Assembly (NCBI GenBank): GCA_964016885.1
Contig: OZ024741.1
Span: 27,156,001-27,220,000 of the forward strand
Source of the DNA: Eledone cirrhosa
Lineage: Eukaryota
Reading direction: 5' to 3'
DNA: 64,000 nt
Both the position numbers and the translations under genes were made by a program. This document shows, one piece after another, positions 1-64,000 of this stretch (position 1 is its first letter; each line of letters begins with the position of its first letter). The notes under the pieces were generated by a model. That model made no database searches and was not told the origin of the DNA. It saw only the letters and a list, made by a program, of their open reading frames with translations.

Positions 1-136
1 TAGAAATCAAGCCAAATCAGTTCCTGTATGAGCAAGGCATGGTAAGCCGACCAGACACTGCCCACAACAGGACAACCCGTCTAACCCATGCTAGCGTGGA
101 AGAACGGACGTAAAACGGTGATGATGATGATGATGA
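1..136 (+). mobile_element. 3' end of RTE LINE family B with (GAT)n tail
   Basis: Near-identical to 57149-57293: CCATGCTAGCGTGG stem-loop, GGACGTAAAACG, then (GAT)n abutting (TA)n. Confidence 0.85.
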
Positions 137-159
137 TATATATATAATTATATATTTGT

Positions 160-565
160 GTACATATTTTCAACAGTAATACTATACTATATATTTTCAA
201 CAGTAAAACTGTACTACATATTTTCAACAGTAATACTATACTATATATTTTCAACAGTAAAACTGTACTACATATTTTCAACAGTAATACTATACTATAT
301 ATTTTCAACAGTAATACTATACTATATGTTTTCAACAGTAATACTATACTATATATTTTCAACAGTAATACTATACTATATGTTTTCAACAGTAATACTA
401 TACTATATATTTTCAACAGTAATACTATACTATATGTTTTCAACAGTAATACTATACTATATGTTTTCAACAGTAATACTATACTATATATTTTCAACAG
501 TCATACTATACTGTGTTTTCAACAGTCATACTATACTATATATTTTCAACACTAATACTATACTA
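160..565. repeat. 27-bp minisatellite (TTTTCAACAGTAATACTATACTATATA)
   Basis: About 15 direct tandem copies; explains the spurious IFSTVILYY ORFs. Confidence 0.95.
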
Positions 566-685
566 CACAGACAGCTTATCGTCTGTTTATCCAAGCGAAG
601 CTAGATACGTCAGCTATATATATATATATATGGATGATGTAGAATACGCCAATGGTAGCCAGGCGCCAGCCGGACAGGCCAGCTA

Positions 686-733
<48 letters not shown>

Positions 734-891
734 TCATCATCATCATTTTACGTCCATTTTTCCTGCTTGCAAGAGTGGGACATATATATATATAGTGTAG
801 ATAGTATGGTGAGTTACTGGCGGAATAGGGATGTCTTTCAAGTCAATACACAAATATTTTTCATATGTGAACAAAACTTCCTCATTTTTTC

Positions 892-943
<52 letters not shown>

Positions 944-957
944 ATATAAATATATAT

Positions 958-2860
958 CATCATCATCATCATCCTTGTTTAATGACCACTTTCCACGCTA
1001 GCATGGGTTAGATGGGAGTTGTCCCACTTGAGGCACGGTTCGTCGGGTGACCATGTCTCGCTCATATAGGACTATCTGGCAGGCTTTCTACGGCTGGATG
1101 CCCTTCCTAACACCAACCACATTTACAGTGTGGAACTGGGAACTTTTTTACCGTGTTACCTACACAGCCACATTACACCGTGGACTGTGTTTTTTTCTCG
1201 TGACACCTACACGATCTCGATCTCATTTATCTCATTTATTTGGACTGGATGTTGTGGTACCAACTTTATAGAGAGGGTGTGGTGTTGGTGGGAGTGGGAG
1301 GATAGGGTAGGGGTAGTGGATTGGGGGTGTATATTTGGTTAAGAGGAGCCTACTGACTGTAGGTTTCACTTTGTACATAGGCAAGGCGGGTCTTCAGTAT
1401 TACTGCGTAGCGCCAAAGATCTCGGTCCAGTGACATTGTCTTAGAGAGGTGTAAGTGTGTAAGGTCGTAATTTATCAGAACGTCCCAGGATTTTCTGGGT
1501 CTACCTACTCCGTCACTTCCATCAATTTTGATCGCCCTGCACTTTTTTATACAGCTGTCGTCTTTCATGCGCATCATGTGGCCATGCCAACGTAGTCTTC
1601 TCTCGAGTAAACAGCATCTGATCCCTCTTATTCCTAATTTCTCACTTAGTTCATTTATGCTTTGCCGTTCATGTATATTACTATTACACATCCAACGGAG
1701 CATGCATGCTTCGTTCCTTTCCAGTCTACGCAGGTCCTCTGCACAGAATGCCCATGTCTCACTGTCATGTAGCATTGCTGTTTGTATACAGGCATCATAC
1801 AATCTGTCTTTCATTTTCAGAGAGAAACCTTTTGCGGCCAACACTGGTATAAGCTCTCTGAACTTTTTCCATCCCGTTCTGGCTCTGGCTACTGTACTTT
1901 CAGAACACCCTCCACCACTGTCGGTTTCGTCACCTAGGTAACGGAAAGTGTGTACTATTTCTATAGAACCATCTGGGCAATCGAAGGGGCTAGTATCCTG
2001 TTGACACTTGCTGCCTATTGCACCTGAGCATTGGCCACATATAAAGTCTACGTTCTTAGATAGTTTACCTGTGATCACATTACATCTTTTATGTACCCAT
2101 ACTTTGCATTTGGGACATAAAATTGAATTTCCGCCTACTCCTTTCCTACACACTGAGCAAGGCCATTTCCCTGAGGGTACCTGTGCCTTATTTTCCTTTC
2201 TACAAACTAGGACTTTAGTCTTAGACAAGTTAACTTTAAGGCCTTTTGATTCTAGGCCATGCTTCCATGTTTGGAATTTCTTTTCTAGTTCAGCCATTGA
2301 TTCAGCTATGAGCGTTAGATCATCTGCGTATAGGAGTTCCCATGGGTAGCCGGTCTTGAACTCCTCTGTTATAGCCTGAAGGGCAATAATAAATAGGAGG
2401 GGGCTAAGGACAGAGCTTTGGTGAACACCAACTTTTACACTAAATTCTTTACAATATTCATTGTTAATTCTAACCTTACTGACTGTATAGCCCTCACTTA
2501 ATTCTAACCTTACTAGCTTGTATAGCCCTCACAAGCCATTCATCTACACCTAATTTTCTAAGAGCCCACCAGATAATGGAGCGGGGGACTCTGTCAAAGA
2601 CTTTCTCCAGGTCTACAAAAGCTAAGTAGAGGGGTTTACTTTTAGCTAGGTACTTCTCTTGTAGTTGTCGTACAAGGAAAAGAGCGTCTGTGGTACTTTT
2701 ACCTGACACAAACCCAAACTGCATTTCATCTAGATCAATTCTGTCTCTGATTAGTTGCGCTATAACTCTTTCTGTGACCTTCAAGACCTGGTCAATTAAC
2801 TTAATGCCTCTATAGTTTCTAGAGCATCTCCTTTACCCTTGTAGCAGTTAATGATGATGC
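958..2860 (-). mobile_element. 5'-truncated, degenerate RTE LINE, family A
   Basis: ORF pieces 2494-2784 (QFGF, AFVDLEK.FDRV) and 1350-2297 (FRYLG, RRLRWHGH, GRPRKSW), 3' UTR, (CAT)n tail on + strand, and both ends in (TA)n. Confidence 0.95.
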
Positions 2861-2900
2861 TATATATATATATATATATATACACATATATATATATTTA

Positions 2901-3264
2901 TATAACAACTAGAAATTGATTAACATATAAATAAACATATGAAACAGTCACAGGGGATAATTTTTACAAGTGTGTAAGCACACATAGCTAGGTAGGTAAC
3001 TAAATAAAGTTAACTAGAACTTCAAAAATAGATACCTTATAATATGATTAATCTTCCCTGTATATATTCCATTAAAGAAATATATTTCTTTAATGGAATA
3101 TATACAGGGAAGATTAATCATATTATACGGTATCTATTTTTGAAGTTCTAGTTAACTTTATTTAGTTACCTACCTAGCTATGTGTGCTTACACACTTGTA
3201 AAAATTATCCCCTGTGACTGTTTCATATGTTTATTTATATGTTAATCAATTTCTAGTTGTTATA
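2901..3264. repeat. Spacerless 364-bp palindrome
   Basis: Arms 2901-3082 and 3083-3264 are reverse complements with one visible mismatch; centre is GAAATA|TATTTC. Confidence 0.95.
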
Positions 3265-3525
3265 AAATGCTTGGACCTATTCATTAGCATCTTGGAGCTT
3301 ATTTTACAGGTGATACGGCGCATGCCTTTCTGGCATGACACCCATAATTTTGATTTAGATTAAATTCACTTTGAGATATATATATATTTATATATGCAAA
3401 GTTTTATTTAAATTGTTGGGTTACAACGAGTAAATATTTATAACTGATATAAAAGCACTCAGCAAGTATTTGGAGTATATTTACGATATTAAATAAATGG
3501 AAACTATATTTATAAAACCATATTT

Positions 3526-3589
3526 ATTTCATTATATATATTTCAGGGATATCATATTAAAAATATGGTATGCCTTCTTCAGACAAAAT
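3526..3589 (-). ncRNA. Type I hammerhead ribozyme motif
   Basis: Minus strand reads attttgt CTGAAGA aggcataccatat-tttta-atatgatatccct GAAA tatata TA atgaaat; stems I, II and palindromic III pair. Confidence 0.75.
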
Positions 3590-3796
3590 ACAATATAAAC
3601 AGTCTTATAAATAGATAGATTTGACATACCTTACAACTTCAACTTCCATTTAAAAAGTTGATTTGGTAGTCAAATCAGAAGAGATATTTATGTAGAAGAG
3701 ATATTTAATTTGTTGGAAATCCAACAAATATAGATTTCTGGAGTAAGTATTCAATGATATTAAATAAATGGAAACTATATTTATAAAACCAAATTT

Positions 3797-3856
3797 ATTC
3801 TATTATATATATTTCAAGGGTACCAACAATTTTGGTACGCTATCATCAGATAAAAT
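3797..3856 (-). ncRNA. Type I hammerhead ribozyme motif (U10.1/U11.1 variant)
   Basis: Minus strand reads attttat CTGATGA t-agcgtaccaa-aattg-ttggtaccct-t GAAA tatata TA atagaat. Confidence 0.75.
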
Positions 3857-4767
3857 AAAATGTTTTATAAATATTTGACATGACCAAGGATAATATACCT
3901 TAACGGTTTAAGTTATCCCTGGAAAGTGAAGGGAAGAAAGAAGAAAAGTCGGATATTTAAAATTATTAATATGTGTTTGCAAATGATGTTTATATTAAAG
4001 GGCTGAAAAAACGTTATTTTAGACGCTATGGAAAATTTAAATATTTATGATAAGGAAGAGAAAGAGAAAAAGAAAAAGAGAAAGAGAAAAGAATAACGTT
4101 CATTTGGGGGAAAAGATTTTTGTTACCTATATTATGAGTTATAAAATTATATGAAGAATTATGTTTGTAAGTATTTTTATTTTATTACATTAGGATAGGT
4201 TATATGTATATAAATATCTCTATATATATTAATAAATTGCGTATGCATTGATTGTTTATATAAACTAATATGAGTTACGAAAGATGTTGAAATTTTATTT
4301 TCAATTTGTGAGATTAGAATAATTTGTGGATTCAAAAATTTTCAACATTGAGAATGTTTTGACAATATTGTTAATTTAACGAAGCTATATAAATTATCAA
4401 ACTAAAATTGTTAAAGAAGAAGGAAAAGGAAGACCACTTAAACGTTAACTTAGGGGAAATATATTTAGACATTTATCTATATTTATATGGAGAATTATTT
4501 ATCTTATTATAATAATATATAAATATCTATATATATTTTAATAATAGCATATGTATTTTTTTGTTAAAAGGATAGTTTGTTTATAATATGAGTTACGAGG
4601 GATGTTGATTTATAAATAAAAAAAATAATAAATAGATGTTTGTTCCTAATATAAGTTACTAGGGATTTATTAATATATATATAGATATTTATATACATAT
4701 AACCTATCCTAATGTAATAAGATAAAAATACTTACAACCATAATTCTTCATATAATTTTATAACTCA

Positions 4768-5675
4768 CTAGCAGTGGTACCCGGCGTTGCACGGGATAAG
4801 GTATTTTGGAAGGCGGGCCGCCAACAGACCTAATCGTGGAAAGACTGCATGCCTGGACAATATGTAAAGAAAATAAACCGAATACTCTGATGGCTGGATA
4901 ATCTTTAAGATTTTCCTCGATGAAGCAGGAAAAATGCAGGTTTTCACCTAATGCGGGCCCTAGGGGATCAAGAAAATGAATTTTTTTTATGTGCATAATA
5001 TGCCTTGAAATTTTCGGGAAAATCGGCTAAACGTAACGCCTCCAAAAAGCCCTAAAAAGCTGAAAAAATGAAGTTTTTCACCTAATACGGGCCCATAAAA
5101 AAGTTGAATTTTTTTCTCACGGTATGAAGAAGAGACTGACTAATACATAGTTACAATTTCAAGGAAATCGGTCTGACGTAACGCCTCAAAAAACCCATAA
5201 AAAGCTTTAAAAACGCAGTTTTTCACCTAATGCGGGCCCTAGGAAATCAAAAAGTTGCATAACACTCTCTGAAACATAAGTAATACACATATAAAGTTTG
5301 AAAAAAATCGGTTGGGTACTTCTCGAGTTTTAGGGATTCAAACTCACAGACACATACACACAGAGAGACAGACATTCTCAGGGAAGTGATGTAATGCAGA
5401 CAGCCAGACATACAGACAGATATTATAAAGGCGCGACGTTATATGTATGTATCTATCTAAAAAGAGAAAGACTAAGAATTATAGAGCGAGATCGCTAAAT
5501 CGCCTAATGCGGTCCCTAGGGCATTGAAAATTTGAAATTTCTTTTGCTCAGAACACTCCCTGAAACAAGTATTACGTGTGTAAAGCTTGAAAACAGTCGG
5601 TTGGGTGGTTCTCGAGATTTAGGGATTCAAACCCACACACACACAGACAGACATCCTCAGTTTGATATATATAGA
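4768..5675 (-). mobile_element. Non-autonomous Helitron-like element
   Basis: Minus strand starts TCTATATATA..., has (GTCT)/(GT) repeats, a subterminal hairpin CCCGTGCAACGCCGGG and a CTAG end. It is inserted between A and T with no TSD, as shown by the intact other IR arm. Homologous to 14843-16469. Confidence 0.85.
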
Positions 5676-5914
5676 TAATATAGGTAACTAAATCTTTTCC
5701 CCAAAACTTCCTTCCTTATCATAAATATTTAAATTTTCCATAGCGTCTAAAATAACGTTTTTTCAGCCCTTTAATATAAACATCATTTGCAAACTCATAT
5801 TAATAATTTTAAATATCTGACTTTTCTTCTCTCTTCCCTTCAGTTTCCAGGGATAACTTGAACCGTTAAGGTATATCATCCTTGGTCATGTCAAATGTTT
5901 ATAAAACATTTTAT

Positions 5915-5971
5915 ATTTTATCTGATGATAGCGTACCAACATTTTTGGTACCCTTGAAATATATATATATA
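5915..5971 (+). ncRNA. Hammerhead motif truncated at its (TA)n cleavage loop
   Basis: attttat CTGATGA tagcgtaccaa-cattt-ttggtaccctt GAAA (ta)n, then a Helitron CTAG end instead of the stem I 3' strand. Confidence 0.65.
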
Positions 5972-6129
5972 CTAGCAGAATGGCCCAGCGTTGCTCGGGA
6001 TTTGCTCTAGGGTTCTTATATATTTTATATATATTTATCCTTATCGAGCCTCGTGAAATAAATACGTTTGTTTATTTTTTGTTATTGTGTATGCAAAAAT
6101 ATATGTACACGAATATATAATTATATATA

Positions 6130-6201
<72 letters not shown>

Positions 6202-6314
6202 TAACAGATTAAAGTTTAAGCAAAGAATCGCCTCTTTCACCCCTAACGGGATCTTCTGAAACTAAAGAAAATCAATCTGTGAACGCAGAAGTAAATATTT
6301 CGAAAAACGTTATA

Positions 6315-6360
<46 letters not shown>

Positions 6361-6655
6361 CATATACATACATATAAATACACACACACAGATAGCGACA
6401 CCATAATGTAATGCAGATAGACAGACATACAGACAGATATTATAAGGGTGCAATGTTATATCTATGTATCTATCTAAAAAGAAAGATTAAGAATTATAGA
6501 GAGAGAGATCGCTTAATGCGGTCCCTAGGGCATTGAAAATTTGAAATTTGCTCAAAACACTCACAGGACCATAAGTATTACATGTGAAAAGTTTGAAAAC
6601 AATTGGTTGGGTGGTTGTCGAGTTTTAGGGAGTCAGACAGACATTCTCTGTTTTA
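5972..6655 (-). mobile_element. Degenerate Helitron-like element with nested insertions
   Basis: CTAG plus hairpin (CCCAGCGTTGCTCGGG) at 5972-6000; 6405-6655 homologous to 5388-5660. Confidence 0.65.
6213..6263 (-). ncRNA. Hammerhead-like motif, CAGAAGA variant
   Basis: agttt CAGAAGA tcccgttaggggt GAAA gaggcgattctttgc TT aaact; homologous to 32334-32385. Confidence 0.45.
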
Positions 6656-6989
6656 CATCCCTCTCACACTCTCAGTCTCTGCTACCACCAACAATATGTA
6701 GAGTATCCTTCAGATACTAAAACACGTGGTACCCTGTAGATATATAAACAGTGCTATTATCTCTGAGAAAAACAGCAACAAAGGTCTGAAGCCTATCACT
6801 CAGTAAGGTCCTTCTCTCCAAGAAGCCACCACCAGTTCTGTTACAGTTCCACCATTATCTCCAGTTGTCATTCTTCTAACAATTAGAATTAGCTGTTGAA
6901 AATGTCTGATTAACTTCACACTTACTTCACTTTCCAAGTGATCACTTAGTCTTTATTGTTTCTCTCATTGCATGCAACTATTATTGTTA

Positions 6990-7317
6990 TTGTCATCATC
7001 ATCATCACCATCATCATCACAATCATCATCACCATCATCATCACCACTACCATCATCACCACCACCATCATCACCATCATCAGCACCACCATCATCACCA
7101 TCATCATCATCATCACCACCATCATCACCATCATCATCATCATCACCATCATCACCACCATCATCACCACCACCACCACCATCATCACCATCATCATCAT
7201 CACCACCACCACCATCATCACCATCATCACCACCACCACCATCATCACCGTCATCATCACCACCACCATCATCACCACTATCATCACAACCACCACCACC
7301 ACCATCATCATCATCAA
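6990..7317. repeat. (CAT/CAC)n trinucleotide tract
   Basis: Directly visible. Confidence 0.95.
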
Positions 7318-7859
7318 GGGTAGTTAAATTGACAGAATCATTAGTGTTGATAAAATACCTTGTGGTATTTACTTCCTGGTGTTGGTATAATCAACATCAC
7401 CTGCCCCCCCCCCCCCTTAATTGTTGCCTTTGTGCCTAAATTAGAAATCCTTGTTAGTTTCATGTGAGTTTCTACAGCATCACATGATGGACCTCCATGT
7501 TCCTGGGATGTGTACCACATTGTGTGGTGACAGATCACATGATGGACCTCCATGTTCCTGGGATGTGTACCACATTGTGTGGTGGCAGAGGGGAGACTCT
7601 TAATGTATCACATGCATCTTGTTTTATTATGGAGGTTTATTGTGTTATATAAGTGTTTGTTCTGTTGTATACAGTGTGTTTAGTGTTAGTTGTAGTGTTT
7701 TGCTGAAGAGAACAACATGCTACCCATCCCAGGAATCGAACCCACAACATTATGATTGTAAGTCCAACACTCTTACCACTAGGCCACATGTCTCCACATC
7801 TGGATATAAAGTTTTGTTTACAATTTTACAAATGCTCAATATGCCCTCCCCGAGACACA

Positions 7860-8870
7860 TGACATCTACATGACAAACTCATCCCATTTTAAAGTGTGTC
7901 TGGTGATTATTTTTGATACACTCTGTATTTGGTGATTATTGTGTAAAGATTGTGTTGAGTTGTGTTATTGAATCAATAATGTCTTGTGTAGGATGTGGGC
8001 TGTTCTTAGCAGAACTATTTTGGGAATGGTCTGTAGTGTTGGGAAACTTGGTATGGCTTCTTTCTTTTTATAGCATACCAAGTGCTCCATCTATTTTTGG
8101 TAATTTTTACCTTCATGTCTCACATTTTGTATATTTTAACATCAAGATCTTTGTAGTCTGACAGTTCCTCCACTTCTTGTCATGTAATATTTTGGCCTGA
8201 AGAGATTACAATGTCGATCAGTGGACATGTGTTTTTTGCTTGGTTGTTCCTCCCACCAGTGTCCGATAGTTTGTCTTGATGTTATTGTCAATTTAGATGG
8301 ACATATTCCAGATTTTTATGACCAGGTCACTGTCATGTATCACGTTTGGTACATTCTTGTCCATTTTTGCATCAAAGTATTGATATTTTGCCCAGTGAAT
8401 CTAACTGTCAACATGATCATGCCTTCAGATATACAAGGACTGTGTAGCAGGAGATGATGTCAATAATCTCACTGTGCTTATTGTATATTCTGCATTTAGT
8501 GTTAGGATCTATTTTCATTATTTTATTCTTATAATTGTTTGTGACTCCAAACAAGATGATTAGATAACATCCATGAGCTTGGCTGGTCTTTCTTGAGGAT
8601 CCAGCTACATCAGTTGGAAACAGTTGCTTCTGACATGACCCACTGGAAGGAGTGTTTGAGGTCTCTGCCTCCATGACCCTCTTACAAATAAGCAGGTGAA
8701 GAAGAGTAGAAGAAGAAGAATTATTTGTGTTGAGACATTAGTCTATGTAGTGGGAGACAGTTCTTCTGATTTTAGTTCAGAGTTTTTAAGCCATTGTTGA
8801 CATTCACTGTCTTACTTCTCTGTCAAGTATTGCTGGGTATTGGCTGTAGAGTAGTTTTTTCTTGTTTTAT
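7860..8870 (-). mobile_element. Highly degenerate R4/Dong-like (restriction-like endonuclease) non-LTR retrotransposon C-terminal remnant
   Basis: Minus-strand fragment KIDPNTKCRIYNKHSEIIDIISCYTVL resembles the CxxC...ET.DH..S.C knuckle, followed downstream by IDIVI-like and GALGM motifs typical of RLE elements; many frameshifts. Confidence 0.55.
8568..8720 (+). mobile_element. 3' end of a third RTE-like family with (GAA)n tail
   Basis: Similar to 60800-60940 (CTGGAAGGAGTGTTTGAGG...CCATGACCCTCT); ends in GAAGAA repeats. Confidence 0.6.
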
Positions 8871-8881
8871 TATTATTATTA

Positions 8882-9177
8882 TGAAGGGCAGTGGATTGGC
8901 AGTAAAATAAGGTACCAGTCACGCAATGGGGTCGATTTAATCGACTTTCCCTCCTCCAAAATTGCTGGCCTTGTGCCTATATAAGAAACCATTATTATTA
9001 TTATGAAGGGCAGTGGATTGGCAGTAATGGTAGAGCACTGGATACCATGCTTCGCAGCATAGAGTTACGGCCCTTTACGTTCTGAGTACAAATCCCTCTA
9101 AAGTTAGCTTTGTCTTTCATCCTTATGGGGTCAATAAACTAAAGTACCAGTAACACACTGGGGTCGATTTATGGACT
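8882..9177 (+). mobile_element. Two adjacent tRNA-derived SINE copies (Nin/Deu-like core), the first internally deleted
   Basis: GGATTGGCAGTA A-box-like head, GAGT.CAAATCC B-box, TTTCATCCTTATGGGGTC.ATAAA..AAAGTACCAG core, (ATT)n tails. Confidence 0.75.
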
Positions 9178-9589
9178 CTCTATGTGAAAGCTATGCATAA
9201 CATCAACTCCTGTATTTACAAGATATTTTATCCCTTTTTTTGCTTGTTCTAATCTTTTATTTAAGTTTTAGATTTAATAAAAGTTTAGCTAAGTCTTCCT
9301 CCAAATCACACTCTATCATCTTTAAAAAAGGGAATCTTATATTGCATAATGTACTTCTAGATACTCTATGTCTGAAACAAAATGAGATGGTCACAGATGG
9401 AATTCCTTTAAGCAAAGGACTGCTTGATTAGCAGTAACCTGGTCTAAACAAAATCAGTCTGTATTCAATACTGAAGTGAGGGTATAATGGTTAGGACAGC
9501 TGAAGGAGATTGTATGAGGTAGAAGGGAAACTGAAGGAGATTTACTATACTGACTAGAACTTGTAAAATATCATGGTGTAACCAGTGAC

Positions 9590-11005
9590 AACAACTCATC
9601 ACAATGTAATCACTGACCAGGACTCAACGCAATGTAACCACTGACCATGACTCAATACAATGTAACCACTGATCAGGACTCAACACAATATAACCACTGA
9701 CAAGGACTCAACAGTAACCACTGACCAGGACTCAACACAATGTAACCATTGACCAGGACTCAACAGTAACCACTGACCAGGACTCAACACAATGTAACCA
9801 TTGACCAGGACTCAACAGTAACCACTGACCAGGACTCAACACAATGTAACCATTGACCAGGACTTAACAGTAACCACTGACCAGGACTTAACAGTAACCA
9901 TTGACCAGGACTCAGCAGTAACCATTGACTAGACTCAGCAGTAACCACTGACCAGGACTCAACAGTAACCACTGACCAGGACTCAACAGTAACCACTGGC
10001 CAGGACTTAACAGTAACCATTGACCAGGACTCAGCAGTAACCATTGACTAGACTCAGCAGTAACCACTGACCAGGACTTAACAGTAACCACTGACCAGGA
10101 CTTAACAGTAACCACTGACCAGGACTTAACAGTAACCACTGACCAGGACTTAACAGTAACCATTGACTAGACTCAGCAGTAACCACTGACCAGGACTTAA
10201 CAGTAACCACTGACCAGGACTTAACAGTAACCACTGACCAGGACTCAGCAGTAACCATTGACTAGACTCAACAGTAACCACTGACCAGGACTTAACAGTA
10301 ACCACTGACCAGGACTTAACAGTAACCATTGACCAGGACTCAGCAGTAACCATTGACTAGACTCAGCAGTAACCACTGACCAGGACTTAACAGTAACCAC
10401 TGACCAGGACTTAACAGTAACCACTGACCAGGACTTAACAGTAACCATTGACCAGGACTCAGCAGTAACCATTGACTAGACTCAACAGTAACCACTGACC
10501 AGGACTTAACAGTAACCACTGACCAGGACTTAACAGTAACCATTGACCAGGACTCAGCAGTAACCATTGACTAGACTCAACAGTAACCACTGACCAGGAC
10601 TTAACAGTAACCACTGACCAGGACTTAACAGTAACCATTGACTAGGACTCAGCAGTAACCATTGACTAGACTCAGCAGTAACCACTGACCAGGACTTAAC
10701 AGTAACCACTGACCAGGACTTAACAGTAACCACTGACCAGGACTCAACAGTAACCACTGACCAGGACTTAACAGTAACCACTGACCAGGACTTAACAGTA
10801 ACCATTGACTAGACTCAGCAGTAACCACTGACCAGGACTCAACAGTAACCACTGACCAGGACTTAACAGTAACCATTGACCAGGACTCAGCAGTAACCAC
10901 TGACTAGACTCAGCAGTAACCACTGACTAGACTCAAGAGTAACCACTGACCTAGACTCAACTAACCACTGACCTTGACTCAGCACAGTGTAATCACTGAC
11001 CAGAA
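9590..11005. repeat. 24-bp minisatellite (CAGTAACCACTGACCAGGACTTAA) with a periodic 23-bp variant
   Basis: About 55 copies; a GACTAGACT variant recurs every 4-5 units (95/119-bp superperiods), with degenerate edges. Confidence 0.95.
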
Positions 11006-11339
11006 CTCTGTGACCATCATTTCAGTGTATTTCCTTTAATGTATCAACTCAAAGTCACACGATCTTCCTCTTTCTCTTCCCCTCCCCCCCCTCCCCCTTC
11101 CCCCTCCTCTAACCAATACGGCATCTCAGTAGTGTGACAAGATTACACCATTTTAACATAATCTCCTTAATGGAACAAAAAAATATGATTGTCTCCTGTA
11201 AAGGTCTACTTCAAGTCCAGTGACACCATAACTGCAATCCTCTTAGTGTTCACTGTGAAGGAGACTAATCTAAGCTTTAAGACATTTGACACTGATTAAT
11301 CAACACAACAGACAACAATTGTATCATAACCTCAACCGC

Positions 11340-11342
11340 TCC

Positions 11343-11408
<66 letters not shown>

Positions 11409-11448
11409 CTTTCCCTCCCTCCCTCTCTCCTTTAGCCCTCTTCTTTGT

Positions 11449-11482
<34 letters not shown>

Positions 11483-11625
11483 CTATCTCTTTCCCTCCCT
11501 CTCTCCTTTAGCCCCCTTCTCTCTCACTCTCTCTATCTATCTATCTATCTATTTCTTTCCCTCCCTCCCTCTCTCCTTTAGCCCCTTCTCTCTCTCTCTC
11601 CTCTCTCTCCCTCTCCCTCTCTCCC
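11340..11625. repeat. (CT)n/(CTAT)n compound microsatellite
   Basis: Directly visible. Confidence 0.9.
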
Positions 11626-11884
11626 ATCATAAGTGCCAATCAAACTAGATTGTTTGATTTACATTAGCTTTAATTAAAGACCTCTCATTTCACTGACAAC
11701 AACAGAATTGGTCAAGTGTGTTGTGTTACAACCTGTTGCAGTGTTTGTAAAAATCATGTTGTAGTGTTTGGACTCATCATTATTATAATTGTTATTATTA
11801 ATTAAATAAATAAATCACCATTATCATCATCATCATCATCATCATTATTATTATTGTTATTATTATTATTATTATTATATATCC

Positions 11885-12903
11885 CCACCAAAATGTTGGC
11901 CTCGTGCCTAAGTCTGAAACCATTATTATAAACACTAATAATTTCACCTCTCCACAAAATTATTGGCCTTGTGGCCAATAATTGGAACAAGTATTATTAT
12001 TATTGTGTCGGCCCTTGTGGCCAATAAATGAAATCATTATTATCATTATTATGGTTGGGCAGTATCAGTAGTGCGTCAGACACCATGCTTTGCAGCATAG
12101 AGTTACGGCCCTTTATGATCTGAGTTCAAATCCCGTCGAGGTTAACTTTGCCTTTCATCCTTACAGGGTCGATAAAATAAAGTACCAGTCACACAATGGG
12201 GTCGATTTAATCAACTTTCCCCTCCCCCAAAATTGCTGGCCTTGTGCCTATATAAGACACCATTATTATTATTATTATGGATAGGCGGTGGATTGGCAGT
12301 ATCGGTAGAGGGTTGGACGCCATGCTTTGACGCATAGAGTTACGGTCCTTGCCATTCTGAGTTCAAATCCCGCCGAGGTTAACTTTGCCTTTCATCCTTA
12401 CGGGATTGATAAAATAAAGTACCAGTAATGCACTGGGTAATTGCTGACCTTGTGCTAAAAGTAGAAACAATTATTATTATTATTATTATTATGGTTTGGC
12501 AGTATCAGTAGAGCATCAGACACCATGCTTTTCAGCATAGAGTTATGGCCCTTTATGTTCTGAATTCAAATCCAGCCGAGGTTAACTTTGCCTTTCATCG
12601 TTACGGGGGTCGATAAAATAAAGTACCAGTAATGCACTGGGATAATTGCTGGCCTTGTGCCTAAAGTAGAAACATTATTATTATTATTATATAAGGATTG
12701 GCAGTATCAGTGGAGCGTCAGACAACATGCTTTGCAACATAGAGTTGCAGCCCTTTACGTTCGGATTTCAAATCCACACCAAAGTTACAGTTGTCTTTCA
12801 TCCTTATGGGGTGGATGATAAAATAAAGTACCAGTAATGCACTGGGGTCAATATAATCAACTTTCCTTCTTCCCCAAATTGTTGACTGTGTCAAAATAAG
12901 AAG
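11885..12903 (+). mobile_element. Head-to-tail cluster of four near-complete SINEs plus three solo tails
   Basis: Copies at ~12052-12278, 12283-12490, 12493-12690 and 12695-12903 each have the tRNA-like head, GCCTTTCATCCTTACGGGGTCGATAAAATAAAGTACCAG core and GGCCTTGTGCC...(ATT)n tail; tail-only pieces at 11885-12050. Confidence 0.85.
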
Positions 12904-12904
12904 C

Positions 12905-13160
12905 CACGTTGCCTTCTCCCTCTTTCTGTCACACACACTCTCTCTTTCTCTCTTTATGTACATCTCTTTCCTTGGCACTCCGCCCCTCTCTATATATATA
13001 TAGACAAGGGCAAAGTCATAACTATCTGTCACCTCGAAAACACACGGTGTTCCCATTTCTCTCTCTATCTATGTACATATCTCTCGCTTGGTGCTCCCCT
13101 CGCTATATAAAGTGAGTGTGATGGACAGACAGACAGACAGTGCTCTTATTATAATATAGA
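12905..13160 (-). mobile_element. Possible Helitron 5' fragment
   Basis: Minus strand begins TCTATATTATAATAAGAG..(CTGT)n, the same architecture as the other Helitron 5' ends in the window. Confidence 0.4.
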
Positions 13161-13306
13161 TTACTTTGGTTCAGCAGGCTAGCTTTATGTCAGTTATTAA
13201 AACTGAGGGAGCAAGTTATAACAAATGTAGATGGACCACTCAAATTTTCTTTCTTTGCTTATGTTTCAAGAACTTTCCTCAGAATCCAAGTTGTTCATAA
13301 TATTAT

Positions 13307-13947
13307 CATCTTCTGAAGATGTCACTGTCCCCATGGCACAGTGACATCTTCAGAAGATGTCACTGTCCCCATGACACAGTGACATCTTCAGAAGATGTCA
13401 CTGTCCCCATGACACAGTGACATCTTCAGAAGATGTCACTGTCCCCATGACACAGTACCATCTTCAGAAAATGTCATTGTCCCCATGACACAGTACCATC
13501 TTCAGAAGATGTCACTGTCCACATGGCACAGTACCATCTTCAGAAGATGTCACTGTCCCCATGGCACGGTACCATCTTCAGAAGATGTCACTGTCCACAT
13601 GGCACAGTACCATCTTCAGAAGATGTCACTGTCCCCATGGCACGGTACCATCTTCAGAAGATGTCACTGTCCACATGGCACAGTACCATCTTCAGAAGAT
13701 GTCACTGTCCCCATGGCACGGTACCATCTTCAGAAGATGTCACTGTTTCCATGGCACAGTACCATCTTCAGAAGATGTCACTGTCCACATGGCACAGTAC
13801 CATCTTCAGAAGATGTCATTGTCCACATGGCACAGTACCATCTTCAGAAGATGTCACTGTCCCCATGGCACAGTACCATCTTCAGAAGATGTCACTGTCC
13901 CCATGGCACGGTACCATCTTCAGAAGATGTCACTATCCCCATGGCAC
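13307..13947. repeat. 38-bp minisatellite with internal palindrome (CATCTTCAGAAGATG)
   Basis: About 17 copies of GTCACTGTCCCCATGGCACAGTACCATCTTCAGAAGAT. Confidence 0.95.
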
Positions 13948-14462
13948 TCACAAACTGTTGAAACACATATTAAGATATATATGTAGATTTTTTAGACTTA
14001 TTTCTTACAGGGATCCACCGTGTATCATCAGAGGAATTGTAAGGAATGGATTGTAATTTAGTTTGTAAATATTGGGGCTTTTGTTTAGGGAATTATTCTA
14101 CTTTAATTGAAAACACATCATACTGCGAGAAGAGAGTGATCGTCATCATCATCATCATCATCATCATTTAACATCCACTTACCACGCTAGCATGGGTTAG
14201 ATGGTCAGTTTATGAAAATGTTCTCTGCTACCTTCTCATGTCAGGTGTTAAAGATAGAAGCAAACATTGCTGTTAATAATAGTTTAGATAGAGAAACTAT
14301 AGACCACTGTTTCATATTTTACCTAGTTCTGTGTTATTTGTCTCTATAGTAACAACATCAATGAAAATAAAATCACAATTGTCAGATTGGTTGGCTATTT
14401 TGTTGTAGTTTGTATTGCATAAATACTGTTTTACAATATATTTGAGTCCTTCCTTTTGCCTG

Positions 14463-14570
<108 letters not shown>

Positions 14571-14842
14571 ATGATATATGGAAACGGCCTATCCGGCTAT
14601 GTCTGTTCTATTCGACTTGCTTCGTCTCCTAATTATGTGTGAGTGTGTGTGTGAGTGTGTATGTGTGTGTGTGAGTGTGTATGTGTGTGAGTGTATATGT
14701 GTGTGTATGTGAGTGTATTTGTGTGTGAGTGTGTATGTATGTGTGTGAGTGTGTATGTGTGTGAGTGTGTATGTGAGTGTGTATGTGTGTGTGAGAGTAT
14801 TTATGTCCAGTTGACAGACCATTCAGTCAAAGGAATGATTTA

Positions 14843-16469
14843 TCTATATATATAAAACTGAGGATGTCTGTGTGTGTGTGAGTTTGAATCCCTAAAACTC
14901 GAGAACCACCAAACCGACTGTTTTCAAACTTTACACATGTAATACTTATGTTTCAGGGAGTGTTCTGAGCCAAAACAATTTCAAATTTTCATTGCCCTAG
15001 GGACCGCATTGGGCGATTTAGCGATCTTGCTCTATAATTCTTAGTCTTTCTCTTTTTAGATAGATACATACATATAACGTCACGCCTTTATAATATCTGT
15101 CTGTATGTCTGGCTGTCTGCATTACATCACTTCCTACAATTCCCTCTACGTCTAGAACGCGCCCTTATAATAGCTGTCTGTATGTTTAGCTGTCTGCTGC
15201 CTCCAGTAATTCTGCCACCCTTGCTCAAGACAAATCTCACACTCATTCCCCAAACAGTTTGTAAGTGCACACAACTTCTTCCTCACGTTTTAAGCCACAG
15301 TGTTTCTTAGTTACATACCACCAGACCCTTACTTCTTTGCCAGCCGTGGTTGTGGCAATACTAAGCTTAGCTAAGGCGGTTATATATTTCACGCAACACT
15401 AAAAATGAAAGCCGATAACTATGTATTAGTCAGTCTCTTCTTCATACCGTGAGCAAAGAAAATCCAACTTTTAGTGGAGCGTGTGAAATAAGTCAACCCT
15501 GCTGCGATTCAAAAATCAGGTTTGCAGGTTATATATTTCATACAACACTAACAATTAAAGCCGGTAAAGAAAAACATCGCTGTAATAGCTTCAGTTTTCT
15601 TACTTACGTGCCTTTACGAGAACAAAAGTTACTATTTTACCGCTTAGTATTGTAGAGAAGCACCAAACCGACTGTTTTCAAACTTTACACATGTAATACT
15701 TATGTTTCAGGGAGTGTTGTGAGCAAAAATAATTTCAAATTTTCAATGCCCTAGGGACCACATTAGGCGATTTAGCGATCTTGTTCTATAATTCTTAGTC
15801 TTTCTCTTTTTAGATAGATACATACATATAACGCCGCGCCCTTATAATATCTGTCTGCATTATGTCACTTCCCTGAGGATGTCTGTCTGTGAGTTTGAAT
15901 CCCTAAAACGCAAGAAGTACCCAACCGATTTTTTTCAAACTTTACATGTGTATTACTTATGTTTCAGTAATACAACTTTTTTATCTCCTAGGGCTTGCAT
16001 TAGGTAAAAAACTGTGTTTTTTAAGATTTTTAGGGGTTTTTTTGAGGCGTTACGTCAGACCGATTTCCTTGAAATTGTAACTATGTATTAGTCAGTCTCT
16101 TCTTCATACCGTAAGCAAAGAAAATCCAACTTTCTTATGGCCTAGGGCCGCATTAGGTGAAAAGCTTCATTTTTTCAGCTTCTTAGGGCTTTTTGGAGGC
16201 GTTACATCTAGCCGATTTTCCCGAAATTTCAAGGCATATTATGCACATGAAAAAAATTTGTTTTCTTGATCCCCCAGGGCCCACATTAGGTGAAAACCTG
16301 CATTTTTCCTGCTTCATCGAGGAAAATCTTAAAGATTATCCAGCCATCAGAGTATTCGGTTTATTTTCTTTACATATTGTCCAGGCATGCAGTTTTTCCA
16401 CGATTAGGTCTGTTGGCGGCCCGCCTTCCAAAATACCCTATCCCGTGCAATGCCGGGTACCACTGCTAG
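14843..16469 (+). mobile_element. Non-autonomous Helitron-like element (longer variant)
   Basis: A|TCTATATATATAAAACTGAGG start, CCCGTGCAATGCCGGG hairpin, CTAG|T end, internal duplication (~14900-15130 vs ~15655-15870); reverse-complement homolog of 4768-5675. Confidence 0.85.
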
Positions 16470-16752
16470 TAATATATAAAAAAATTGGTTAAATTAACAA
16501 CTATTTCCCCAGCAAAACGTGTGTTTTCAACAGATAAAAATGCTGTAAATGTAATGTAACCAATTTTTTTGTATATATATATATATATATATATTAATTT
16601 GAGTATGTGTTGAGTAGTTACGGACACTTCAGAATGCAGGGTAGAACACTCAATGAAGTGTGCAGGTGGGTCTGTTTACTCCAGAGTAATTTAAAAACAA
16701 GAAGTGTAGGTCAACAGGTTAAAAATAACTTCATTTATTCATATTCAGTGTT

Positions 16753-19700
16753 CATCATCATCATCAACGTTTAACGTCCGCTTGCATGGGTTTGGACGGG
16801 GGTTTTCCCACTTGAGGCAAGAGTGATTATCTTGCTCGCATAGGACTTTCTGGCGGGTTTTCTACAGCTGGATGCCCTTCCTAACACCAACCACATTTAC
16901 AGTGTGGGGCTGGGAGGTTTTTACCGTGTTGCCTACACGGCCACATTACAGCGTGGACTGTCTGGCGGGATTTCTACAGCTGGATGCCCTTCCTAACACC
17001 AACCACATTTACAGTGTGGGGCTGGGAGGTTTTTACCGTGTTGCCTACACGGCCACATTACAGCGTGGACTGTCTGGCGGGATTTCTACAGCTGGATGCC
17101 CTTCCTAACACCAACCACATTTACAGTGTGGGGCTGGGAGGTTTTTACCGTGTTGCCTACACGGCCACATTACAGCGTGGACTGTCTGGCGGGATTTCTA
17201 CAGCTGGATGCCCTTCCTAACACCAACCACATTTACAGTGTGGGGCTGGGAGGTTTTTACCGTGTTGCCTACACGGCCACATTACAGCGTGAACTGTGTG
17301 TTTTTTGACGTGACACCTACACGATCTCATTTGTTTCGGCCTGCATGTTGTGGCACCAACATAACTTTACATTGAAAGGGGCGGTGTGGATGGGATGGGG
17401 ATGGTGGGACGGGGGTGTATTTTGTTAGAGATGCCTACTGACTGTAGTAGGTTTTGCTTTGTATTTAGGTAAGGCGGGTCTTCTCTATTATTGAGTACCG
17501 CCAAAGGTCTCGGTCCAGTGACATTGTCGTCTTTCATGCGCATCACGTGACCATACCAACGTAGCCTTCTCTCGAGTAAACAACATCTGATCCCTCTTAT
17601 TTCTAATTTTTTCCTTAGTTCGTTTCTGCTTTGCCGTTCACGTATATTACTATTACACATCCAGCGGAGCATGCAAGCTTCGTTTCTCTCTAGTCTGCGT
17701 ATATCCTCTGCACACAATGCCCAGGTCTCACTGCCATGCAACATTGCTGTTCGTATGCAGGCATCATACAACCTGCCTTTCATTTTTAGGGAGAACCCTT
17801 TAGCGGCTAATAGTGGTATAAGCTCTCTGAATTTTTTCCATCCAGTTCTGACTCTAGCTACTGTACTTTCAGAGCACCCTCCCCCACTGCTGATTTTGTC
17901 ACCCAGGTAACGGAAGCTGTCCACTATTTCTATAGAACCCTCTGCGCAGTTGAAAGAGCTAGTATTTTGTGGGCACTTGCTGCTACTTATTGCACCAGAG
18001 CACCGGCCACATGTAAAATCTATGTTCTTAGTTAGCTTACCTGTGATCCCACTACATCTTTTATGCACCCATACTTTGCATTTGGGACACAAAATGGAGT
18101 TTCTACCTACGCCTTTCCTACACACTGAGCATGGCCACTTCCCGGAAGGGACCGCCGCCTTATTTTCTTTCTTACAAACTAGAACTTTAGTCTTAGCCAG
18201 GTTAATTTTAAGGCCTTTTGATTCTAGGCCGTGCTTCCATGTTTGGAATTTCTTCTCTAGCTTGGCCATTGATTCAGCTATGAGTGTTAGGTCATCTGCG
18301 TATAGGAGTTCCCATGGGCAACCGGTCTTGAACTCCTCTGTTATAGCCTGAAGGGCAATAATAAATAGTACGGGGCTGAGAACAGAGCCCTGACGGACGC
18401 CAACTTTTACGCTAAACTCTTCACTATATTCGTTGTTAATTCTAACCTTGCTGACTGTTTCTTTATACATGGCTTGTATAGCTCTCACAAGCCATTCGTC
18501 AACACCTAGTTTTCTAAGAGCCCACCAGATAATGGAACGGGGGACTCTGTCGAAGGCTTTCTCCAAGTCAACAAAAGCTAAGTATAGGGGTTTACTTTTA
18601 GCTAGGTACTTCTCCTGTAGTTGTCGTACAATGAAAAGAGCGTCTGTGGTACTTTTGCCTGACACAAACCCGAACTGCATTTCATCTAGATCAATTCTCT
18701 CTCTGATTAGTTGCGCTATTACTTTTTCCGTGACCTTCATGACCTGGTCGATTAATTTAATGTCTCTATAGTTACTCCTATCTAGGGCATCTCCTTTACC
18801 CTTATAACAGTTAACGATGATGCTGCTACGCCAGTCCTTCGGAACAACCCCATTCTGTACGACTTGGTTAACTATCCGGGTGACCATGGTGTGTCCCACC
18901 GTACCAGATGCCTTCAGCATCTCGGCAACTATTTCCGAAGGCCCAGCCGCCTTACCCGTCTTCATATCTTTGATTGCCTTACTTATTATACTACCCTCGA
19001 CTAACACTGCTGGTCCCTCTATTGGGTCGATGTGGGGGAGACTGTCTTTCTCCCATTTATTCTCCTCATTTAGTAGCCTTTCATAGTGACACTTCCAAGC
19101 TACCTTCTTATCAGCGTCGGTGATGGCAAGTACGCCGTCATCATTAAGTACACACTTCTCCCTGACAATATCACGGTTTTCCTTGACACATTGCCTAGCA
19201 ATCCTGAACACCTCACATTTTTGGTCCTCGCGTTGTAGAACATGCTTGAACTTTCTTTCCTCTGCTTCCCTTCTTGCGAAGTACACTTGTCTCCTAGCTT
19301 CCATCCTGGCCACTTGATAGTCTTCTCCACTTCCCCCATCCTGCCATACTTTCCAAGCCTGCTTTTTGGCCTTAATTGACCCCTCCACCTTACTGTTCCA
19401 CCACCATGTTACTCTCCTCCTGCCTACAGGCCTGCTCCAGCCACAGACTTTGTCTGCCGCCATCAGCAGGTTTGCTTTCAGGAATTCCCACTGCTCCTCT
19501 ATATTGTACGACTCTAATTCCTCTTCCTTACTGTCGAAAGCATCAAGTAGTATACTTTTGAATTTATTTCTGGCTGTGGGGTCCTTTAGCTTCCATATTT
19601 TTCTCCTGAGGATAGTCCTCTTCTGTTGTCTAGTACGTCTCATCCTGACTATTAGGTCGCTAATTATCAGTCTATGTTGGGAAGTGCATTCTTCATGGGG

Positions 19701-20880
19701 GAGGGATTTAGTGTTTACAACAGACACTCTGTCACATCTTCTGGTAAGGATATAATCTACCTGGCTGGTATGTTCCCTGATCTGTAGGTGATCAGGTGAT
19801 TGTCACGTTTTTTGAAGTTAGTGTTACAGATAGTTAGGTTATTTGCATCACAGAATTCTAGGATTCTGGAGCCTTCCTCATTTCTAGTACCAAACCCATA
19901 GCCTCCATGGATTTCGTCGTAGCCGTCACAATGTTGTCCAACGTGACCATTTAGGTCGCCTGCAATAATTATATAGTCACTGTCGGTTATTTGGGAGGTA
20001 GTGAGTATCAGTGTCTCATAGAATCTGTCTTTTATAGTGCTGGGCAGTCCGGATTAGGGTGCGTACGCAGATATTACTGTCACCGTAGTTCTATTGAGGA
20101 CAAGTCTTATTTTAATTATTCTGTCGTTCACTCTATTTACGTCTATTATCTTATCTGCCCACGGTGGATTGGCAGTATTGGTAGAGGGTCGGACGCCATG
20201 CTTTCCAGCATAGTTACGTCCCTTTACGATCTGAGTTCAAATCCCGCCGAGATTGACTTTGCCTTTCATCCTTACGGGGTCGATAAAATAAAGTACCAGT
20301 AAGACACTGGGTAATTGCTGGCCTTGTGCCTAAAGTAGAAACAATTATCTTATCTGCTCACTTTTCTGCTACCATGAATCCTACTCCACCCAGCCCATTG
20401 TCATTTCCCACCCAGAAAAGCTTATAGCATCGTTTTTTACCCACAATGAATCTAGCAGACCCACCCCTCCACCTGGTCTCTTGAATACAACAAACATCGA
20501 CCTCCTTACGTTCAAGCATTTCTACAACCTCGTTAGAGCGACCCTTTAAGGTGCCTACATTCATGGTACCAACTCTGAAGTTTTGGATTGCGTTTGGAGG
20601 TTGGGAGCGGTGGGGAGCGGGTGGAGATGGGGTTATGTTAGCCATCTGCGGCCGAAACAAAGAGGAATGCTCGCATTCTCGTCCACGAGGTGAATTTGTC
20701 TTTATCTTTGGCATTGTCACTGAGCGTCCAGATTTTTCTCTCTTCAACTCTCCAGAATTCCGTAGTCCCTCCATCCGTCATATCGAAGGCGACCAGGTAA
20801 GCGATAGTATAGGCCTCTGGCTTATGATTGGTCCACGTAATAATAATGGTGGTGCGTGGGGGCGGGCGGGAGGGGTGTTG
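16753..20880 (-). mobile_element. Longest RTE LINE family A copy (APE+RT), disrupted by a SINE insertion, a frameshift and a C-terminal deletion
   Basis: ORFs 20358-20774 (GTMNVGTL, CCIQETRW) and 17367-19727 (QGSVLSP, YADD, FRYLG); 3' UTR with a 112-bp unit repeated 4 times; (CAT)n tail at 16753. Confidence 0.95.
20163..20343 (+). mobile_element. SINE inserted in the LINE endonuclease region, with 18-bp TSD
   Basis: TSD ATTATCTTATCTGC(C/T)CAC at 20145-20162 and 20344-20361; this sequence is single-copy in the intact LINE at 36123-36140. Confidence 0.9.
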
Positions 20881-21256
20881 TATATATATTTCAGTGATAC
20901 CCATTATTCAACAACTATGATCTCATCAGACAGCTAGAACTTGAACAAAAAAAACAGAAAAACATAATGATGGAACAAAGTTTACCTCTTCTATTTCAAT
21001 CTTTTGATATGCCCAATCCCAAAGGATGGTGTTGCTTTCTCAAAGAACTGGTGGCATATCTTTGAGAAAACAACACCATACTTCGGTATTGGGCATATCA
21101 AAGGATTGTTCCAACATTATGTTTTTCTGTTTTTTATGTTCAAGTTCTAGCTGTCTGATGAGGTCATAGCTGTTGAATAATGGGTATCACCGAAATATAT
21201 ATAACAGCGAATATGAATAAACAAAACTATTTTTAACCTGTTGACTTACACTTCTT

Positions 21257-21260
<4 letters not shown>
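20881..21260. repeat. Fold-back element with hammerheads in both arms; the rest of the left arm is displaced to 16695-16752 by the LINE
   Basis: 20881-20978 and 20997-21045 are reverse complements of 21105-21203 and 21060-21108; 21203-21260 matches the reverse complement of 16695-16752. Confidence 0.85.
21150..21208 (+). ncRNA. Type I hammerhead ribozyme motif
   Basis: gctgt CTGATGA ggtcatagctgtt-gaat-aatgggtatcacc GAAA tatata TA acagc; canonical G10.1-C11.1 pair and perfect 5-bp stem I. Confidence 0.8.
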
Positions 21261-21288
<28 letters not shown>

Positions 21289-21294
<6 letters not shown>

Positions 21295-21499
21295 GTAATC
21301 TGAGTTTTTCGAATATTAATAATAATATTCAATTCGTTATGCAAACACCCTCTTTTTTTATGTTCTGTTTACATGCCAACACAAGAGCAAGAATGAGGGG
21401 CTCATTCTACTGACATGGCTTTAAAAAAGAGGCTGTTTGCATAATTGCAAACGAAATGAATATTATTATTAATATTCAAAAAACTTAGATTACATTTAT
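21289..21499. repeat. Imperfect fold-back (~75-bp arms), MITE-like, in (TA)n context
   Basis: AAATGTAATCTGAGTTTTTCGAATATTAATAATAATATTCA pairs with TGAATATTATTATTAATATTCAAAAAACTTAGATTACATTT; inner arms ATGCAAACA.CCTCTTTTTT / AAAAAAGAGGCTGTTTGCAT. Confidence 0.75.
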
Positions 21500-21533
21500 T
21501 GTATTCAGCCATGTAGAACGATAATTTTGTTTT

Positions 21534-21564
<31 letters not shown>

Positions 21565-21570
<6 letters not shown>

Positions 21571-23603
21571 CATCATCACTGTTTTACGTCCGTTCTTCCA
21601 CGCTAGCATGGGTTAGACGGGTTGTCCTGTTGTGGGCAGTGTCTGGTCGGCTGACCATGCCTTGTTCATACAGGAACTGATTTGGCTTGATTTCTACAGC
21701 TGGATGCTCTTCCTAACACCAACCTCATTTACAGTGAGTGCTCGCTGCTTTTCCGTGGCGCCTACACGTCCACTTTACAGTGTGGGCTGGGTGCTTTTTT
21801 GCCGTGGCACCTCCACGACCACCTTGCAGTGGCGGGTGTGGGGGCATATTGTCTATATGCTTCAGCTTGTACCCATGGGAGGTCGGGTACTCTGTATTAC
21901 TGCGTGACGCCAGAGGTCACGGTCGTGTGTCATTGCCTTTGAGAGGTGTAATTTGATAAGGTCGGCTTTTATCACCTCATCCCAGGTCATCTTGGGTCTC
22001 CCCACTCCGCGGTTTCCATCGACTTCTAGTGCTCTGCACCTTTTTATGCAGCTGTCATCCTTCATACGCATCACATGTCCACACCAGCGCAACCGCCTCT
22101 CCTGCACACATCATTTGATTCCTCTTATGCTCAGTCTCTCTCTCAATTCATTTATGCTTTGTCGTTCGCGTATATTACTGTTACACATCCATCGGAGCAT
22201 GCAGGCTTCGTTTCTCTCTAATCTACGTAAGTCTTCCACCTTCAGCGCCCAGGTCTCACTACCATGCAACATCGCTGTTCGGATACACGCATCATACAGT
22301 CTGCCTTTCATTTTGAGGGAGAAGCCTTTTGCAGCTAGCAGTGGTAGTAGTTCCCTAAACTTCTTCCATCCCGTTCTTGTACTTTCTGAATACCCACCTC
22401 CGCTACTAATTCGGTCACCTAGGTATCAGAAGCTGTCTACTGTTTCTACAGAGCCCTCCCAGAGATCGGTGGTACTTGTTTCCTGTGGCTGTTTGCTGCT
22501 TGCTGTCCCAGCACAGCTGCTGCATGTGAAGCCTACATTCTTAATTAAGCTTCCTGAGATCCCGCTACATCTCTTGTGTACCCATTGTTTGCATTTGGGG
22601 CAGAGAATGGAGTTCCTACATACTGAGCAAGGCCATTTCCCTGAGGGGATCTGGGTTCTGTCTTCTCGTCTACTTACAAGGACCTTAGTCTTTGTCATGT
22701 TGACTTTGAGACCCTTTCTTTCTAGTCCCTGCTTTCAAGTTTGGAATTTCTTCTCTAGTTCTACCATAGATTCAGCTATAAGTGCGAGGTCATCAGCATA
22801 CAGGAGTTCCCATGGGCATCCGGTCTTAAACTCCTCCGTTATTGCCTGCAGGACTATGATGAACAGGAGGGGGCTAAGAACAGGGCTCTGGTGGACCCCA
22901 ACCTGTATGCTAAATTCCTTGCTATACTCATTGCTAATCCTAACTTTGCTGACTGCTCCCCTATACATGGCTTGTACCGCTTTCACAAGCCATTCATCTA
23001 CTCCTAGTTTTCTAAGAGCCCACCAGATTATAGCATGGAGAACTCTGTCAAAGGCTTTCTCGAGATCGACGAATGCCAGGTAGAGTGGCTTACTTTTAGC
23101 TAGGTACTTTTCCTGAAACTGCCTCACAAGGAAGAGGGCATCAGTGGTGCCTCTTCCTGGCACAAACCCAAATTGCATCTCATCTAGTTTCACCCGGTCC
23201 CTAATCAACTGTGCTATAACTCTTTCTGTTACTTTCATGATCTTTCCATCAGCTTTATACCTCTATAGTTTCCTCTATCTAGTGCATCACCTTTACCTTT
23301 GTAGCAGTTGACAATGATCCTACTGCACCAATCTTTTGGTATGACACCTTCTAGTATTACCTGGTTAACAATACGTGTGGTTATAGTGTGACCTACAGAC
23401 CCAGATGCCTTCAGCATCTCGGCAGCTATACCCGATGGACCGGTTGCCTTCCCCATCTTCATATCTTTGATTGCCTTACTTACTACGCTGCTGCTGACTT
23501 GTACTGCTGGCCCCTCTATAGGATCTACTTTGGATATGGTCTCTTCTTCCCATGTATTCTCCTCATTTAGTAATCTATCATAATGACTCTTCCATGCATC
23601 TTT
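21565..23603 (-). mobile_element. 5'-truncated degenerate RTE LINE, family B
   Basis: RT fragments 22735-23238 (YADD), 22426-22698, 22111-22311 and 21862-22107; 3' UTR and tail; both ends in (TA)n. Confidence 0.95.
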
Positions 23604-23830
23604 ATATATATATATATATATACATGTATATATATATATATATATATACATATATATATACATATATATACATATATATATATATACATATATACATATA
23701 TATACATATATATATACATATATATACATATATATATACATATATATATATTATATATATATATATATATGAAATATATATATATATAATATAATATAAG
23801 ATCAAAAGATGGTTAAAGGAGTTCAATATA

Positions 23831-23897
23831 TTTTATTATGCGCATTTCAAAAACAAACATCATCAAACAATAATATTTGTGTTTTCATCAGATAAAA
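23831..23897 (-). ncRNA. Type I hammerhead ribozyme motif (antisense twin of 24024-24090)
   Basis: Exact reverse complement of 24024-24090. Confidence 0.8.
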
Positions 23898-24023
23898 CAG
23901 GAGAACATGATATGAAGGCTAAAAAAAAAAACACTTGTTGATAGTGCAGTTTTAAATCAACATATCAACATAACTGCACTATCAACAAGTGTTTTTTTTT
24001 AGCCTTCATATCATGTTCTCCTG

Positions 24024-24090
24024 TTTTATCTGATGAAAACACAAATATTATTGTTTGATGATGTTTGTTTTTGAAATGCGCATAATAAAA
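24024..24090 (+). ncRNA. Type I hammerhead ribozyme motif
   Basis: ttttat CTGATGA aaacacaaatattatt-gttt-gatgatgtttgttttt GAAA tgcgca TA ataaaa; perfect 6-bp stem I, long stem II, palindromic ATGCGCAT stem III. Confidence 0.8.
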
Positions 24091-24266
24091 TATATTGAAC
24101 TCCTTTAACCATCTTTTGATCTTATATTATGCATACTCCAGTCCCACAAACTGTAGAGTGCTTCTTATCCGATATCTGCATTGCTTTATTGTACTACAAT
24201 AAAACTCACCTCCTACATATATATATAATATATATATATATAATATATTATATATATATATATGAA

Positions 24267-24309
<43 letters not shown>

Positions 24310-24355
24310 CATATAAAGAAATCATCACACACACACACACATGTGTATATATATA

Positions 24356-24399
<44 letters not shown>

Positions 24400-24428
24400 G
24401 TGTGTGTGTGTGTGATGATTTCTTTCGA

Positions 24429-24747
24429 ATGAAACAGTTCTAGTCCTGTAGAAGCCATTTCTATATTAAATTTGCTATATATATACATTAAAATATGTTA
24501 CCAAACACTGTTATTTATATCATAATTTAACTTTTTCACCTACATCTTTCCGGTTTTTATATTTGAAAACATATATATATATATATATATACCGGAACAT
24601 ATATATATATATATATATATAGCCGGAAAGATGTAGCTGAATAAGTTAAATTATGATATAAATAACAGTGTTTGGAAACATATTTTAACGTATATATATA
24701 GCAAATTTAATATAGAAATGGCTTCTACAGGACTAGAACTGTTTCAT
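24429..24747. repeat. Fold-back (~125-bp arms) around a (TA)n core
   Basis: ATGAAACAGTTCTAGTCCTGTAGAAGCC...CATCTTTCCGG pairs with CCGGAAAGATG...GGCTTCTACAGGACTAGAACTGTTTCAT. Confidence 0.9.
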
Positions 24748-25282
24748 ATATATATATTGAGACATTAAATGATGATGATGATTATTATAATTTATTTATT
24801 TATACCTGTTTGTTTGTCTGTTCATTTTTCCCTCCATCTATCTCTCTATTTTCCCCATCTTATCTACCACCACGACCAGCATCAACAACATCAACATCAA
24901 CAACATCAATACCAACATCACTATCTGGTCACAATGTTTACATTTGAACTGTCAAAAATAGGTTAAGCCTGGCACATGCACAAATCAATAACCGTGTTTC
25001 TGATCCATCGTGTTACCATACTTTCACTGTATTCCACCAGCCACCAACACTCACTTGCAAACACTGCATCTGTGCATCTGCAGACAGCACATGATGCACC
25101 AACTTACAGTGACAAAAACACTCTAGCTTACACACACATAATACCACAGTCACACACACACACACATATAAATATATATGTGTATATATGTATGTACGTA
25201 TATGTATGTGTATATTTATATGTATATGTATATATAAATAAATATATATATTTATATATATGTGTGTGTGTGTATTTATATG

Positions 25283-25317
<35 letters not shown>

Positions 25318-25457
25318 ATATATATATGTATATATCATCATCGGTTTTACATCTGCTTTTCCATGCTTGTATGGGTTGGACATATTTGTGTGTATGTGTG
25401 TGTGTGCGTGTGTACAGATAATCATTGAGGAGGTCACAGAATGTGATGAATAATGAA

Positions 25458-25835
25458 CATCATCATCGTTTAACATCTATCTTCCACGCTAGCATGGGTT
25501 TAGACGGGAATTGTCCCATGTGAGGCAAGATTGGTTGTCTTGCTTGTATAGGACTGTCTGGCGGGTTTTCTACGGCTGGATGCCCTTCCTAACACCAACC
25601 ACGTTTACAGTGTGGACTGGGAGGTTTTTACCGTCTTACCTACACGGCCACATTACAGCATGGACTGTGTGTTTTTTTGTTGTGACACCTACACAACCTC
25701 ATTTATTTAGGACTGGATATTGTGGCACCAACATAACTTTACAGAGAAAGGGGTGGTGTAGATGGGAGTGGGGGTAGGGGTAGTGGGATGGGGGTGCATT
25801 TTTGGTTAGGAGGTGCCTACTGACTAGGTTTTGCA
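25458..25835 (-). mobile_element. RTE family A 3' UTR-only fragment
   Basis: Homologous to 960-1370 and 52273-52690. Confidence 0.85.
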
Positions 25836-26283
25836 ATTATATGGTGCATGTGTTTCTTTCTATTGGTAATATTGGCAACATGACCATCCCCAAATATAAC
25901 CACAGCAGAGGTCTAACAAGCTTTTGATTCCAGAGTCATGCTAGATCAATACAGATCGAACCTTCAGCTGATCAATAGTGAAACGCACGTCACTACTCAA
26001 TAAACGTAATGAAGACATAACAAATCGTCCTTTTATTATTATATTTATACTCTGCTTAGTTCTACACCTCTTTACAGACTGGAAACTACACATCGAGTTC
26101 TCACTCGGCTGAGAACCTACAGTAACTGCACCTTACACACCATATATAAATATGTATATATATGTATATATATATATATGTGTATATATATATATATATA
26201 AAATTGAAATAAGTGGAGCAAGCAAGATTCAAACAATTCTTTAAAATAAATTAAAAATATTTAAATATTTACCTATTCCATTT

Positions 26284-26364
26284 GCTTTTACCAACGGTTT
26301 CACTTCACAAAAGATTGGAGATGCCTAGGGACTTCCAATGGAAATGTTCGGATCATCAGAGAAC
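26284..26364 (-). ncRNA. Degenerate hammerhead-like motif
   Basis: gttct CTGATGA t...t GAAACC-gtt-GGTA aaagc; stems I and II are imperfect. Confidence 0.4.
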
Positions 26365-26716
26365 ATTTTCCTTACCTAGGACAAAAGTCCCAGGAACGGC
26401 AAAATATATTGCCATCTGCCAGCTAGCACAGGATCGAATGGGGCCGTAAACTTGACCTATGCATGAACCAGCCCTTAGTAGAAGCGGAAGTAAACATAGA
26501 CGTATTGTCTATCATGCCACTAAAAATAGCAGCTAAATAAAACAACAGATTTGTTCTCTACATAACGGAGAATATTAAAAGTGGTTAATATCCCAACAGG
26601 TACTAAGTACCCATGGAAATATATAGGGTGTCTATATAGATAGATATATATACATATATAAAATTGATAAAGTGGAGAATAACATGGTCAACAGTACAAA
26701 AAAGGGGATTTATTTG

Positions 26717-26825
26717 CAGTTTAACAATTGTTTCACTGATAGAGTTGTCTAAAAATTGCTGAACATTAAAAGCAGTGCACCCAATTTTAAATACGATGCT
26801 AGCTCGATCAGATCTTCAGAAACTG
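26717..26825 (-). ncRNA. Hammerhead motif with enlarged stem II region (U10.1/U11.1)
   Basis: cagttt CTGAAGA t-ctgatcgag...ctctatcag-t GAAAC aatt GTT aaactg; perfect 6-bp stem I, palindromic AACAATTGTT stem III, 78-nt stem II domain. Confidence 0.65.
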
Positions 26826-27778
26826 TTAAAAAAATATATATGTAACCGGCAAATTTACAAATTCAAATTACATCATCAATAATAATATTAATAATAAAGA
26901 TATAGAGAGAAAAGAGGAAGAAAGGGAGATAGATAGTGTAAAGAAAGAAAGGAAAGGGAGGAGAAAGAAGAAGAAGGAAAAAGAAACAGAGAAAGAAGAA
27001 GAAAAGGAGAAATTATTATAGATAGAAATATAAAGAGGAAGATATATAGAAGATGATGGTAGATAGAGGAGAGACAAACATAAGTAAAAATAATGTATGA
27101 TAGAAAGAAGAATAGAGGGACAAATAAATGAATAAACATTAATACACGAATAAATGTAAATAAAAATAAAAATAGATATAAAAAAATATATGAAAAAATG
27201 GTGGAAATATGATAATGTTAAATATATTTATGTGTGTATTGGTTATTTTAATAAATAAATAAATTAGTTTTAAGTTATATTATATGATAAAATAAAATGA
27301 CAGAGATGAAATAAATTTAGGGAGAGAAATAGAAAGATAAAGAGTGAAAAATAGAGATATATAAAATAAGAATGTAAATATAAGAGGTTTTGATGTTGTT
27401 CTTTGATAGATGATGACAATTATAATTATAATTATAATGATGATGATGTTGATAATGTGATATTATAATAGATCCAAGTGGTACAATCTGGGTTATGGAG
27501 TAGATAAGATGGAATTAAGCTGGTCTAAAGTTCTCAAATTTATACGCCGATTTATGTCGGCAAAAAATAGTTTTTTCAATTTTACTGTTAAGAAGGATTT
27601 TGTTGTAATTTAAAATTTGGAAAAGCTCCATTTTATAATAAAAAAGAAATAGGATTTCGCTTCAAGTATAGCTTTATACAATAATAATATGCAAATGAGA
27701 TTAATCACCTCATTTACACAGACGAGAAAACTATATATTCTCGCCTGTCTTCTAGTCCAGTAGTCGCAAGCGGTGGGA

Positions 27779-27831
27779 GGGACCGTCCTGACGAAGGCCA
27801 GCTAAGCCTGAAATGCATAGCCAGTTGTCCC
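27779..27831 (+). ncRNA. Hammerhead motif with degenerate stem I
   Basis: accgtc CTGACGA aggc-cagctaa-gcct GAAA tgca TA gccagt; palindromic ATGCAT stem III; stem I 4/6 paired. Confidence 0.55.
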
Positions 27832-27969
27832 CCTTGCTTCTGCTAGACATCACCAGAGGGCGTTAGCCCCCCCCCCCCCGTGTTTGCATAGCTACGGCTT
27901 CCTAAAACCGTATTTCTTTGGAGATACGAAATGCTATTTCTTTTTCATATATATATATATAAATATATA

Positions 27970-28939
27970 TCATCATCATCGTCGTCATCATTGTTTTTAT
28001 GTCTGTTTCTCTACACTTGCATGGGTATGACGGGTCCTTTTTCAGCACAATGTCTCTCCACTCACTGCGTTCCTTCATCATCTCTGTGAGTCACAGCAAC
28101 TTGTGGTCAGCTCTCACCACCTCTGTCCAGGTCTTTCTTGATCTACTCCCACTGCAGCTTCTTTCCACTCAGATATCCTGGCACTTCTTCAACCGGCAAT
28201 TATCATCCAGTCCCACCCTTGCAAGCAGGGAAAAAGCGGATGTAAAATGAAATGATGAATGATGATGTTCATCATCATCATCATCCTCATCATCATCGTT
28301 TAACGTCCATCTTCCACACTAGCATGGGTTAGACGGTTTTGCTCCATTTGATGCGGGAATGGTTGGGAGACCATGTCTCGCTCGCACGGAAGCGTCTCTG
28401 GCAGGTTTTTTTTTACAGCTGGATGCCCTCCCTAACACCAACCACATTTACAATGTGGACTGTGAGCCCCTTCCCCGTGTCTCCTACACGGCCACCTTAC
28501 AATGTGGACTGTTGTGTCATTGACACAGTGGACGGAACGGGTAAGGGAGGCTGGGGTAGGGTGTGGGTGTGGAGTGTACATTGGGTTAAGAGGTGCTTAC
28601 TGACTAGGTTTGTATGCAATGGCAGTCGGGTCTTCTGTACAACCATATATATATATATGCCCCCTCCCCCCGCTGCAAAGTGGTCGTGGAGGTGCCACGG
28701 CATAAAAGCACCCAGCCTACACTGTAAAGTGGACGTGTAGGCACCACAGCAAAAAAAGCACCCAGCAATCACTGTAAATGAGGTTGGTGTTAGGAAGGGC
28801 ATCCAGCTGTAAAAATCAAGCCAGAAGCGGTTCCCGTATGAGCAAGACAAGGTCAGCCGACCGGACACTGCCCACAACAGGACAGCCCGTCTAACCCATG
28901 CTAACGTGGAAGAACGGACATAAAATGGTGATGATGATG

Positions 28940-28940
<1 letters not shown>
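27970..28940. mobile_element. Cluster of RTE 3' fragments in alternating orientation
   Basis: 27970-28188 (-, older short-UTR family), 28190-28268 (+ tail), 28270-28640 (-), 28660-28940 (+, family B UTR). Confidence 0.8.
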
Positions 28941-28964
<24 letters not shown>

Positions 28965-28970
<6 letters not shown>

Positions 28971-30050
28971 TGTCAACTGCTACAAAGGTAAAGGTGATGC
29001 ACTAGATAGAGGAAACTATAGAGGTATAAAGCTGATGGACCAGGTCATGAAAGTAATAGAAAGAGTTATAGCACAGTTGATTAGGGACCGGGTGAAACTA
29101 GATGAGATGCAATTTGGGTTTGTGCCAGGAAGAGGCACCACTGATGCCCTCTTCCTTGTGAGGCAGTTTCAGGAAAAGTACCTAGCTAAAAGTAAGCCAC
29201 TCTACCTGGCATTCGTCGATCTCGAGAAAGCCTTTGACAGAGTTCTCCATGCTATAATCTGGTGGGCTCTTAGAAAACTAGGAGTAGATGAATGGCTTGT
29301 GAAAGCGGTACAAGCCATGTATAGGGGAGCAGTCAGCAAAGTTAGGATTAGCAATGAGTATAGCAAGGAATTTAGCGTACAGGTTGGTGTCCACCAGGGC
29401 TCTGTTCTTAGCCCTCTCCTGTTCATCATAGTCCTGCAGGCAATAACGGAGGAGTTTAAGACCGGATGCCCATGGGAACTCCTGTATGCAGACGACCTCG
29501 CACTTATAGCTGAATCTATGGTAGAACTAGAGAAGAAATTCCAAGCAGGGACTAGAAAGAAAGGGTCTCAAAGTCAACCTGACAAAGACTAAGGACCTTG
29601 TAAGTAGACGAGAAAACAGAACCCAGATTCCCTCAGGGAAATGGCCTTGCTCAGTATGTAGGAAAGGTGTAGGTAGGAACTCCATCCTCTGCCCCAAATG
29701 CAAACAATAGGTACACAAGAGATGTAGCGGGATCTCCAGAAGCTTAACTAAGAATGTAGGCTTCACATGTAGCAGCTGTGATGGGACAACAAGCAGCGAA
29801 CAGCCACAGGAAACAAGTACAACCAAACTCTGGGAGGGCTCTGTAGAAACAGTAGACAGCTTCTGCTACCTAGGTGACCGAATTAGCAGTGGGGGTGGGT
29901 GTTCGGAAAGTACAATAACTAGGGTAAGAACGGGATGGAAGAAGTTCAGGGAGCTACTGCCACTGCTAGCTGCAAAAGGCTTTTCCTTCAAAATGAAAGG
30001 CAGACTGTATGATGCGTGTATCTGAACAGCGATGTTGCATGGTAGCGAGA
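28965..30050 (+). mobile_element. Internal RT fragment of RTE family B
   Basis: ORF 29035-29592 (QFGF, HQGSVLSP, YADD) and continued homology to 55525-56590. Confidence 0.95.
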
Positions 30051-30221
30051 TTAGCTTTATTAACGCTCTCCCCTGTTACCTTTTCTATCTATCTGTCCAT
30101 CTATCTTCTTTTTGCTCTCTCTTTCTCTCCCCTCTCTCTCTCTCTCTTTCACTTTCTATCTCTGTTTCTCTCTGTCTTTCCCTCTTTTCTTTCTCTCTCT
30201 CTCTCTCTGTATATATATATA

Positions 30222-30420
30222 TCATCATCATCATCATTTTGCGTCCATTTTCCCCACTAGCATGGGTTAGATGGGTTGTCCCATTAGAGGCAAGTCAGGT
30301 CAGGTGACCCTGTCTTGCTCATATAGAACTGTTTCTGGCTAGGTTTCTATGGCTGGATACTTTTTGTTGTGACCCCTACATGACCACTTTACAGTGTGTG
30401 TATGTGTGCATATATATGTA

Positions 30421-30471
<51 letters not shown>

Positions 30472-30897
30472 CACCGCCCCTTTCAATGTAAAGTTATTTT
30501 GGTCCCACAACATCCAGGCCGAAACAAATGAGATCGTGTAGGTGTCACGACAAAAAACACACAGTCCACGCTGTAAATGTGGCCGTGTAGGCAACACGGT
30601 AAAAACCTCCCAGCCCCACACTGTAAATGTGGTTGGTGTTAGGAAGGGCATCCAGCTGTAGAAAACCCGCCAGACAGTCCACGCTGTAATGTGGCCGTGT
30701 AGGCAACACGGTAAAAACCTCCCAGCCCCACACTGTAAATGTGGTTGGTGTTAGGAAGGGCATCCAACTGTAGAAAACCCGCCAGACAGTCCTATGCGAG
30801 CAAGACAACCACTCTTGCCTCAAGTGGGAAAACCCCCGTCCAAACCCATGCAAGCGTGGAACACGGACGCTAAACCTGATGATGATGATGATGATGA

Positions 30898-30900
<3 letters not shown>
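30222..30900. mobile_element. Two RTE 3' UTR fragments (30222-30395 minus; 30471-30900 plus, with two 112-bp units)
   Basis: Homology to family A 3' UTRs; (CAT)n/(GAT)n tails abutting (TA)n. Confidence 0.8.
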
Positions 30901-30932
<32 letters not shown>

Positions 30933-30934
<2 letters not shown>

Positions 30935-31035
30935 CATGTGGCTTAGTGGTTAGAAAATTGGATTTGGAATCGGGAGATTGTGAGTTCAGTTCTAAGACCA
31001 GCTGATGTGTTATGTCCTTGAGCAAGACACAGGAT
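30933..31035 (+). mobile_element. Head of a second tRNA-derived SINE family
   Basis: TGGCTTAGTGGTTAGA A-box, GAGTTCAGTTCT B-box, GTCCTTGAGCAAGACAC core; similar to 34413-34520. Confidence 0.65.
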
Positions 31036-31307
31036 TTGTAACCAGTAGATAATACCAGCAATGGAGAGACCAATGGAAATATTATTTCCTTGGTCTGATA
31101 CCCTTTCTGGCATCAACCCTTTTAGGACATGCTGGGACATTGTGTACCTCTTCTAAACCAGATGTACACACCTACATATATGACTTTGTGTGTGTGTGTG
31201 TATGTATATGAATATATATATATATACATATATATATTCTCAGTGCTTCAAAAAGACCAACATTCAACTGCGTGCTTTATAAATATAAATATATATATAT
31301 ATATAAT

Positions 31308-31650
31308 ATCATCTTCATCATCATCATCATTTTACGTCCACTTTTCCCTGCTTGCAAGGGTTGGACAGGTCCTATTCAGCACAGCATCTCTCCACTTGTC
31401 ACGGCCCTTCGTCATCTCGGTGAGTTTCATCGATCTGAGGTCTGCTCTCACTACCTTCGCCCATGGTTTTCATAGTCTACCTCTACTGCGTCTTCCTTCT
31501 ACTGGGATTTCTTGGCACTTCTTTACCCAGCGGTCATCCTCGATGCGCATCACATATCCATACTATCTCAGCCTTCTCACCTACACACCACAACTTATCC
31601 CTCTTATACGCAGTTTCTGTCTCAACTCGTCTATGTTTGGTCATTCCATA
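31308..31650 (-). mobile_element. Older RTE family 3' fragment
   Basis: Homologous to 42260-42575 and 51235-51455; (CAT)n tail. Confidence 0.75.
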
Positions 31651-31985
31651 TACTGTTGATATATATATATATTTATAAAGCACGCAGTCAAATGTTCATC
31701 TTTTTGAAGCACTGAAAATATACATTAGTATATAAGTATAAAGTGCTCAAGCACATCTGGAAGATATGGGGTTCAATTCCTCATAACGGCCAATGGCAAC
31801 TTCTTTTTCCATCAAGTTGTGGTCATTTTATATTAACAATGAAGATCAGACACAAACTTTTGCAATGATTCAATGCATATATATATATATATATGTATGT
31901 AAAAGGTAAAGGAAATAACAACACAATCGGTACAGTATATGGAAGGGATATATTAGGTTAATGCTTGATATAGCAGGAAGAGGAA

Positions 31986-32019
31986 CTTAATGTTTCGGAC
32001 GCTAGTCCTTCATCAGAAG
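31986..32019 (-). ncRNA. Minimal hammerhead variant lacking a stem III loop
   Basis: ctt CTGATGA a ggac-tagc-gtcc GAAAC aTT aag; expected GAAACGTT with one G>A change. Confidence 0.6.
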
Positions 32020-32096
32020 AAAGAATGAGAAATAAGATAGATTGAGGGGACGGGTGGGTTGAAAGACAAAATGTGAAGAGAGCTCAATAAGGATTA

Positions 32097-32263
32097 TAAA
32101 TGTGGTTGGTGTTAGGAAGGGCATCTGGCTGTAAAAAAAACCTGCCAGAGACGCCACCGTGCAAGCAAGACATGGTATCGCGACCATTCCTGCATCAAAT
32201 GAAACAAAACCATCTAACCCATGCTAGCGTGGAAGATGAACGTTAAACGATCATGATGATGAT
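32097..32263 (+). mobile_element. RTE-type 3' UTR/tail fragment
   Basis: GGTTGGTGTTAGGAAGGGCATC motif, CCATGCTAGCGTGG stem-loop and GAT tail. Confidence 0.75.
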
Positions 32264-32333
32264 CATATATATATATATATATATATATAAATATAAACCT
32301 GTAGAGCAAATATTTATTATTAGTACAGATTAA

Positions 32334-32385
32334 AGTTTAAGCAAAGAATTTTTGCTTTCACCCTATTATGGGATCTTCTGAAACT
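32334..32385 (-). ncRNA. Hammerhead-like motif, CAGAAGA and U10.1/U11.1 variant
   Basis: agttt CAGAAGA t-ccc-ataata-ggg-t GAAA gcaaa-aattc-tttgc TT aaact; all three stems pair. Confidence 0.55.
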
Positions 32386-34412
32386 GAGAGTGGAAAAACT
32401 CTTTCTGTCTTGTAGTGATGTCCTGATGCTGATAAAAAATAGATAAAAACTGACTCATATATATGTGTGTGTCTGTAATTTATATATATGTGTGTGTCTG
32501 TAATTTATATATATGTGTGTGTCTGTAATTTATATATATATGTGTGTCTGTAATTTATATATATGTGTGTGTCTGTAATTTATATATATGTGTGTGTGTC
32601 TGTAATTTATATATATGTGTGTGTGTCTGTAATTTATATATATGTGTGTGTGTCTGTAATTTATATATATGTGTGTGTCTGTAATTTATATATATGTGTG
32701 TGTGTCTGTAATTTATATATATGTGTGTGTCTGTAATTTATATATATGTGTGTGTGGCTGTAATTTATATATATGTGTGTGTCTGTAATTTATATATATG
32801 TGTGTGTCTGTAATTTATATATATATGTGTGTCTGTAATTTATATATATGTGTGTGTCTGTAATTTATATATATGTGTGTGTGTCTGTAATTTATATATA
32901 TGTGTGTGTGTCTGTAATTTATATATATGTGTGTGTGTCTGTAATTTATATATATGTGTGTGTCTGTAATTTATATATATGTGTGTGTGTCTGTAATTTA
33001 TATATATGTGTGTGTCTGTAATTTATATATATGTGTGTGTGGCTGTAATTTATATATATGTGTGTGTCTGTAATTTATATATATGTGTGTGTCTGTAATT
33101 TATATATATGTGTGTGTCTGTAATTTATATATATATGTGTGTCTGTAATTTATATATATGTGTGTGTGTCTGTAATTTATATATATGTGTGTGTGTCTGT
33201 AATTTATATATATGTGTGTGTCTGTAATTTATATATATGTGTGTGTCTGTAATTTATATATATGTGTGTGTGTCTGTAATTTATATATATATGTGTGTCT
33301 GTAATTTATATATATGTGTGCGTGTCTGTAATTTATATATATGTGTGTGTCTGTAATTTATATATATGTGTGTGTGTCTGTAATTTATATATATGTGTGT
33401 GTGTCTGTAATTTATATATATGTGTGTGTCTGTAATTTATATATATGTGTGTGTCTGTAATTTATATATATGTGTGTCTGTAATTTATATATATGTGTGT
33501 GTCTGTAATTTATATATATGTGTGTGTCTGTAATTTATATATATGTGTGTGTCTGTAATTTATATATATGTGTGTGTCTGTAATTTATATATATGTGTGT
33601 GTCTGTAATTTATATATATGTGTGTGTGTCTGTAATTTATATATATGTGTGTGTCTGTAATTTATATATATGTGTGTGTGTCTGTAATTTATATATATGT
33701 GTGTGTCTGTAATTTATATATATGTGTGTGTCTGTAATTTATATATGTGTGTGTGTCTGTAATTTATATATATATATATATGTGTGTGTCTGTAATTTAT
33801 ATATATATATGTGTGTCTGTAATTTATATATATATGTGTGTGTCTGTAATTTATATATATATGTGTGTGTCTGTAATTTATATATATGTGTGTGTCTGTA
33901 ATTTATATATATGTGTGTGTCTGTAATTTATATATATATGTGTGTGTCTGTAATTTATATATATATGTGTGTGTGTCTGTAATTTATATATATGTGTGTG
34001 TGTCTGTAATTTATATATATGTGTGTGTGTCTGTAATATATATATATGTGTGTGTCTGTAATTTATATATATGTGTGTGTCTGTAATTTATATATATGTG
34101 TGTGTCTGTAATTTATATATATATGTGTGTGTCTGTAATTTATATATATATATGTGTGTGTCTGTAATTTATATATATGTGTGTGTGTCTGTAATTTATA
34201 TATATGTGTGTGTGTCTGTAATTTATATATATGTGTGTGTCTGTAATTTATATATATATTTGTGTGTCTGTAATTTATATATATGTGTGTGTCTGTAATT
34301 TATATATATGTGTGTGTCTGTAATTTATATATATGTGTGTGTCTGTAATTTATATATATATATGTGTGTCTGTAATTTATATACATGTGTGTGTCTGTAA
34401 TTTATATATATG

Positions 34413-34756
34413 TGGTACATGGCTTAGTGGTTAGAGCATTGGCCTTGCAATCGAAAGATTGTGAGTTCAATTCTCAGACCAGGTGATGTGTTGTTTCCTT
34501 GAGCAAGGCACTTTATTTCACATTGCTCCAGTTTACTCAGCTGTAGAAATGAGATGATAGGGACTGGGGTCCCTATTATTCCACTGCAAAGTGGTCGTGG
34601 AGGTGCCACGGCAAAAAAGCACCCAGCACTCACTGTAAATGAGGTTGGTGTTAGGAAGGGCATCCAGCTGTAGAAATCAAGCCAGCATCAGTTCCCGTCC
34701 CACCCTTGCAAGCAGGGAAAAAGTGGACGTAAAATGAAATGATGATGAATGATGAT
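34413..34756 (+). mobile_element. Chimeric SINE: tRNA-like head plus RTE family B 3' UTR segment plus RTE tail
   Basis: A/B boxes at 34420-34475, CCTTGAGCAAGGCACTT core, 34581-34697 matching the family B UTR, tail matching 28190-28268. Confidence 0.75.
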
Positions 34757-35769
34757 GTGTGTGTCTGTAATTTATATATATATGTGTGTGTCTGTAATTT
34801 ATATATATGTGTGTGTCTGTAATTTATATATATGTGTGTGTCTGTAATTTATATATATATGTGTGTGTCTGTAATTTATATATATATATATGTGTGTGTC
34901 TGTAATTTATATATATGTGTGTGTGTCTGTAATTTATATATATATGTGTGTGTCTGTAATTTATATATATGTGTGTGTCTGTAATTTATATATATGTGTG
35001 TGTCTGTAATTTATATATATATATGTGTCTGTAATTTATATATATATATGTGTGTCTGTAATTTATATATATGTGTGTGTCTGTAATTTATATATATGTG
35101 TATGTCTGTAATTTATATATATATGTGTGTGTCTGTAATTTATATATATGTGTGTGTCTGTAATTTATGTATATATATGTGTGTGTCTGTAATTTATATA
35201 TATGTGTGTGTCTGTAATTTATATATATATATATGTGTGTGTGTCTGTAATATATATATATATGTGTGTGCGTCTGTAATTTATATATATGTGTGTGTGT
35301 CTGTAATTTATATATATATATATATGTGTGTGTCTGTAATTTATATATATATGTGTGTATCTGTAATTTATATATATATATATATGTGTGTGTCTGTAAT
35401 TTATATATATGTGTGTGTCTGTAATTTATATATATATATGTGTGTCTGTAATTTATATATATATGTGTGTGTCTGTAATATATATATATGTGTGTGTCTG
35501 TAATATATATATATGTGTGTGTCTGTAATTTATATATATGTGTGTGTCTGTAATTTATATATATGTGTGTGTCTGTAATTTATATATATATATGTGTGTC
35601 TGTAATTTATATATATATGTGTGTGTCTGTAATATATATATATGTGTGTGTCTGTAATATATATATATGTGTGTGTCTGTAATTTATATATATGTGTGTG
35701 TCTGTAATTTATATATATGTGTGTGTCTGTAATTTATATATATATATGTGTGTCTGTAATTTATATATA

Positions 35770-38700
35770 TTGCCAAAGTTAAAGTCAAATTCACCTCGTG
35801 GACGAGAATGCGAGCACTCCTCTTTGTTTCGTCCGCGGATGGCTAACATAACCCTATCTCCTCCCGCCCGCCACCACCCCCACCCTCCAAACGCAACCCA
35901 AAACTTCAGAGTTGGTACCATAAATGTAGGCACCCTAAAGGGTCGCGCTAACGAGGTTGTAGAAATGCTTGAACGTAAGGAGGTCGATGTTTGTTGTATT
36001 CAAGAGACCAGGTGGAGGGGTGGGTCTGCTAAATTCATTGAGGGTAAAAAACGATGTTATAAGCTTTTCTGGGTGGGAAACGACGATGGGCTGGGTGGAG
36101 TAGGAATCATGGTAGCAGAAAAGTGGGCAGATAAGATAATAGACGTAAATAGAGTGAACGACAGAATAATTAAAATAAGACTTGTCCTCAATAGAACTAC
36201 GGTGACAGTAATATCTGCGTACGCACCCCAATCCGGACTGCCCGGCACTATAAAAGACAGATTCTATGAGACACTGTTGCTAACTACCTCCCAAATATCT
36301 GACAGTGACTATATAATTATTGCAGGCGACCTAAATGGTCACGTTGGACAACATTGTGACGGCTATGACGAAATCCATGGAGGCTATGGGTTTGGTACTA
36401 GAAATGAGGAAGGCTCCAGAATTCTGGAATACTGTGATGCAAATAACCTAACTATCTGTAACACTAACTTCAAAAAACGTGACAATCACCTGATTACCTA
36501 TAGATCCGGGGAACACACAAGCCAGGTAGATTATATCCTTACCAGAAGACGTGACAGAGTGTCTGTTGTAAACACTAAATCCCTCCCCCATGAAGAATGC
36601 ACCTCCCAACATAGACTGATAATTAGCGACCTCATAGTCAGGACGAGACGCACCCGACAGCAGAAGAGGACTATCCTCAGGAGGAAAATATGGAAACTAA
36701 AGGACCCCACAGCCAGAAATAAATTTCAAAGCATATTACTTGATGCTTTCGACAGTAAGGAAGAGCATCTAGAATCGGACAATATAGAGGGACAGTGGAA
36801 ATTTCTGAAAGCAAACCTGCTGTTGGCGACAGACGAAGTCTGTGGCTGGAGCAGGCCTGTAGGCAGGAGGAGAGTAACATGGTGGTGGAACAATAGGGTG
36901 GAGGGGTCAATTAAGGCCAAAAAGCAGGCTTGGAAAGTATGGCGGGATGGGGGAAGTAGAGTAGACTATCAAGTGGCCAGGAGGGAAGCTAGGAGAGAAG
37001 TGTACTTAGCAAGAAGGGAAGCTGAGGAAAGAAAGTTCAAGCATGTTCTACAACGCGATGACCAAAAACGTGAGGTGTTCAGGATTGCCAGGCAATGCGT
37101 CAAGGAAAACCGTGATATTGTCGGGGAGAAGTGTGTACTTAACGATGATGGCATACTTGCCATCACCGACACTGATAAGAAGGTAGCTTGGAAGTGTCAC
37201 TATGAAAGGCTACTAAATGAGGAGAATAAATGGGAGAAAGACAGTCTCCCCCTTATCGACCCGATAGAGGGACCAGCAGTGTTAGTCGAGGGGAGTATAA
37301 TAAGTAAGGCAATCAAGGATATGAAGACTGGTAAGGCGGCTGGGCCTTCGGAAATAGTTGCTGAGATGCTGAAGGCATCTGGCACGGTGGGACACACCAT
37401 GGTCACCCGCATAGTTAACCAAGTCGTACAGAATGGGGTTGTTCCGAAGGACTGGCATAGCAGCATCATCGTTAACTGTTATAAGGGTAAAGGAGACGCC
37501 CTAGATAGGAGTAACTATAGAGGCATTAAATTAATCGACCAGGTCATGAAGGTCACGGAAAAAGTAATAGCGCAACTAATCAGAGAGAGAATTGATCTAG
37601 ATGAAATGCAGTTCGGGTTTGTGTCAGGCAAAAGCACCACAGACGCTCTTTTCATAGTACGACAACTACAGGAGAAGTACCTAGCTAAAGGTAAACCCCT
37701 CTACTTAGCTTTTGTCGACCTGGAGAAAGCCTTCGACAGAGTCCCCCGCTCCATTATCTGGTGGGCTCTTAGAAAACTAGGCGTTGACGAATGGCTTGTG
37801 AGGGCTATACAAGCCATGTATAAAGAAACAGTCAGCAAGGTTAGAATTAACAACGAATATAGTGAAGAGTTTAGCGTAAAAGTTGGCGTCCATCAGGGCT
37901 CTGTTCTCAGCCCCCTACTATTTATTATTGCCCTTCAGGCTATAACAGAGGAGTTCAAGACAGGCTGCCCATGGGAACTCCTATACGCAGACGACCTGAC
38001 ACTCATAGCGGAATCAATGGCCGAGCTAGAGAAGAAATTCCAAACATGGAAGCACGGCCTAGAGTCAAAAGGACTTAAAATTAACCTGGCTAAGACCAAA
38101 GTTCTAGTTTGTAGGAAAGAAAACAAGGCGGCGGTCCCTTCTGGGAAATGGTCGTGCTCGGTATGTAGGAAAGGCGTAGGTAGAAACTCCATCTTATGTC
38201 CTAAATGCAAAGTATGGGTGCATAAAAGATGTAGTGGGATCACAGGTAAGCTAACTAAGAACATAGACTTTACATGTGGCCGGTGTTCTGGTGCAATAAG
38301 TAGCAGCAAGTGCCCACAAAATACTAGCTCTTTCAATTGCGCAGAGGGTTCTATAGAAATAGTGGACAGCTTCCGTTACCTGGGCGATAAAATCAGCAGT
38401 GGGGGAGGGTGCTCTGAAAGTACTGTAGCTAGAGTCAGAACTGGTTGGAAAAAGTTCAGAGAGCTTATACCACTATTAGCTGCTAAAGGGTTCTCCCTAA
38501 AAATGAAAGGCAGGTTGTACGATGCCTGCATACGAACAGCAATGTTGCATGGTAGTGAGACCTGGGCATTGTGTGCAGAGGATATACGCAGACTAGAGAG
38601 GAACGAAGCTTGCATGCTCCGCTGGATGTGTAACAGTAATATACGTGAACGGCAAAGCATAAACGAACTAAGGAAAAAATTAGAGATAAGAGGGATCAGA

Positions 38701-39306
38701 TGTTGTTTACTCGAGAGAAGGCTGCGTTGGTATGGACACGTGATGCGCATGAAAGTCGATAGCTGTATTACAAAGTGCAGGGCAATAAAGATAGACGGTA
38801 GCCACGGAATAGGCAGACCTAGAAAAACATGGGATGAGCTGATAAACTCCGACCTCACACACTTACACCTTTCCAAGACAATGTCACTGGACCGTGACCT
38901 TTGGCGGTACTCAGTAACAGAGAAGACCCGCCTTGCCAGTAGGCATCTCTAACAAAATACACCCCTCCCGCCGCCACCCCCACCCCATCCACACCACCCC
39001 GTTCTATGTAAAGTTATGTTGGTGCCGCGCCATCCAGGCCGAAACAAATGAGATCGTGTAGGTGTCACGACAAAAAAACACACAGTCCACGCTGTAATGT
39101 GGCCGTGTAGGCAACACGGTAAAAACCTCCCAGACCCACACTGTAAATGTGGTTGGTGTTAGGAAGGGCATCCAACTGTAGAAAACCTGCCAGACAGTCC
39201 TATGCGAGCAAGACAATCACTCTTGCCTCAAGTGGGACTACCCCCGTCCAAACCCATGCAAGCGTGGAACACGGACGTTAAACGTTGATGATGATGATGA
39301 TGATGA
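35770..39306 (+). mobile_element. RTE LINE family A copy with uninterrupted APE-RT ORF
   Basis: Homology to the 16753-20880 copy starts at 35770; 3' UTR 38953-39285; (GAT)n tail. Confidence 0.95.
35839..38952 (+). CDS. RTE ORF2: APE endonuclease plus reverse transcriptase with inserted PHD-like finger (1037 aa from MANIT)
   Basis: GTINVGTL, CIQETRW, SAYAPQ, GDLNGH, QVDYIL, SQH; NYRGIKL, QFGF, FVDLEKAFDRV, HQGSVLSP, YADD, FRYLG, RLRWYGHVMR, GRPRKTW. The track's upstream 35692 start lies in the minisatellite and is spurious. Confidence 0.9.
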   Translation: MANITLSPPARHHPHPPNATQNFRVGTINVGTLKGRANEVVEMLERKEVDVCCIQETRWRGGSAKFIEGKKRCYKLFWVGNDDGLGGVGIMVAEKWADKIIDVNRVNDRIIKIRLVLNRTTVTVISAYAPQSGLPGTIKDRFYETLLLTTSQISDSDYIIIAGDLNGHVGQHCDGYDEIHGGYGFGTRNEEGSRILEYCDANNLTICNTNFKKRDNHLITYRSGEHTSQVDYILTRRRDRVSVVNTKSLPHEECTSQHRLIISDLIVRTRRTRQQKRTILRRKIWKLKDPTARNKFQSILLDAFDSKEEHLESDNIEGQWKFLKANLLLATDEVCGWSRPVGRRRVTWWWNNRVEGSIKAKKQAWKVWRDGGSRVDYQVARREARREVYLARREAEERKFKHVLQRDDQKREVFRIARQCVKENRDIVGEKCVLNDDGILAITDTDKKVAWKCHYERLLNEENKWEKDSLPLIDPIEGPAVLVEGSIISKAIKDMKTGKAAGPSEIVAEMLKASGTVGHTMVTRIVNQVVQNGVVPKDWHSSIIVNCYKGKGDALDRSNYRGIKLIDQVMKVTEKVIAQLIRERIDLDEMQFGFVSGKSTTDALFIVRQLQEKYLAKGKPLYLAFVDLEKAFDRVPRSIIWWALRKLGVDEWLVRAIQAMYKETVSKVRINNEYSEEFSVKVGVHQGSVLSPLLFIIALQAITEEFKTGCPWELLYADDLTLIAESMAELEKKFQTWKHGLESKGLKINLAKTKVLVCRKENKAAVPSGKWSCSVCRKGVGRNSILCPKCKVWVHKRCSGITGKLTKNIDFTCGRCSGAISSSKCPQNTSSFNCAEGSIEIVDSFRYLGDKISSGGGCSESTVARVRTGWKKFRELIPLLAAKGFSLKMKGRLYDACIRTAMLHGSETWALCAEDIRRLERNEACMLRWMCNSNIRERQSINELRKKLEIRGIRCCLLERRLRWYGHVMRMKVDSCITKCRAIKIDGSHGIGRPRKTWDELINSDLTHLHLSKTMSLDRDLWRYSVTEKTRLASRHL

Positions 39307-39681
39307 TGTGTGTGTGTCTGTAATATATATATATGTGTGTGTCTGTAATATATATATATGTGTGTGTCTGTAATATATATGTGTGTGTCTGTAATATATA
39401 TATATGTGTGTGTCTGTAATTTATATATATATATATGTGTGTGTGTCTGTAATATATATATATATGTGTGTGTCTGTAATTTATATATATATGTGTGTGT
39501 CTGTAATTTATATATATATATATGTGTGTGTGTCTGTAAACACAGACATTGAGAGACCCAAGGAATAGGAACATTAAATTATTCAGGAAGCAACCAAACT
39601 CTACAATAAACACATAACTGTACTGATGCAGTACAGGGTTAACAGCGACTGCATAAATATGTATATACACTGTTTCTTATA

Positions 39682-40858
39682 TGCACATTACCACAGACTG
39701 GAGAGTGGTGTAGAAGACTATATACACATTACCACAAACTGGAGAGTGGAGTAACATTTTATATACACATTACCACAAACTGGAGAGTGGAGTAACATTT
39801 TATATACACATTACCACAAACTGGAGAGTGGTGTAACATTTTATATACACATTACCACAAACTGGAGAGTGGAGTAACATTTTATATACACATTACCACA
39901 AACTGGAGAGTGGAGTAACATTTTATATACACATTACCACAAACTGGAGAGTGGAGTAACATTTTATATACACATTACCACAAACTGGAGAGTGGTGTAA
40001 CATTTTATATACACATTACCACAAACTGGAGAGTGGAGTAACATTTTATATACACATTACCACAAACTGGAGAGTGGAGTAACATTTTATATACACATTA
40101 CCACAAACTGGAGAGTGGTGTAACATTTTATATACACATTACCACAAACTGGAGAGTGGAGTAACATTTTATATACACATTACCACAAACTGGAGAGTGG
40201 AGTAACATTTTATATACACATTACCACAAACTGGAGAGTGGTGTAACATTTTATATACACATTACCACAAACTGGAGAGTGGAGTAACATTTTATATACA
40301 CATTACCACAAACTGGAGAGTGGAGTAACATTTTATATACACATTACCACAAACTGGAGAGTGGTGTAACATTTTATATACACATTACCACAAACTGGAG
40401 AGTGGAGTAACATTTTATATACACATTACCACAAACTGGAGAGTGGTGTAACATTTTATATACACATTACCACAAACTGGAGAGTGGAGTAACATTTTAT
40501 ATACACATTACCACAAACTGGAGAGTGGAGTAACATTTTATATACACATTACCACAAACTGGAGAGTGGTGTAACATTTTATATACACATTACCACAAAC
40601 TGGAGAGTGGAGTAACATTTTATATACACATTACCACAAACTGGAGAGTGGTGTAACATTTTATATACACATTACCACAGCCTGGAGAGTGGTGCAGCAT
40701 ACAACATGCACATTACCACAGAGTGGAGAGTGGTGCAGCATCCTATCTGCACATAACCAAATACTGCAGAGTGGTGCAGCATTTTACATGCACATTACCA
40801 AAGACTGGAGAGTGGTGCAGCATCCTTCCTATGCATTACCAATGACTGGAGAGTGGTA
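39682..40858. repeat. 41-bp minisatellite (ACATTACCACAAACTGGAGAGTGGWGTAACATTTTATATAC)
   Basis: About 28 copies with a homogeneous core and degenerate right edge. Confidence 0.95.
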
Positions 40859-40916
40859 ATGAAATGATGAAAATGATAGAAAAACTACGAATCCCAGCAA
40901 CAGTATATATTGTACT

Positions 40917-41071
40917 ATAGTAGTAGCAGCAGCAGAGGCAATCGCAGTAGTAGTAGTACTAGTAGTAGTAGTAGTGGCAGTAGTAGTAGTACTAGTAGTA
41001 GTAGTAGTGGCAGTAGTAGTGGCAGTAGTAGTAGTGGTAGTAGCAGTAGTAACAGCAGTAGCAGTAGTAGT

Positions 41072-41106
<35 letters not shown>

Positions 41107-42000
41107 TCGTAGTAGCCTCAGTAGTAGCAACAGCAGCAGCTGCAGTAGAAACAACAGCAGCAGTAGTAACAACAACAACAACAACAGCAGCAGTAGTAAC
41201 AACAACAACAACAACAACAGCAGCAGTAGTAACAACAACAACAGCAGCAGCAGTAGTAACAACAACAACAACAGCAGCAGTAGTAACAACAACAACAACA
41301 GCTGCAGTAACAACAACAACAGCAGCAGTAGTAATAACAACAACAACAACAGCTGCATTAACAACAACAACAACAGCAGCAGTAGTAACAACAACAGCAG
41401 CAGCAGTAGTAACAACAAAAACAACAGCAGCAGCAGTAGTAACAACAACAACAACAACAACAGCTGCAGTAACAACAACAACAGCAGCAGTAGTAACAAC
41501 AACAACGACAACAGCAGCAGTAGTAACAACAGCAGCAGCAGTAGTAACAACAACAACAACAGCAGCAGCAGTAGTAACAAAAGCAATAGTAACAACAGCA
41601 GCACTAGTAACAACAACAACAGCAGCAGTAGTAACAACAACAACAGCAGCAGCAGTAGTAACAACAACAACAACAGTAGCAGTTTCTGCTAGAAATAGCA
41701 GAGAATTTCCCTCAAACTACATGTTAATGTAGTCCAGAATATAAACTAACGAAGAGATGGCCATGGATGGCACTTGTTTGATCATATGTCTACTGACAGA
41801 GCTGACAGGTGGCTTAACAACAACTATATAGCAATTACAGCAACAACTATATAGCAATTACAGCAATAACTATATAGCAATTACAACAACTATATAGCAA
41901 TTACAACAATAACTATATAGCAATTACAACAACAACATAGTGTTAGCTACAACAACTACACAGGTGTAGCTACAACAACAACTATACATTGGCAACAGCA
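40917..42000. repeat. (AGT/AGC/AAC)n trinucleotide tract and adjacent short CAA-rich repeats
   Basis: Directly visible; produces the poly-S/N/T/L pseudo-ORFs. Confidence 0.9.
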
Positions 42001-42259
42001 GTTGTAGTTGTTTAGCCCTAGGTCACAGCTAACCTATTTAAGCGCAGTTGTTGTTTAGCCCTAGGCCAAATCTAACCTATTTAACCAGCAGTTGTTGTTT
42101 AGCCCTAGGCCAAATCTAACCTATTTAATCAGCAGTTGTTGTTGTTTAGCCCTAGGCCAAAGCTAACCTATTTGACCTATCATTAAAAGCTTTCCAGTCG
42201 TGTTGATCCAGACATTAGTGGAGTATGTCTACATCATCTAATGTGCCGTTTCTTTTTAT

Positions 42260-42575
42260 TGTGAGAGAAAGATAGAGCTTGGACAAGTTGGGGAAGAAGC
42301 TGGGTTTAAGAGGAACCCGAGGTGGTGTGTAGGAGAGAAGACTGTGTTGGTATGACCGCTGGGTGAAGAAGTGCCAGGAAATCCCAGTGGAAGGAAGCCA
42401 CAGTAGAGGTAGACTGAGGAAGACCTGGGCAGAGGTTGTGAGAGCTGACTTCAAATTGCTAAAACTCACAGAGGAGATGACGAAGGAACATAACATGTGG
42501 AGAGATGTTGTGCTGAGAAGGACCTGTCCAACACATGCAAGCGTGGAAAAACAGATATAAAAACAATGTTGATGC
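42260..42575 (+). mobile_element. Older RTE family 3' fragment
   Basis: KKCQEIPVEGSHSRGRLRKTWAEVVRADF C-terminal motif and CATGCAAGCGTGG tail stem. Confidence 0.75.
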
Positions 42576-42584
42576 TGAGTAAGG

Positions 42585-43290
42585 TGTGATTTGAGGGATA
42601 TCTGGCTTCTATTTCTAGCAGGTCTGCTATAGTAACAATAGTAGCTCTCACCTTTCAATTTGTAAAACAATAACATGTGATTTGAGGGAAATTTGACTGC
42701 TATTTCTAGCAGGTCTGCTATTACCTTCCAATTTGTAAGACGAGAGAGAATGACTTGAGGGAAATTTGACTGCTATTTCTTGCAGGTCTTCAATAGTAAT
42801 AATAGTAGCTATCACCTTTCAATCGAGGGAAATTTGGCTGCTATTTCTAGCAGGTCTACAATAGTAATAATAGTAGCTATCACCTTTCAATCGAGGGAAA
42901 TTTGGCTACTATTTCTAGCAGGTCTACAATAGTAATAATAGTAGCTATCACCTTTCAATCGAGGGAAATTTGACTGCTATTTCTAGTAGGTCTGCTATCA
43001 CCTTCCAATTTGTAAGACAATAACGTGTAACTTGAAGGAAATTTGGCTGCTATTTCTAGCAGATCTGCTATCACCTCCCAATTTATAAGAAAATAAAATG
43101 TGACCTGAGGGAAATTTGGCTGCTATTTCTAACAGATCTGCAATAGTAGCTATCACCTTCCAATTTATAAGACAATAGAGTGTGACCTGAAGGATATCTG
43201 GCTGCTATTTCTAGCAGGTCTGCTACCACCTTCCAATTTATAAGACAATAAAGTGTGACTTGAAGGGAATTTGGCTGCTATTTCTAGTAC
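42585..43290. repeat. Diverged ~60-bp tandem repeat (GAGGGAAATTTGGCTGCTATTTCTAGCAGG core)
   Basis: About 10 copies; the core motif reappears at the window end (63978-64000). Confidence 0.8.
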
Positions 43291-43458
43291 GCCCATATTA
43301 CAAAAATTGTGTAACATGGTCTGCATTATATGATGCATACCCCATACCCCCTTTTTAACAGTAGGGGTTTCATTTGAGTAATATTTAGCTACTATTTCTA
43401 GTAAGTAAAGTAACCTTATAGAGGGTCCCTTGTAACTGTAATAGCAACAGTGGCAATT

Positions 43459-43498
<40 letters not shown>

Positions 43499-43652
43499 CA
43501 GCAGCAGCAGTGGTGGTGGTGGTAGTAGTAGAAGTAATATTATTGAACTGTATGGGCCAGAAAAGAGAGGGGAGAGGGAGAAGGGGAGTGTGTGACCACC
43601 AGAACAGAAGCAAATCAAATTGAATGAAATACAAAACAATATATATACAAAC

Positions 43653-43710
<58 letters not shown>

Positions 43711-43803
43711 GTGTGTGTATGTATGTATATGTATATGTGTGTATATATATGTGTGTATATATAAAAAAAAAAGGGAATATTCACTGGACACCTAACACTA
43801 TGA

Positions 43804-45262
43804 TCACCACTACAACCACCACCACCACTACAACCACCACCACCACTACCACCACCACCACCAATACAACCACCATCACCACTACCACCACCACCACCAC
43901 CACCATCACCACTACAACCACCACCACCACCACCAATACAACCACCACCACCACCACCACTACAACCACCACCACCACCACCAATACAACCACCACCACC
44001 ATCACCACTACCACCACCACCACCACCACCACCACCAATACAACCACCACCACCACCACCATCACCACTACAACCACCACCACCACCACCACCACCAATA
44101 CAACCACCACCACCATCACCACTACCACCACCACCACCACCACCACCAATATAACCACCACCACCACCATCACCACTACAACCACCACCACCACCACCAC
44201 CACCAATACAACCACCACCACCATCACCACTACCACCACCACCACCAATATAACCACCACCACCATCACCACTACCACCACCACCACCACCAATACAACC
44301 ACCACCACCATCACCACTACCACCACCACCACCACCAATATAACCACCACCACCACCACCAATACAACCACCACCACCACCACTACAACCACCACCACCA
44401 CCACCACCAATACAACCACCACCACCACCACTACAACCACCACCACTACCACCACCACCACCACCACCACCACCACCACCAATACAACCACTACCAATAC
44501 AACCACCACCACCATCACCACTACAACCACCACCACCACCAATACAACCACCACCACCACCACCACTACAACCACCACCACCACCACCAATACAACCACC
44601 ACCATCACCACTACAACCACCACCACCACCACCACCACCACCACCACCACCACCAATACAACCACCACCACTACAACCACCACCACTACCACCACCACCA
44701 CCACCACCACCAATACAACCACCACCACTACAACCACCACCACCACCACCAATACAACCACCACTACCACCACCACCACCACCACCACTACCACCACCAA
44801 TACCACCACCACCACCACTTATACCACCATCAATATCACCACTACAACCACCACCACTACCACCACCACCACCACCACCACCAATACCACCACCACTTAT
44901 ACCACCATCAATATCACCACTACAACCACCACCACTACCACCACCACCACCACCACCACCACTACCACCACCACCACCACCAATACCACCACTTATACCA
45001 CCATCAATATCACCACTACAACCACCACCACTACCACCACCAACACCACCACCACTACAACCACCACCACTACCACCACCACCACTTATACCACCATCAA
45101 TATCACCACTACAACCACCACCACTACCACCACCACCACCACCACCACCACTACCACCACCACCACCACCACCATCACCACTACCACCACTACCACCACC
45201 ACCACCACCACCACCACCACCACCACCACCACCACTACCACCACTACCACCACCAACACCAC
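43804..45262. repeat. ~1.45-kb (ACC)n-based tract
   Basis: Directly visible; source of the poly-T/poly-V pseudo-ORFs. Confidence 0.95.
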
Positions 45263-45320
45263 TTTACTACAAGAAGCAACAACAGTAGGCTCTCATTCTG
45301 ATTCGTTCTGCTCCCTACGT

Positions 45321-45356
<36 letters not shown>

Positions 45357-45945
45357 CTGTCTCTCCCTCTCTCTCCATCTCTCACTCTCTCCCTCTGTCT
45401 CTCTCCTCTCTACCTGTCTCTCTCTCTCTCCATCTCTCCATCTCTCCCTCTGTCTCTCTCCTCTCTCCTCTTTCCCTGTCTTTCTCTCCCTGCCACTCTC
45501 TCACCCTCTGTCTCTTGCTCCTCCCTATCTCCCCTTTTGTTCTCTCTCTCTCTTTCTCTCCACCTCTTTCTTTTCCTTCTTCCTCTTTTCTCACTATGCC
45601 CCACCCCTCCACCATGCTACACGTGCACCCCCCCTTTGCACCGCTCTGCACCGCTCTGCTCCGCTCAGCTCTGTAGTGCACACAGCCACCATACGGAGTA
45701 CACCGGCTGCAATTCTTACAACATATTTAGAATGACAGGTGGTTGTGGTTGTTGTCGTTGTTGTTGTTAGAATATATTATAATATAAGCAGCTATTGCAG
45801 CCTCTCTTTGCCTTCTTCTTCTTCTTCTTCTTCTTCTTCTTCTTCTTCTTCTTCTTTCTAACATACCTTCTGTTTAACTAAACACTCTTGAATTCATAAT
45901 TAGCCTCCTTAATATATATATATATATACATACCTACATACATAG

Positions 45946-45998
<53 letters not shown>

Positions 45999-46037
45999 CC
46001 TACCTACATACATATATATATATATTATATATATACA

Positions 46038-46084
<47 letters not shown>

Positions 46085-46141
46085 CATACATACATATTTA
46101 TATATATATATACACTCATACATACCTACATACATCTATAC

Positions 46142-46180
<39 letters not shown>

Positions 46181-47494
46181 ATGCTAAGTCAAACCACTAT
46201 TTTGGGGGTGTTTCTGGGATAGTGTCCTTCTTTCATCTCCCTTTTTGTTGTCGTTGCCGCCCCACTCCCTCCCCTCCCTCTCTTATTGAGGTTTTCATGT
46301 AATCTTTACTTTTTTTTGTTCTTTAATTTAAACAAATTATTATTGTTATTGCTGTTATTGTTTTTGTTATTATTTATGTTAAAATAACAGGACAACAACA
46401 ACATAAAAACAACAATCATAATTTATAATAATAATAATAATAATAATTTATAATAATATTAATAATGATAATGATAATAATGTGAAGCATTGTTAATAAG
46501 AGAGGAAGACAAATGTATTCCAACTCCACCCACAGTCATATATTTCAATAACATCAACATCAACAACATTGTCAACACCCAATATTATTATCATCATCAC
46601 AAGTAACAATACCATCATCATCATCATCATCATCTCCAAAACAACCTTATATTATTTTTGTATATAAAGATATATATACACACGCAAATACATACATATA
46701 TAGTTTTACATATATATCTATATCTATATCTATATATTTATACACACATACACATACATATATAAAACTATGTCTGTATATTTGCATATATAACATTTTA
46801 CATATACAGACACACATATATACACGCACGCACATATATATATATATATACACACACACACATAAATATATATATATACACACACATATATGTGATTAAA
46901 AAGTCTGTGGTGACTTAAAACAGAGAAAGATAGATATATGGTTTTTGCCACTATTCAAATAAGATTCCAATAGAGTCTACTCTGTGGAGCAACTGTCAGC
47001 TGTGGCCTGTCTGTCTCTCTCTGTCTCGTGTCTGTGTTTTTACCAATGTGGCTGAAGACTATGCTTTTTGTTTATCTCTATCTCTCTCTTCTCTCTCTTC
47101 TCTCTCTCTTGTCGATCCAACAGAACTTGGCAAGTTGATGGGAAACCAGTAAAAAAAAAGGGGGTTGTTTGCTGCCACATTGGAACAAAAAAAAACAAAA
47201 AAAAAAAAAGAGCTGCACCACCACCGCCGCCACCACCACCACCACCGCTACCACCGCTAACACCACCATCACCTCCACCACCACCACCGGCGGCAGGCCA
47301 GCAAACAGACAGACCAGGGCAAATCAACTGACTGACCAACCAAGCAACCAATCAATCCCCCACCCCCCGTCCCCCGCCCCACCCTCACGGTAACTTCCTA
47401 GTCCAGTCCAGTATTTTTTTCCCTCACCCAGCCCCCCCAAACAACCACCACGTCACCCCATCCCTTACTCCTCCCTACCGGAGAACGGTTGGCA

Positions 47495-47593
47495 ATGGAT
47501 GTTGACTCAAATGACGGCACAACTACCGAGTCGCTCAATGGAGAAACAAAACCTGACCCGGCTAAACTGGCACAAAGCGCCATCATCAAGCAG
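47495..47593 (+). CDS. Probable first coding exon of an unidentified host gene (MDVDSNDGTTTESLNGETKPDPAKLAQSAIIKQ), phase-0 donor
   Basis: Strong Kozak context GCAATGG, 33 non-repetitive codons in a CpG-retaining unique segment, and a consensus donor CAG|GTAAGT. Confidence 0.7.
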
Positions 47594-47829
47594 GTAAGTC
47601 CACTTTCTTGTTCTTCTTCTTTTTGTAGGTTATTTCTTTTTATTCCTCTTCTTGGTGTTGTTGTTTGAAGTGTGTGAAGAGAAGGGGGTTGTCAACATGA
47701 AAATTATGTGGCAGATAGAGAGAGAGCGAGAAAGTAAGAGTATGCATGTGTGTGTGTGCCTATACATGTGTATATGTATGTAGGTATGTATATATATATA
47801 TATATATATATGGTGTGTATATATATATA

Positions 47830-47883
<54 letters not shown>

Positions 47884-48018
47884 ATATATTATATATATAT
47901 AATATATATTATATATATATATATATATTATATATAGTAATAATAATAAAATTGAAGACTAAAATCCAGAGAGGGCTCGATAAGGAAAATATATATCAAA
48001 TATATAAGAACCGAAGAG

Positions 48019-48054
<36 letters not shown>

Positions 48055-48086
48055 ATATATATATATATTATATATATATATACATA

Positions 48087-48130
<44 letters not shown>

Positions 48131-48648
48131 TATGTATATATATATATAATGTATATATGAGTGTGTTTGTGTGTCTCTTTGGGTGGAATCACTGCACATC
48201 AGTCCTGCTACAAGAAATATTAAGAAGAAAGACCAGCACCAACATCAGCAGGAGTAGTATTGCACACAGCATGGTGCCATAGTAGTGCAAGTGCAAACGA
48301 CTGAAACTGCAATAGAATTGGTGCAGCAGAAGCAACAACAACAAGTTATGCAAATCTCATTAAGAAATCTATGTTAATTATATGGAATGGTGGGATTCTG
48401 GTGACGATTACAATAGGAACGGTGTAGCAGACCTGAAGAATTTTCCGCCAGTGTCACAAGGGGAAGCAATTGTGCCACTGACAAAGACACACACTCACAC
48501 GTGTACACACACACATGTACACACATACACTCAACTGTTGTGGAGAATTACTATCAGATGTCTGTCTTTAGTTTGTGTGTATAGCATCAATATTTCTTCC
48601 ACTGCTTGGATATCCAGATATGTGTGTGTGTAAGAGAAAGAGAACAAG

Positions 48649-48713
<65 letters not shown>

Positions 48714-49340
48714 AATAAGCTCTATGACTGTAGAGTCTATATTTATATATATCATCATCATCGTTTAACGTCTATCTTCCATGCTAGCATGGGTTAGACG
48801 AGAATTGTCCCATTTGAGACAAGATTGATCGGGTGACTGTATCTCGCTCGTGTAGGACTTTATCTATCTATCTCTCTCTCTCTATAATTATATATATATT
48901 CCCTCGTAGGGCCTGTATTTAATATGAAACTATGTATATTTACTCTACATTGTAATATGCATTCAATTCTTTCCTGGATAACTGATCTTCTAAGTCTTTA
49001 CATTAACAGTATTATGTATATATGTCTAGATACACACAGACACACAGACACACATCATAACCCTTATCATCATGTAACGTCTGTTTTCCCTGCTAGCAAG
49101 GGTTGTATGGGTCATCTCAGACTAAGTCAGTACTCAAGCAGGACTACAGACCTCTCAGATCAGCCAGGGACTTGAATCTCGCATACATATGTTTTATATA
49201 TATATATATACACACATAGACACATACATATATACACACACACATACACATATATATATATAGTTGGGCAAATAAAACAAAACAAACACAGGGATGCAAA
49301 AATACAAACTCTTATTTGGTTCATACTTAGAGGAAGTGGA

Positions 49341-49400
<60 letters not shown>

Positions 49401-49811
49401 TCTGTGATGCTGGGACTGAGGAGACCATTAATCATGTGAGTACTCGATATATGGGGAGATGTAGAGTGGGTATAGAGATATGTAAAAACCCTTGAAAAGG
49501 CTTGCTGAACACCCAAGCTGAATCCACTTGGCACTGCGACGGGATATTACACTTGTGTGTGTGTGTGTGTGTGTGTGTGTCGAAAGAGAGATGGTTAGAT
49601 AGCTATATATATAGAGAGAGAGAGATGGTATGTGGTTCATTTCCTGCAGATGGTGCCATCACAGTTTTTTTTCTATCATATTTAGCTGATATATAAATGT
49701 ATCATTTAAATTTAAGTTGATCATAAAAATGTTAACTGTTATATTGTATATATACATACATGTGTGTGAGTGTTTCTCTGTAAGTATGTGTGTGTCTGTC
49801 TATGTAGGTTT

Positions 49812-50135
49812 GATAACTACAAATATATCATCTATGTAATAACTACAAATACGAGATATCTTCTATGTGATAAATACAAATATATATTTTCTCTGTAATA
49901 ACAAAAATGGGATATCTCCTCTGTGATATCTACAAAGATATCTTTTATGTGATAACTACAAATAAAAGATATCTTATATGCCATAACTACAAATATATCT
50001 TCTATGTGATAACTACAAATAAGAGATATCTTCTATGCGATAACTACAAAGATATCTTCTATGCGATAACTACAAATAAGAGATATCTTCTATGTGATAA
50101 CTACAAAGATATTTTCTATATGATAACTACATATA
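49812..50135. repeat. Diverged minisatellite (GATAACTACAAA..GATATCTTCTATGT)
   Basis: About 11 units of alternating length. Confidence 0.8.
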
Positions 50136-50617
50136 TTTCTTCTCCAACCATAAAAGGTGGAAGATGGATACATCTTTAGAGATAGATTATTTACTATTTT
50201 AGTGGATAAAGGAGACAAGAAGTGCCTCGTCCTTCCCCTTGAGAAGAAGTCAGTGCTATATTTATCACAATTAATATCCTCAGCAGCCATATATTCCTTT
50301 AGCTGACCCATGGATGTCTTTCACAGAATCCACTCTGTTGCAGGTATTCTGATCAGCTATCTTGTCTGAATATAACTTGTTATTTTCTACGGGACTCACA
50401 TCTTCTGAAAGGAATCCTGGGTGCTACTCTTTCTTTCTCTGATAAGCCATGGGTCCTTAACTCCTGATGCTGTTCTAAGGGGTGTATCTTGGGCACTTAA
50501 ACCTAGCAGAGCCCATTCCTCTGTAGGTCAGATCACAGCCAATTTCTCCCAGAGAAATTACAAGAGAGAGACAGAGAGACAGAAGTGATTAAGAGAATTA
50601 AAGGAAGACTCGACTGA

Positions 50618-50750
50618 ACTGGTACTTTATTTATCAACCTCAAAAAAATGAAAAGTGAAATTGATCTCAGCAGGATGTGAACTCAGTATGCCGAGAGCTG
50701 GAACAACTATCGCTATCTGTCCTATCCAGTGGTCTAACAACCCCACCACT
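50618..50750 (-). mobile_element. Degenerate Nin/Deu-like SINE
   Basis: Reverse complement of the TTTCAT...GATAAATAAAGTACCAG core and the B-box. Confidence 0.6.
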
Positions 50751-51002
50751 TTGCTTATACTCTGATAAGTAGTAACAAAATAACAAGACAGAAAAATGTC
50801 TAAACAAAAACCAGGTGAACTAAAATTTTGTTTCAAGTGTCATGAACTTTGTCTGTGGTTGGATGTGAACTCCTGACCTGATATGTCTGATGCCATGTTG
50901 CTTCAACCATTCTATTTTTTCTTCAAAAGACACATACATACATACACACACACACACGCATATATATATATGCAGTAATGATGATGATATATATTGATGT
51001 GT

Positions 51003-51455
51003 CATCATCATCATCATTCTTACATCTGTTTTTTTCATGCTTGCATGGGTTGCATAGGTCCTTTTCAGCACAGAATATCTCCACTCGCCGTGTTTCTTCA
51101 TCATTCAACATCATCATCACCAGTCACCGTCCATTTTTCCATGCTAGCTTATACTCTGATAAACAGTAAAATATATATATATATACACGCACATATATAT
51201 AAACATACATTCATCTCTCTCTGTATATATATATCATCATCATTTTATGTCGCTTTTCCTTGCAAGGGTGGGACAGGTCCTCTTCAGCACAGCATCTCTC
51301 CATTTGTCATGGTCCTTCGTCATCTCCTCCGTGAGCTTCAGCAATCTAGGGTCAGCTCTCACCACCTCCACCCATGTTTTTTGTGGTCTTCCTCAACTGC
51401 GTCTTCCTTCCACTGGGATTACTTGGCACTTCTTCACCCAGCGGTCATCATCCAT
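51003..51455 (-). mobile_element. Older RTE 3' fragments
   Basis: Homology to 31308-31650; (CAT)n tails. Confidence 0.7.
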
Positions 51456-51689
51456 ATGCACACATGTACACACACATGCACATGCATACATGTACACACA
51501 CATACACACAGACATGCACACACATGTACACATACATGCACACACATGTACACATACATGCACATACATATGTACACACACATACACACATTCACATGTC
51601 TGTTATATACAACCAATGAGAAATGTTACGCATTGTCACTGAACCTGTTGAAAATTCAGCAAAATCATTAATTCACATCGTTATTATCT

Positions 51690-52271
51690 ATGCTTTGTGG
51701 CACAGAGTTATGGCCCTTTACGCTCTGAGTTCAAATCCCGCCAAGGTGAGCTTTATATTTCATCCTTACGGGGTTGATAAGATAAAGTACCAGTAATGCA
51801 CTGGGGTCGATTTAATCGCTGGCCTTGTGCCTAAAAGTGGAAACAATTATTTTAAAATGTGGAGGAGGAAATGGGTTATGTTTTTAAAAAAATATGATAG
51901 ATGTGATGGTCATGGCTGGAAGTGTTAGAGAATCAAGACTGACCAGTGGCTAAACAACACAGACATATATGTTAGAACTGTTAGAGAACCAGGACTGACC
52001 AGTGCTAAACAACAACAACAAAACACATATATGTTAGAACTGTTGGTGTTGATATTTATGATGTGTTGTAGCCATTGTTGTTGTTGTAGTGGTGGTTGTG
52101 GTGGTGGTGGTTGTCATTGTCGCTGTCACTGTTGTTACTGTCATTTTTGTTGTTTATTATTTTGGACATGCTTTCCAGCATAGTTACGTACCTTTACGAT
52201 TTGAGTTCAAATCCCGCCGAAGTTAACTTTGCCTTTCATCCTTACGGGGTCGATAAAATAAAATACCAATA
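51690..52271 (+). mobile_element. Two SINE fragments (51690-51850; 52163-52271)
   Basis: GAGTTCAAATCCCGCC B-box and TTTCATCCTTACGGGGT.GATAA core. Confidence 0.75.
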
Positions 52272-52272
52272 A

Positions 52273-53803
52273 TCATCATCATCATCATCAACGTTTAACA
52301 TCTATCTTCCACGCTAGCATGGGTTTAGACGGGAATTTGTCCTACTTGAGGCAAGATTGGTCGGGTGACCATGTCTCGCTCGTATAGGACTGTCTGGCAG
52401 GTTTTCTACGGCTGGATGCCCTTCCTAACACCAACCACATTTACTGTGTGGAACTGAGAGATTTTTACCATGTTAACTACACGGCCACATTGCAGCGTAG
52501 ACTGTGTTTTTTTTTTTTGTCGTGACACCTACACAACCTCATTTATTTTGGACTGGATGTTGTGGTACCAACATAACTTTACAGAGAAAGGGTGGTGTTG
52601 ATGGGAGTGGGGGGGGGGGGGTGAAGTAGGGGTAGTGGGATGGGGGTATATATTTGGTTAGGAGGTGCCTACTGACTGTAGGTTTTGCTTTGTACATAGG
52701 CAAGGTGGGTCTTCTGTATTACTGCATGGCACCAACCATCTTGATCCAGTGACATTGTCTTAGAGAGGTGTATTTGTGTGAGGTCGGAATTTATCAAATC
52801 GTCCCAGGTTTTTCTGGGTCTACCTACTCTGTAACTTCCATCAATTTTGATCGCCCTGCACTTTTTTATACAGCTGTCGTCTTTCATGCGCATCACATGA
52901 CCATACCAATGTAGTCTTCTTTCGATTAAACAGCATCTGATCCCTCTTATTCCTAATTTCTCACTTAGTTCATTTATGCTTTGCCGTTCGCATATATTAC
53001 TATTACACATCCAACAGAGCATGAATGCTCGTTCCTCTCCAGTCTGCACAGATCCCCTGCAAACAAAGCCCATGTCTCACTGTCATGTAACATTGCTGTT
53101 CGTATACAGGCATCATACAATCTGCCTTTCATTTTTAGAGAGAAACCTTTAGTGATCAATAGTGGTATAAGCTCTCTGAACATTTTCCATCCCATTCTGA
53201 CTCTGGCTACTGTACTTTCAGAGCACCCTCCACCACTGCTGATTTTGACACCCAGATAACGGAAGGTGTCCACTATTTCTATAGAACCATCTGGGCAATA
53301 GAAGGAGCTAGTATCCTGTGGGCACTTGCTACTTATTGGACTTGAGCATCGGCCACATATAAAGTCTACGTTCTTAGATAGCTTACCTGTGATCCCACTA
53401 CATCTTTTATGTACCCATAGTTTGCATTTGGGACATAATATGGAATTTCTGCCTACTCCTTTCCTACACACTGAGCATGGCCATTTGCCAGAGGCTACCT
53501 GTGCCCTATTTTCCTTTCTACATACTAGAACTTTAGTCTTAGACAAGTTAACTTTAAGGCCTTTTGATTCTAGGCCATGCTTCCATGTTTGGAATTTCTT
53601 CTCTAGTTCAGCTATCGATTCAGCTATGAGAGTTAGATCATCTGCGTATAGAAGTTCCCATGGGCAGCCGGTCTTGAACTCCTCTGTTATAGCCTGAAGG
53701 GCAATAATAAATAGGAGGGGGCTAAGGACACCAACTTTTACGCTAAATGGATGAACACCAACTTTTACGCTAAATTCTTCACTATATTCGTTGTTAATTC
53801 TAA
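52273..53803 (-). mobile_element. 5'-truncated degenerate RTE LINE, family A
   Basis: ORFs 52974-53800 (YADD, PHD-like finger, FRYLG) and 52669-53073; 3' UTR and tail. Confidence 0.95.
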
Positions 53804-53949
53804 TGTACTGGGTAATTGCTGGCCTTGTGCCAAAAGTAGAAGCAGTTATTATGTTGTTGTTGTTACTCAGCCTATGTTTTAAAGAACATGTGGAACCACA
53901 GTATAAAATGTTTCTCAGTAGATGTAATCCTTTTATTACCATATTTTCA

Positions 53950-56900
53950 AAACTCTGAGTTGGTACCATCAATGTAGGCACAATGAAAGGAAGAGCAGGA
54001 GAAATCGTAGAAATGCTAGAGCGAAAGGAAATTGATGTATGCTGTGTGCAAGAGACTAGATGGAGAGGAGAGTCTGCTAGAGTCCTTGTAGGAAAAAGTC
54101 GGTACTACAAATTTTTCTGGGTGGGAAATAACGATGGGATGGGTAGTGTAGGTATACTACTAGCTGACAAGTGGGTAGATAAAATAATCTCAGTGTACAG
54201 TGTAAATGCAAGAATCATTAAACTCAGACTAAATAAAACAGTCCTGAATAAAACAATTACCACAATAATATCAGCTTACACACCCCAATCGGGGCTGCCA
54301 GACGAACTTAAGGATACGTTTTACGAGTCCCTAATGCACACTACTGCTCTAACAGACGACAATGACTTCCTAATCATCGCAGGAGATTTTAACGGACATG
54401 TAGGTAAACACTGCGACGGCTTGAATAGAGTACATGGAGGCCATGGGGTTGGCACAAGAAATGAGGAAGGATTCAGACTTCTAGAATTCTGTGACGCCAA
54501 TGACATGTCGATATGTAACACAAACTTTAAAAAACCCGACAACCACCTGATCACCTATAGATCAGGGGAGCATTCTAGTCAGATAGATTTTATCCTCATC
54601 AGAGGACGTGACAGATGGACGGTCGTAAACACAAAAGCCTTCCTTAGTTAGTGAGGAATGTACATCCCAACATAGCTTAGTTGTCAGCGACCTCACAGTC
54701 AGAACTAGACGAACCTGGAAACAGGCCAACCTGGAGAAGAAAGATCTGGAAGCTCAAAGACCCCTCAACCAGTAACAGATTTAAAGATATTTTACTCAAC
54801 ACCTACGACAGTAAAGAAGAACAGATACAGACATTCAATGTAGAAGAGAACTGGGAGTTCCTAAAAAATAACTTACTAGAGGCGGCGGATGAGGTCTGTG
54901 GCTGGAGTAAGACCTCAAGCAGGAGGAGAGTGACTTGGTGGTGGAACAATAAGGTAGATGAGGCAGTTAAGGCCAAGAGACAGGCATGGAAAGAATGGAA
55001 GAACAGGGGGAGCAGGGTACATTACATAGAGACCAAGAGGGAAGCTAGGCGACAAGTATACTTAGCTAGGAGGGAAGCAGAGGATAGAAAATTCAAGCAT
55101 GTTTTGCAACGTGAGGACCAGAAACAGGAGGTGTTCAAGATTGCGAGGCAGTGTGTCAGAGAGAGTTGTGATGTCATTGGAGAGAAGTGTATCCGGAATG
55201 ATAAAGGTGAGCTTGCCCTCACAAGTGCTGAGAAGAAAGATGCATGGAAGAGTCATTATGATAGATTACTAAATGAGGAGAATGCATGGGAAGAAGAGAC
55301 CCTACCCCAAGTAGACCCTATAGAGGGGCCAGCAGTACAAGTCAGCAGCAACGTAGTAAGTAAGGCAATCAAAGATATGAAGATGGGGAAGGCAACCGGT
55401 CCATCGGGTATAGCTGCCGAGATGCTGAAGGCATCTGGGTCTGTAGGTCACACTATAACCACACGTATTGTTAACCAGGTAATACTAGAAGATGTCATAC
55501 CAAAAGATTGGTGCAGTAGGATCATTGTCAACTGCTACAAAGGTAAAGGTGATGCACTAGATAGAGGAAACTATAAAGGTATAAAGCTGATGGAAAGGTC
55601 ATGAAAGTAACAGAAAGAGTTATAGCACAGTTGATTAGGGACCGGGTGAAATTAGACGAGATGCAATTTGGGTTTGTACCAGGAAGAGGCACCACTGATG
55701 CCCTCTTCCTTGTCAGGCAGTTACAGGAAAAGTACCTAGCTAAAAGTAAGCCATCTACGTGGCATTTGTCGACCTTGAGAAAGCCTTTGACAGAGTTCCA
55801 CATGCTGTAATCTGGTGTGCTCTTAGAAAACTAGGAGTAGATGAATGGCTTGTGAAAGCTGTACAAGCCATGTATAGGGGAGCAGTCAGCAAAGTTAGGA
55901 TTAGCAATGAGTATAGCAAGGAATTTAGCATACAGGTTGGTGTCCACCAGGGCTCTGTTCTTAGCCCTCTCCTGTTCATCATAGTCTTGCAGGCAATAAC
56001 GGAGGAGTTTAAGACCGGATGCCCATGGGAACTCCTGTATGCAGACGACCTCGCACTTATAGCTGAATCTATGGTAGAGCTAGAGAAGAAATTCCAAGCA
56101 GGGACTAGAAAGAAAGGGTCTCAAAGTCAACCTGACAAAGACTAAGGACCTTGTAAGTAGACGAGAAAACAGAACCCAGATCCCTCCAGGGAAATGGCCT
56201 TGCTCAGTATGTAGGAAAGGTGTAGGTAGGAACTCCATTCTCTGCCCCAAATGCAAACAATGGGTACACAAGAGATGTAGCGGGATCTGAGGAAGCTTAA
56301 TTAAGAATGTAGGCTTCACATGCAGCAGCTGTGCTGGGACAGCAAGCAGCAAACAGCCACAGGAAACAAGTACCACCAATCTCTGGGAGGGCTCTGTAGA
56401 AACAGTAGACAGCTTCTGATACCTAGGTGACCGAATTAGCAGTGGAGGTGGGTGTTCAGAAAGTACAATAACTAGGGTAAGAACGGGATGGAAGAAGTTT
56501 AGGGAACTACTACTACTGCTAGCTGCAAAAGGCTTCTCCCTCAGACTGTATGATGCGTGTATCCGAACAGCGATGTTGCATGGTAGTGAGACCTGGGCGC
56601 TGAAGGTGGAAGACTTACGTAGATTAGAGAGAAACGAAGCCTGCATGCTCCGATGGATGTGTAACAGTAATATACGTGAATGACAAAGCATAAATGAATT
56701 GAGAGAGAGACTGAGCATAAGAGGAATCAAATGCTGTGTGCAGGAGAGGCGGTTGCGCTGGTATGGACATGTGATGCGTATGAAGGATGACAGCTGCATA
56801 AAAAGGTGCAGAGCACTAGAAGTTGATGGAAACCGCGGAGTGGGGAGACCCAAGATGACCTGGGATGAGGTGATAAAAGCCGACCTTACCAAATTACACC

Positions 56901-57293
56901 TCTCAAAGGCAATGACACACGACCGTCACCTCTGGCGTCAGACAGTAATACAGAGTAGCCGACCTCCCATGGGTACAAGCTGAAGCATATAGACAATATG
57001 CCCCCACACCCCCCACTGCAAGGTGGTCGTGGAGGTGCCACGGCAAAAAAGCACCCAGCCCACACTGTAAAGTGGACGTGTAGGCGCCACGAAAAAGCAC
57101 CCAGCACTCACTGTAAATGAGGTTGGTGTTAGGAAGGGCATCCAGCTGTAGAAATCAAGCCAAATCAGTTCCTGTATGAGCAAGGCATGGTCAGCCGACC
57201 AGACACTGCCCACAACAGGACAACCTGTCTAACCCATGCTAGCGTGGAAGAACGGACGTAAAACGGTGATGATGATGATGATGATGATGATGA
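53950..57293 (+). mobile_element. Long degenerate RTE LINE, family B (APE+RT)
   Basis: ORF pieces 53983-54651 (CCVQETRW, GDFNGH, QIDFIL), 54681-55604, 55601-55810, 55759-56145 (YADD) and 56699-56983; 3' UTR and (GAT)n tail. Confidence 0.95.
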
Positions 57294-57494
57294 TTTCTAA
57301 TGAAAGAGACTGCTTACGAATTTCAAATTCAAATAATTTTGAAAATAATCAATAATATTTTTGGACAACTTCCTTCTGTTTGGTCATAACTGGCCAGAGA
57401 TTTGTGGCTGGAATGTTCTACTCCATGGTGTAAAACTGGACAAAGTGTTTTAGCGGAAGTCCACTGGACAATGTGTTTTTGTGGAAGTCCAGTA

Positions 57495-59090
57495 ATCACC
57501 CATACACACCTGTCTCTCCACACCACCAATGTCCTCCAAGGGTAGCCACCCATACACACCTATCTCTCCTCTCCACGCTACCAATGTCCTCCAAGGGAAG
57601 TCTCCCTTACCTGTCCTTTCCACACCACCAATGTCCTCCAAGGGAAGTCACCCTTAACTGTCCTCTCCACGCTACCAATGTCCTCCAAGGGAAGTCACCC
57701 TTACCTGTCCTCTCCACACCACCAATGTCCTCCAAGGGTAGCCACCCATACACACCTATCTCTCCTCTCCACGCTACCAATGTCCTCCAAGGGAAGTCTC
57801 CCTTACCTGTCCTTTCCACACCACCAATGTCCTCCAAGGGAAGTCACCCTTACCTGTCCTCTCCACGCTACCAATGTCCTCCAAGGGAAGTCACCCTTAC
57901 CTGTCCTCTCCACACCACCAATGTCCTCCAAGGGTAGCCACCCATACACACCTATCTCTCCTCTCCACGCTACCAATGTCCTCCAAGGGAAGTCTCCCTT
58001 ACCTGTCCTTTCCACACCACCAATGTCCTCCAAGGGAAGTCACCCTTACCTGTCCTCTCCACACCATCAATGTCCTCCAAGGGAAGTCACCCTTACCTGT
58101 CCCCTCCACGCTACCAATGTCCTCCAAGGGAAGTCACCCTTACCTGTCCTTTCCATGCTACCAATGTCCTCCAAGGGAAGTCACCCTTACCTGTCCTTTC
58201 CATGCTACCAATGTCCTCCAAGGGAAGTCACCCTTACCTGTCCTTTCCATGCTACCAATGTCCTCCAAGGGAAGTCACCCTTACCTGTCCTCTCCACGCT
58301 ACCAATGTCCTCCAAGGGAAGTCACCCTTACCTGTCCTCTCCACGCTACCAATGTCCTCCAAGGGAAGTCACCCTTACCTGTCCTCTCCACACCACCAAT
58401 GTCCTCCAAGGGTAGCCACCCTTACCTGTCCTCTCCACACCACCAATGTCCTCCAAGGGTAGCCACCCATACACACCTATCTCTCCTCTCCACGCTACCA
58501 ATGTCCTCCAAGGGAAGTCACCCTTACCTGTCCTCTCCACGCTACCAATGTCCTCCAAGGGAAGTCACCCTTACCTGTCCTTTCCACACCACCAATGTCC
58601 TCCAAGGGAAGTCACCCTTACCTGTCCTCTCCACGCTACCAATGTCCTCCAAGGGAAGTCACCCTTACCTGTCCTCTCCACACGACCAATGTCCTCCAAG
58701 GGTAGCCACCCATACACACCTATCTCTCCTCTCCACGCTACCAATGTCCTCCAAGGGAAGTCACCCTTACCTGTCCTTTCCATGCTACCAATGTCCTCCA
58801 AGGGAAGTCACCCTTACCTGTCCTCTCCACGCTACCAATGTTCTCCAAGGGAAGTCACCCTTACCTGTCCTCTCCACACCACCAATGTCCTCCAAGGGTA
58901 GCCACCCATACACACCTATCTCTCCTCTCCACGCTACCAATGTCCTCCAAGGGAAGTCACCCTTACCTGTCCTTTCCATGCTACCAATGTCCTCCAAGGG
59001 AAGTCACCCTTACCTGTCCTCTCCACACCACCAATGTCCTCCAAGGGAAGTCACCCTTACCTGTCCTTTCCATGCTACCAATGTCCTCTA
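57495..59090. repeat. 47-bp minisatellite with a 55-bp variant (196-bp higher-order unit)
   Basis: ACCAATGTCCTCCAAGGGAAGTCACCCTTACCTGTCCTCTCCACGCT; 3x47+55=196 matches the ORF-track offsets (57607 vs 57803). Confidence 0.95.
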
Positions 59091-59299
59091 AGAGAACACC
59101 AATGGTTAATACAACTTGGAACCAGTGATATCACAACTTAGTTTTCTACAGCAGAGTAGACTGGAACATCATAAAATAAACTTTCTCATAAAGCTGGTGT
59201 CAGGAACATAACTTAACAAAGGGTTTTAGATTAATAAACACCTTAAAATATACAGTTTTGTATTGTAGAACAAGGAGTACTTAACTCCTCCTCTTTTTC

Positions 59300-59965
59300 C
59301 TCATACTTCACCTGTTTTTCATTCATTCCTCCATTCTTTAATTCCTCTATTCTCTTAATTCCTCCATTCCCTCATTCTCTCATTCCTCCACTCTCTCATT
59401 CCTCATTCTCTCGTTCTTCCGTTCTCTCATTCCTCCATTCTCTCATTCATCCATTCTCTGGTTCCTCCATTCTCTCATTCATCCATTCACCATTCTGCCA
59501 TTCTCTCATTTCTCCATTCTCTCATTTCTCCATTCTCCCATTCCCCCATTCTGCCATTCTCTCATTCCCCCATTCTGCCATTCTCTCGTTCCTCCATTCC
59601 ATCATTCCTCCATTCCATCATTCCATCATTCCCTCATTCTTCAATTCTTGTATTCCTCCATTCCATCATTCTGTACAATCCTTTGTTTCAACCATTATTT
59701 CCTATTGTTTCTTGTAAGGATGTTGTGTCATATGACTCACAGTGACACTGCAAGGTGGTGGTGGTGGTGGTGGTGGTGGTGATAGTAGTGGTGGTGGTGG
59801 TGGTGGTGATAGTTGTGGTGGTGGTGGTGTTGGTAGTGGTGGTTGTGGTGGTGGTGGTGGTGGTGGTGATAGTTGTGGTGGTGGTGGTGGTGATAGTAGT
59901 GGTGGTGGTGGTGGTTGTGGTGGTGGTAGTATATGATAGCAATGGTGGTGGTGGTGGTGGTGTCA
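59300..59965. repeat. CATTC-rich low-complexity tract and (GGT)n tract
   Basis: Directly visible. Confidence 0.85.
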
Positions 59966-60603
59966 GTGGTTGTGGTTTTAGTTGTAGTAGTAGGAGGAGC
60001 GATAGAGGAGTGACTGGTGTTTAGCTAATTTCTTGTTTGGCCACACTTTCTCTCTCTCTCTCTCTCTCCCCAAGCCCCACTCTCTCATCCAGTTCGACAT
60101 TGGGGTTATGACTGACAAGAAAAACAGATAAACAGGGTCTGTATGTGTGTAGGTGTGTATGTGTACAGGTGTGTAGGTAGGTGTATTTCTGTTAATGCAA
60201 CTATATATGTGTATGAGTGTCTGTTGTCGAATGAAGGATGCAGTTTATATATGTATATCTTCTTGTATTGATTTCAGTTAAGGACTACAACCATGGTGGA
60301 GTGGGTGGTGGGGACATCAAAATATGTGTGTGTGTGTGTGTGTGTGAGTGACTGTGTGTGTAAATCTCAAAGGATGGGACTCGTGGAAGAGGCAGACCCA
60401 GAAAGACATGGGATGAGGTAGTGAGGACTGACTTTAAGATGAATCTCACAGTTGAGATGACAGTGAAGATTGGTGGAGACTGATGAAGATCTGCCTACTG
60501 ACCTATCCATCCCCTTCCAATATCACTTCTTAGTAGCTATCCTCACCATTTTTGACACATACTTGTCCCATTCACCCTTCCCTCCACTATCTTTAGCCGT
60601 TAC

Positions 60604-60942
60604 ATGTTACTCGATAGAGTGCATAGATCAGAGATCAAATATTCACTCCAGGTAGAACCAGTACTTCTTGGAATTGAGAGATCACAGCTCCGATACTATG
60701 GACATGTGGTTAGAATGTCTCAGGAAAGAATCACTGGACAGATTTTACAGACAATCGGCAAGACACCCAGGGGTAGACCCCGAGCAGGATGGTTGGATAA
60801 CATCCTTGAGTTTGACCTGGTCTCACTTGGGGACCCAGCCGGATTAGTTAGAGATGATTGTTTCTGGCAGGACCTGCTGGAAGGAGTGTTTGAGGATTCT
60901 TCCCCCATGACCCTCTCAGGAATATGTGGGCAAGAAGAAAAA
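60604..60942 (+). mobile_element. RTE-like LINE C-terminal fragment (GAA-tailed family)
   Basis: IERSQLRYYGHVVRM...RGRPRAGWLDNI motif. Confidence 0.75.
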
Positions 60943-61347
60943 TGTACACACTCTATGTCCAAAATCACCACTCCACATTTTGCCTATCCAGTAAAAGATA
61001 TAGCCTCTGTCTACCTCTTGTAATTGGACATTTCCTGCAAACTGAGTTTCTGAAAGAGCCACTGCTGATGTTTTGCCGAGATAAGACACACGAGCTATGA
61101 TAGCTCTACTATGTTCAGGGTTATGTTCATATCCTGCAAAGTTCTGACATTCCATGAAGCCCTGTACATTTTGTTTTGGCTGCAAGGGAGGGATGCCTAG
61201 TCACCTGCACCTGATGACCAGGTTAAGCATAAGTGAACAATGTTTAAATTTTTATTTTCTTGACCCCTCTTCTAAAGAGGAAATCAGTATCATCCTATAA
61301 AGGACTGCTTTGTTGTCAGACGAGGACACACATCTAACAATTTCTCG

Positions 61348-61616
61348 TATGTGTTGTGAGAGACAGTCATCCACCTTTCATGACATATGTGTTGTGAGAG
61401 ACAGTCATCCACCTTTCATGACATATGTGTTGTGAGAGACAGTCATCCACCTTTCATGACATATGTGTTGTGAGAGACAGTCATCCACCTTTCATGACAT
61501 ATATGTTGTGAGAGACAGTTATCCACCTTTCATGACATATGTGTTGTGAGAGACAGTCATCCACCTTTCATGACATATGTGTTGTGAGAGACAGTCATCC
61601 ACCTTTCATGACATGT
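61348..61616. repeat. 38-bp minisatellite (ATGTGTTGTGAGAGACAGTCATCCACCTTTCATGACAT)
   Basis: Seven copies. Confidence 0.95.
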
Positions 61617-62364
61617 GCAAAGATCATGTTAGAGACTTCCTGCAACATCCTCTGCCTGCCTCTACTGCAATTCTTTCATCGCCAGGGTATTTAAGGGGCA
61701 CACAAGATTACAAGGTATTTAAGGGACATACAAGATTACAGGGTATTTAAGAGGCACTCAACATTACAGGGTATTTAAGGGGCACACAAGATTACAGAGT
61801 ATTTGCTGAACAACCTATACAATTGGTTTGTTTACAAGAATCAGTTGTCTGTGCCATACTTCACACACTCCCTCCATTATAACATCAGTCCTATACTGGT
61901 GCACAATGTGCCACATGTCAGATGAGGCTATAATCACAGGCTTTGGGAACAGGAGTTGTCCATCTCCAAGGCTGATTGTCTTAACAAGACTAGAGGCTCC
62001 AGCCCACCCTCTCCAGAGTAAAACAAAACAAAAAAACTTCTAAATGTTTAGAAAGTTTAAAAGTTACAAAACCGATAAAAAATTTTAAAATTATAATGAA
62101 AATAAATACACACATACACAGTCACCCCATCCCTACCTACACTCACAACATACATATGTAGATACAATGGGATGACTGGTGACACTCTTCAGTTTCTCTG
62201 CTCTTTGACGGGTTTTATTTTTTATCCTGCAGGGTGCCCCAAATCAACCCCCTCACCAACCAAGCTTGGTGGGGTTGGTAGTTTAATCCCCAATGACCCA
62301 ACCATGTGGTAAGTTGTACTGTGTTACATGTTTCCAGTAGCACTCAAGAGCAATCATACATATA

Positions 62365-62444
62365 CAGGGAGTCCCCCAAAAATGTATACACACTTCAACA
62401 GCATTCTAATAAACGTGTATACATTTTTTGGGGGGGACACCCTG
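62365..62444. mobile_element. 80-bp Tc1/mariner-type MITE
   Basis: TA|CAGGGAGTCCCCCAAAAATGTATACAC...GTGTATACATTTTTTGGGGGGGACACCCTG|TA; TIRs with TA target duplication. Confidence 0.75.
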
Positions 62445-62587
62445 TATATATATATGTGAGTGTGTGGATGTATATATATATATTGTGGGGAATTTAGATT
62501 GATTTAATGACAGAGACACAAAAACCGACACAATTTTACAATCTTGCTTCCAATAAACTGCACAATGGAAGCTATGGCACATGAGTG

Positions 62588-62729
62588 GATAAGTCACTTT
62601 GGAGTATATCATAGTGGCTTGGTCATAGGAATGTGGCACCCATATAGAACAGGCAGATAAGTCACTTTGGAGTATATCATAGTGGCTTGGTCATAGGAAT
62701 GTGGCACCCATATAGAACAGGCAGATAAC
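62588..62729. repeat. 68-bp tandem duplication
   Basis: Two exact copies starting at 62588 and 62656. Confidence 0.9.
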
Positions 62730-62742
62730 AATAAAAGAAATG

Positions 62743-62774
<32 letters not shown>

Positions 62775-62779
62775 AATTA

Positions 62780-63177
62780 TTAACCATCTTGCCCAACAAC
62801 AACCTTTTTTTATTTCCATGTGTCTAACACACATGGGCATGCCAACAAAGTCAGAAAACAGCACAGCTCCATGACTTTCGGAAACATTTTTTCACGCTCA
62901 AAGTTGCTGAAGCATGGAACAAACTACCTGCATCAGTTATTAGCTGTTGAGACACTACATCCTTTAAAACCTCCATGCTTCCTGAGATTCGCCAACACTA
63001 CACCTGATATCCCCCCCTCCATACACACGTACACATATATATCATGACTCATACACTATTCACTTCCCTGACATTTGTATATTATTTTATGTACTATACA
63101 TGCACCTTTGATGAGTTGTAGTGCACCTGAGCACTGTACACAATAATTTCATTATTATTATTATTATTATTATTATA
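62780..63177 (+). mobile_element. CR1-like LINE 3' end with (ATT)n tail
   Basis: HGHANKVRKQH../RKHFFTLKVAEAWNKLPASV..SFK matches the CR1 ORF2 C-terminal RGH..KL...FF..RV...WN.LP pattern. Confidence 0.7.
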
Positions 63178-63179
63178 TA

Positions 63180-63452
63180 ATAATTGTTTCTACTTTAGGA
63201 ACAAGGCCAGCAATTACCCAGTGCATTACTGGTACTTTATTTTATCGACCTCGTAAGGATGAAAGGCAAAGTCGACCTCTGCGGGATAATAATAATAATG
63301 AAATATTGTGTACAGTGCTCAGGTGCACTACAACTCATCAAAATGTGTATGTATAGTACATAGGGAAATGTACAAACATCAGGAAAATGAACAGCGCATG
63401 AGTCATGATATACACATGTGTGCATGTGTATGGAAGGGGGACATCAGGTGTA
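63180..63452 (-). mobile_element. SINE fragment (63180-63285) and second CR1-like 3' UTR (63286-63452), both minus strand
   Basis: Reverse complement of the SINE core/tail; 63286-63452 is the inverted homolog of 62998-63165. Confidence 0.7.
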
Positions 63453-63621
63453 TATATATATAGTGTAGGTGATTCAGTGAATTACTGGTGGTACCAAAAC
63501 ACTTTCTACACAAGCAGATTGTATATATTAAAATAAAAACGATTAAGTTTCGTTTACATATATTTAGTTACATATATTGTGTATTAACCTGTTGTGTGCA
63601 TTTCACAGAGGTCACCTCTAG

Positions 63622-63742
63622 GAGTTATGGACCTGACTCCATTATCGATCTGCTCTTCAGACTGGCAATGTGACAAAAAACACTATATTGTTTGTCACAT
63701 CACCTGTCTGAAGAGCAGATTGATAACAGAATCGGGTCCATA
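63622..63742. repeat. Imperfect fold-back (~55-bp arms)
   Basis: TTATGGACCTGACTCCATTATCGATCTGCTCTTCAGAC pairs with GTCTGAAGAGCAGATTGATAACAGAATCGGGTCCATAA; inner arms ATGTGACAAA/TTTGTCACAT. Confidence 0.75.
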
Positions 63743-64000
63743 AACAAAACTTCATCGTTTATATATACACACACACACACGCACGCACGCACATATTCAC
63801 ACCACACACCCATACACATACACACACATACATATATGTTTTGTTTAGCCTTGGGTTAGTGTTGATCAAACTAACAGAAGATCAAAGACATTCCAACTGT
63901 GATCATCCCATCTATTTAAGGGTATCTTGAACTACATAATGTACCCTTTCTATTTTAAGATTGTGGGAATGTGTATTGAGGGTGGTTTGGCTGTTATTTC

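What the first reader, a model, noticed from the sequence alone, without database searches (positions are those of the whole stretch)
3400..5975. Tandem hammerhead pair plus inverted third copy (pLTR/retrozyme-like), twice hit by Helitrons
Seen: two minus-strand hammerheads 271 bp apart (3526-3589, 3797-3856) in diverged direct repeats sharing GATATTAAATAAATGGAAACTATATTTATAAAACCA. Their stem II sequences differ but still pair, which is structural conservation. A third, inverted copy (5915-5971) closes a long IR and is cut at its (TA)n loop by a Helitron CTAG end, while another Helitron splits the same arm at 4767/5676. Inference: the two identical AUAUAUAU stems III could form an intramolecular double hammerhead and release a ~270-nt monomer able to circularise.
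Basis: partly seen in the sequence, partly recalled or inferred. Interest (0 to 1): 0.75.

Follow-up and report, generated by a model that had tools for sequence, protein, structure and literature searches.

The report
Stacked Penelope-type retrotransposon ends with hammerheads
The three self-cutting-RNA motifs are real, but they are the ordinary ends of two different, very abundant jumping-gene families that likely landed next to each other in a TA-repeat, so the close pair looks like a one-off pile-up and not a small replicating RNA circle.

Summary
In detail: two minus-strand type I hammerheads with cut sites 271 nt apart, a broken inverted third copy, and two Helitron insertions. The two direct units are not copies of one repeat. 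W3395-3670 is the 3' end of a young family B (6,292 exact hammerhead matches in the genome); W3691-4666 plus the inverted arm is one two-armed insertion of an older family A (5,037). Both run upstream, in other copies, into related RT + GIY-YIG ORFs with the Hydra-clade motifs of Penelope-like elements (intact 740-aa ORF in L167); their own hammerhead-to-hammerhead unit is 3.75-4.0 kb. The A|B junction occurs once in the genome. Both families insert in (TA)n, and B most likely inserted last, beside A's end. Core conservation and stem covariation are supported, and the palindromic stem III fits dimeric cleavage. An A-B double hammerhead can be drawn, but folding models disfavour it in longer context, and expression is untested. 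Helitron 1 is precise (A|T, no duplication); Helitron 2 abuts loop III, with the far side deleted. The scan noted two-armed Penelope-type hammerhead repeats elsewhere in this genome. Verdict: new members of a known kind, low interest.

The parts
2898..3374 (.). Neighbouring family C: two-armed, (TA)n-ended repeat (185-nt arms, long arm runs about 107 nt further); no CUGANGA in W3083-3380; PLE-type architecture inferred only
3375..3394 (.). (TA)n tract shared by the end of C and the 3' end of B
3395..3670 (-). 5'-truncated 3' end (pLTR with tail) of young Hydra-clade PLE family B; 0.4% from the nearest copy held
3395..3483 (-). Family B 'tail' (89 nt between the short end at +49 and the long end at +138 after the cut); equals the 5' leader of the next unit
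3485..3520 (-). 36-nt block shared by A and B, ending just before the short end; part pairs with sequence upstream of the ribozyme in the folds; role in RT recognition inferred
3526..3589 (-). Hammerhead 1 (type I, palindromic UAUAUA loop III), family B; predicted cut 3533|3532
3671..3677 (+). 7-nt start of a fold-back (CAAATCA); 8 other loci carry the same fold-back point and go on to a full palindrome
3678..3690 (.). 13-nt duplicate of W3695-3707 joining B to A; junction unique in the genome
3691..4666 (-). Direct, 5'-truncated arm of older Hydra-clade PLE family A, with tail (about 32 nt deleted); non-coding 3' UTR only
3756..3791 (-). 36-nt shared block, family A copy
3797..3856 (-). Hammerhead 2, family A; predicted cut 3804|3803
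4667..4767 (+). Inverted arm of the A insertion, first part (mirror of 4237-4135)
4768..5675 (-). Non-autonomous Helitron 1: 5' TC, 3' hairpin + CTAG, between host A and T, no duplication
5676..5971 (+). Inverted arm of the A insertion, second part (mirror of 4134 to about 3800)
5915..5971 (+). Hammerhead 3, family A, broken: loop III is (TA)6 and the stem I 3' strand and all downstream sequence are missing
5972..6655 (-). Non-autonomous Helitron 2: 3' hairpin + CTAG at 5972-5975; lacks the first 10 or so bases of the family's 5' end

Best explanation
The stretch holds 3' ends of two different Penelope-like retrotransposon families, each ending in its own hammerhead motif, which likely came together by separate insertions into one (TA)n tract and were interrupted by two Helitrons. 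Shown: unit 1 matches young family B and units 2 and 3 match older family A; in other copies both continue into RT + GIY-YIG ORFs with Hydra-clade motifs, and same-family hammerheads lie 3.75-4.0 kb apart around the ORF. Inferred mechanism: the element's endonuclease nicks (TA)n, reverse transcription starts inside the RNA at one of two sites downstream of the ribozyme (+49/+138 in B, +52/+144 in A), and two truncated cDNAs joined head to head give the two-armed A insertion. B was then primed in the TA tract at A's tailed end, stopped after 276 nt, began a 7-nt fold-back and was joined to A's end through a 13-nt duplicate. In full-length elements the hammerheads likely work as same-family dimers through the palindromic stem III to cut unit-length RNA; at this locus they are passengers.
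For: Family split: the top 40 scored matches to W3400-4130 stop at W3684 and those to W3370-3700 stop at or before W3677, self excepted. Junction pattern: 1 match in 3.0 Gb, the window itself. Exact hammerhead 3' halves: A 5,037, B 6,292. Upstream ORFs in extended loci, A vs B about 67-70% DNA identity, 59% protein identity over 364 aa. Intact 740-aa ORF in L167 with RWR, DKT, YRDD, CxCX5C, IY..YVG, CxxC..E and N..CRH, matching the Hydra description in PMC8557442 section 11. B same-strand spacings 3,772-3,997 nt, A 3,755 nt. Ends abut (TA)n/(TG)n-type repeats in nearly all loci printed. Of 46 A arms classed, 26 have the tail, 19 the short end, 1 is cut by another insert (some loci counted twice). 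Divergence to nearest copy held: B 0.4%, A 2.7-3.5%. An independent A-then-B same-strand pair with another junction is in L170, and family C also ends in this TA tract.
Against: Pfam gave no family above cut-off for 4 ORF pieces and the PDB none; the clade call rests on motifs read against the paper and on 16 strong unnamed homologues, not on a tree. Genome searches scored only 40 of 4,888 and 40 of 1,282 candidates, and the junction pattern was exact, so diverged copies of the tandem could be missed. Both Helitrons are further from their nearest copies held (4.3%, 4.7%) than A is, which sits awkwardly with their being later; only 19 and 14 copies were compared. Published tails are 30-40 bp (PMC8557442, PMC11167929), these are about 90 nt. 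No cleavage, expression or insertion step was tested.
Confidence: 0.88

Rival explanations
1. The chance tandem is nevertheless active: a minus-strand transcript folds an A-B double hammerhead, cuts twice and releases a 271-nt chimeric RNA that can be circularised, a retrozyme at birth that has not yet spread.
For: Both loops III are UAUAUA and both cross stems I pair at 7 of 7 positions (sequence). In a 381-nt fragment the constrained double form is 9 kcal/mol better than two single forms and 5.8 above the free ensemble; dimer stem III has probability 0.28. The circular monomer folds better than shuffles (-48.6 vs -35.3 +/- 4.1, 100 shuffles). It would carry the shared 36-nt block and A's two end sites. 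Dimeric constructs of weak type I hammerheads cleave well in axolotl retrozymes (PMC7229834, passages).
Against: Dimer stem III probability falls to 0.07 (585 nt) and 0.00 (755 and 1,291 nt), and the inner cross stem I is 0.00 in all four. A transcript that starts beyond W5967 would pair HH2 into a 257-bp duplex with the inverted arm (inference). No second copy of the junction. PLE hammerheads cleaved weakly in vitro (PMC4209133) or only with protein (PMC11167929).
Confidence: 0.07
2. The pair is a member of an established non-LTR retrozyme or pLTR tandem family with a ~270-nt monomer whose two copies have diverged.
For: Spacing and low GC fit the 150-450 bp monomers described for metazoan retrozymes (PMC7229834); the units share the core and a 36-nt block.
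Against: Unit 1 is about 99% identical to copies that continue into family B's own 3' UTR and unit 2 to family A; the two are about 77-81% alike where family A copies align to W3376-3613. 0 of 29 and 0 of 29 loci repeat the tandem; the junction is unique.
Confidence: 0.03
3. For HH3 only: the inverted arm was not cut by Helitron 2 but ended at loop III from the start, because reverse transcription was primed on ribozyme-cut RNA (ending in UAUAUAUA) at a TA tract beside an older Helitron, or because a later deletion joined loop III to the downstream (TA)n.
For: The arm stops 4 nt past the predicted cut. Of 30 loci fetched (of 48) with loop III extended to (TA)6 or more, 9 besides the window end there in microsatellite or unrelated flank (read by eye). 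Helitron 2 is more diverged than A.
Against: Helitron 2 lacks its first 10 or so bases, pointing to a deletion on exactly the side where the rest of the arm should be. In 2 of the 30 loci (L135, L144) a Helitron-1-family element sits in loop III and the arm resumes after it. Extended-loop copies are 48 against 5,037 intact.
Confidence: 0.25

Closest known systems
Hydra clade of C-terminal EN+ Penelope-like elements (Craig et al. 2021, PMC8557442; section 11, passages, supplement part 2 and search hits read)
   Same: RT followed by GIY-YIG, R-W-x, DKT, CxCX5C linker, CxxC and CxH around E and N, no CCHH, 3' hammerhead, (TA)n targets, partial tandems, inverted 5'-truncated partner, optional tail. 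A cephalopod member (Hydra-1_Obim) is listed.
   Different: Units are 3.75-4.0 kb with a 3' UTR of about 1.4 kb (listed Hydra families are mostly under 3 kb); tail about 90 nt against 30-40; hammerhead has a long stem II and a UAUAUA palindromic loop III, unlike the 3-4 bp stems III listed for Hydra; the shared block was not found in that supplement (two 19-nt words, could miss line breaks or case).
Minimal/dimeric hammerheads of metazoan PLEs (Cervera and de la Pena 2014, PMC4209133; parts 1-2 of 4 read)
   Same: Type I motif in pLTRs, long helix II, small palindromic helix III, mostly scattered single motifs, pairs on opposite strands 100-700 bp apart.
   Different: Here the close same-strand pair is made of two different families.
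Metazoan non-LTR retrozymes (Cervera and de la Pena 2020, PMC7229834, passages; Li et al. 2026, 10.64898/2026.07.22.740005, part 1 of 5)
   Same: Type I hammerheads 150-450 nt apart, AT-rich, link to PLE pLTRs; two consecutive intact motifs.
   Different: Retrozymes are tandem repeats of one monomer with many genomic copies and detected RNA circles; this is one chimeric junction of two autonomous families, with no RNA evidence.
Poseidon PLE of Anolis (Frangieh et al. 2024, PMC11167929; parts 1-2 of 4 read)
   Same: Two fixed insertion ends downstream of the hammerhead define a tail; AT-rich targets.
   Different: There the start sites lie 111-118 nt inside the ORF and the ribozyme overlaps the start codon; here both ends lie in a 187-199-nt leader before the ATG.
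Non-autonomous Helitrons (termini as described in PMC4778049, passages read)
   Same: 5' TC, 3' CTAG, subterminal hairpin, A|T target, no duplication, tandem copies.
   Different: No RepHel gene was looked for; Helitron 2 lacks its 5' end.

Membership tests
Type I hammerhead ribozyme | CUGANGA, GAAA and UH core with stems I-III | tested here: met
   HH1 and HH2; HH3 lacks stem I 3' strand
Type I hammerhead ribozyme | Core conserved above flanks; stems covary | tested here: met
   30 A copies incl. self: core 2/359 changes, flanks 130/4310 and 48/1498; 26 of 30 cores intact. 13 motifs: 91.9% of cells paired, 14 of 20 pairs change on both sides, slides 50.6% at most; rows were chosen by a descriptor that asks for pairing
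Type I hammerhead ribozyme | Match to an Rfam hammerhead model at gathering score | tested here: not met
   no match in the window
Type I hammerhead ribozyme | Self-cleavage | not testable with these tools
   needs in vitro transcription
Hydra-clade PLE | Single ORF, RT then C-terminal GIY-YIG | tested here: met
   L167 740 aa read by motifs; A ORF pieces; Pfam gave no named hit
Hydra-clade PLE | RWK-type motif, DKT, CxCX5C linker, CxxC and CxH around E/N, no CCHH | tested here: met
   RWR (not RWK), DKT, CNCRDRSKC, CDLC..E, N..CRH, one Cys between IY and YVG
Hydra-clade PLE | Hammerhead in pLTR; partial tandem and inverted 5'-truncated copies; optional tail | tested here: met
   tail about 90 nt, longer than described
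Hydra-clade PLE | (TA)n insertion preference | tested here: met
Hydra-clade PLE | Placement in the clade by RT phylogeny | not tested
   reference Hydra proteins were only seen in the supplement and compared by eye
Non-LTR retrozyme | Tandem repeat of one monomer | tested here: not met
   units belong to two families
Non-LTR retrozyme | Monomer spread to other loci | tested here: not met
   junction found once; 0 of 29 and 0 of 29 loci
Non-LTR retrozyme | Two consecutive intact hammerheads 150-450 nt apart | tested here: met
   271 nt
Non-LTR retrozyme | Linear and circular monomer RNA in cells | not testable with these tools
   needs RNA data or RT-PCR
Helitron (non-autonomous) | 5' TC, 3' CTRR with subterminal hairpin | tested here: met
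   H1: 18 of 20 loci end CTAG, 16 of 20 start TC. H2: 3' end met; 5' end missing in the window, present in relatives
Helitron (non-autonomous) | Insertion between A and T without duplication | tested here: met
   H1 against the uninterrupted mirror arm; 20 of 20 loci followed by T. H2: only the 3' side can be read
Helitron (non-autonomous) | Autonomous RepHel partner | not tested
   no search made

The most novel reading that the evidence does not exclude
Hammerheads of two different Penelope-like families complement each other in cis: stacking of their ends in one TA tract has created a transcribed hetero double hammerhead that releases a 271-nt chimeric RNA carrying the signals for Hydra reverse transcriptase, a snapshot of how retrozymes are born from PLE ends.
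Probability: 0.07. Interest if true: 0.55.

Novelty: new member of a known kind. Interest (0 to 1): 0.2.

Why it matters
As a locus it is ordinary repeat debris. Two by-products have some use: family B is a young Hydra-clade element with an intact full-length ORF and clear pLTRs (the published octopus member is listed without a pLTR), so hammerhead dimer function and two-site internal priming could be tested in this clade; and the A-B pair is a ready natural construct for asking whether hammerheads of different PLE families cross-activate, which bears on the proposed origin of retrozymes from PLE ends.

Tried and rejected
Rfam at gathering score: no hammerhead. Folding of single motifs: not significant. 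Pfam on 4 ORF pieces, PDB on one: nothing named. Protein Atlas: no answer for P0001 or P0012. Sequencing runs: no RNA holder listed, which is no evidence on expression; contigs of 4 runs of one study laid on W3150-4300 are short repeat pieces, no listed piece bridges the A|B junction and no empty site was seen: uninformative. A genome-wide count of close same-strand hammerhead pairs could not be obtained, so how often short tandems arise is known only from single cases (L170; L016 has another family's motif about 740 nt from A). A target-site-duplication reading of the 13-nt joint was dropped because the left GAGA comes from family C's end. RNA-editing marks between the two A arms: by eye 3 A>G among about 15 substitutions, not polarised. 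The missing part of the inverted arm is not elsewhere in the window. Literature: 6 searches showed no paper on cross-family double hammerheads or on these two families; the library lacks most subscription papers and Repbase, and supplements of the bioRxiv preprint could not be seen.

Full report
Observation. The window lies in a 3.0-Gb animal genome; the best named protein relative of the elements below is from Argonauta, so a cephalopod is likely (inference). On the minus strand two type I hammerhead motifs are present: HH1 AUUUUGU-CUGAAGA-stem II-GAAA-UAUAUA-UA|AUGAAAU (W3589-3526) and HH2 AUUUUAU-CUGAUGA-stem II-GAAA-UAUAUA-UA|AUAGAAU (W3856-3797). The predicted cuts are 271 nt apart. A descriptor found 4 motifs in the window and none in 20 block shuffles. 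HH3 (plus, W5915-5971) closes an inverted repeat of W3804-4237 (95.7% and 97%) and lacks the 3' strand of stem I. Rfam found no hammerhead and the single motifs do not fold better than shuffles, as expected for a 1-2 bp stem III (PMC4209133).

Conservation. In 30 family A copies (self included) the core differs at 2 of 359 positions and loop III at 1 of 180, against 130 of 4,310 and 48 of 1,498 in the flanks and 41 of 809 in the stem II region; 26 of 30 cores are intact. Across 13 motifs (12 of the 21 groups, near-identical A and B variants left out, plus W21155) 91.9% of cells pair, 14 of 20 pairs change on both sides, and slid controls reach 50.6% at most; the rows were picked by a descriptor that asks for pairing, so this is partly circular. 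Loop III stays self-complementary as UAUAUA, UAUGUA or UGCGCA, which fits dimeric cleavage.

Two families, not one repeat. A search with W3400-4130 scored 40 of 4,888 candidates; all non-self matches stop at W3684. A search with W3370-3700 scored 40 of 1,282; non-self matches are about 99% identical and stop at or before W3677, then continue into their own sequence. None of 29 A loci and 29 B loci repeats the tandem, and an exact 30-nt junction pattern occurs once in the genome. Exact hammerhead 3' halves number 5,037 for A and 6,292 for B.

What the families are. Extended copies of both run upstream into ORFs that are 67-70% identical in DNA and 59% in protein over 364 aa. L167 holds a full B unit: cut site, 187-nt leader, ATG, 740-aa ORF, long 3' UTR, next cut 3,868 nt on. 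The protein shows RWR, DKT, YRDD, CNCRDRSKC, IY..YVG without the CCHH pair, CxxC before E and CxH after N, the features given for the Hydra clade (PMC8557442 section 11), whose listed members include an octopus family with a different hammerhead. Pfam and the PDB named nothing and no tree was built. Same-family, same-strand spacings are 3,772-3,997 nt in B and 3,755 nt in A. Copies end at two fixed points after the cut (+49/+138 in B, +52/+144 in A), next to (TA)n; two-armed insertions usually have the tail on one arm only. This is the PLE tail, tied in Anolis to two internal RT start sites (PMC11167929), here about 90 nt. The 36-nt block shared by A and B ends just before the short end and recurs in 5 further motifs of the 13 aligned; a role in RT recognition is inferred.

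History of the locus (inferred). A inserted as a two-armed copy: W3691-4666 with tail, then an inversion to W4237 and back. Helitron 1 (W4768-5675) splits the inverted arm between A and T with no duplication; 18 of 20 loci of its family end in CTAG and all 20 are followed by T (termini as in PMC4778049). Helitron 2 (W5972-6655) abuts loop III of HH3 and lacks about 10 nt of its 5' end, so a deletion probably took the rest of the arm. Two of 30 fetched loci show a Helitron in the same loop with the arm resuming, but 9 show arms ending there without one, so the cause is not settled. B is the youngest (0.4% from its nearest copy held, A 2.7-3.5%). Its 5' end carries 7 nt of a fold-back that 8 other loci complete as full palindromes with mirrored private changes, then a 13-nt duplicate of A's end. 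A third two-armed family C also ends in this TA tract, and L170 shows an independent A-then-B pair with another junction: stacking in TA tracts explains the tandem. The Helitrons' larger divergence (4.3%, 4.7%; 19 and 14 copies) than A's is not explained.

The double hammerhead. Cross stems I pair fully, and in a 381-nt fragment the double form is 9 kcal/mol better than two singles but 5.8 above the free ensemble. Its stem III has probability 0.28, falling to 0.07 and 0.00 with 585, 755 and 1,291 nt, and the inner stem I is 0.00 throughout; the model ignores tertiary contacts and proteins. A read-through transcript including the inverted arm would bury HH2 in a long duplex (inference). Metazoan PLE hammerheads cleaved poorly or needed protein in vitro. 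Cleavage in a short construct is plausible; a role at this locus is unlikely and expression is untested.

Verdict. Real hammerheads and real Helitrons, but a one-off stack of ends of two Hydra-clade Penelope-like families; it fails two defining features of a retrozyme. Papers seen: PMC8557442 (section 11, passages, supplement part 2 and search hits), PMC4209133 (parts 1-2 of 4), PMC11167929 (parts 1-2 of 4), PMC7229834, PMC4778049, PMC13282606 (passages), 10.64898/2026.07.22.740005 (part 1 of 5; supplements not seen). New members of a known kind; interest 0.2.

Noticed in passing
window 23775-24131: Near-perfect palindrome with a hammerhead on each arm (cores at 23891 minus, 24030 plus) whose loop III is UGCGCA, a compensatory version of UAUAUA.
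   Followed up: partly
window 20880-21250: Another two-armed repeat with a hammerhead (core 21155, stem I AGCUGU/ACAGCG); the left arm stops at loop III next to (TA)n.
   Followed up: partly
window 2898-3374: Young family C (97-98% copies, 1,665 candidates): two-armed, (TA)n-ended, one arm about 107 nt longer, no CUGANGA core in W3083-3380; class not established.
   Followed up: partly
L100-L107: Eight palindromic mini-copies of family B, from two subfamilies, share one fold-back point and mirror their private changes in both arms: a recurrent template-switch site or a fixed RNA end.
   Followed up: partly
L153-L164: Two-armed family A minis with fold-back points 89-222 nt apart, five at 219-222 nt but with different junctions.
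   Followed up: partly
L167:4420-8426: Full-length family B unit with an intact 740-aa ORF between two hammerheads.
   Followed up: yes
L081, L087, L088, L092, L093, L097: Helitron 1 copies directly preceded by another Helitron's CTAG end (6 of 20 loci).
   Followed up: no
window 14840-16481: Further copies of the Helitron 1 family on the opposite strand.
   Followed up: no
window 34413-34482: tRNA-like Rfam hit (30.6 bits) with a broken acceptor stem; a very similar sequence interrupts an A arm in L076, so probably a tRNA-derived SINE.
   Followed up: no
L003, L020, window 24420-24750: A further hammerhead-like family with a 14-nt region between GAAA and the cut (CAGTTCTAGTCCTG).
   Followed up: no

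What the first reader, a model, noticed from the sequence alone, without database searches (positions are those of the whole stretch)
16695..21260. 4.1-kb RTE LINE inserted at the cleavage site of a hammerhead in one arm of a fold-back
Seen: the right arm reads ...GAAA tatatata|acagcgaatatgaataaa...cttcttgttt (21192-21260). The left-arm mirror is split. Its core is at 20881-20934, ending exactly at the tatatata, and its continuation (aaacaagaagtgt...tttattcatattcagtgtt) is at 16695-16752 next to the LINE (CAT)n tail. This fixes both LINE ends and places the insertion within ~1 nt of the NUH cleavage site, on the same strand as the ribozyme and with no clear TSD. Inference: most simply, the (TA)4 of stem III matches the RTE's TA target, so these ribozymes act as landing pads. 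An RNA-level link to cleaved ends is the more exotic alternative.
Basis: partly seen in the sequence, partly recalled or inferred. Interest (0 to 1): 0.7.

Follow-up and report, generated by a model that had tools for sequence, protein, structure and literature searches.

The report
LINE landed in ribozyme's TA run
A jumping gene sits within one base of the predicted cut site of a self-cutting RNA motif carried by an older jumping gene, but its relatives enter such motifs from both directions and hit an ordinary AT-rich spot nearby at least as often, so this is likely an ordinary nested insertion at TA-rich DNA.

Summary
Removing 16752/3-20880 rejoins the left arm, which aligns to the right arm (179 of 196 paired bases). 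The LINE is 5'-truncated, so its 5' junction is exact: it falls on the predicted hammerhead cleavage bond, with at most one duplicated A. The ribozyme-specific readings fail. In this hammerhead family ours is the only RTE-tail junction found, against 286 intact copies. In two larger TA-stem hammerhead families, RTE tails lie in stem III on both strands (5 same, 4 opposite). With ours, the same-strand junctions occupy five different TA steps. A non-ribozyme AT site about 25 nt downstream in one of those families holds 27 tail junctions, 15 at one base with our junction's geometry; the stem III rate is about 0.3-0.4 times that. The LINE (0.7% rare substitutions) is several times younger than the arm it splits (4-5%), which argues against joint insertion from spliced-together RNAs. 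Best reading: DNA-level target-primed insertion at a T^A step in an old, likely Penelope-derived fold-back stub. Unchecked notes of this scan report related, more targeted cases in other genomes. Ordinary.

The parts
16573..16596 (.). (TA)n microsatellite, left flank of the fold-back element
16597..16751 (-). Left arm, 3' part: 3' strand of hammerhead stem I (16751-16747) plus the element's 3' region, including a ~98-nt extension beyond the end used by the right arm
   Evidence: the extension is seen in about 10 of 30 family copies by eye
16752..16766 (-). LINE 3' tail (TGA)n; base 16752 is either tail or a 1-nt duplication of H17
16753..20880 (-). 5'-truncated, inactivated RTE-type LINE (4.1 kb), 95-98% identical to 20 fetched relatives
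16843..17290 (-). 112-bp tandem array in the LINE 3' UTR: 4 units here, 0-2 in 20 relatives
17367..19802 (-). 811-codon open frame: RT (RVT_1, E 3e-32) and PHD finger (E 1e-5); 119-nt deletion at 17528 and 1-nt deletion at 19777 against an intact relative
20163..20361 (.). 199-nt secondary insertion in the endonuclease domain, SINE-like by appearance (label recalled, not tested)
   Evidence: no tRNA called
20358..20777 (-). N-terminal part of the APE endonuclease frame (Exo_endo_phos E 2.5e-4, below the curated cut-off)
20881..20934 (-). Left-arm hammerhead, 5' part: stem I 5' strand, CUGAUGA, stem II, GAAA and (TA)4 ending at H17
20935..21059 (-). Left arm, 5' part, up to the fold-back axis
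21060..21260 (+). Right arm: 5'-truncated inverted copy with an intact type I hammerhead motif (21150-21208; predicted cut 21203/21204)
21261..21292 (.). (TA)n microsatellite, right flank

Best explanation
A young RTE-type LINE sits at the predicted cleavage bond of a hammerhead motif in one arm of an older, likely Penelope-derived fold-back stub, and it likely got there by ordinary DNA-level target-primed reverse transcription at a T^A step of the motif's (TA)4 run. Shown: the junctions, the 5' truncation, the age order, and that relatives of this LINE enter such TA runs on both strands and in several registers. Inferred: the endonuclease nicked the bottom strand at the outermost T^A step, the primer's terminal T paired with the A of the (UGA)n tail, synthesis stopped in the 5' leader, and the top-strand break one base away left a 1-nt duplication. 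The run is there because dimer-type hammerheads carry a short palindromic helix III (PMC4209133), here made of TA; its outer edge is by construction next to the cleavage bond, which explains the coincidence.
For: TA preference of the LINE: 11 of 17 relatives with a readable 3' end have a TA run within about 8 nt of the tail (by eye); 18 of 65 RTE ends in 800 kb of evenly spaced sample abut 3 or more TA units. Both strands: 5 same-strand and 4 opposite-strand RTE junctions in stem III of families B and C (binomial p = 1.0). Registers 1, 3, 5, 5, 7, 9 nt among six same-strand junctions including ours. No enrichment: 1 against 286 in family A. A control site in family C has 27 tail junctions against 5-7 in stem III; rate ratio 0.28 (95% 0.08-0.93) to 0.39 (0.12-1.2). 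Same geometry off the ribozyme: 15 of the 27 control junctions lie at one ATAT^A base, and the 8 with both ends in view (of 10 inspected) show 0-5 nt of apparent duplication. Age: LINE 19 of 2631 rare substitutions (0.72%) against 16 of 315 (5.1%) in the rejoined left arm, Fisher p = 1e-7.
Against: Ours is the only one of six same-strand junctions in the register next to the cut site, and all of the TA lies on its 5' side, unlike most relatives. The pattern searches miss junctions whose TA run later grew beyond 12-20 nt, which would undercount stem III more than the control site. The denominators for families B and C come from small counts in 800 kb (10, 8, 15, 4, 3). The 5- versus 4-strand comparison used anchors of different sensitivity. 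No empty allele of this locus was seen.
Confidence: 0.93

Rival explanations
1. The RTE is specifically drawn to these hammerhead elements at the DNA level (a true landing pad, for example through cruciform extrusion of the fold-back or a special fit of the stem III sequence).
For: At least 10 RTE junctions in stem III across three families including ours. Two of them (ours and L171) are in one arm of a fold-back.
Against: The per-site rate in stem III is about 1e-4 per strand, below a uniform expectation of 6e-4 per 15-nt window and below the control site at 4.8e-4. No further case among 286 family-A copies (upper 95% bound about 1%). None of 29 close relatives of this LINE showed a hammerhead at its 5' junction in the flanks printed, and the junction string is unique in the genome.
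Confidence: 0.04
2. RNA-level link: a reverse transcriptase copied the 3' cleavage product of the hammerhead, jumped to the LINE RNA's tail, then jumped to the 5' cleavage product (or the RNAs were ligated), so the LINE and the arm were inserted together.
For: Same strand as the ribozyme, 5' junction exactly on the predicted cleavage bond, and a reading with no duplication at all is possible.
Against: It predicts equal age, but the arm carries 4-5% of rare substitutions against 0.7% in the LINE. It predicts one strand and one register, but both strands and five registers occur. Single minimal hammerheads of this type showed no cleavage in vitro (PMC4209133, passage), and read-through RNA of a fold-back would be expected to pair arm with arm (inference from the DNA fold).
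Confidence: 0.02
3. The arrangement is an assembly artefact or a later rearrangement that joined repeats by chance.
For: All parts are high-copy repeats; no record bridged the 5' junction in four runs.
Against: The flanks rejoin without a gap. A 76-nt contig of run X4 covers 16702-16777 across the 3' junction with one other letter; it has only 25 nt on the LINE side, under the tool's 31-nt rule, and X4 may be the assembly's own sample.
Confidence: 0.01

Closest known systems
RTE-clade LINEs of octopus, e.g. RTE-2_OV (Petrosino et al. 2022, PMC9115989; passages)
   Same: Single long frame with endonuclease and RT (1112-1113 codons stop to stop in two relatives; 1109 aa in RTE-2_OV); microsatellite-rich 3' end
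   Different: Identity with RTE-2_OV was not tested. This copy is truncated, frameshifted and interrupted. The passages I read say nothing on insertion targets.
Penelope-like element stubs with minimal type I hammerheads and an inverted 5'-truncated copy (Cervera and de la Pena 2014, PMC4209133; Craig et al. 2021, PMC8557442; passages and section 11)
   Same: Type I hammerhead with short palindromic helix III, two motifs 100-700 bp apart on opposite strands, an inverted truncated copy, (TA)n target, an optional 3' extension on one end
   Different: No RT/GIY-YIG frame could be tied to this family (20 extended loci). The extension is about 98 nt, not the 30-40 bp tail described.
Target-specific Tx1-clade LINEs that insert into other transposons (recalled, e.g. 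Xenopus Tx1L; the scan's unchecked notes e1-8593294 and e1-8593195 report Tx1 families confined to Penelope hammerheads)
   Same: A LINE found inside another element's hammerhead
   Different: Those are described as near-exclusive and site-fixed. This RTE has an estimated 240,000 related 3' ends genome-wide, of which about ten were found in stem III, on both strands.

Membership tests
RTE-clade LINE | Single ORF with N-terminal APE endonuclease and RT, no separate ORF1 | tested here: met
   Pfam RVT_1 and a weak Exo_endo_phos hit; 1112-1113-codon single frames in 2 of 20 relatives; no other frame of 400 codons or more was among the six longest listed
RTE-clade LINE | Short tandem-repeat 3' tail rather than poly(A) | tested here: met
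   (TGA)n tail here and in 17 of 20 relatives
RTE-clade LINE | RT groups with RTE references in a phylogeny | not tested
   No reference set was fetched; the clade label rests on architecture and on recalled motifs
Type I hammerhead ribozyme | Core CUGANGA, GAAA and NUH with stems I and II | tested here: met
   Right arm: stem I 5 of 5 pairs, stem II -6.2 kcal/mol, G10.1-C11.1 present. Rejoined left arm: stem I 4 of 5, stem II -1.3. Stem I strands change together between families.
Type I hammerhead ribozyme | Match to a curated Rfam hammerhead model | tested here: not met
   No hammerhead family among 74 matches at E<=1 over the window; the free MFE fold of the right arm also did not give the three-way junction
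Type I hammerhead ribozyme | Self-cleavage | not testable with these tools
   The cut site is predicted from the numbering only
Penelope-like element | RT plus GIY-YIG ORF linked to the terminal repeat | tested here: inconclusive
   PLE-type RT or GIY-YIG fragments lie near other hammerhead copies and in 6 of 20 extended family-A loci. The one examined closely (L245) has its own repeated end and is a separate element.
Penelope-like element | Hammerhead in the terminal repeat, inverted 5'-truncated copy, (TA)n target, optional tail | tested here: met
   6 of 30 family copies are fold-backs over the hammerhead
Target-specific LINE (Tx1-like homing to another element) | Most copies at one site and one orientation in the host element | tested here: not met

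The most novel reading that the evidence does not exclude
Reverse transcriptase template jumping or RNA ligation places a LINE RNA between the two cleavage products of a hammerhead, so that a small subset of insertions are RNA-level chimeras marked by sense orientation and a junction on the scissile bond; this locus would be one, hidden among ordinary TA insertions.
Probability: 0.02. Interest if true: 0.75.

Novelty: new member of a known kind. Interest (0 to 1): 0.15.

Why it matters
As it stands it matters little: one nested insertion among an estimated dozen of its kind in this genome. It is a useful negative control for the scan's other 'element at a hammerhead cut site' findings, because it shows that a TA-palindromic helix III puts a common insertion target next to the scissile bond, so single cases must be tested for strand, register and age. 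The side result, a recurrent RTE junction at one ATAT^A base in family C, could help define the nicking preference of this RTE endonuclease.

Tried and rejected
Rfam scan: no hammerhead model hit. Pattern for non-native bases after the (TA)4: 221 matches, mostly a subfamily whose native next base is G; 11 fetched places, 6 of them chosen for a following C, were all hammerhead variants without a LINE at the site. Family-A opposite-strand search: 7 matches against 14 in the control, none in a family-A copy. One search's second match is not a family copy. Empty-allele search: 9 runs listed, none holding half of the words; two layings gave short repeat-derived records, no joint and no empty allele, so they decide nothing on polymorphism. 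Generic (TA) baseline: 11 RTE ends next to 3-5 TA units against 629 TA runs of 8-10 nt in 800 kb, about 1.7% per site and above the hammerhead rates, but not age-matched, so given little weight. Search for the parent ORF of family A failed (14 of 104 candidate frames were sent to Pfam). A 5' HDV-like ribozyme in the full-length LINE was not tested, as this copy lacks the 5' end. Paper searches for a published RTE-hammerhead or RTE-(TA)n link gave 0, 1, 6, 122 and 0 papers; none of the listed titles addressed it (listings only; 15 of the 122 shown). bioRxiv 10.64898/2026.07.22.740005: two passages, nothing of use; its supplements were not seen.

Full report
Observation. The fold-back and the split are as described. 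Removing 16752-20880 in a script rejoins the left arm without a gap against the right arm; removing 16753-20880 leaves one extra A. The arms agree at 179 of 196 paired bases, and the right arm has lost 21 nt. The right-arm motif has stem I GCUGU/ACAGC, the core CUGAUGA and GAAA, a folded stem II, and NUH = AUA, with the predicted cut between 21203 and 21204. Rfam did not report it, and cleavage is untested.

The LINE. Pfam finds RT, a PHD finger and, below cut-off, an APE endonuclease start. Two of 20 fetched relatives have a single 1112-1113-codon frame. This copy has a 199-nt insertion in the endonuclease, a 1-nt deletion and a 119-nt deletion, so it is dead. In 28 of 29 relatives the sequence continues upstream of our 5' end with a base that differs from the flank in all but one. 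The copy is therefore 5'-truncated and the 5' junction is exact: all of the (TA)4, including H17, is on the 5' side. At the 3' end one A is shared between the tail and the target. The insertion is on the predicted scissile bond with 0 or 1 nt duplicated. The RTE label rests on architecture and tail; no phylogeny was run.

The host element. Family A is a dispersed repeat: 2639 candidates at first look, 40 scored, 90-94% identical over most of the query. Six of 30 fetched copies are fold-backs over the hammerhead, most end in (TA)n, and about 10 carry the longer 3' end (by eye). These are the features described for Penelope-like stubs: minimal hammerheads with a palindromic helix III, pairs on opposite strands 100-700 bp apart (PMC4209133, passages), an inverted 5'-truncated copy, an optional tail and (TA)n targets (PMC8557442, passages and section 11), and AT-rich nicking with two RT start sites (PMC11167929, passages). 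No RT/GIY-YIG frame could be tied to family A, so membership is likely, not shown. The scan's notes call this genome an octopus; I did not check that.

Is the hammerhead a preferred target? For family A, a genome-wide pattern for an RTE tail before the 3' half gave 2 matches, ours and one non-family site. The opposite orientation gave 7 matches against 14 in the control, none in the family. Intact copies with both exact anchors number 286. An evenly spaced sample of 80 stretches (800 kb) held 65 RTE 3' ends (66 rows, one duplicate dropped) and 14 strict TA-stem hammerheads of several families, about 240,000 and 52,000 genome-wide. I therefore tested two larger families. Family B: 0 same-strand and 1 opposite-strand junction, the latter with the 3' half resuming about 1.85 kb on. 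Family C same strand: 11 matches at 7 places, 5 with an RTE 3' end upstream and 2 without. Family C opposite strand: 11 matches at 6 places; 3 in stem III with the 3' half resuming behind the RTE, 1 about 7 nt past the cut site, 2 not hammerheads. That is 5 against 4 by strand (p = 1.0). The same-strand junctions, with ours, leave 1, 3, 5, 5, 7 and 9 nt of the TA run on the 3' side, so several T^A steps are used and ours is one of them. The 5' half was found again for 1 of the 7 same-strand places, so most of these rest on the 3' junction alone.

Age-matched control. The same pattern aimed about 25 nt downstream in family C, outside the ribozyme, gave 37 matches at 27 places. Of 21 inspected, 18 have a strict RTE 3' motif and 3 a degenerate one; 6 were not fetched. 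With anchor counts of 10 and 15 in the sample, the stem III to control ratio is 0.28 (95% 0.08-0.93) for 5 events or 0.39 (0.12-1.2) for 7. Fifteen of the 27 lie at a single ATAT^A base where the tail shares one A with the target and the TA stays on the 5' side, exactly as in our junction; the 8 of 10 inspected with both ends in view show 0-5 nt of apparent duplication. So 'no clear TSD' and the edge position are this LINE's normal habit. Caveat: junctions whose TA run later expanded past the pattern's gap are missed, more so in stem III, so the ratio may be too low; it does not show avoidance, only no enrichment.

Age. An RNA-level chimera would be inserted in one event. The LINE carries 19 rare substitutions in 2631 sites (0.72%; 29 differences from the majority in all), the rejoined left arm 16 in 315 (5.1%), the right arm 5 in 202 (2.5%); p = 1e-7 and 0.024 against the LINE. 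Eight of 196 paired sites are left-only. The relatives were best hits to the LINE and to the right arm, which flatters the right arm. The LINE came later.

Mechanism. Shown: junctions, truncation, order of events, both-strand and multi-register use. Inferred from established LINE biology: a bottom-strand nick at the outermost T^A step, priming on the (UGA)n tail with 1 nt of pairing, incomplete synthesis, and a top-strand break one base away. The target is present because this type of hammerhead uses a short palindrome for helix III. At family C rates about a dozen such events are expected genome-wide; ten were found including ours.

Reads. No run gave an empty allele or a joint. One 76-nt contig of X4 crosses the 3' junction with 25 nt on the LINE side, short of the tool's bridging rule.

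Literature and earlier notes. Five searches listed no title on RTE insertion into hammerheads; that is weak evidence of absence. PMC9115989 and PMC13282606 (passages) describe recently active RTE and Penelope-like families in octopus. Unchecked notes of this scan describe Penelope fold-back stubs in this genome and truly targeted Tx1 and Harbinger cases in other genomes; I did not test those.

Verdict. A real, cleanly resolved nested insertion with an ordinary cause. Interest 0.15.

Noticed in passing
Family C hammerhead element, about 25 nt 3' of the cut site (loci L208-L237): Recurrent RTE junction at a single ATAT^A base: 15 of 27 control junctions, from different RTE subfamilies and truncation lengths. 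It suggests a nicking preference narrower than plain TA.
   Followed up: partly
window 3480-5975: A second fold-back of another hammerhead family (motifs at 3849 minus, 5922 plus, and a degenerate one near 3580). The stem III TA run of the 5922 motif abuts a hairpin-plus-CTAG end of Helitron type (label recalled), and the 3' half of that motif was not found again in the window.
   Followed up: partly
window 4765-5670 and 14848-16470: Related Helitron-like copies with hairpin-plus-CTAG ends, 88% identical over 857 nt.
   Followed up: no
window 21565-23603: A second, 5'-truncated RTE of another subfamily (73-79% to the first) with (TA)n at both ends, 300 nt from the fold-back.
   Followed up: no
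window 20163-20361: 199-nt SINE-like insertion in the LINE's endonuclease domain, a third nesting level.
   Followed up: partly
window 16843-17290: 112-bp unit expanded to 4 near-identical copies in the LINE 3' UTR; relatives have 0-2.
   Followed up: partly
L091-L170 (800-kb sample): 14 strict hammerhead motifs with a (TA)4 helix III from several families, about 52,000 genome-wide; three sampled loci (L103, L106, L147) hold opposite-strand pairs.
   Followed up: partly
L245 (G000:C4:376166500-376174500): A near full-length, frameshifted PLE-type element with its own repeated ends inserted in the (TA)n just behind a family-A copy.
   Followed up: partly
L131: Five RTE 3' ends of two subfamilies followed by nearly the same flank within 7 kb, probably a local tandem amplification.
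   Followed up: no
L259 and L260 (C1:341.23 Mb and C1:341.98 Mb): An 8.4-kb segment at 99.8% identity 755 kb apart: recent duplication or uncollapsed haplotype.
   Followed up: no
window 13336-13900: Short-period tandem repeat with palindromic units that draws a sub-threshold microRNA match.
   Followed up: no
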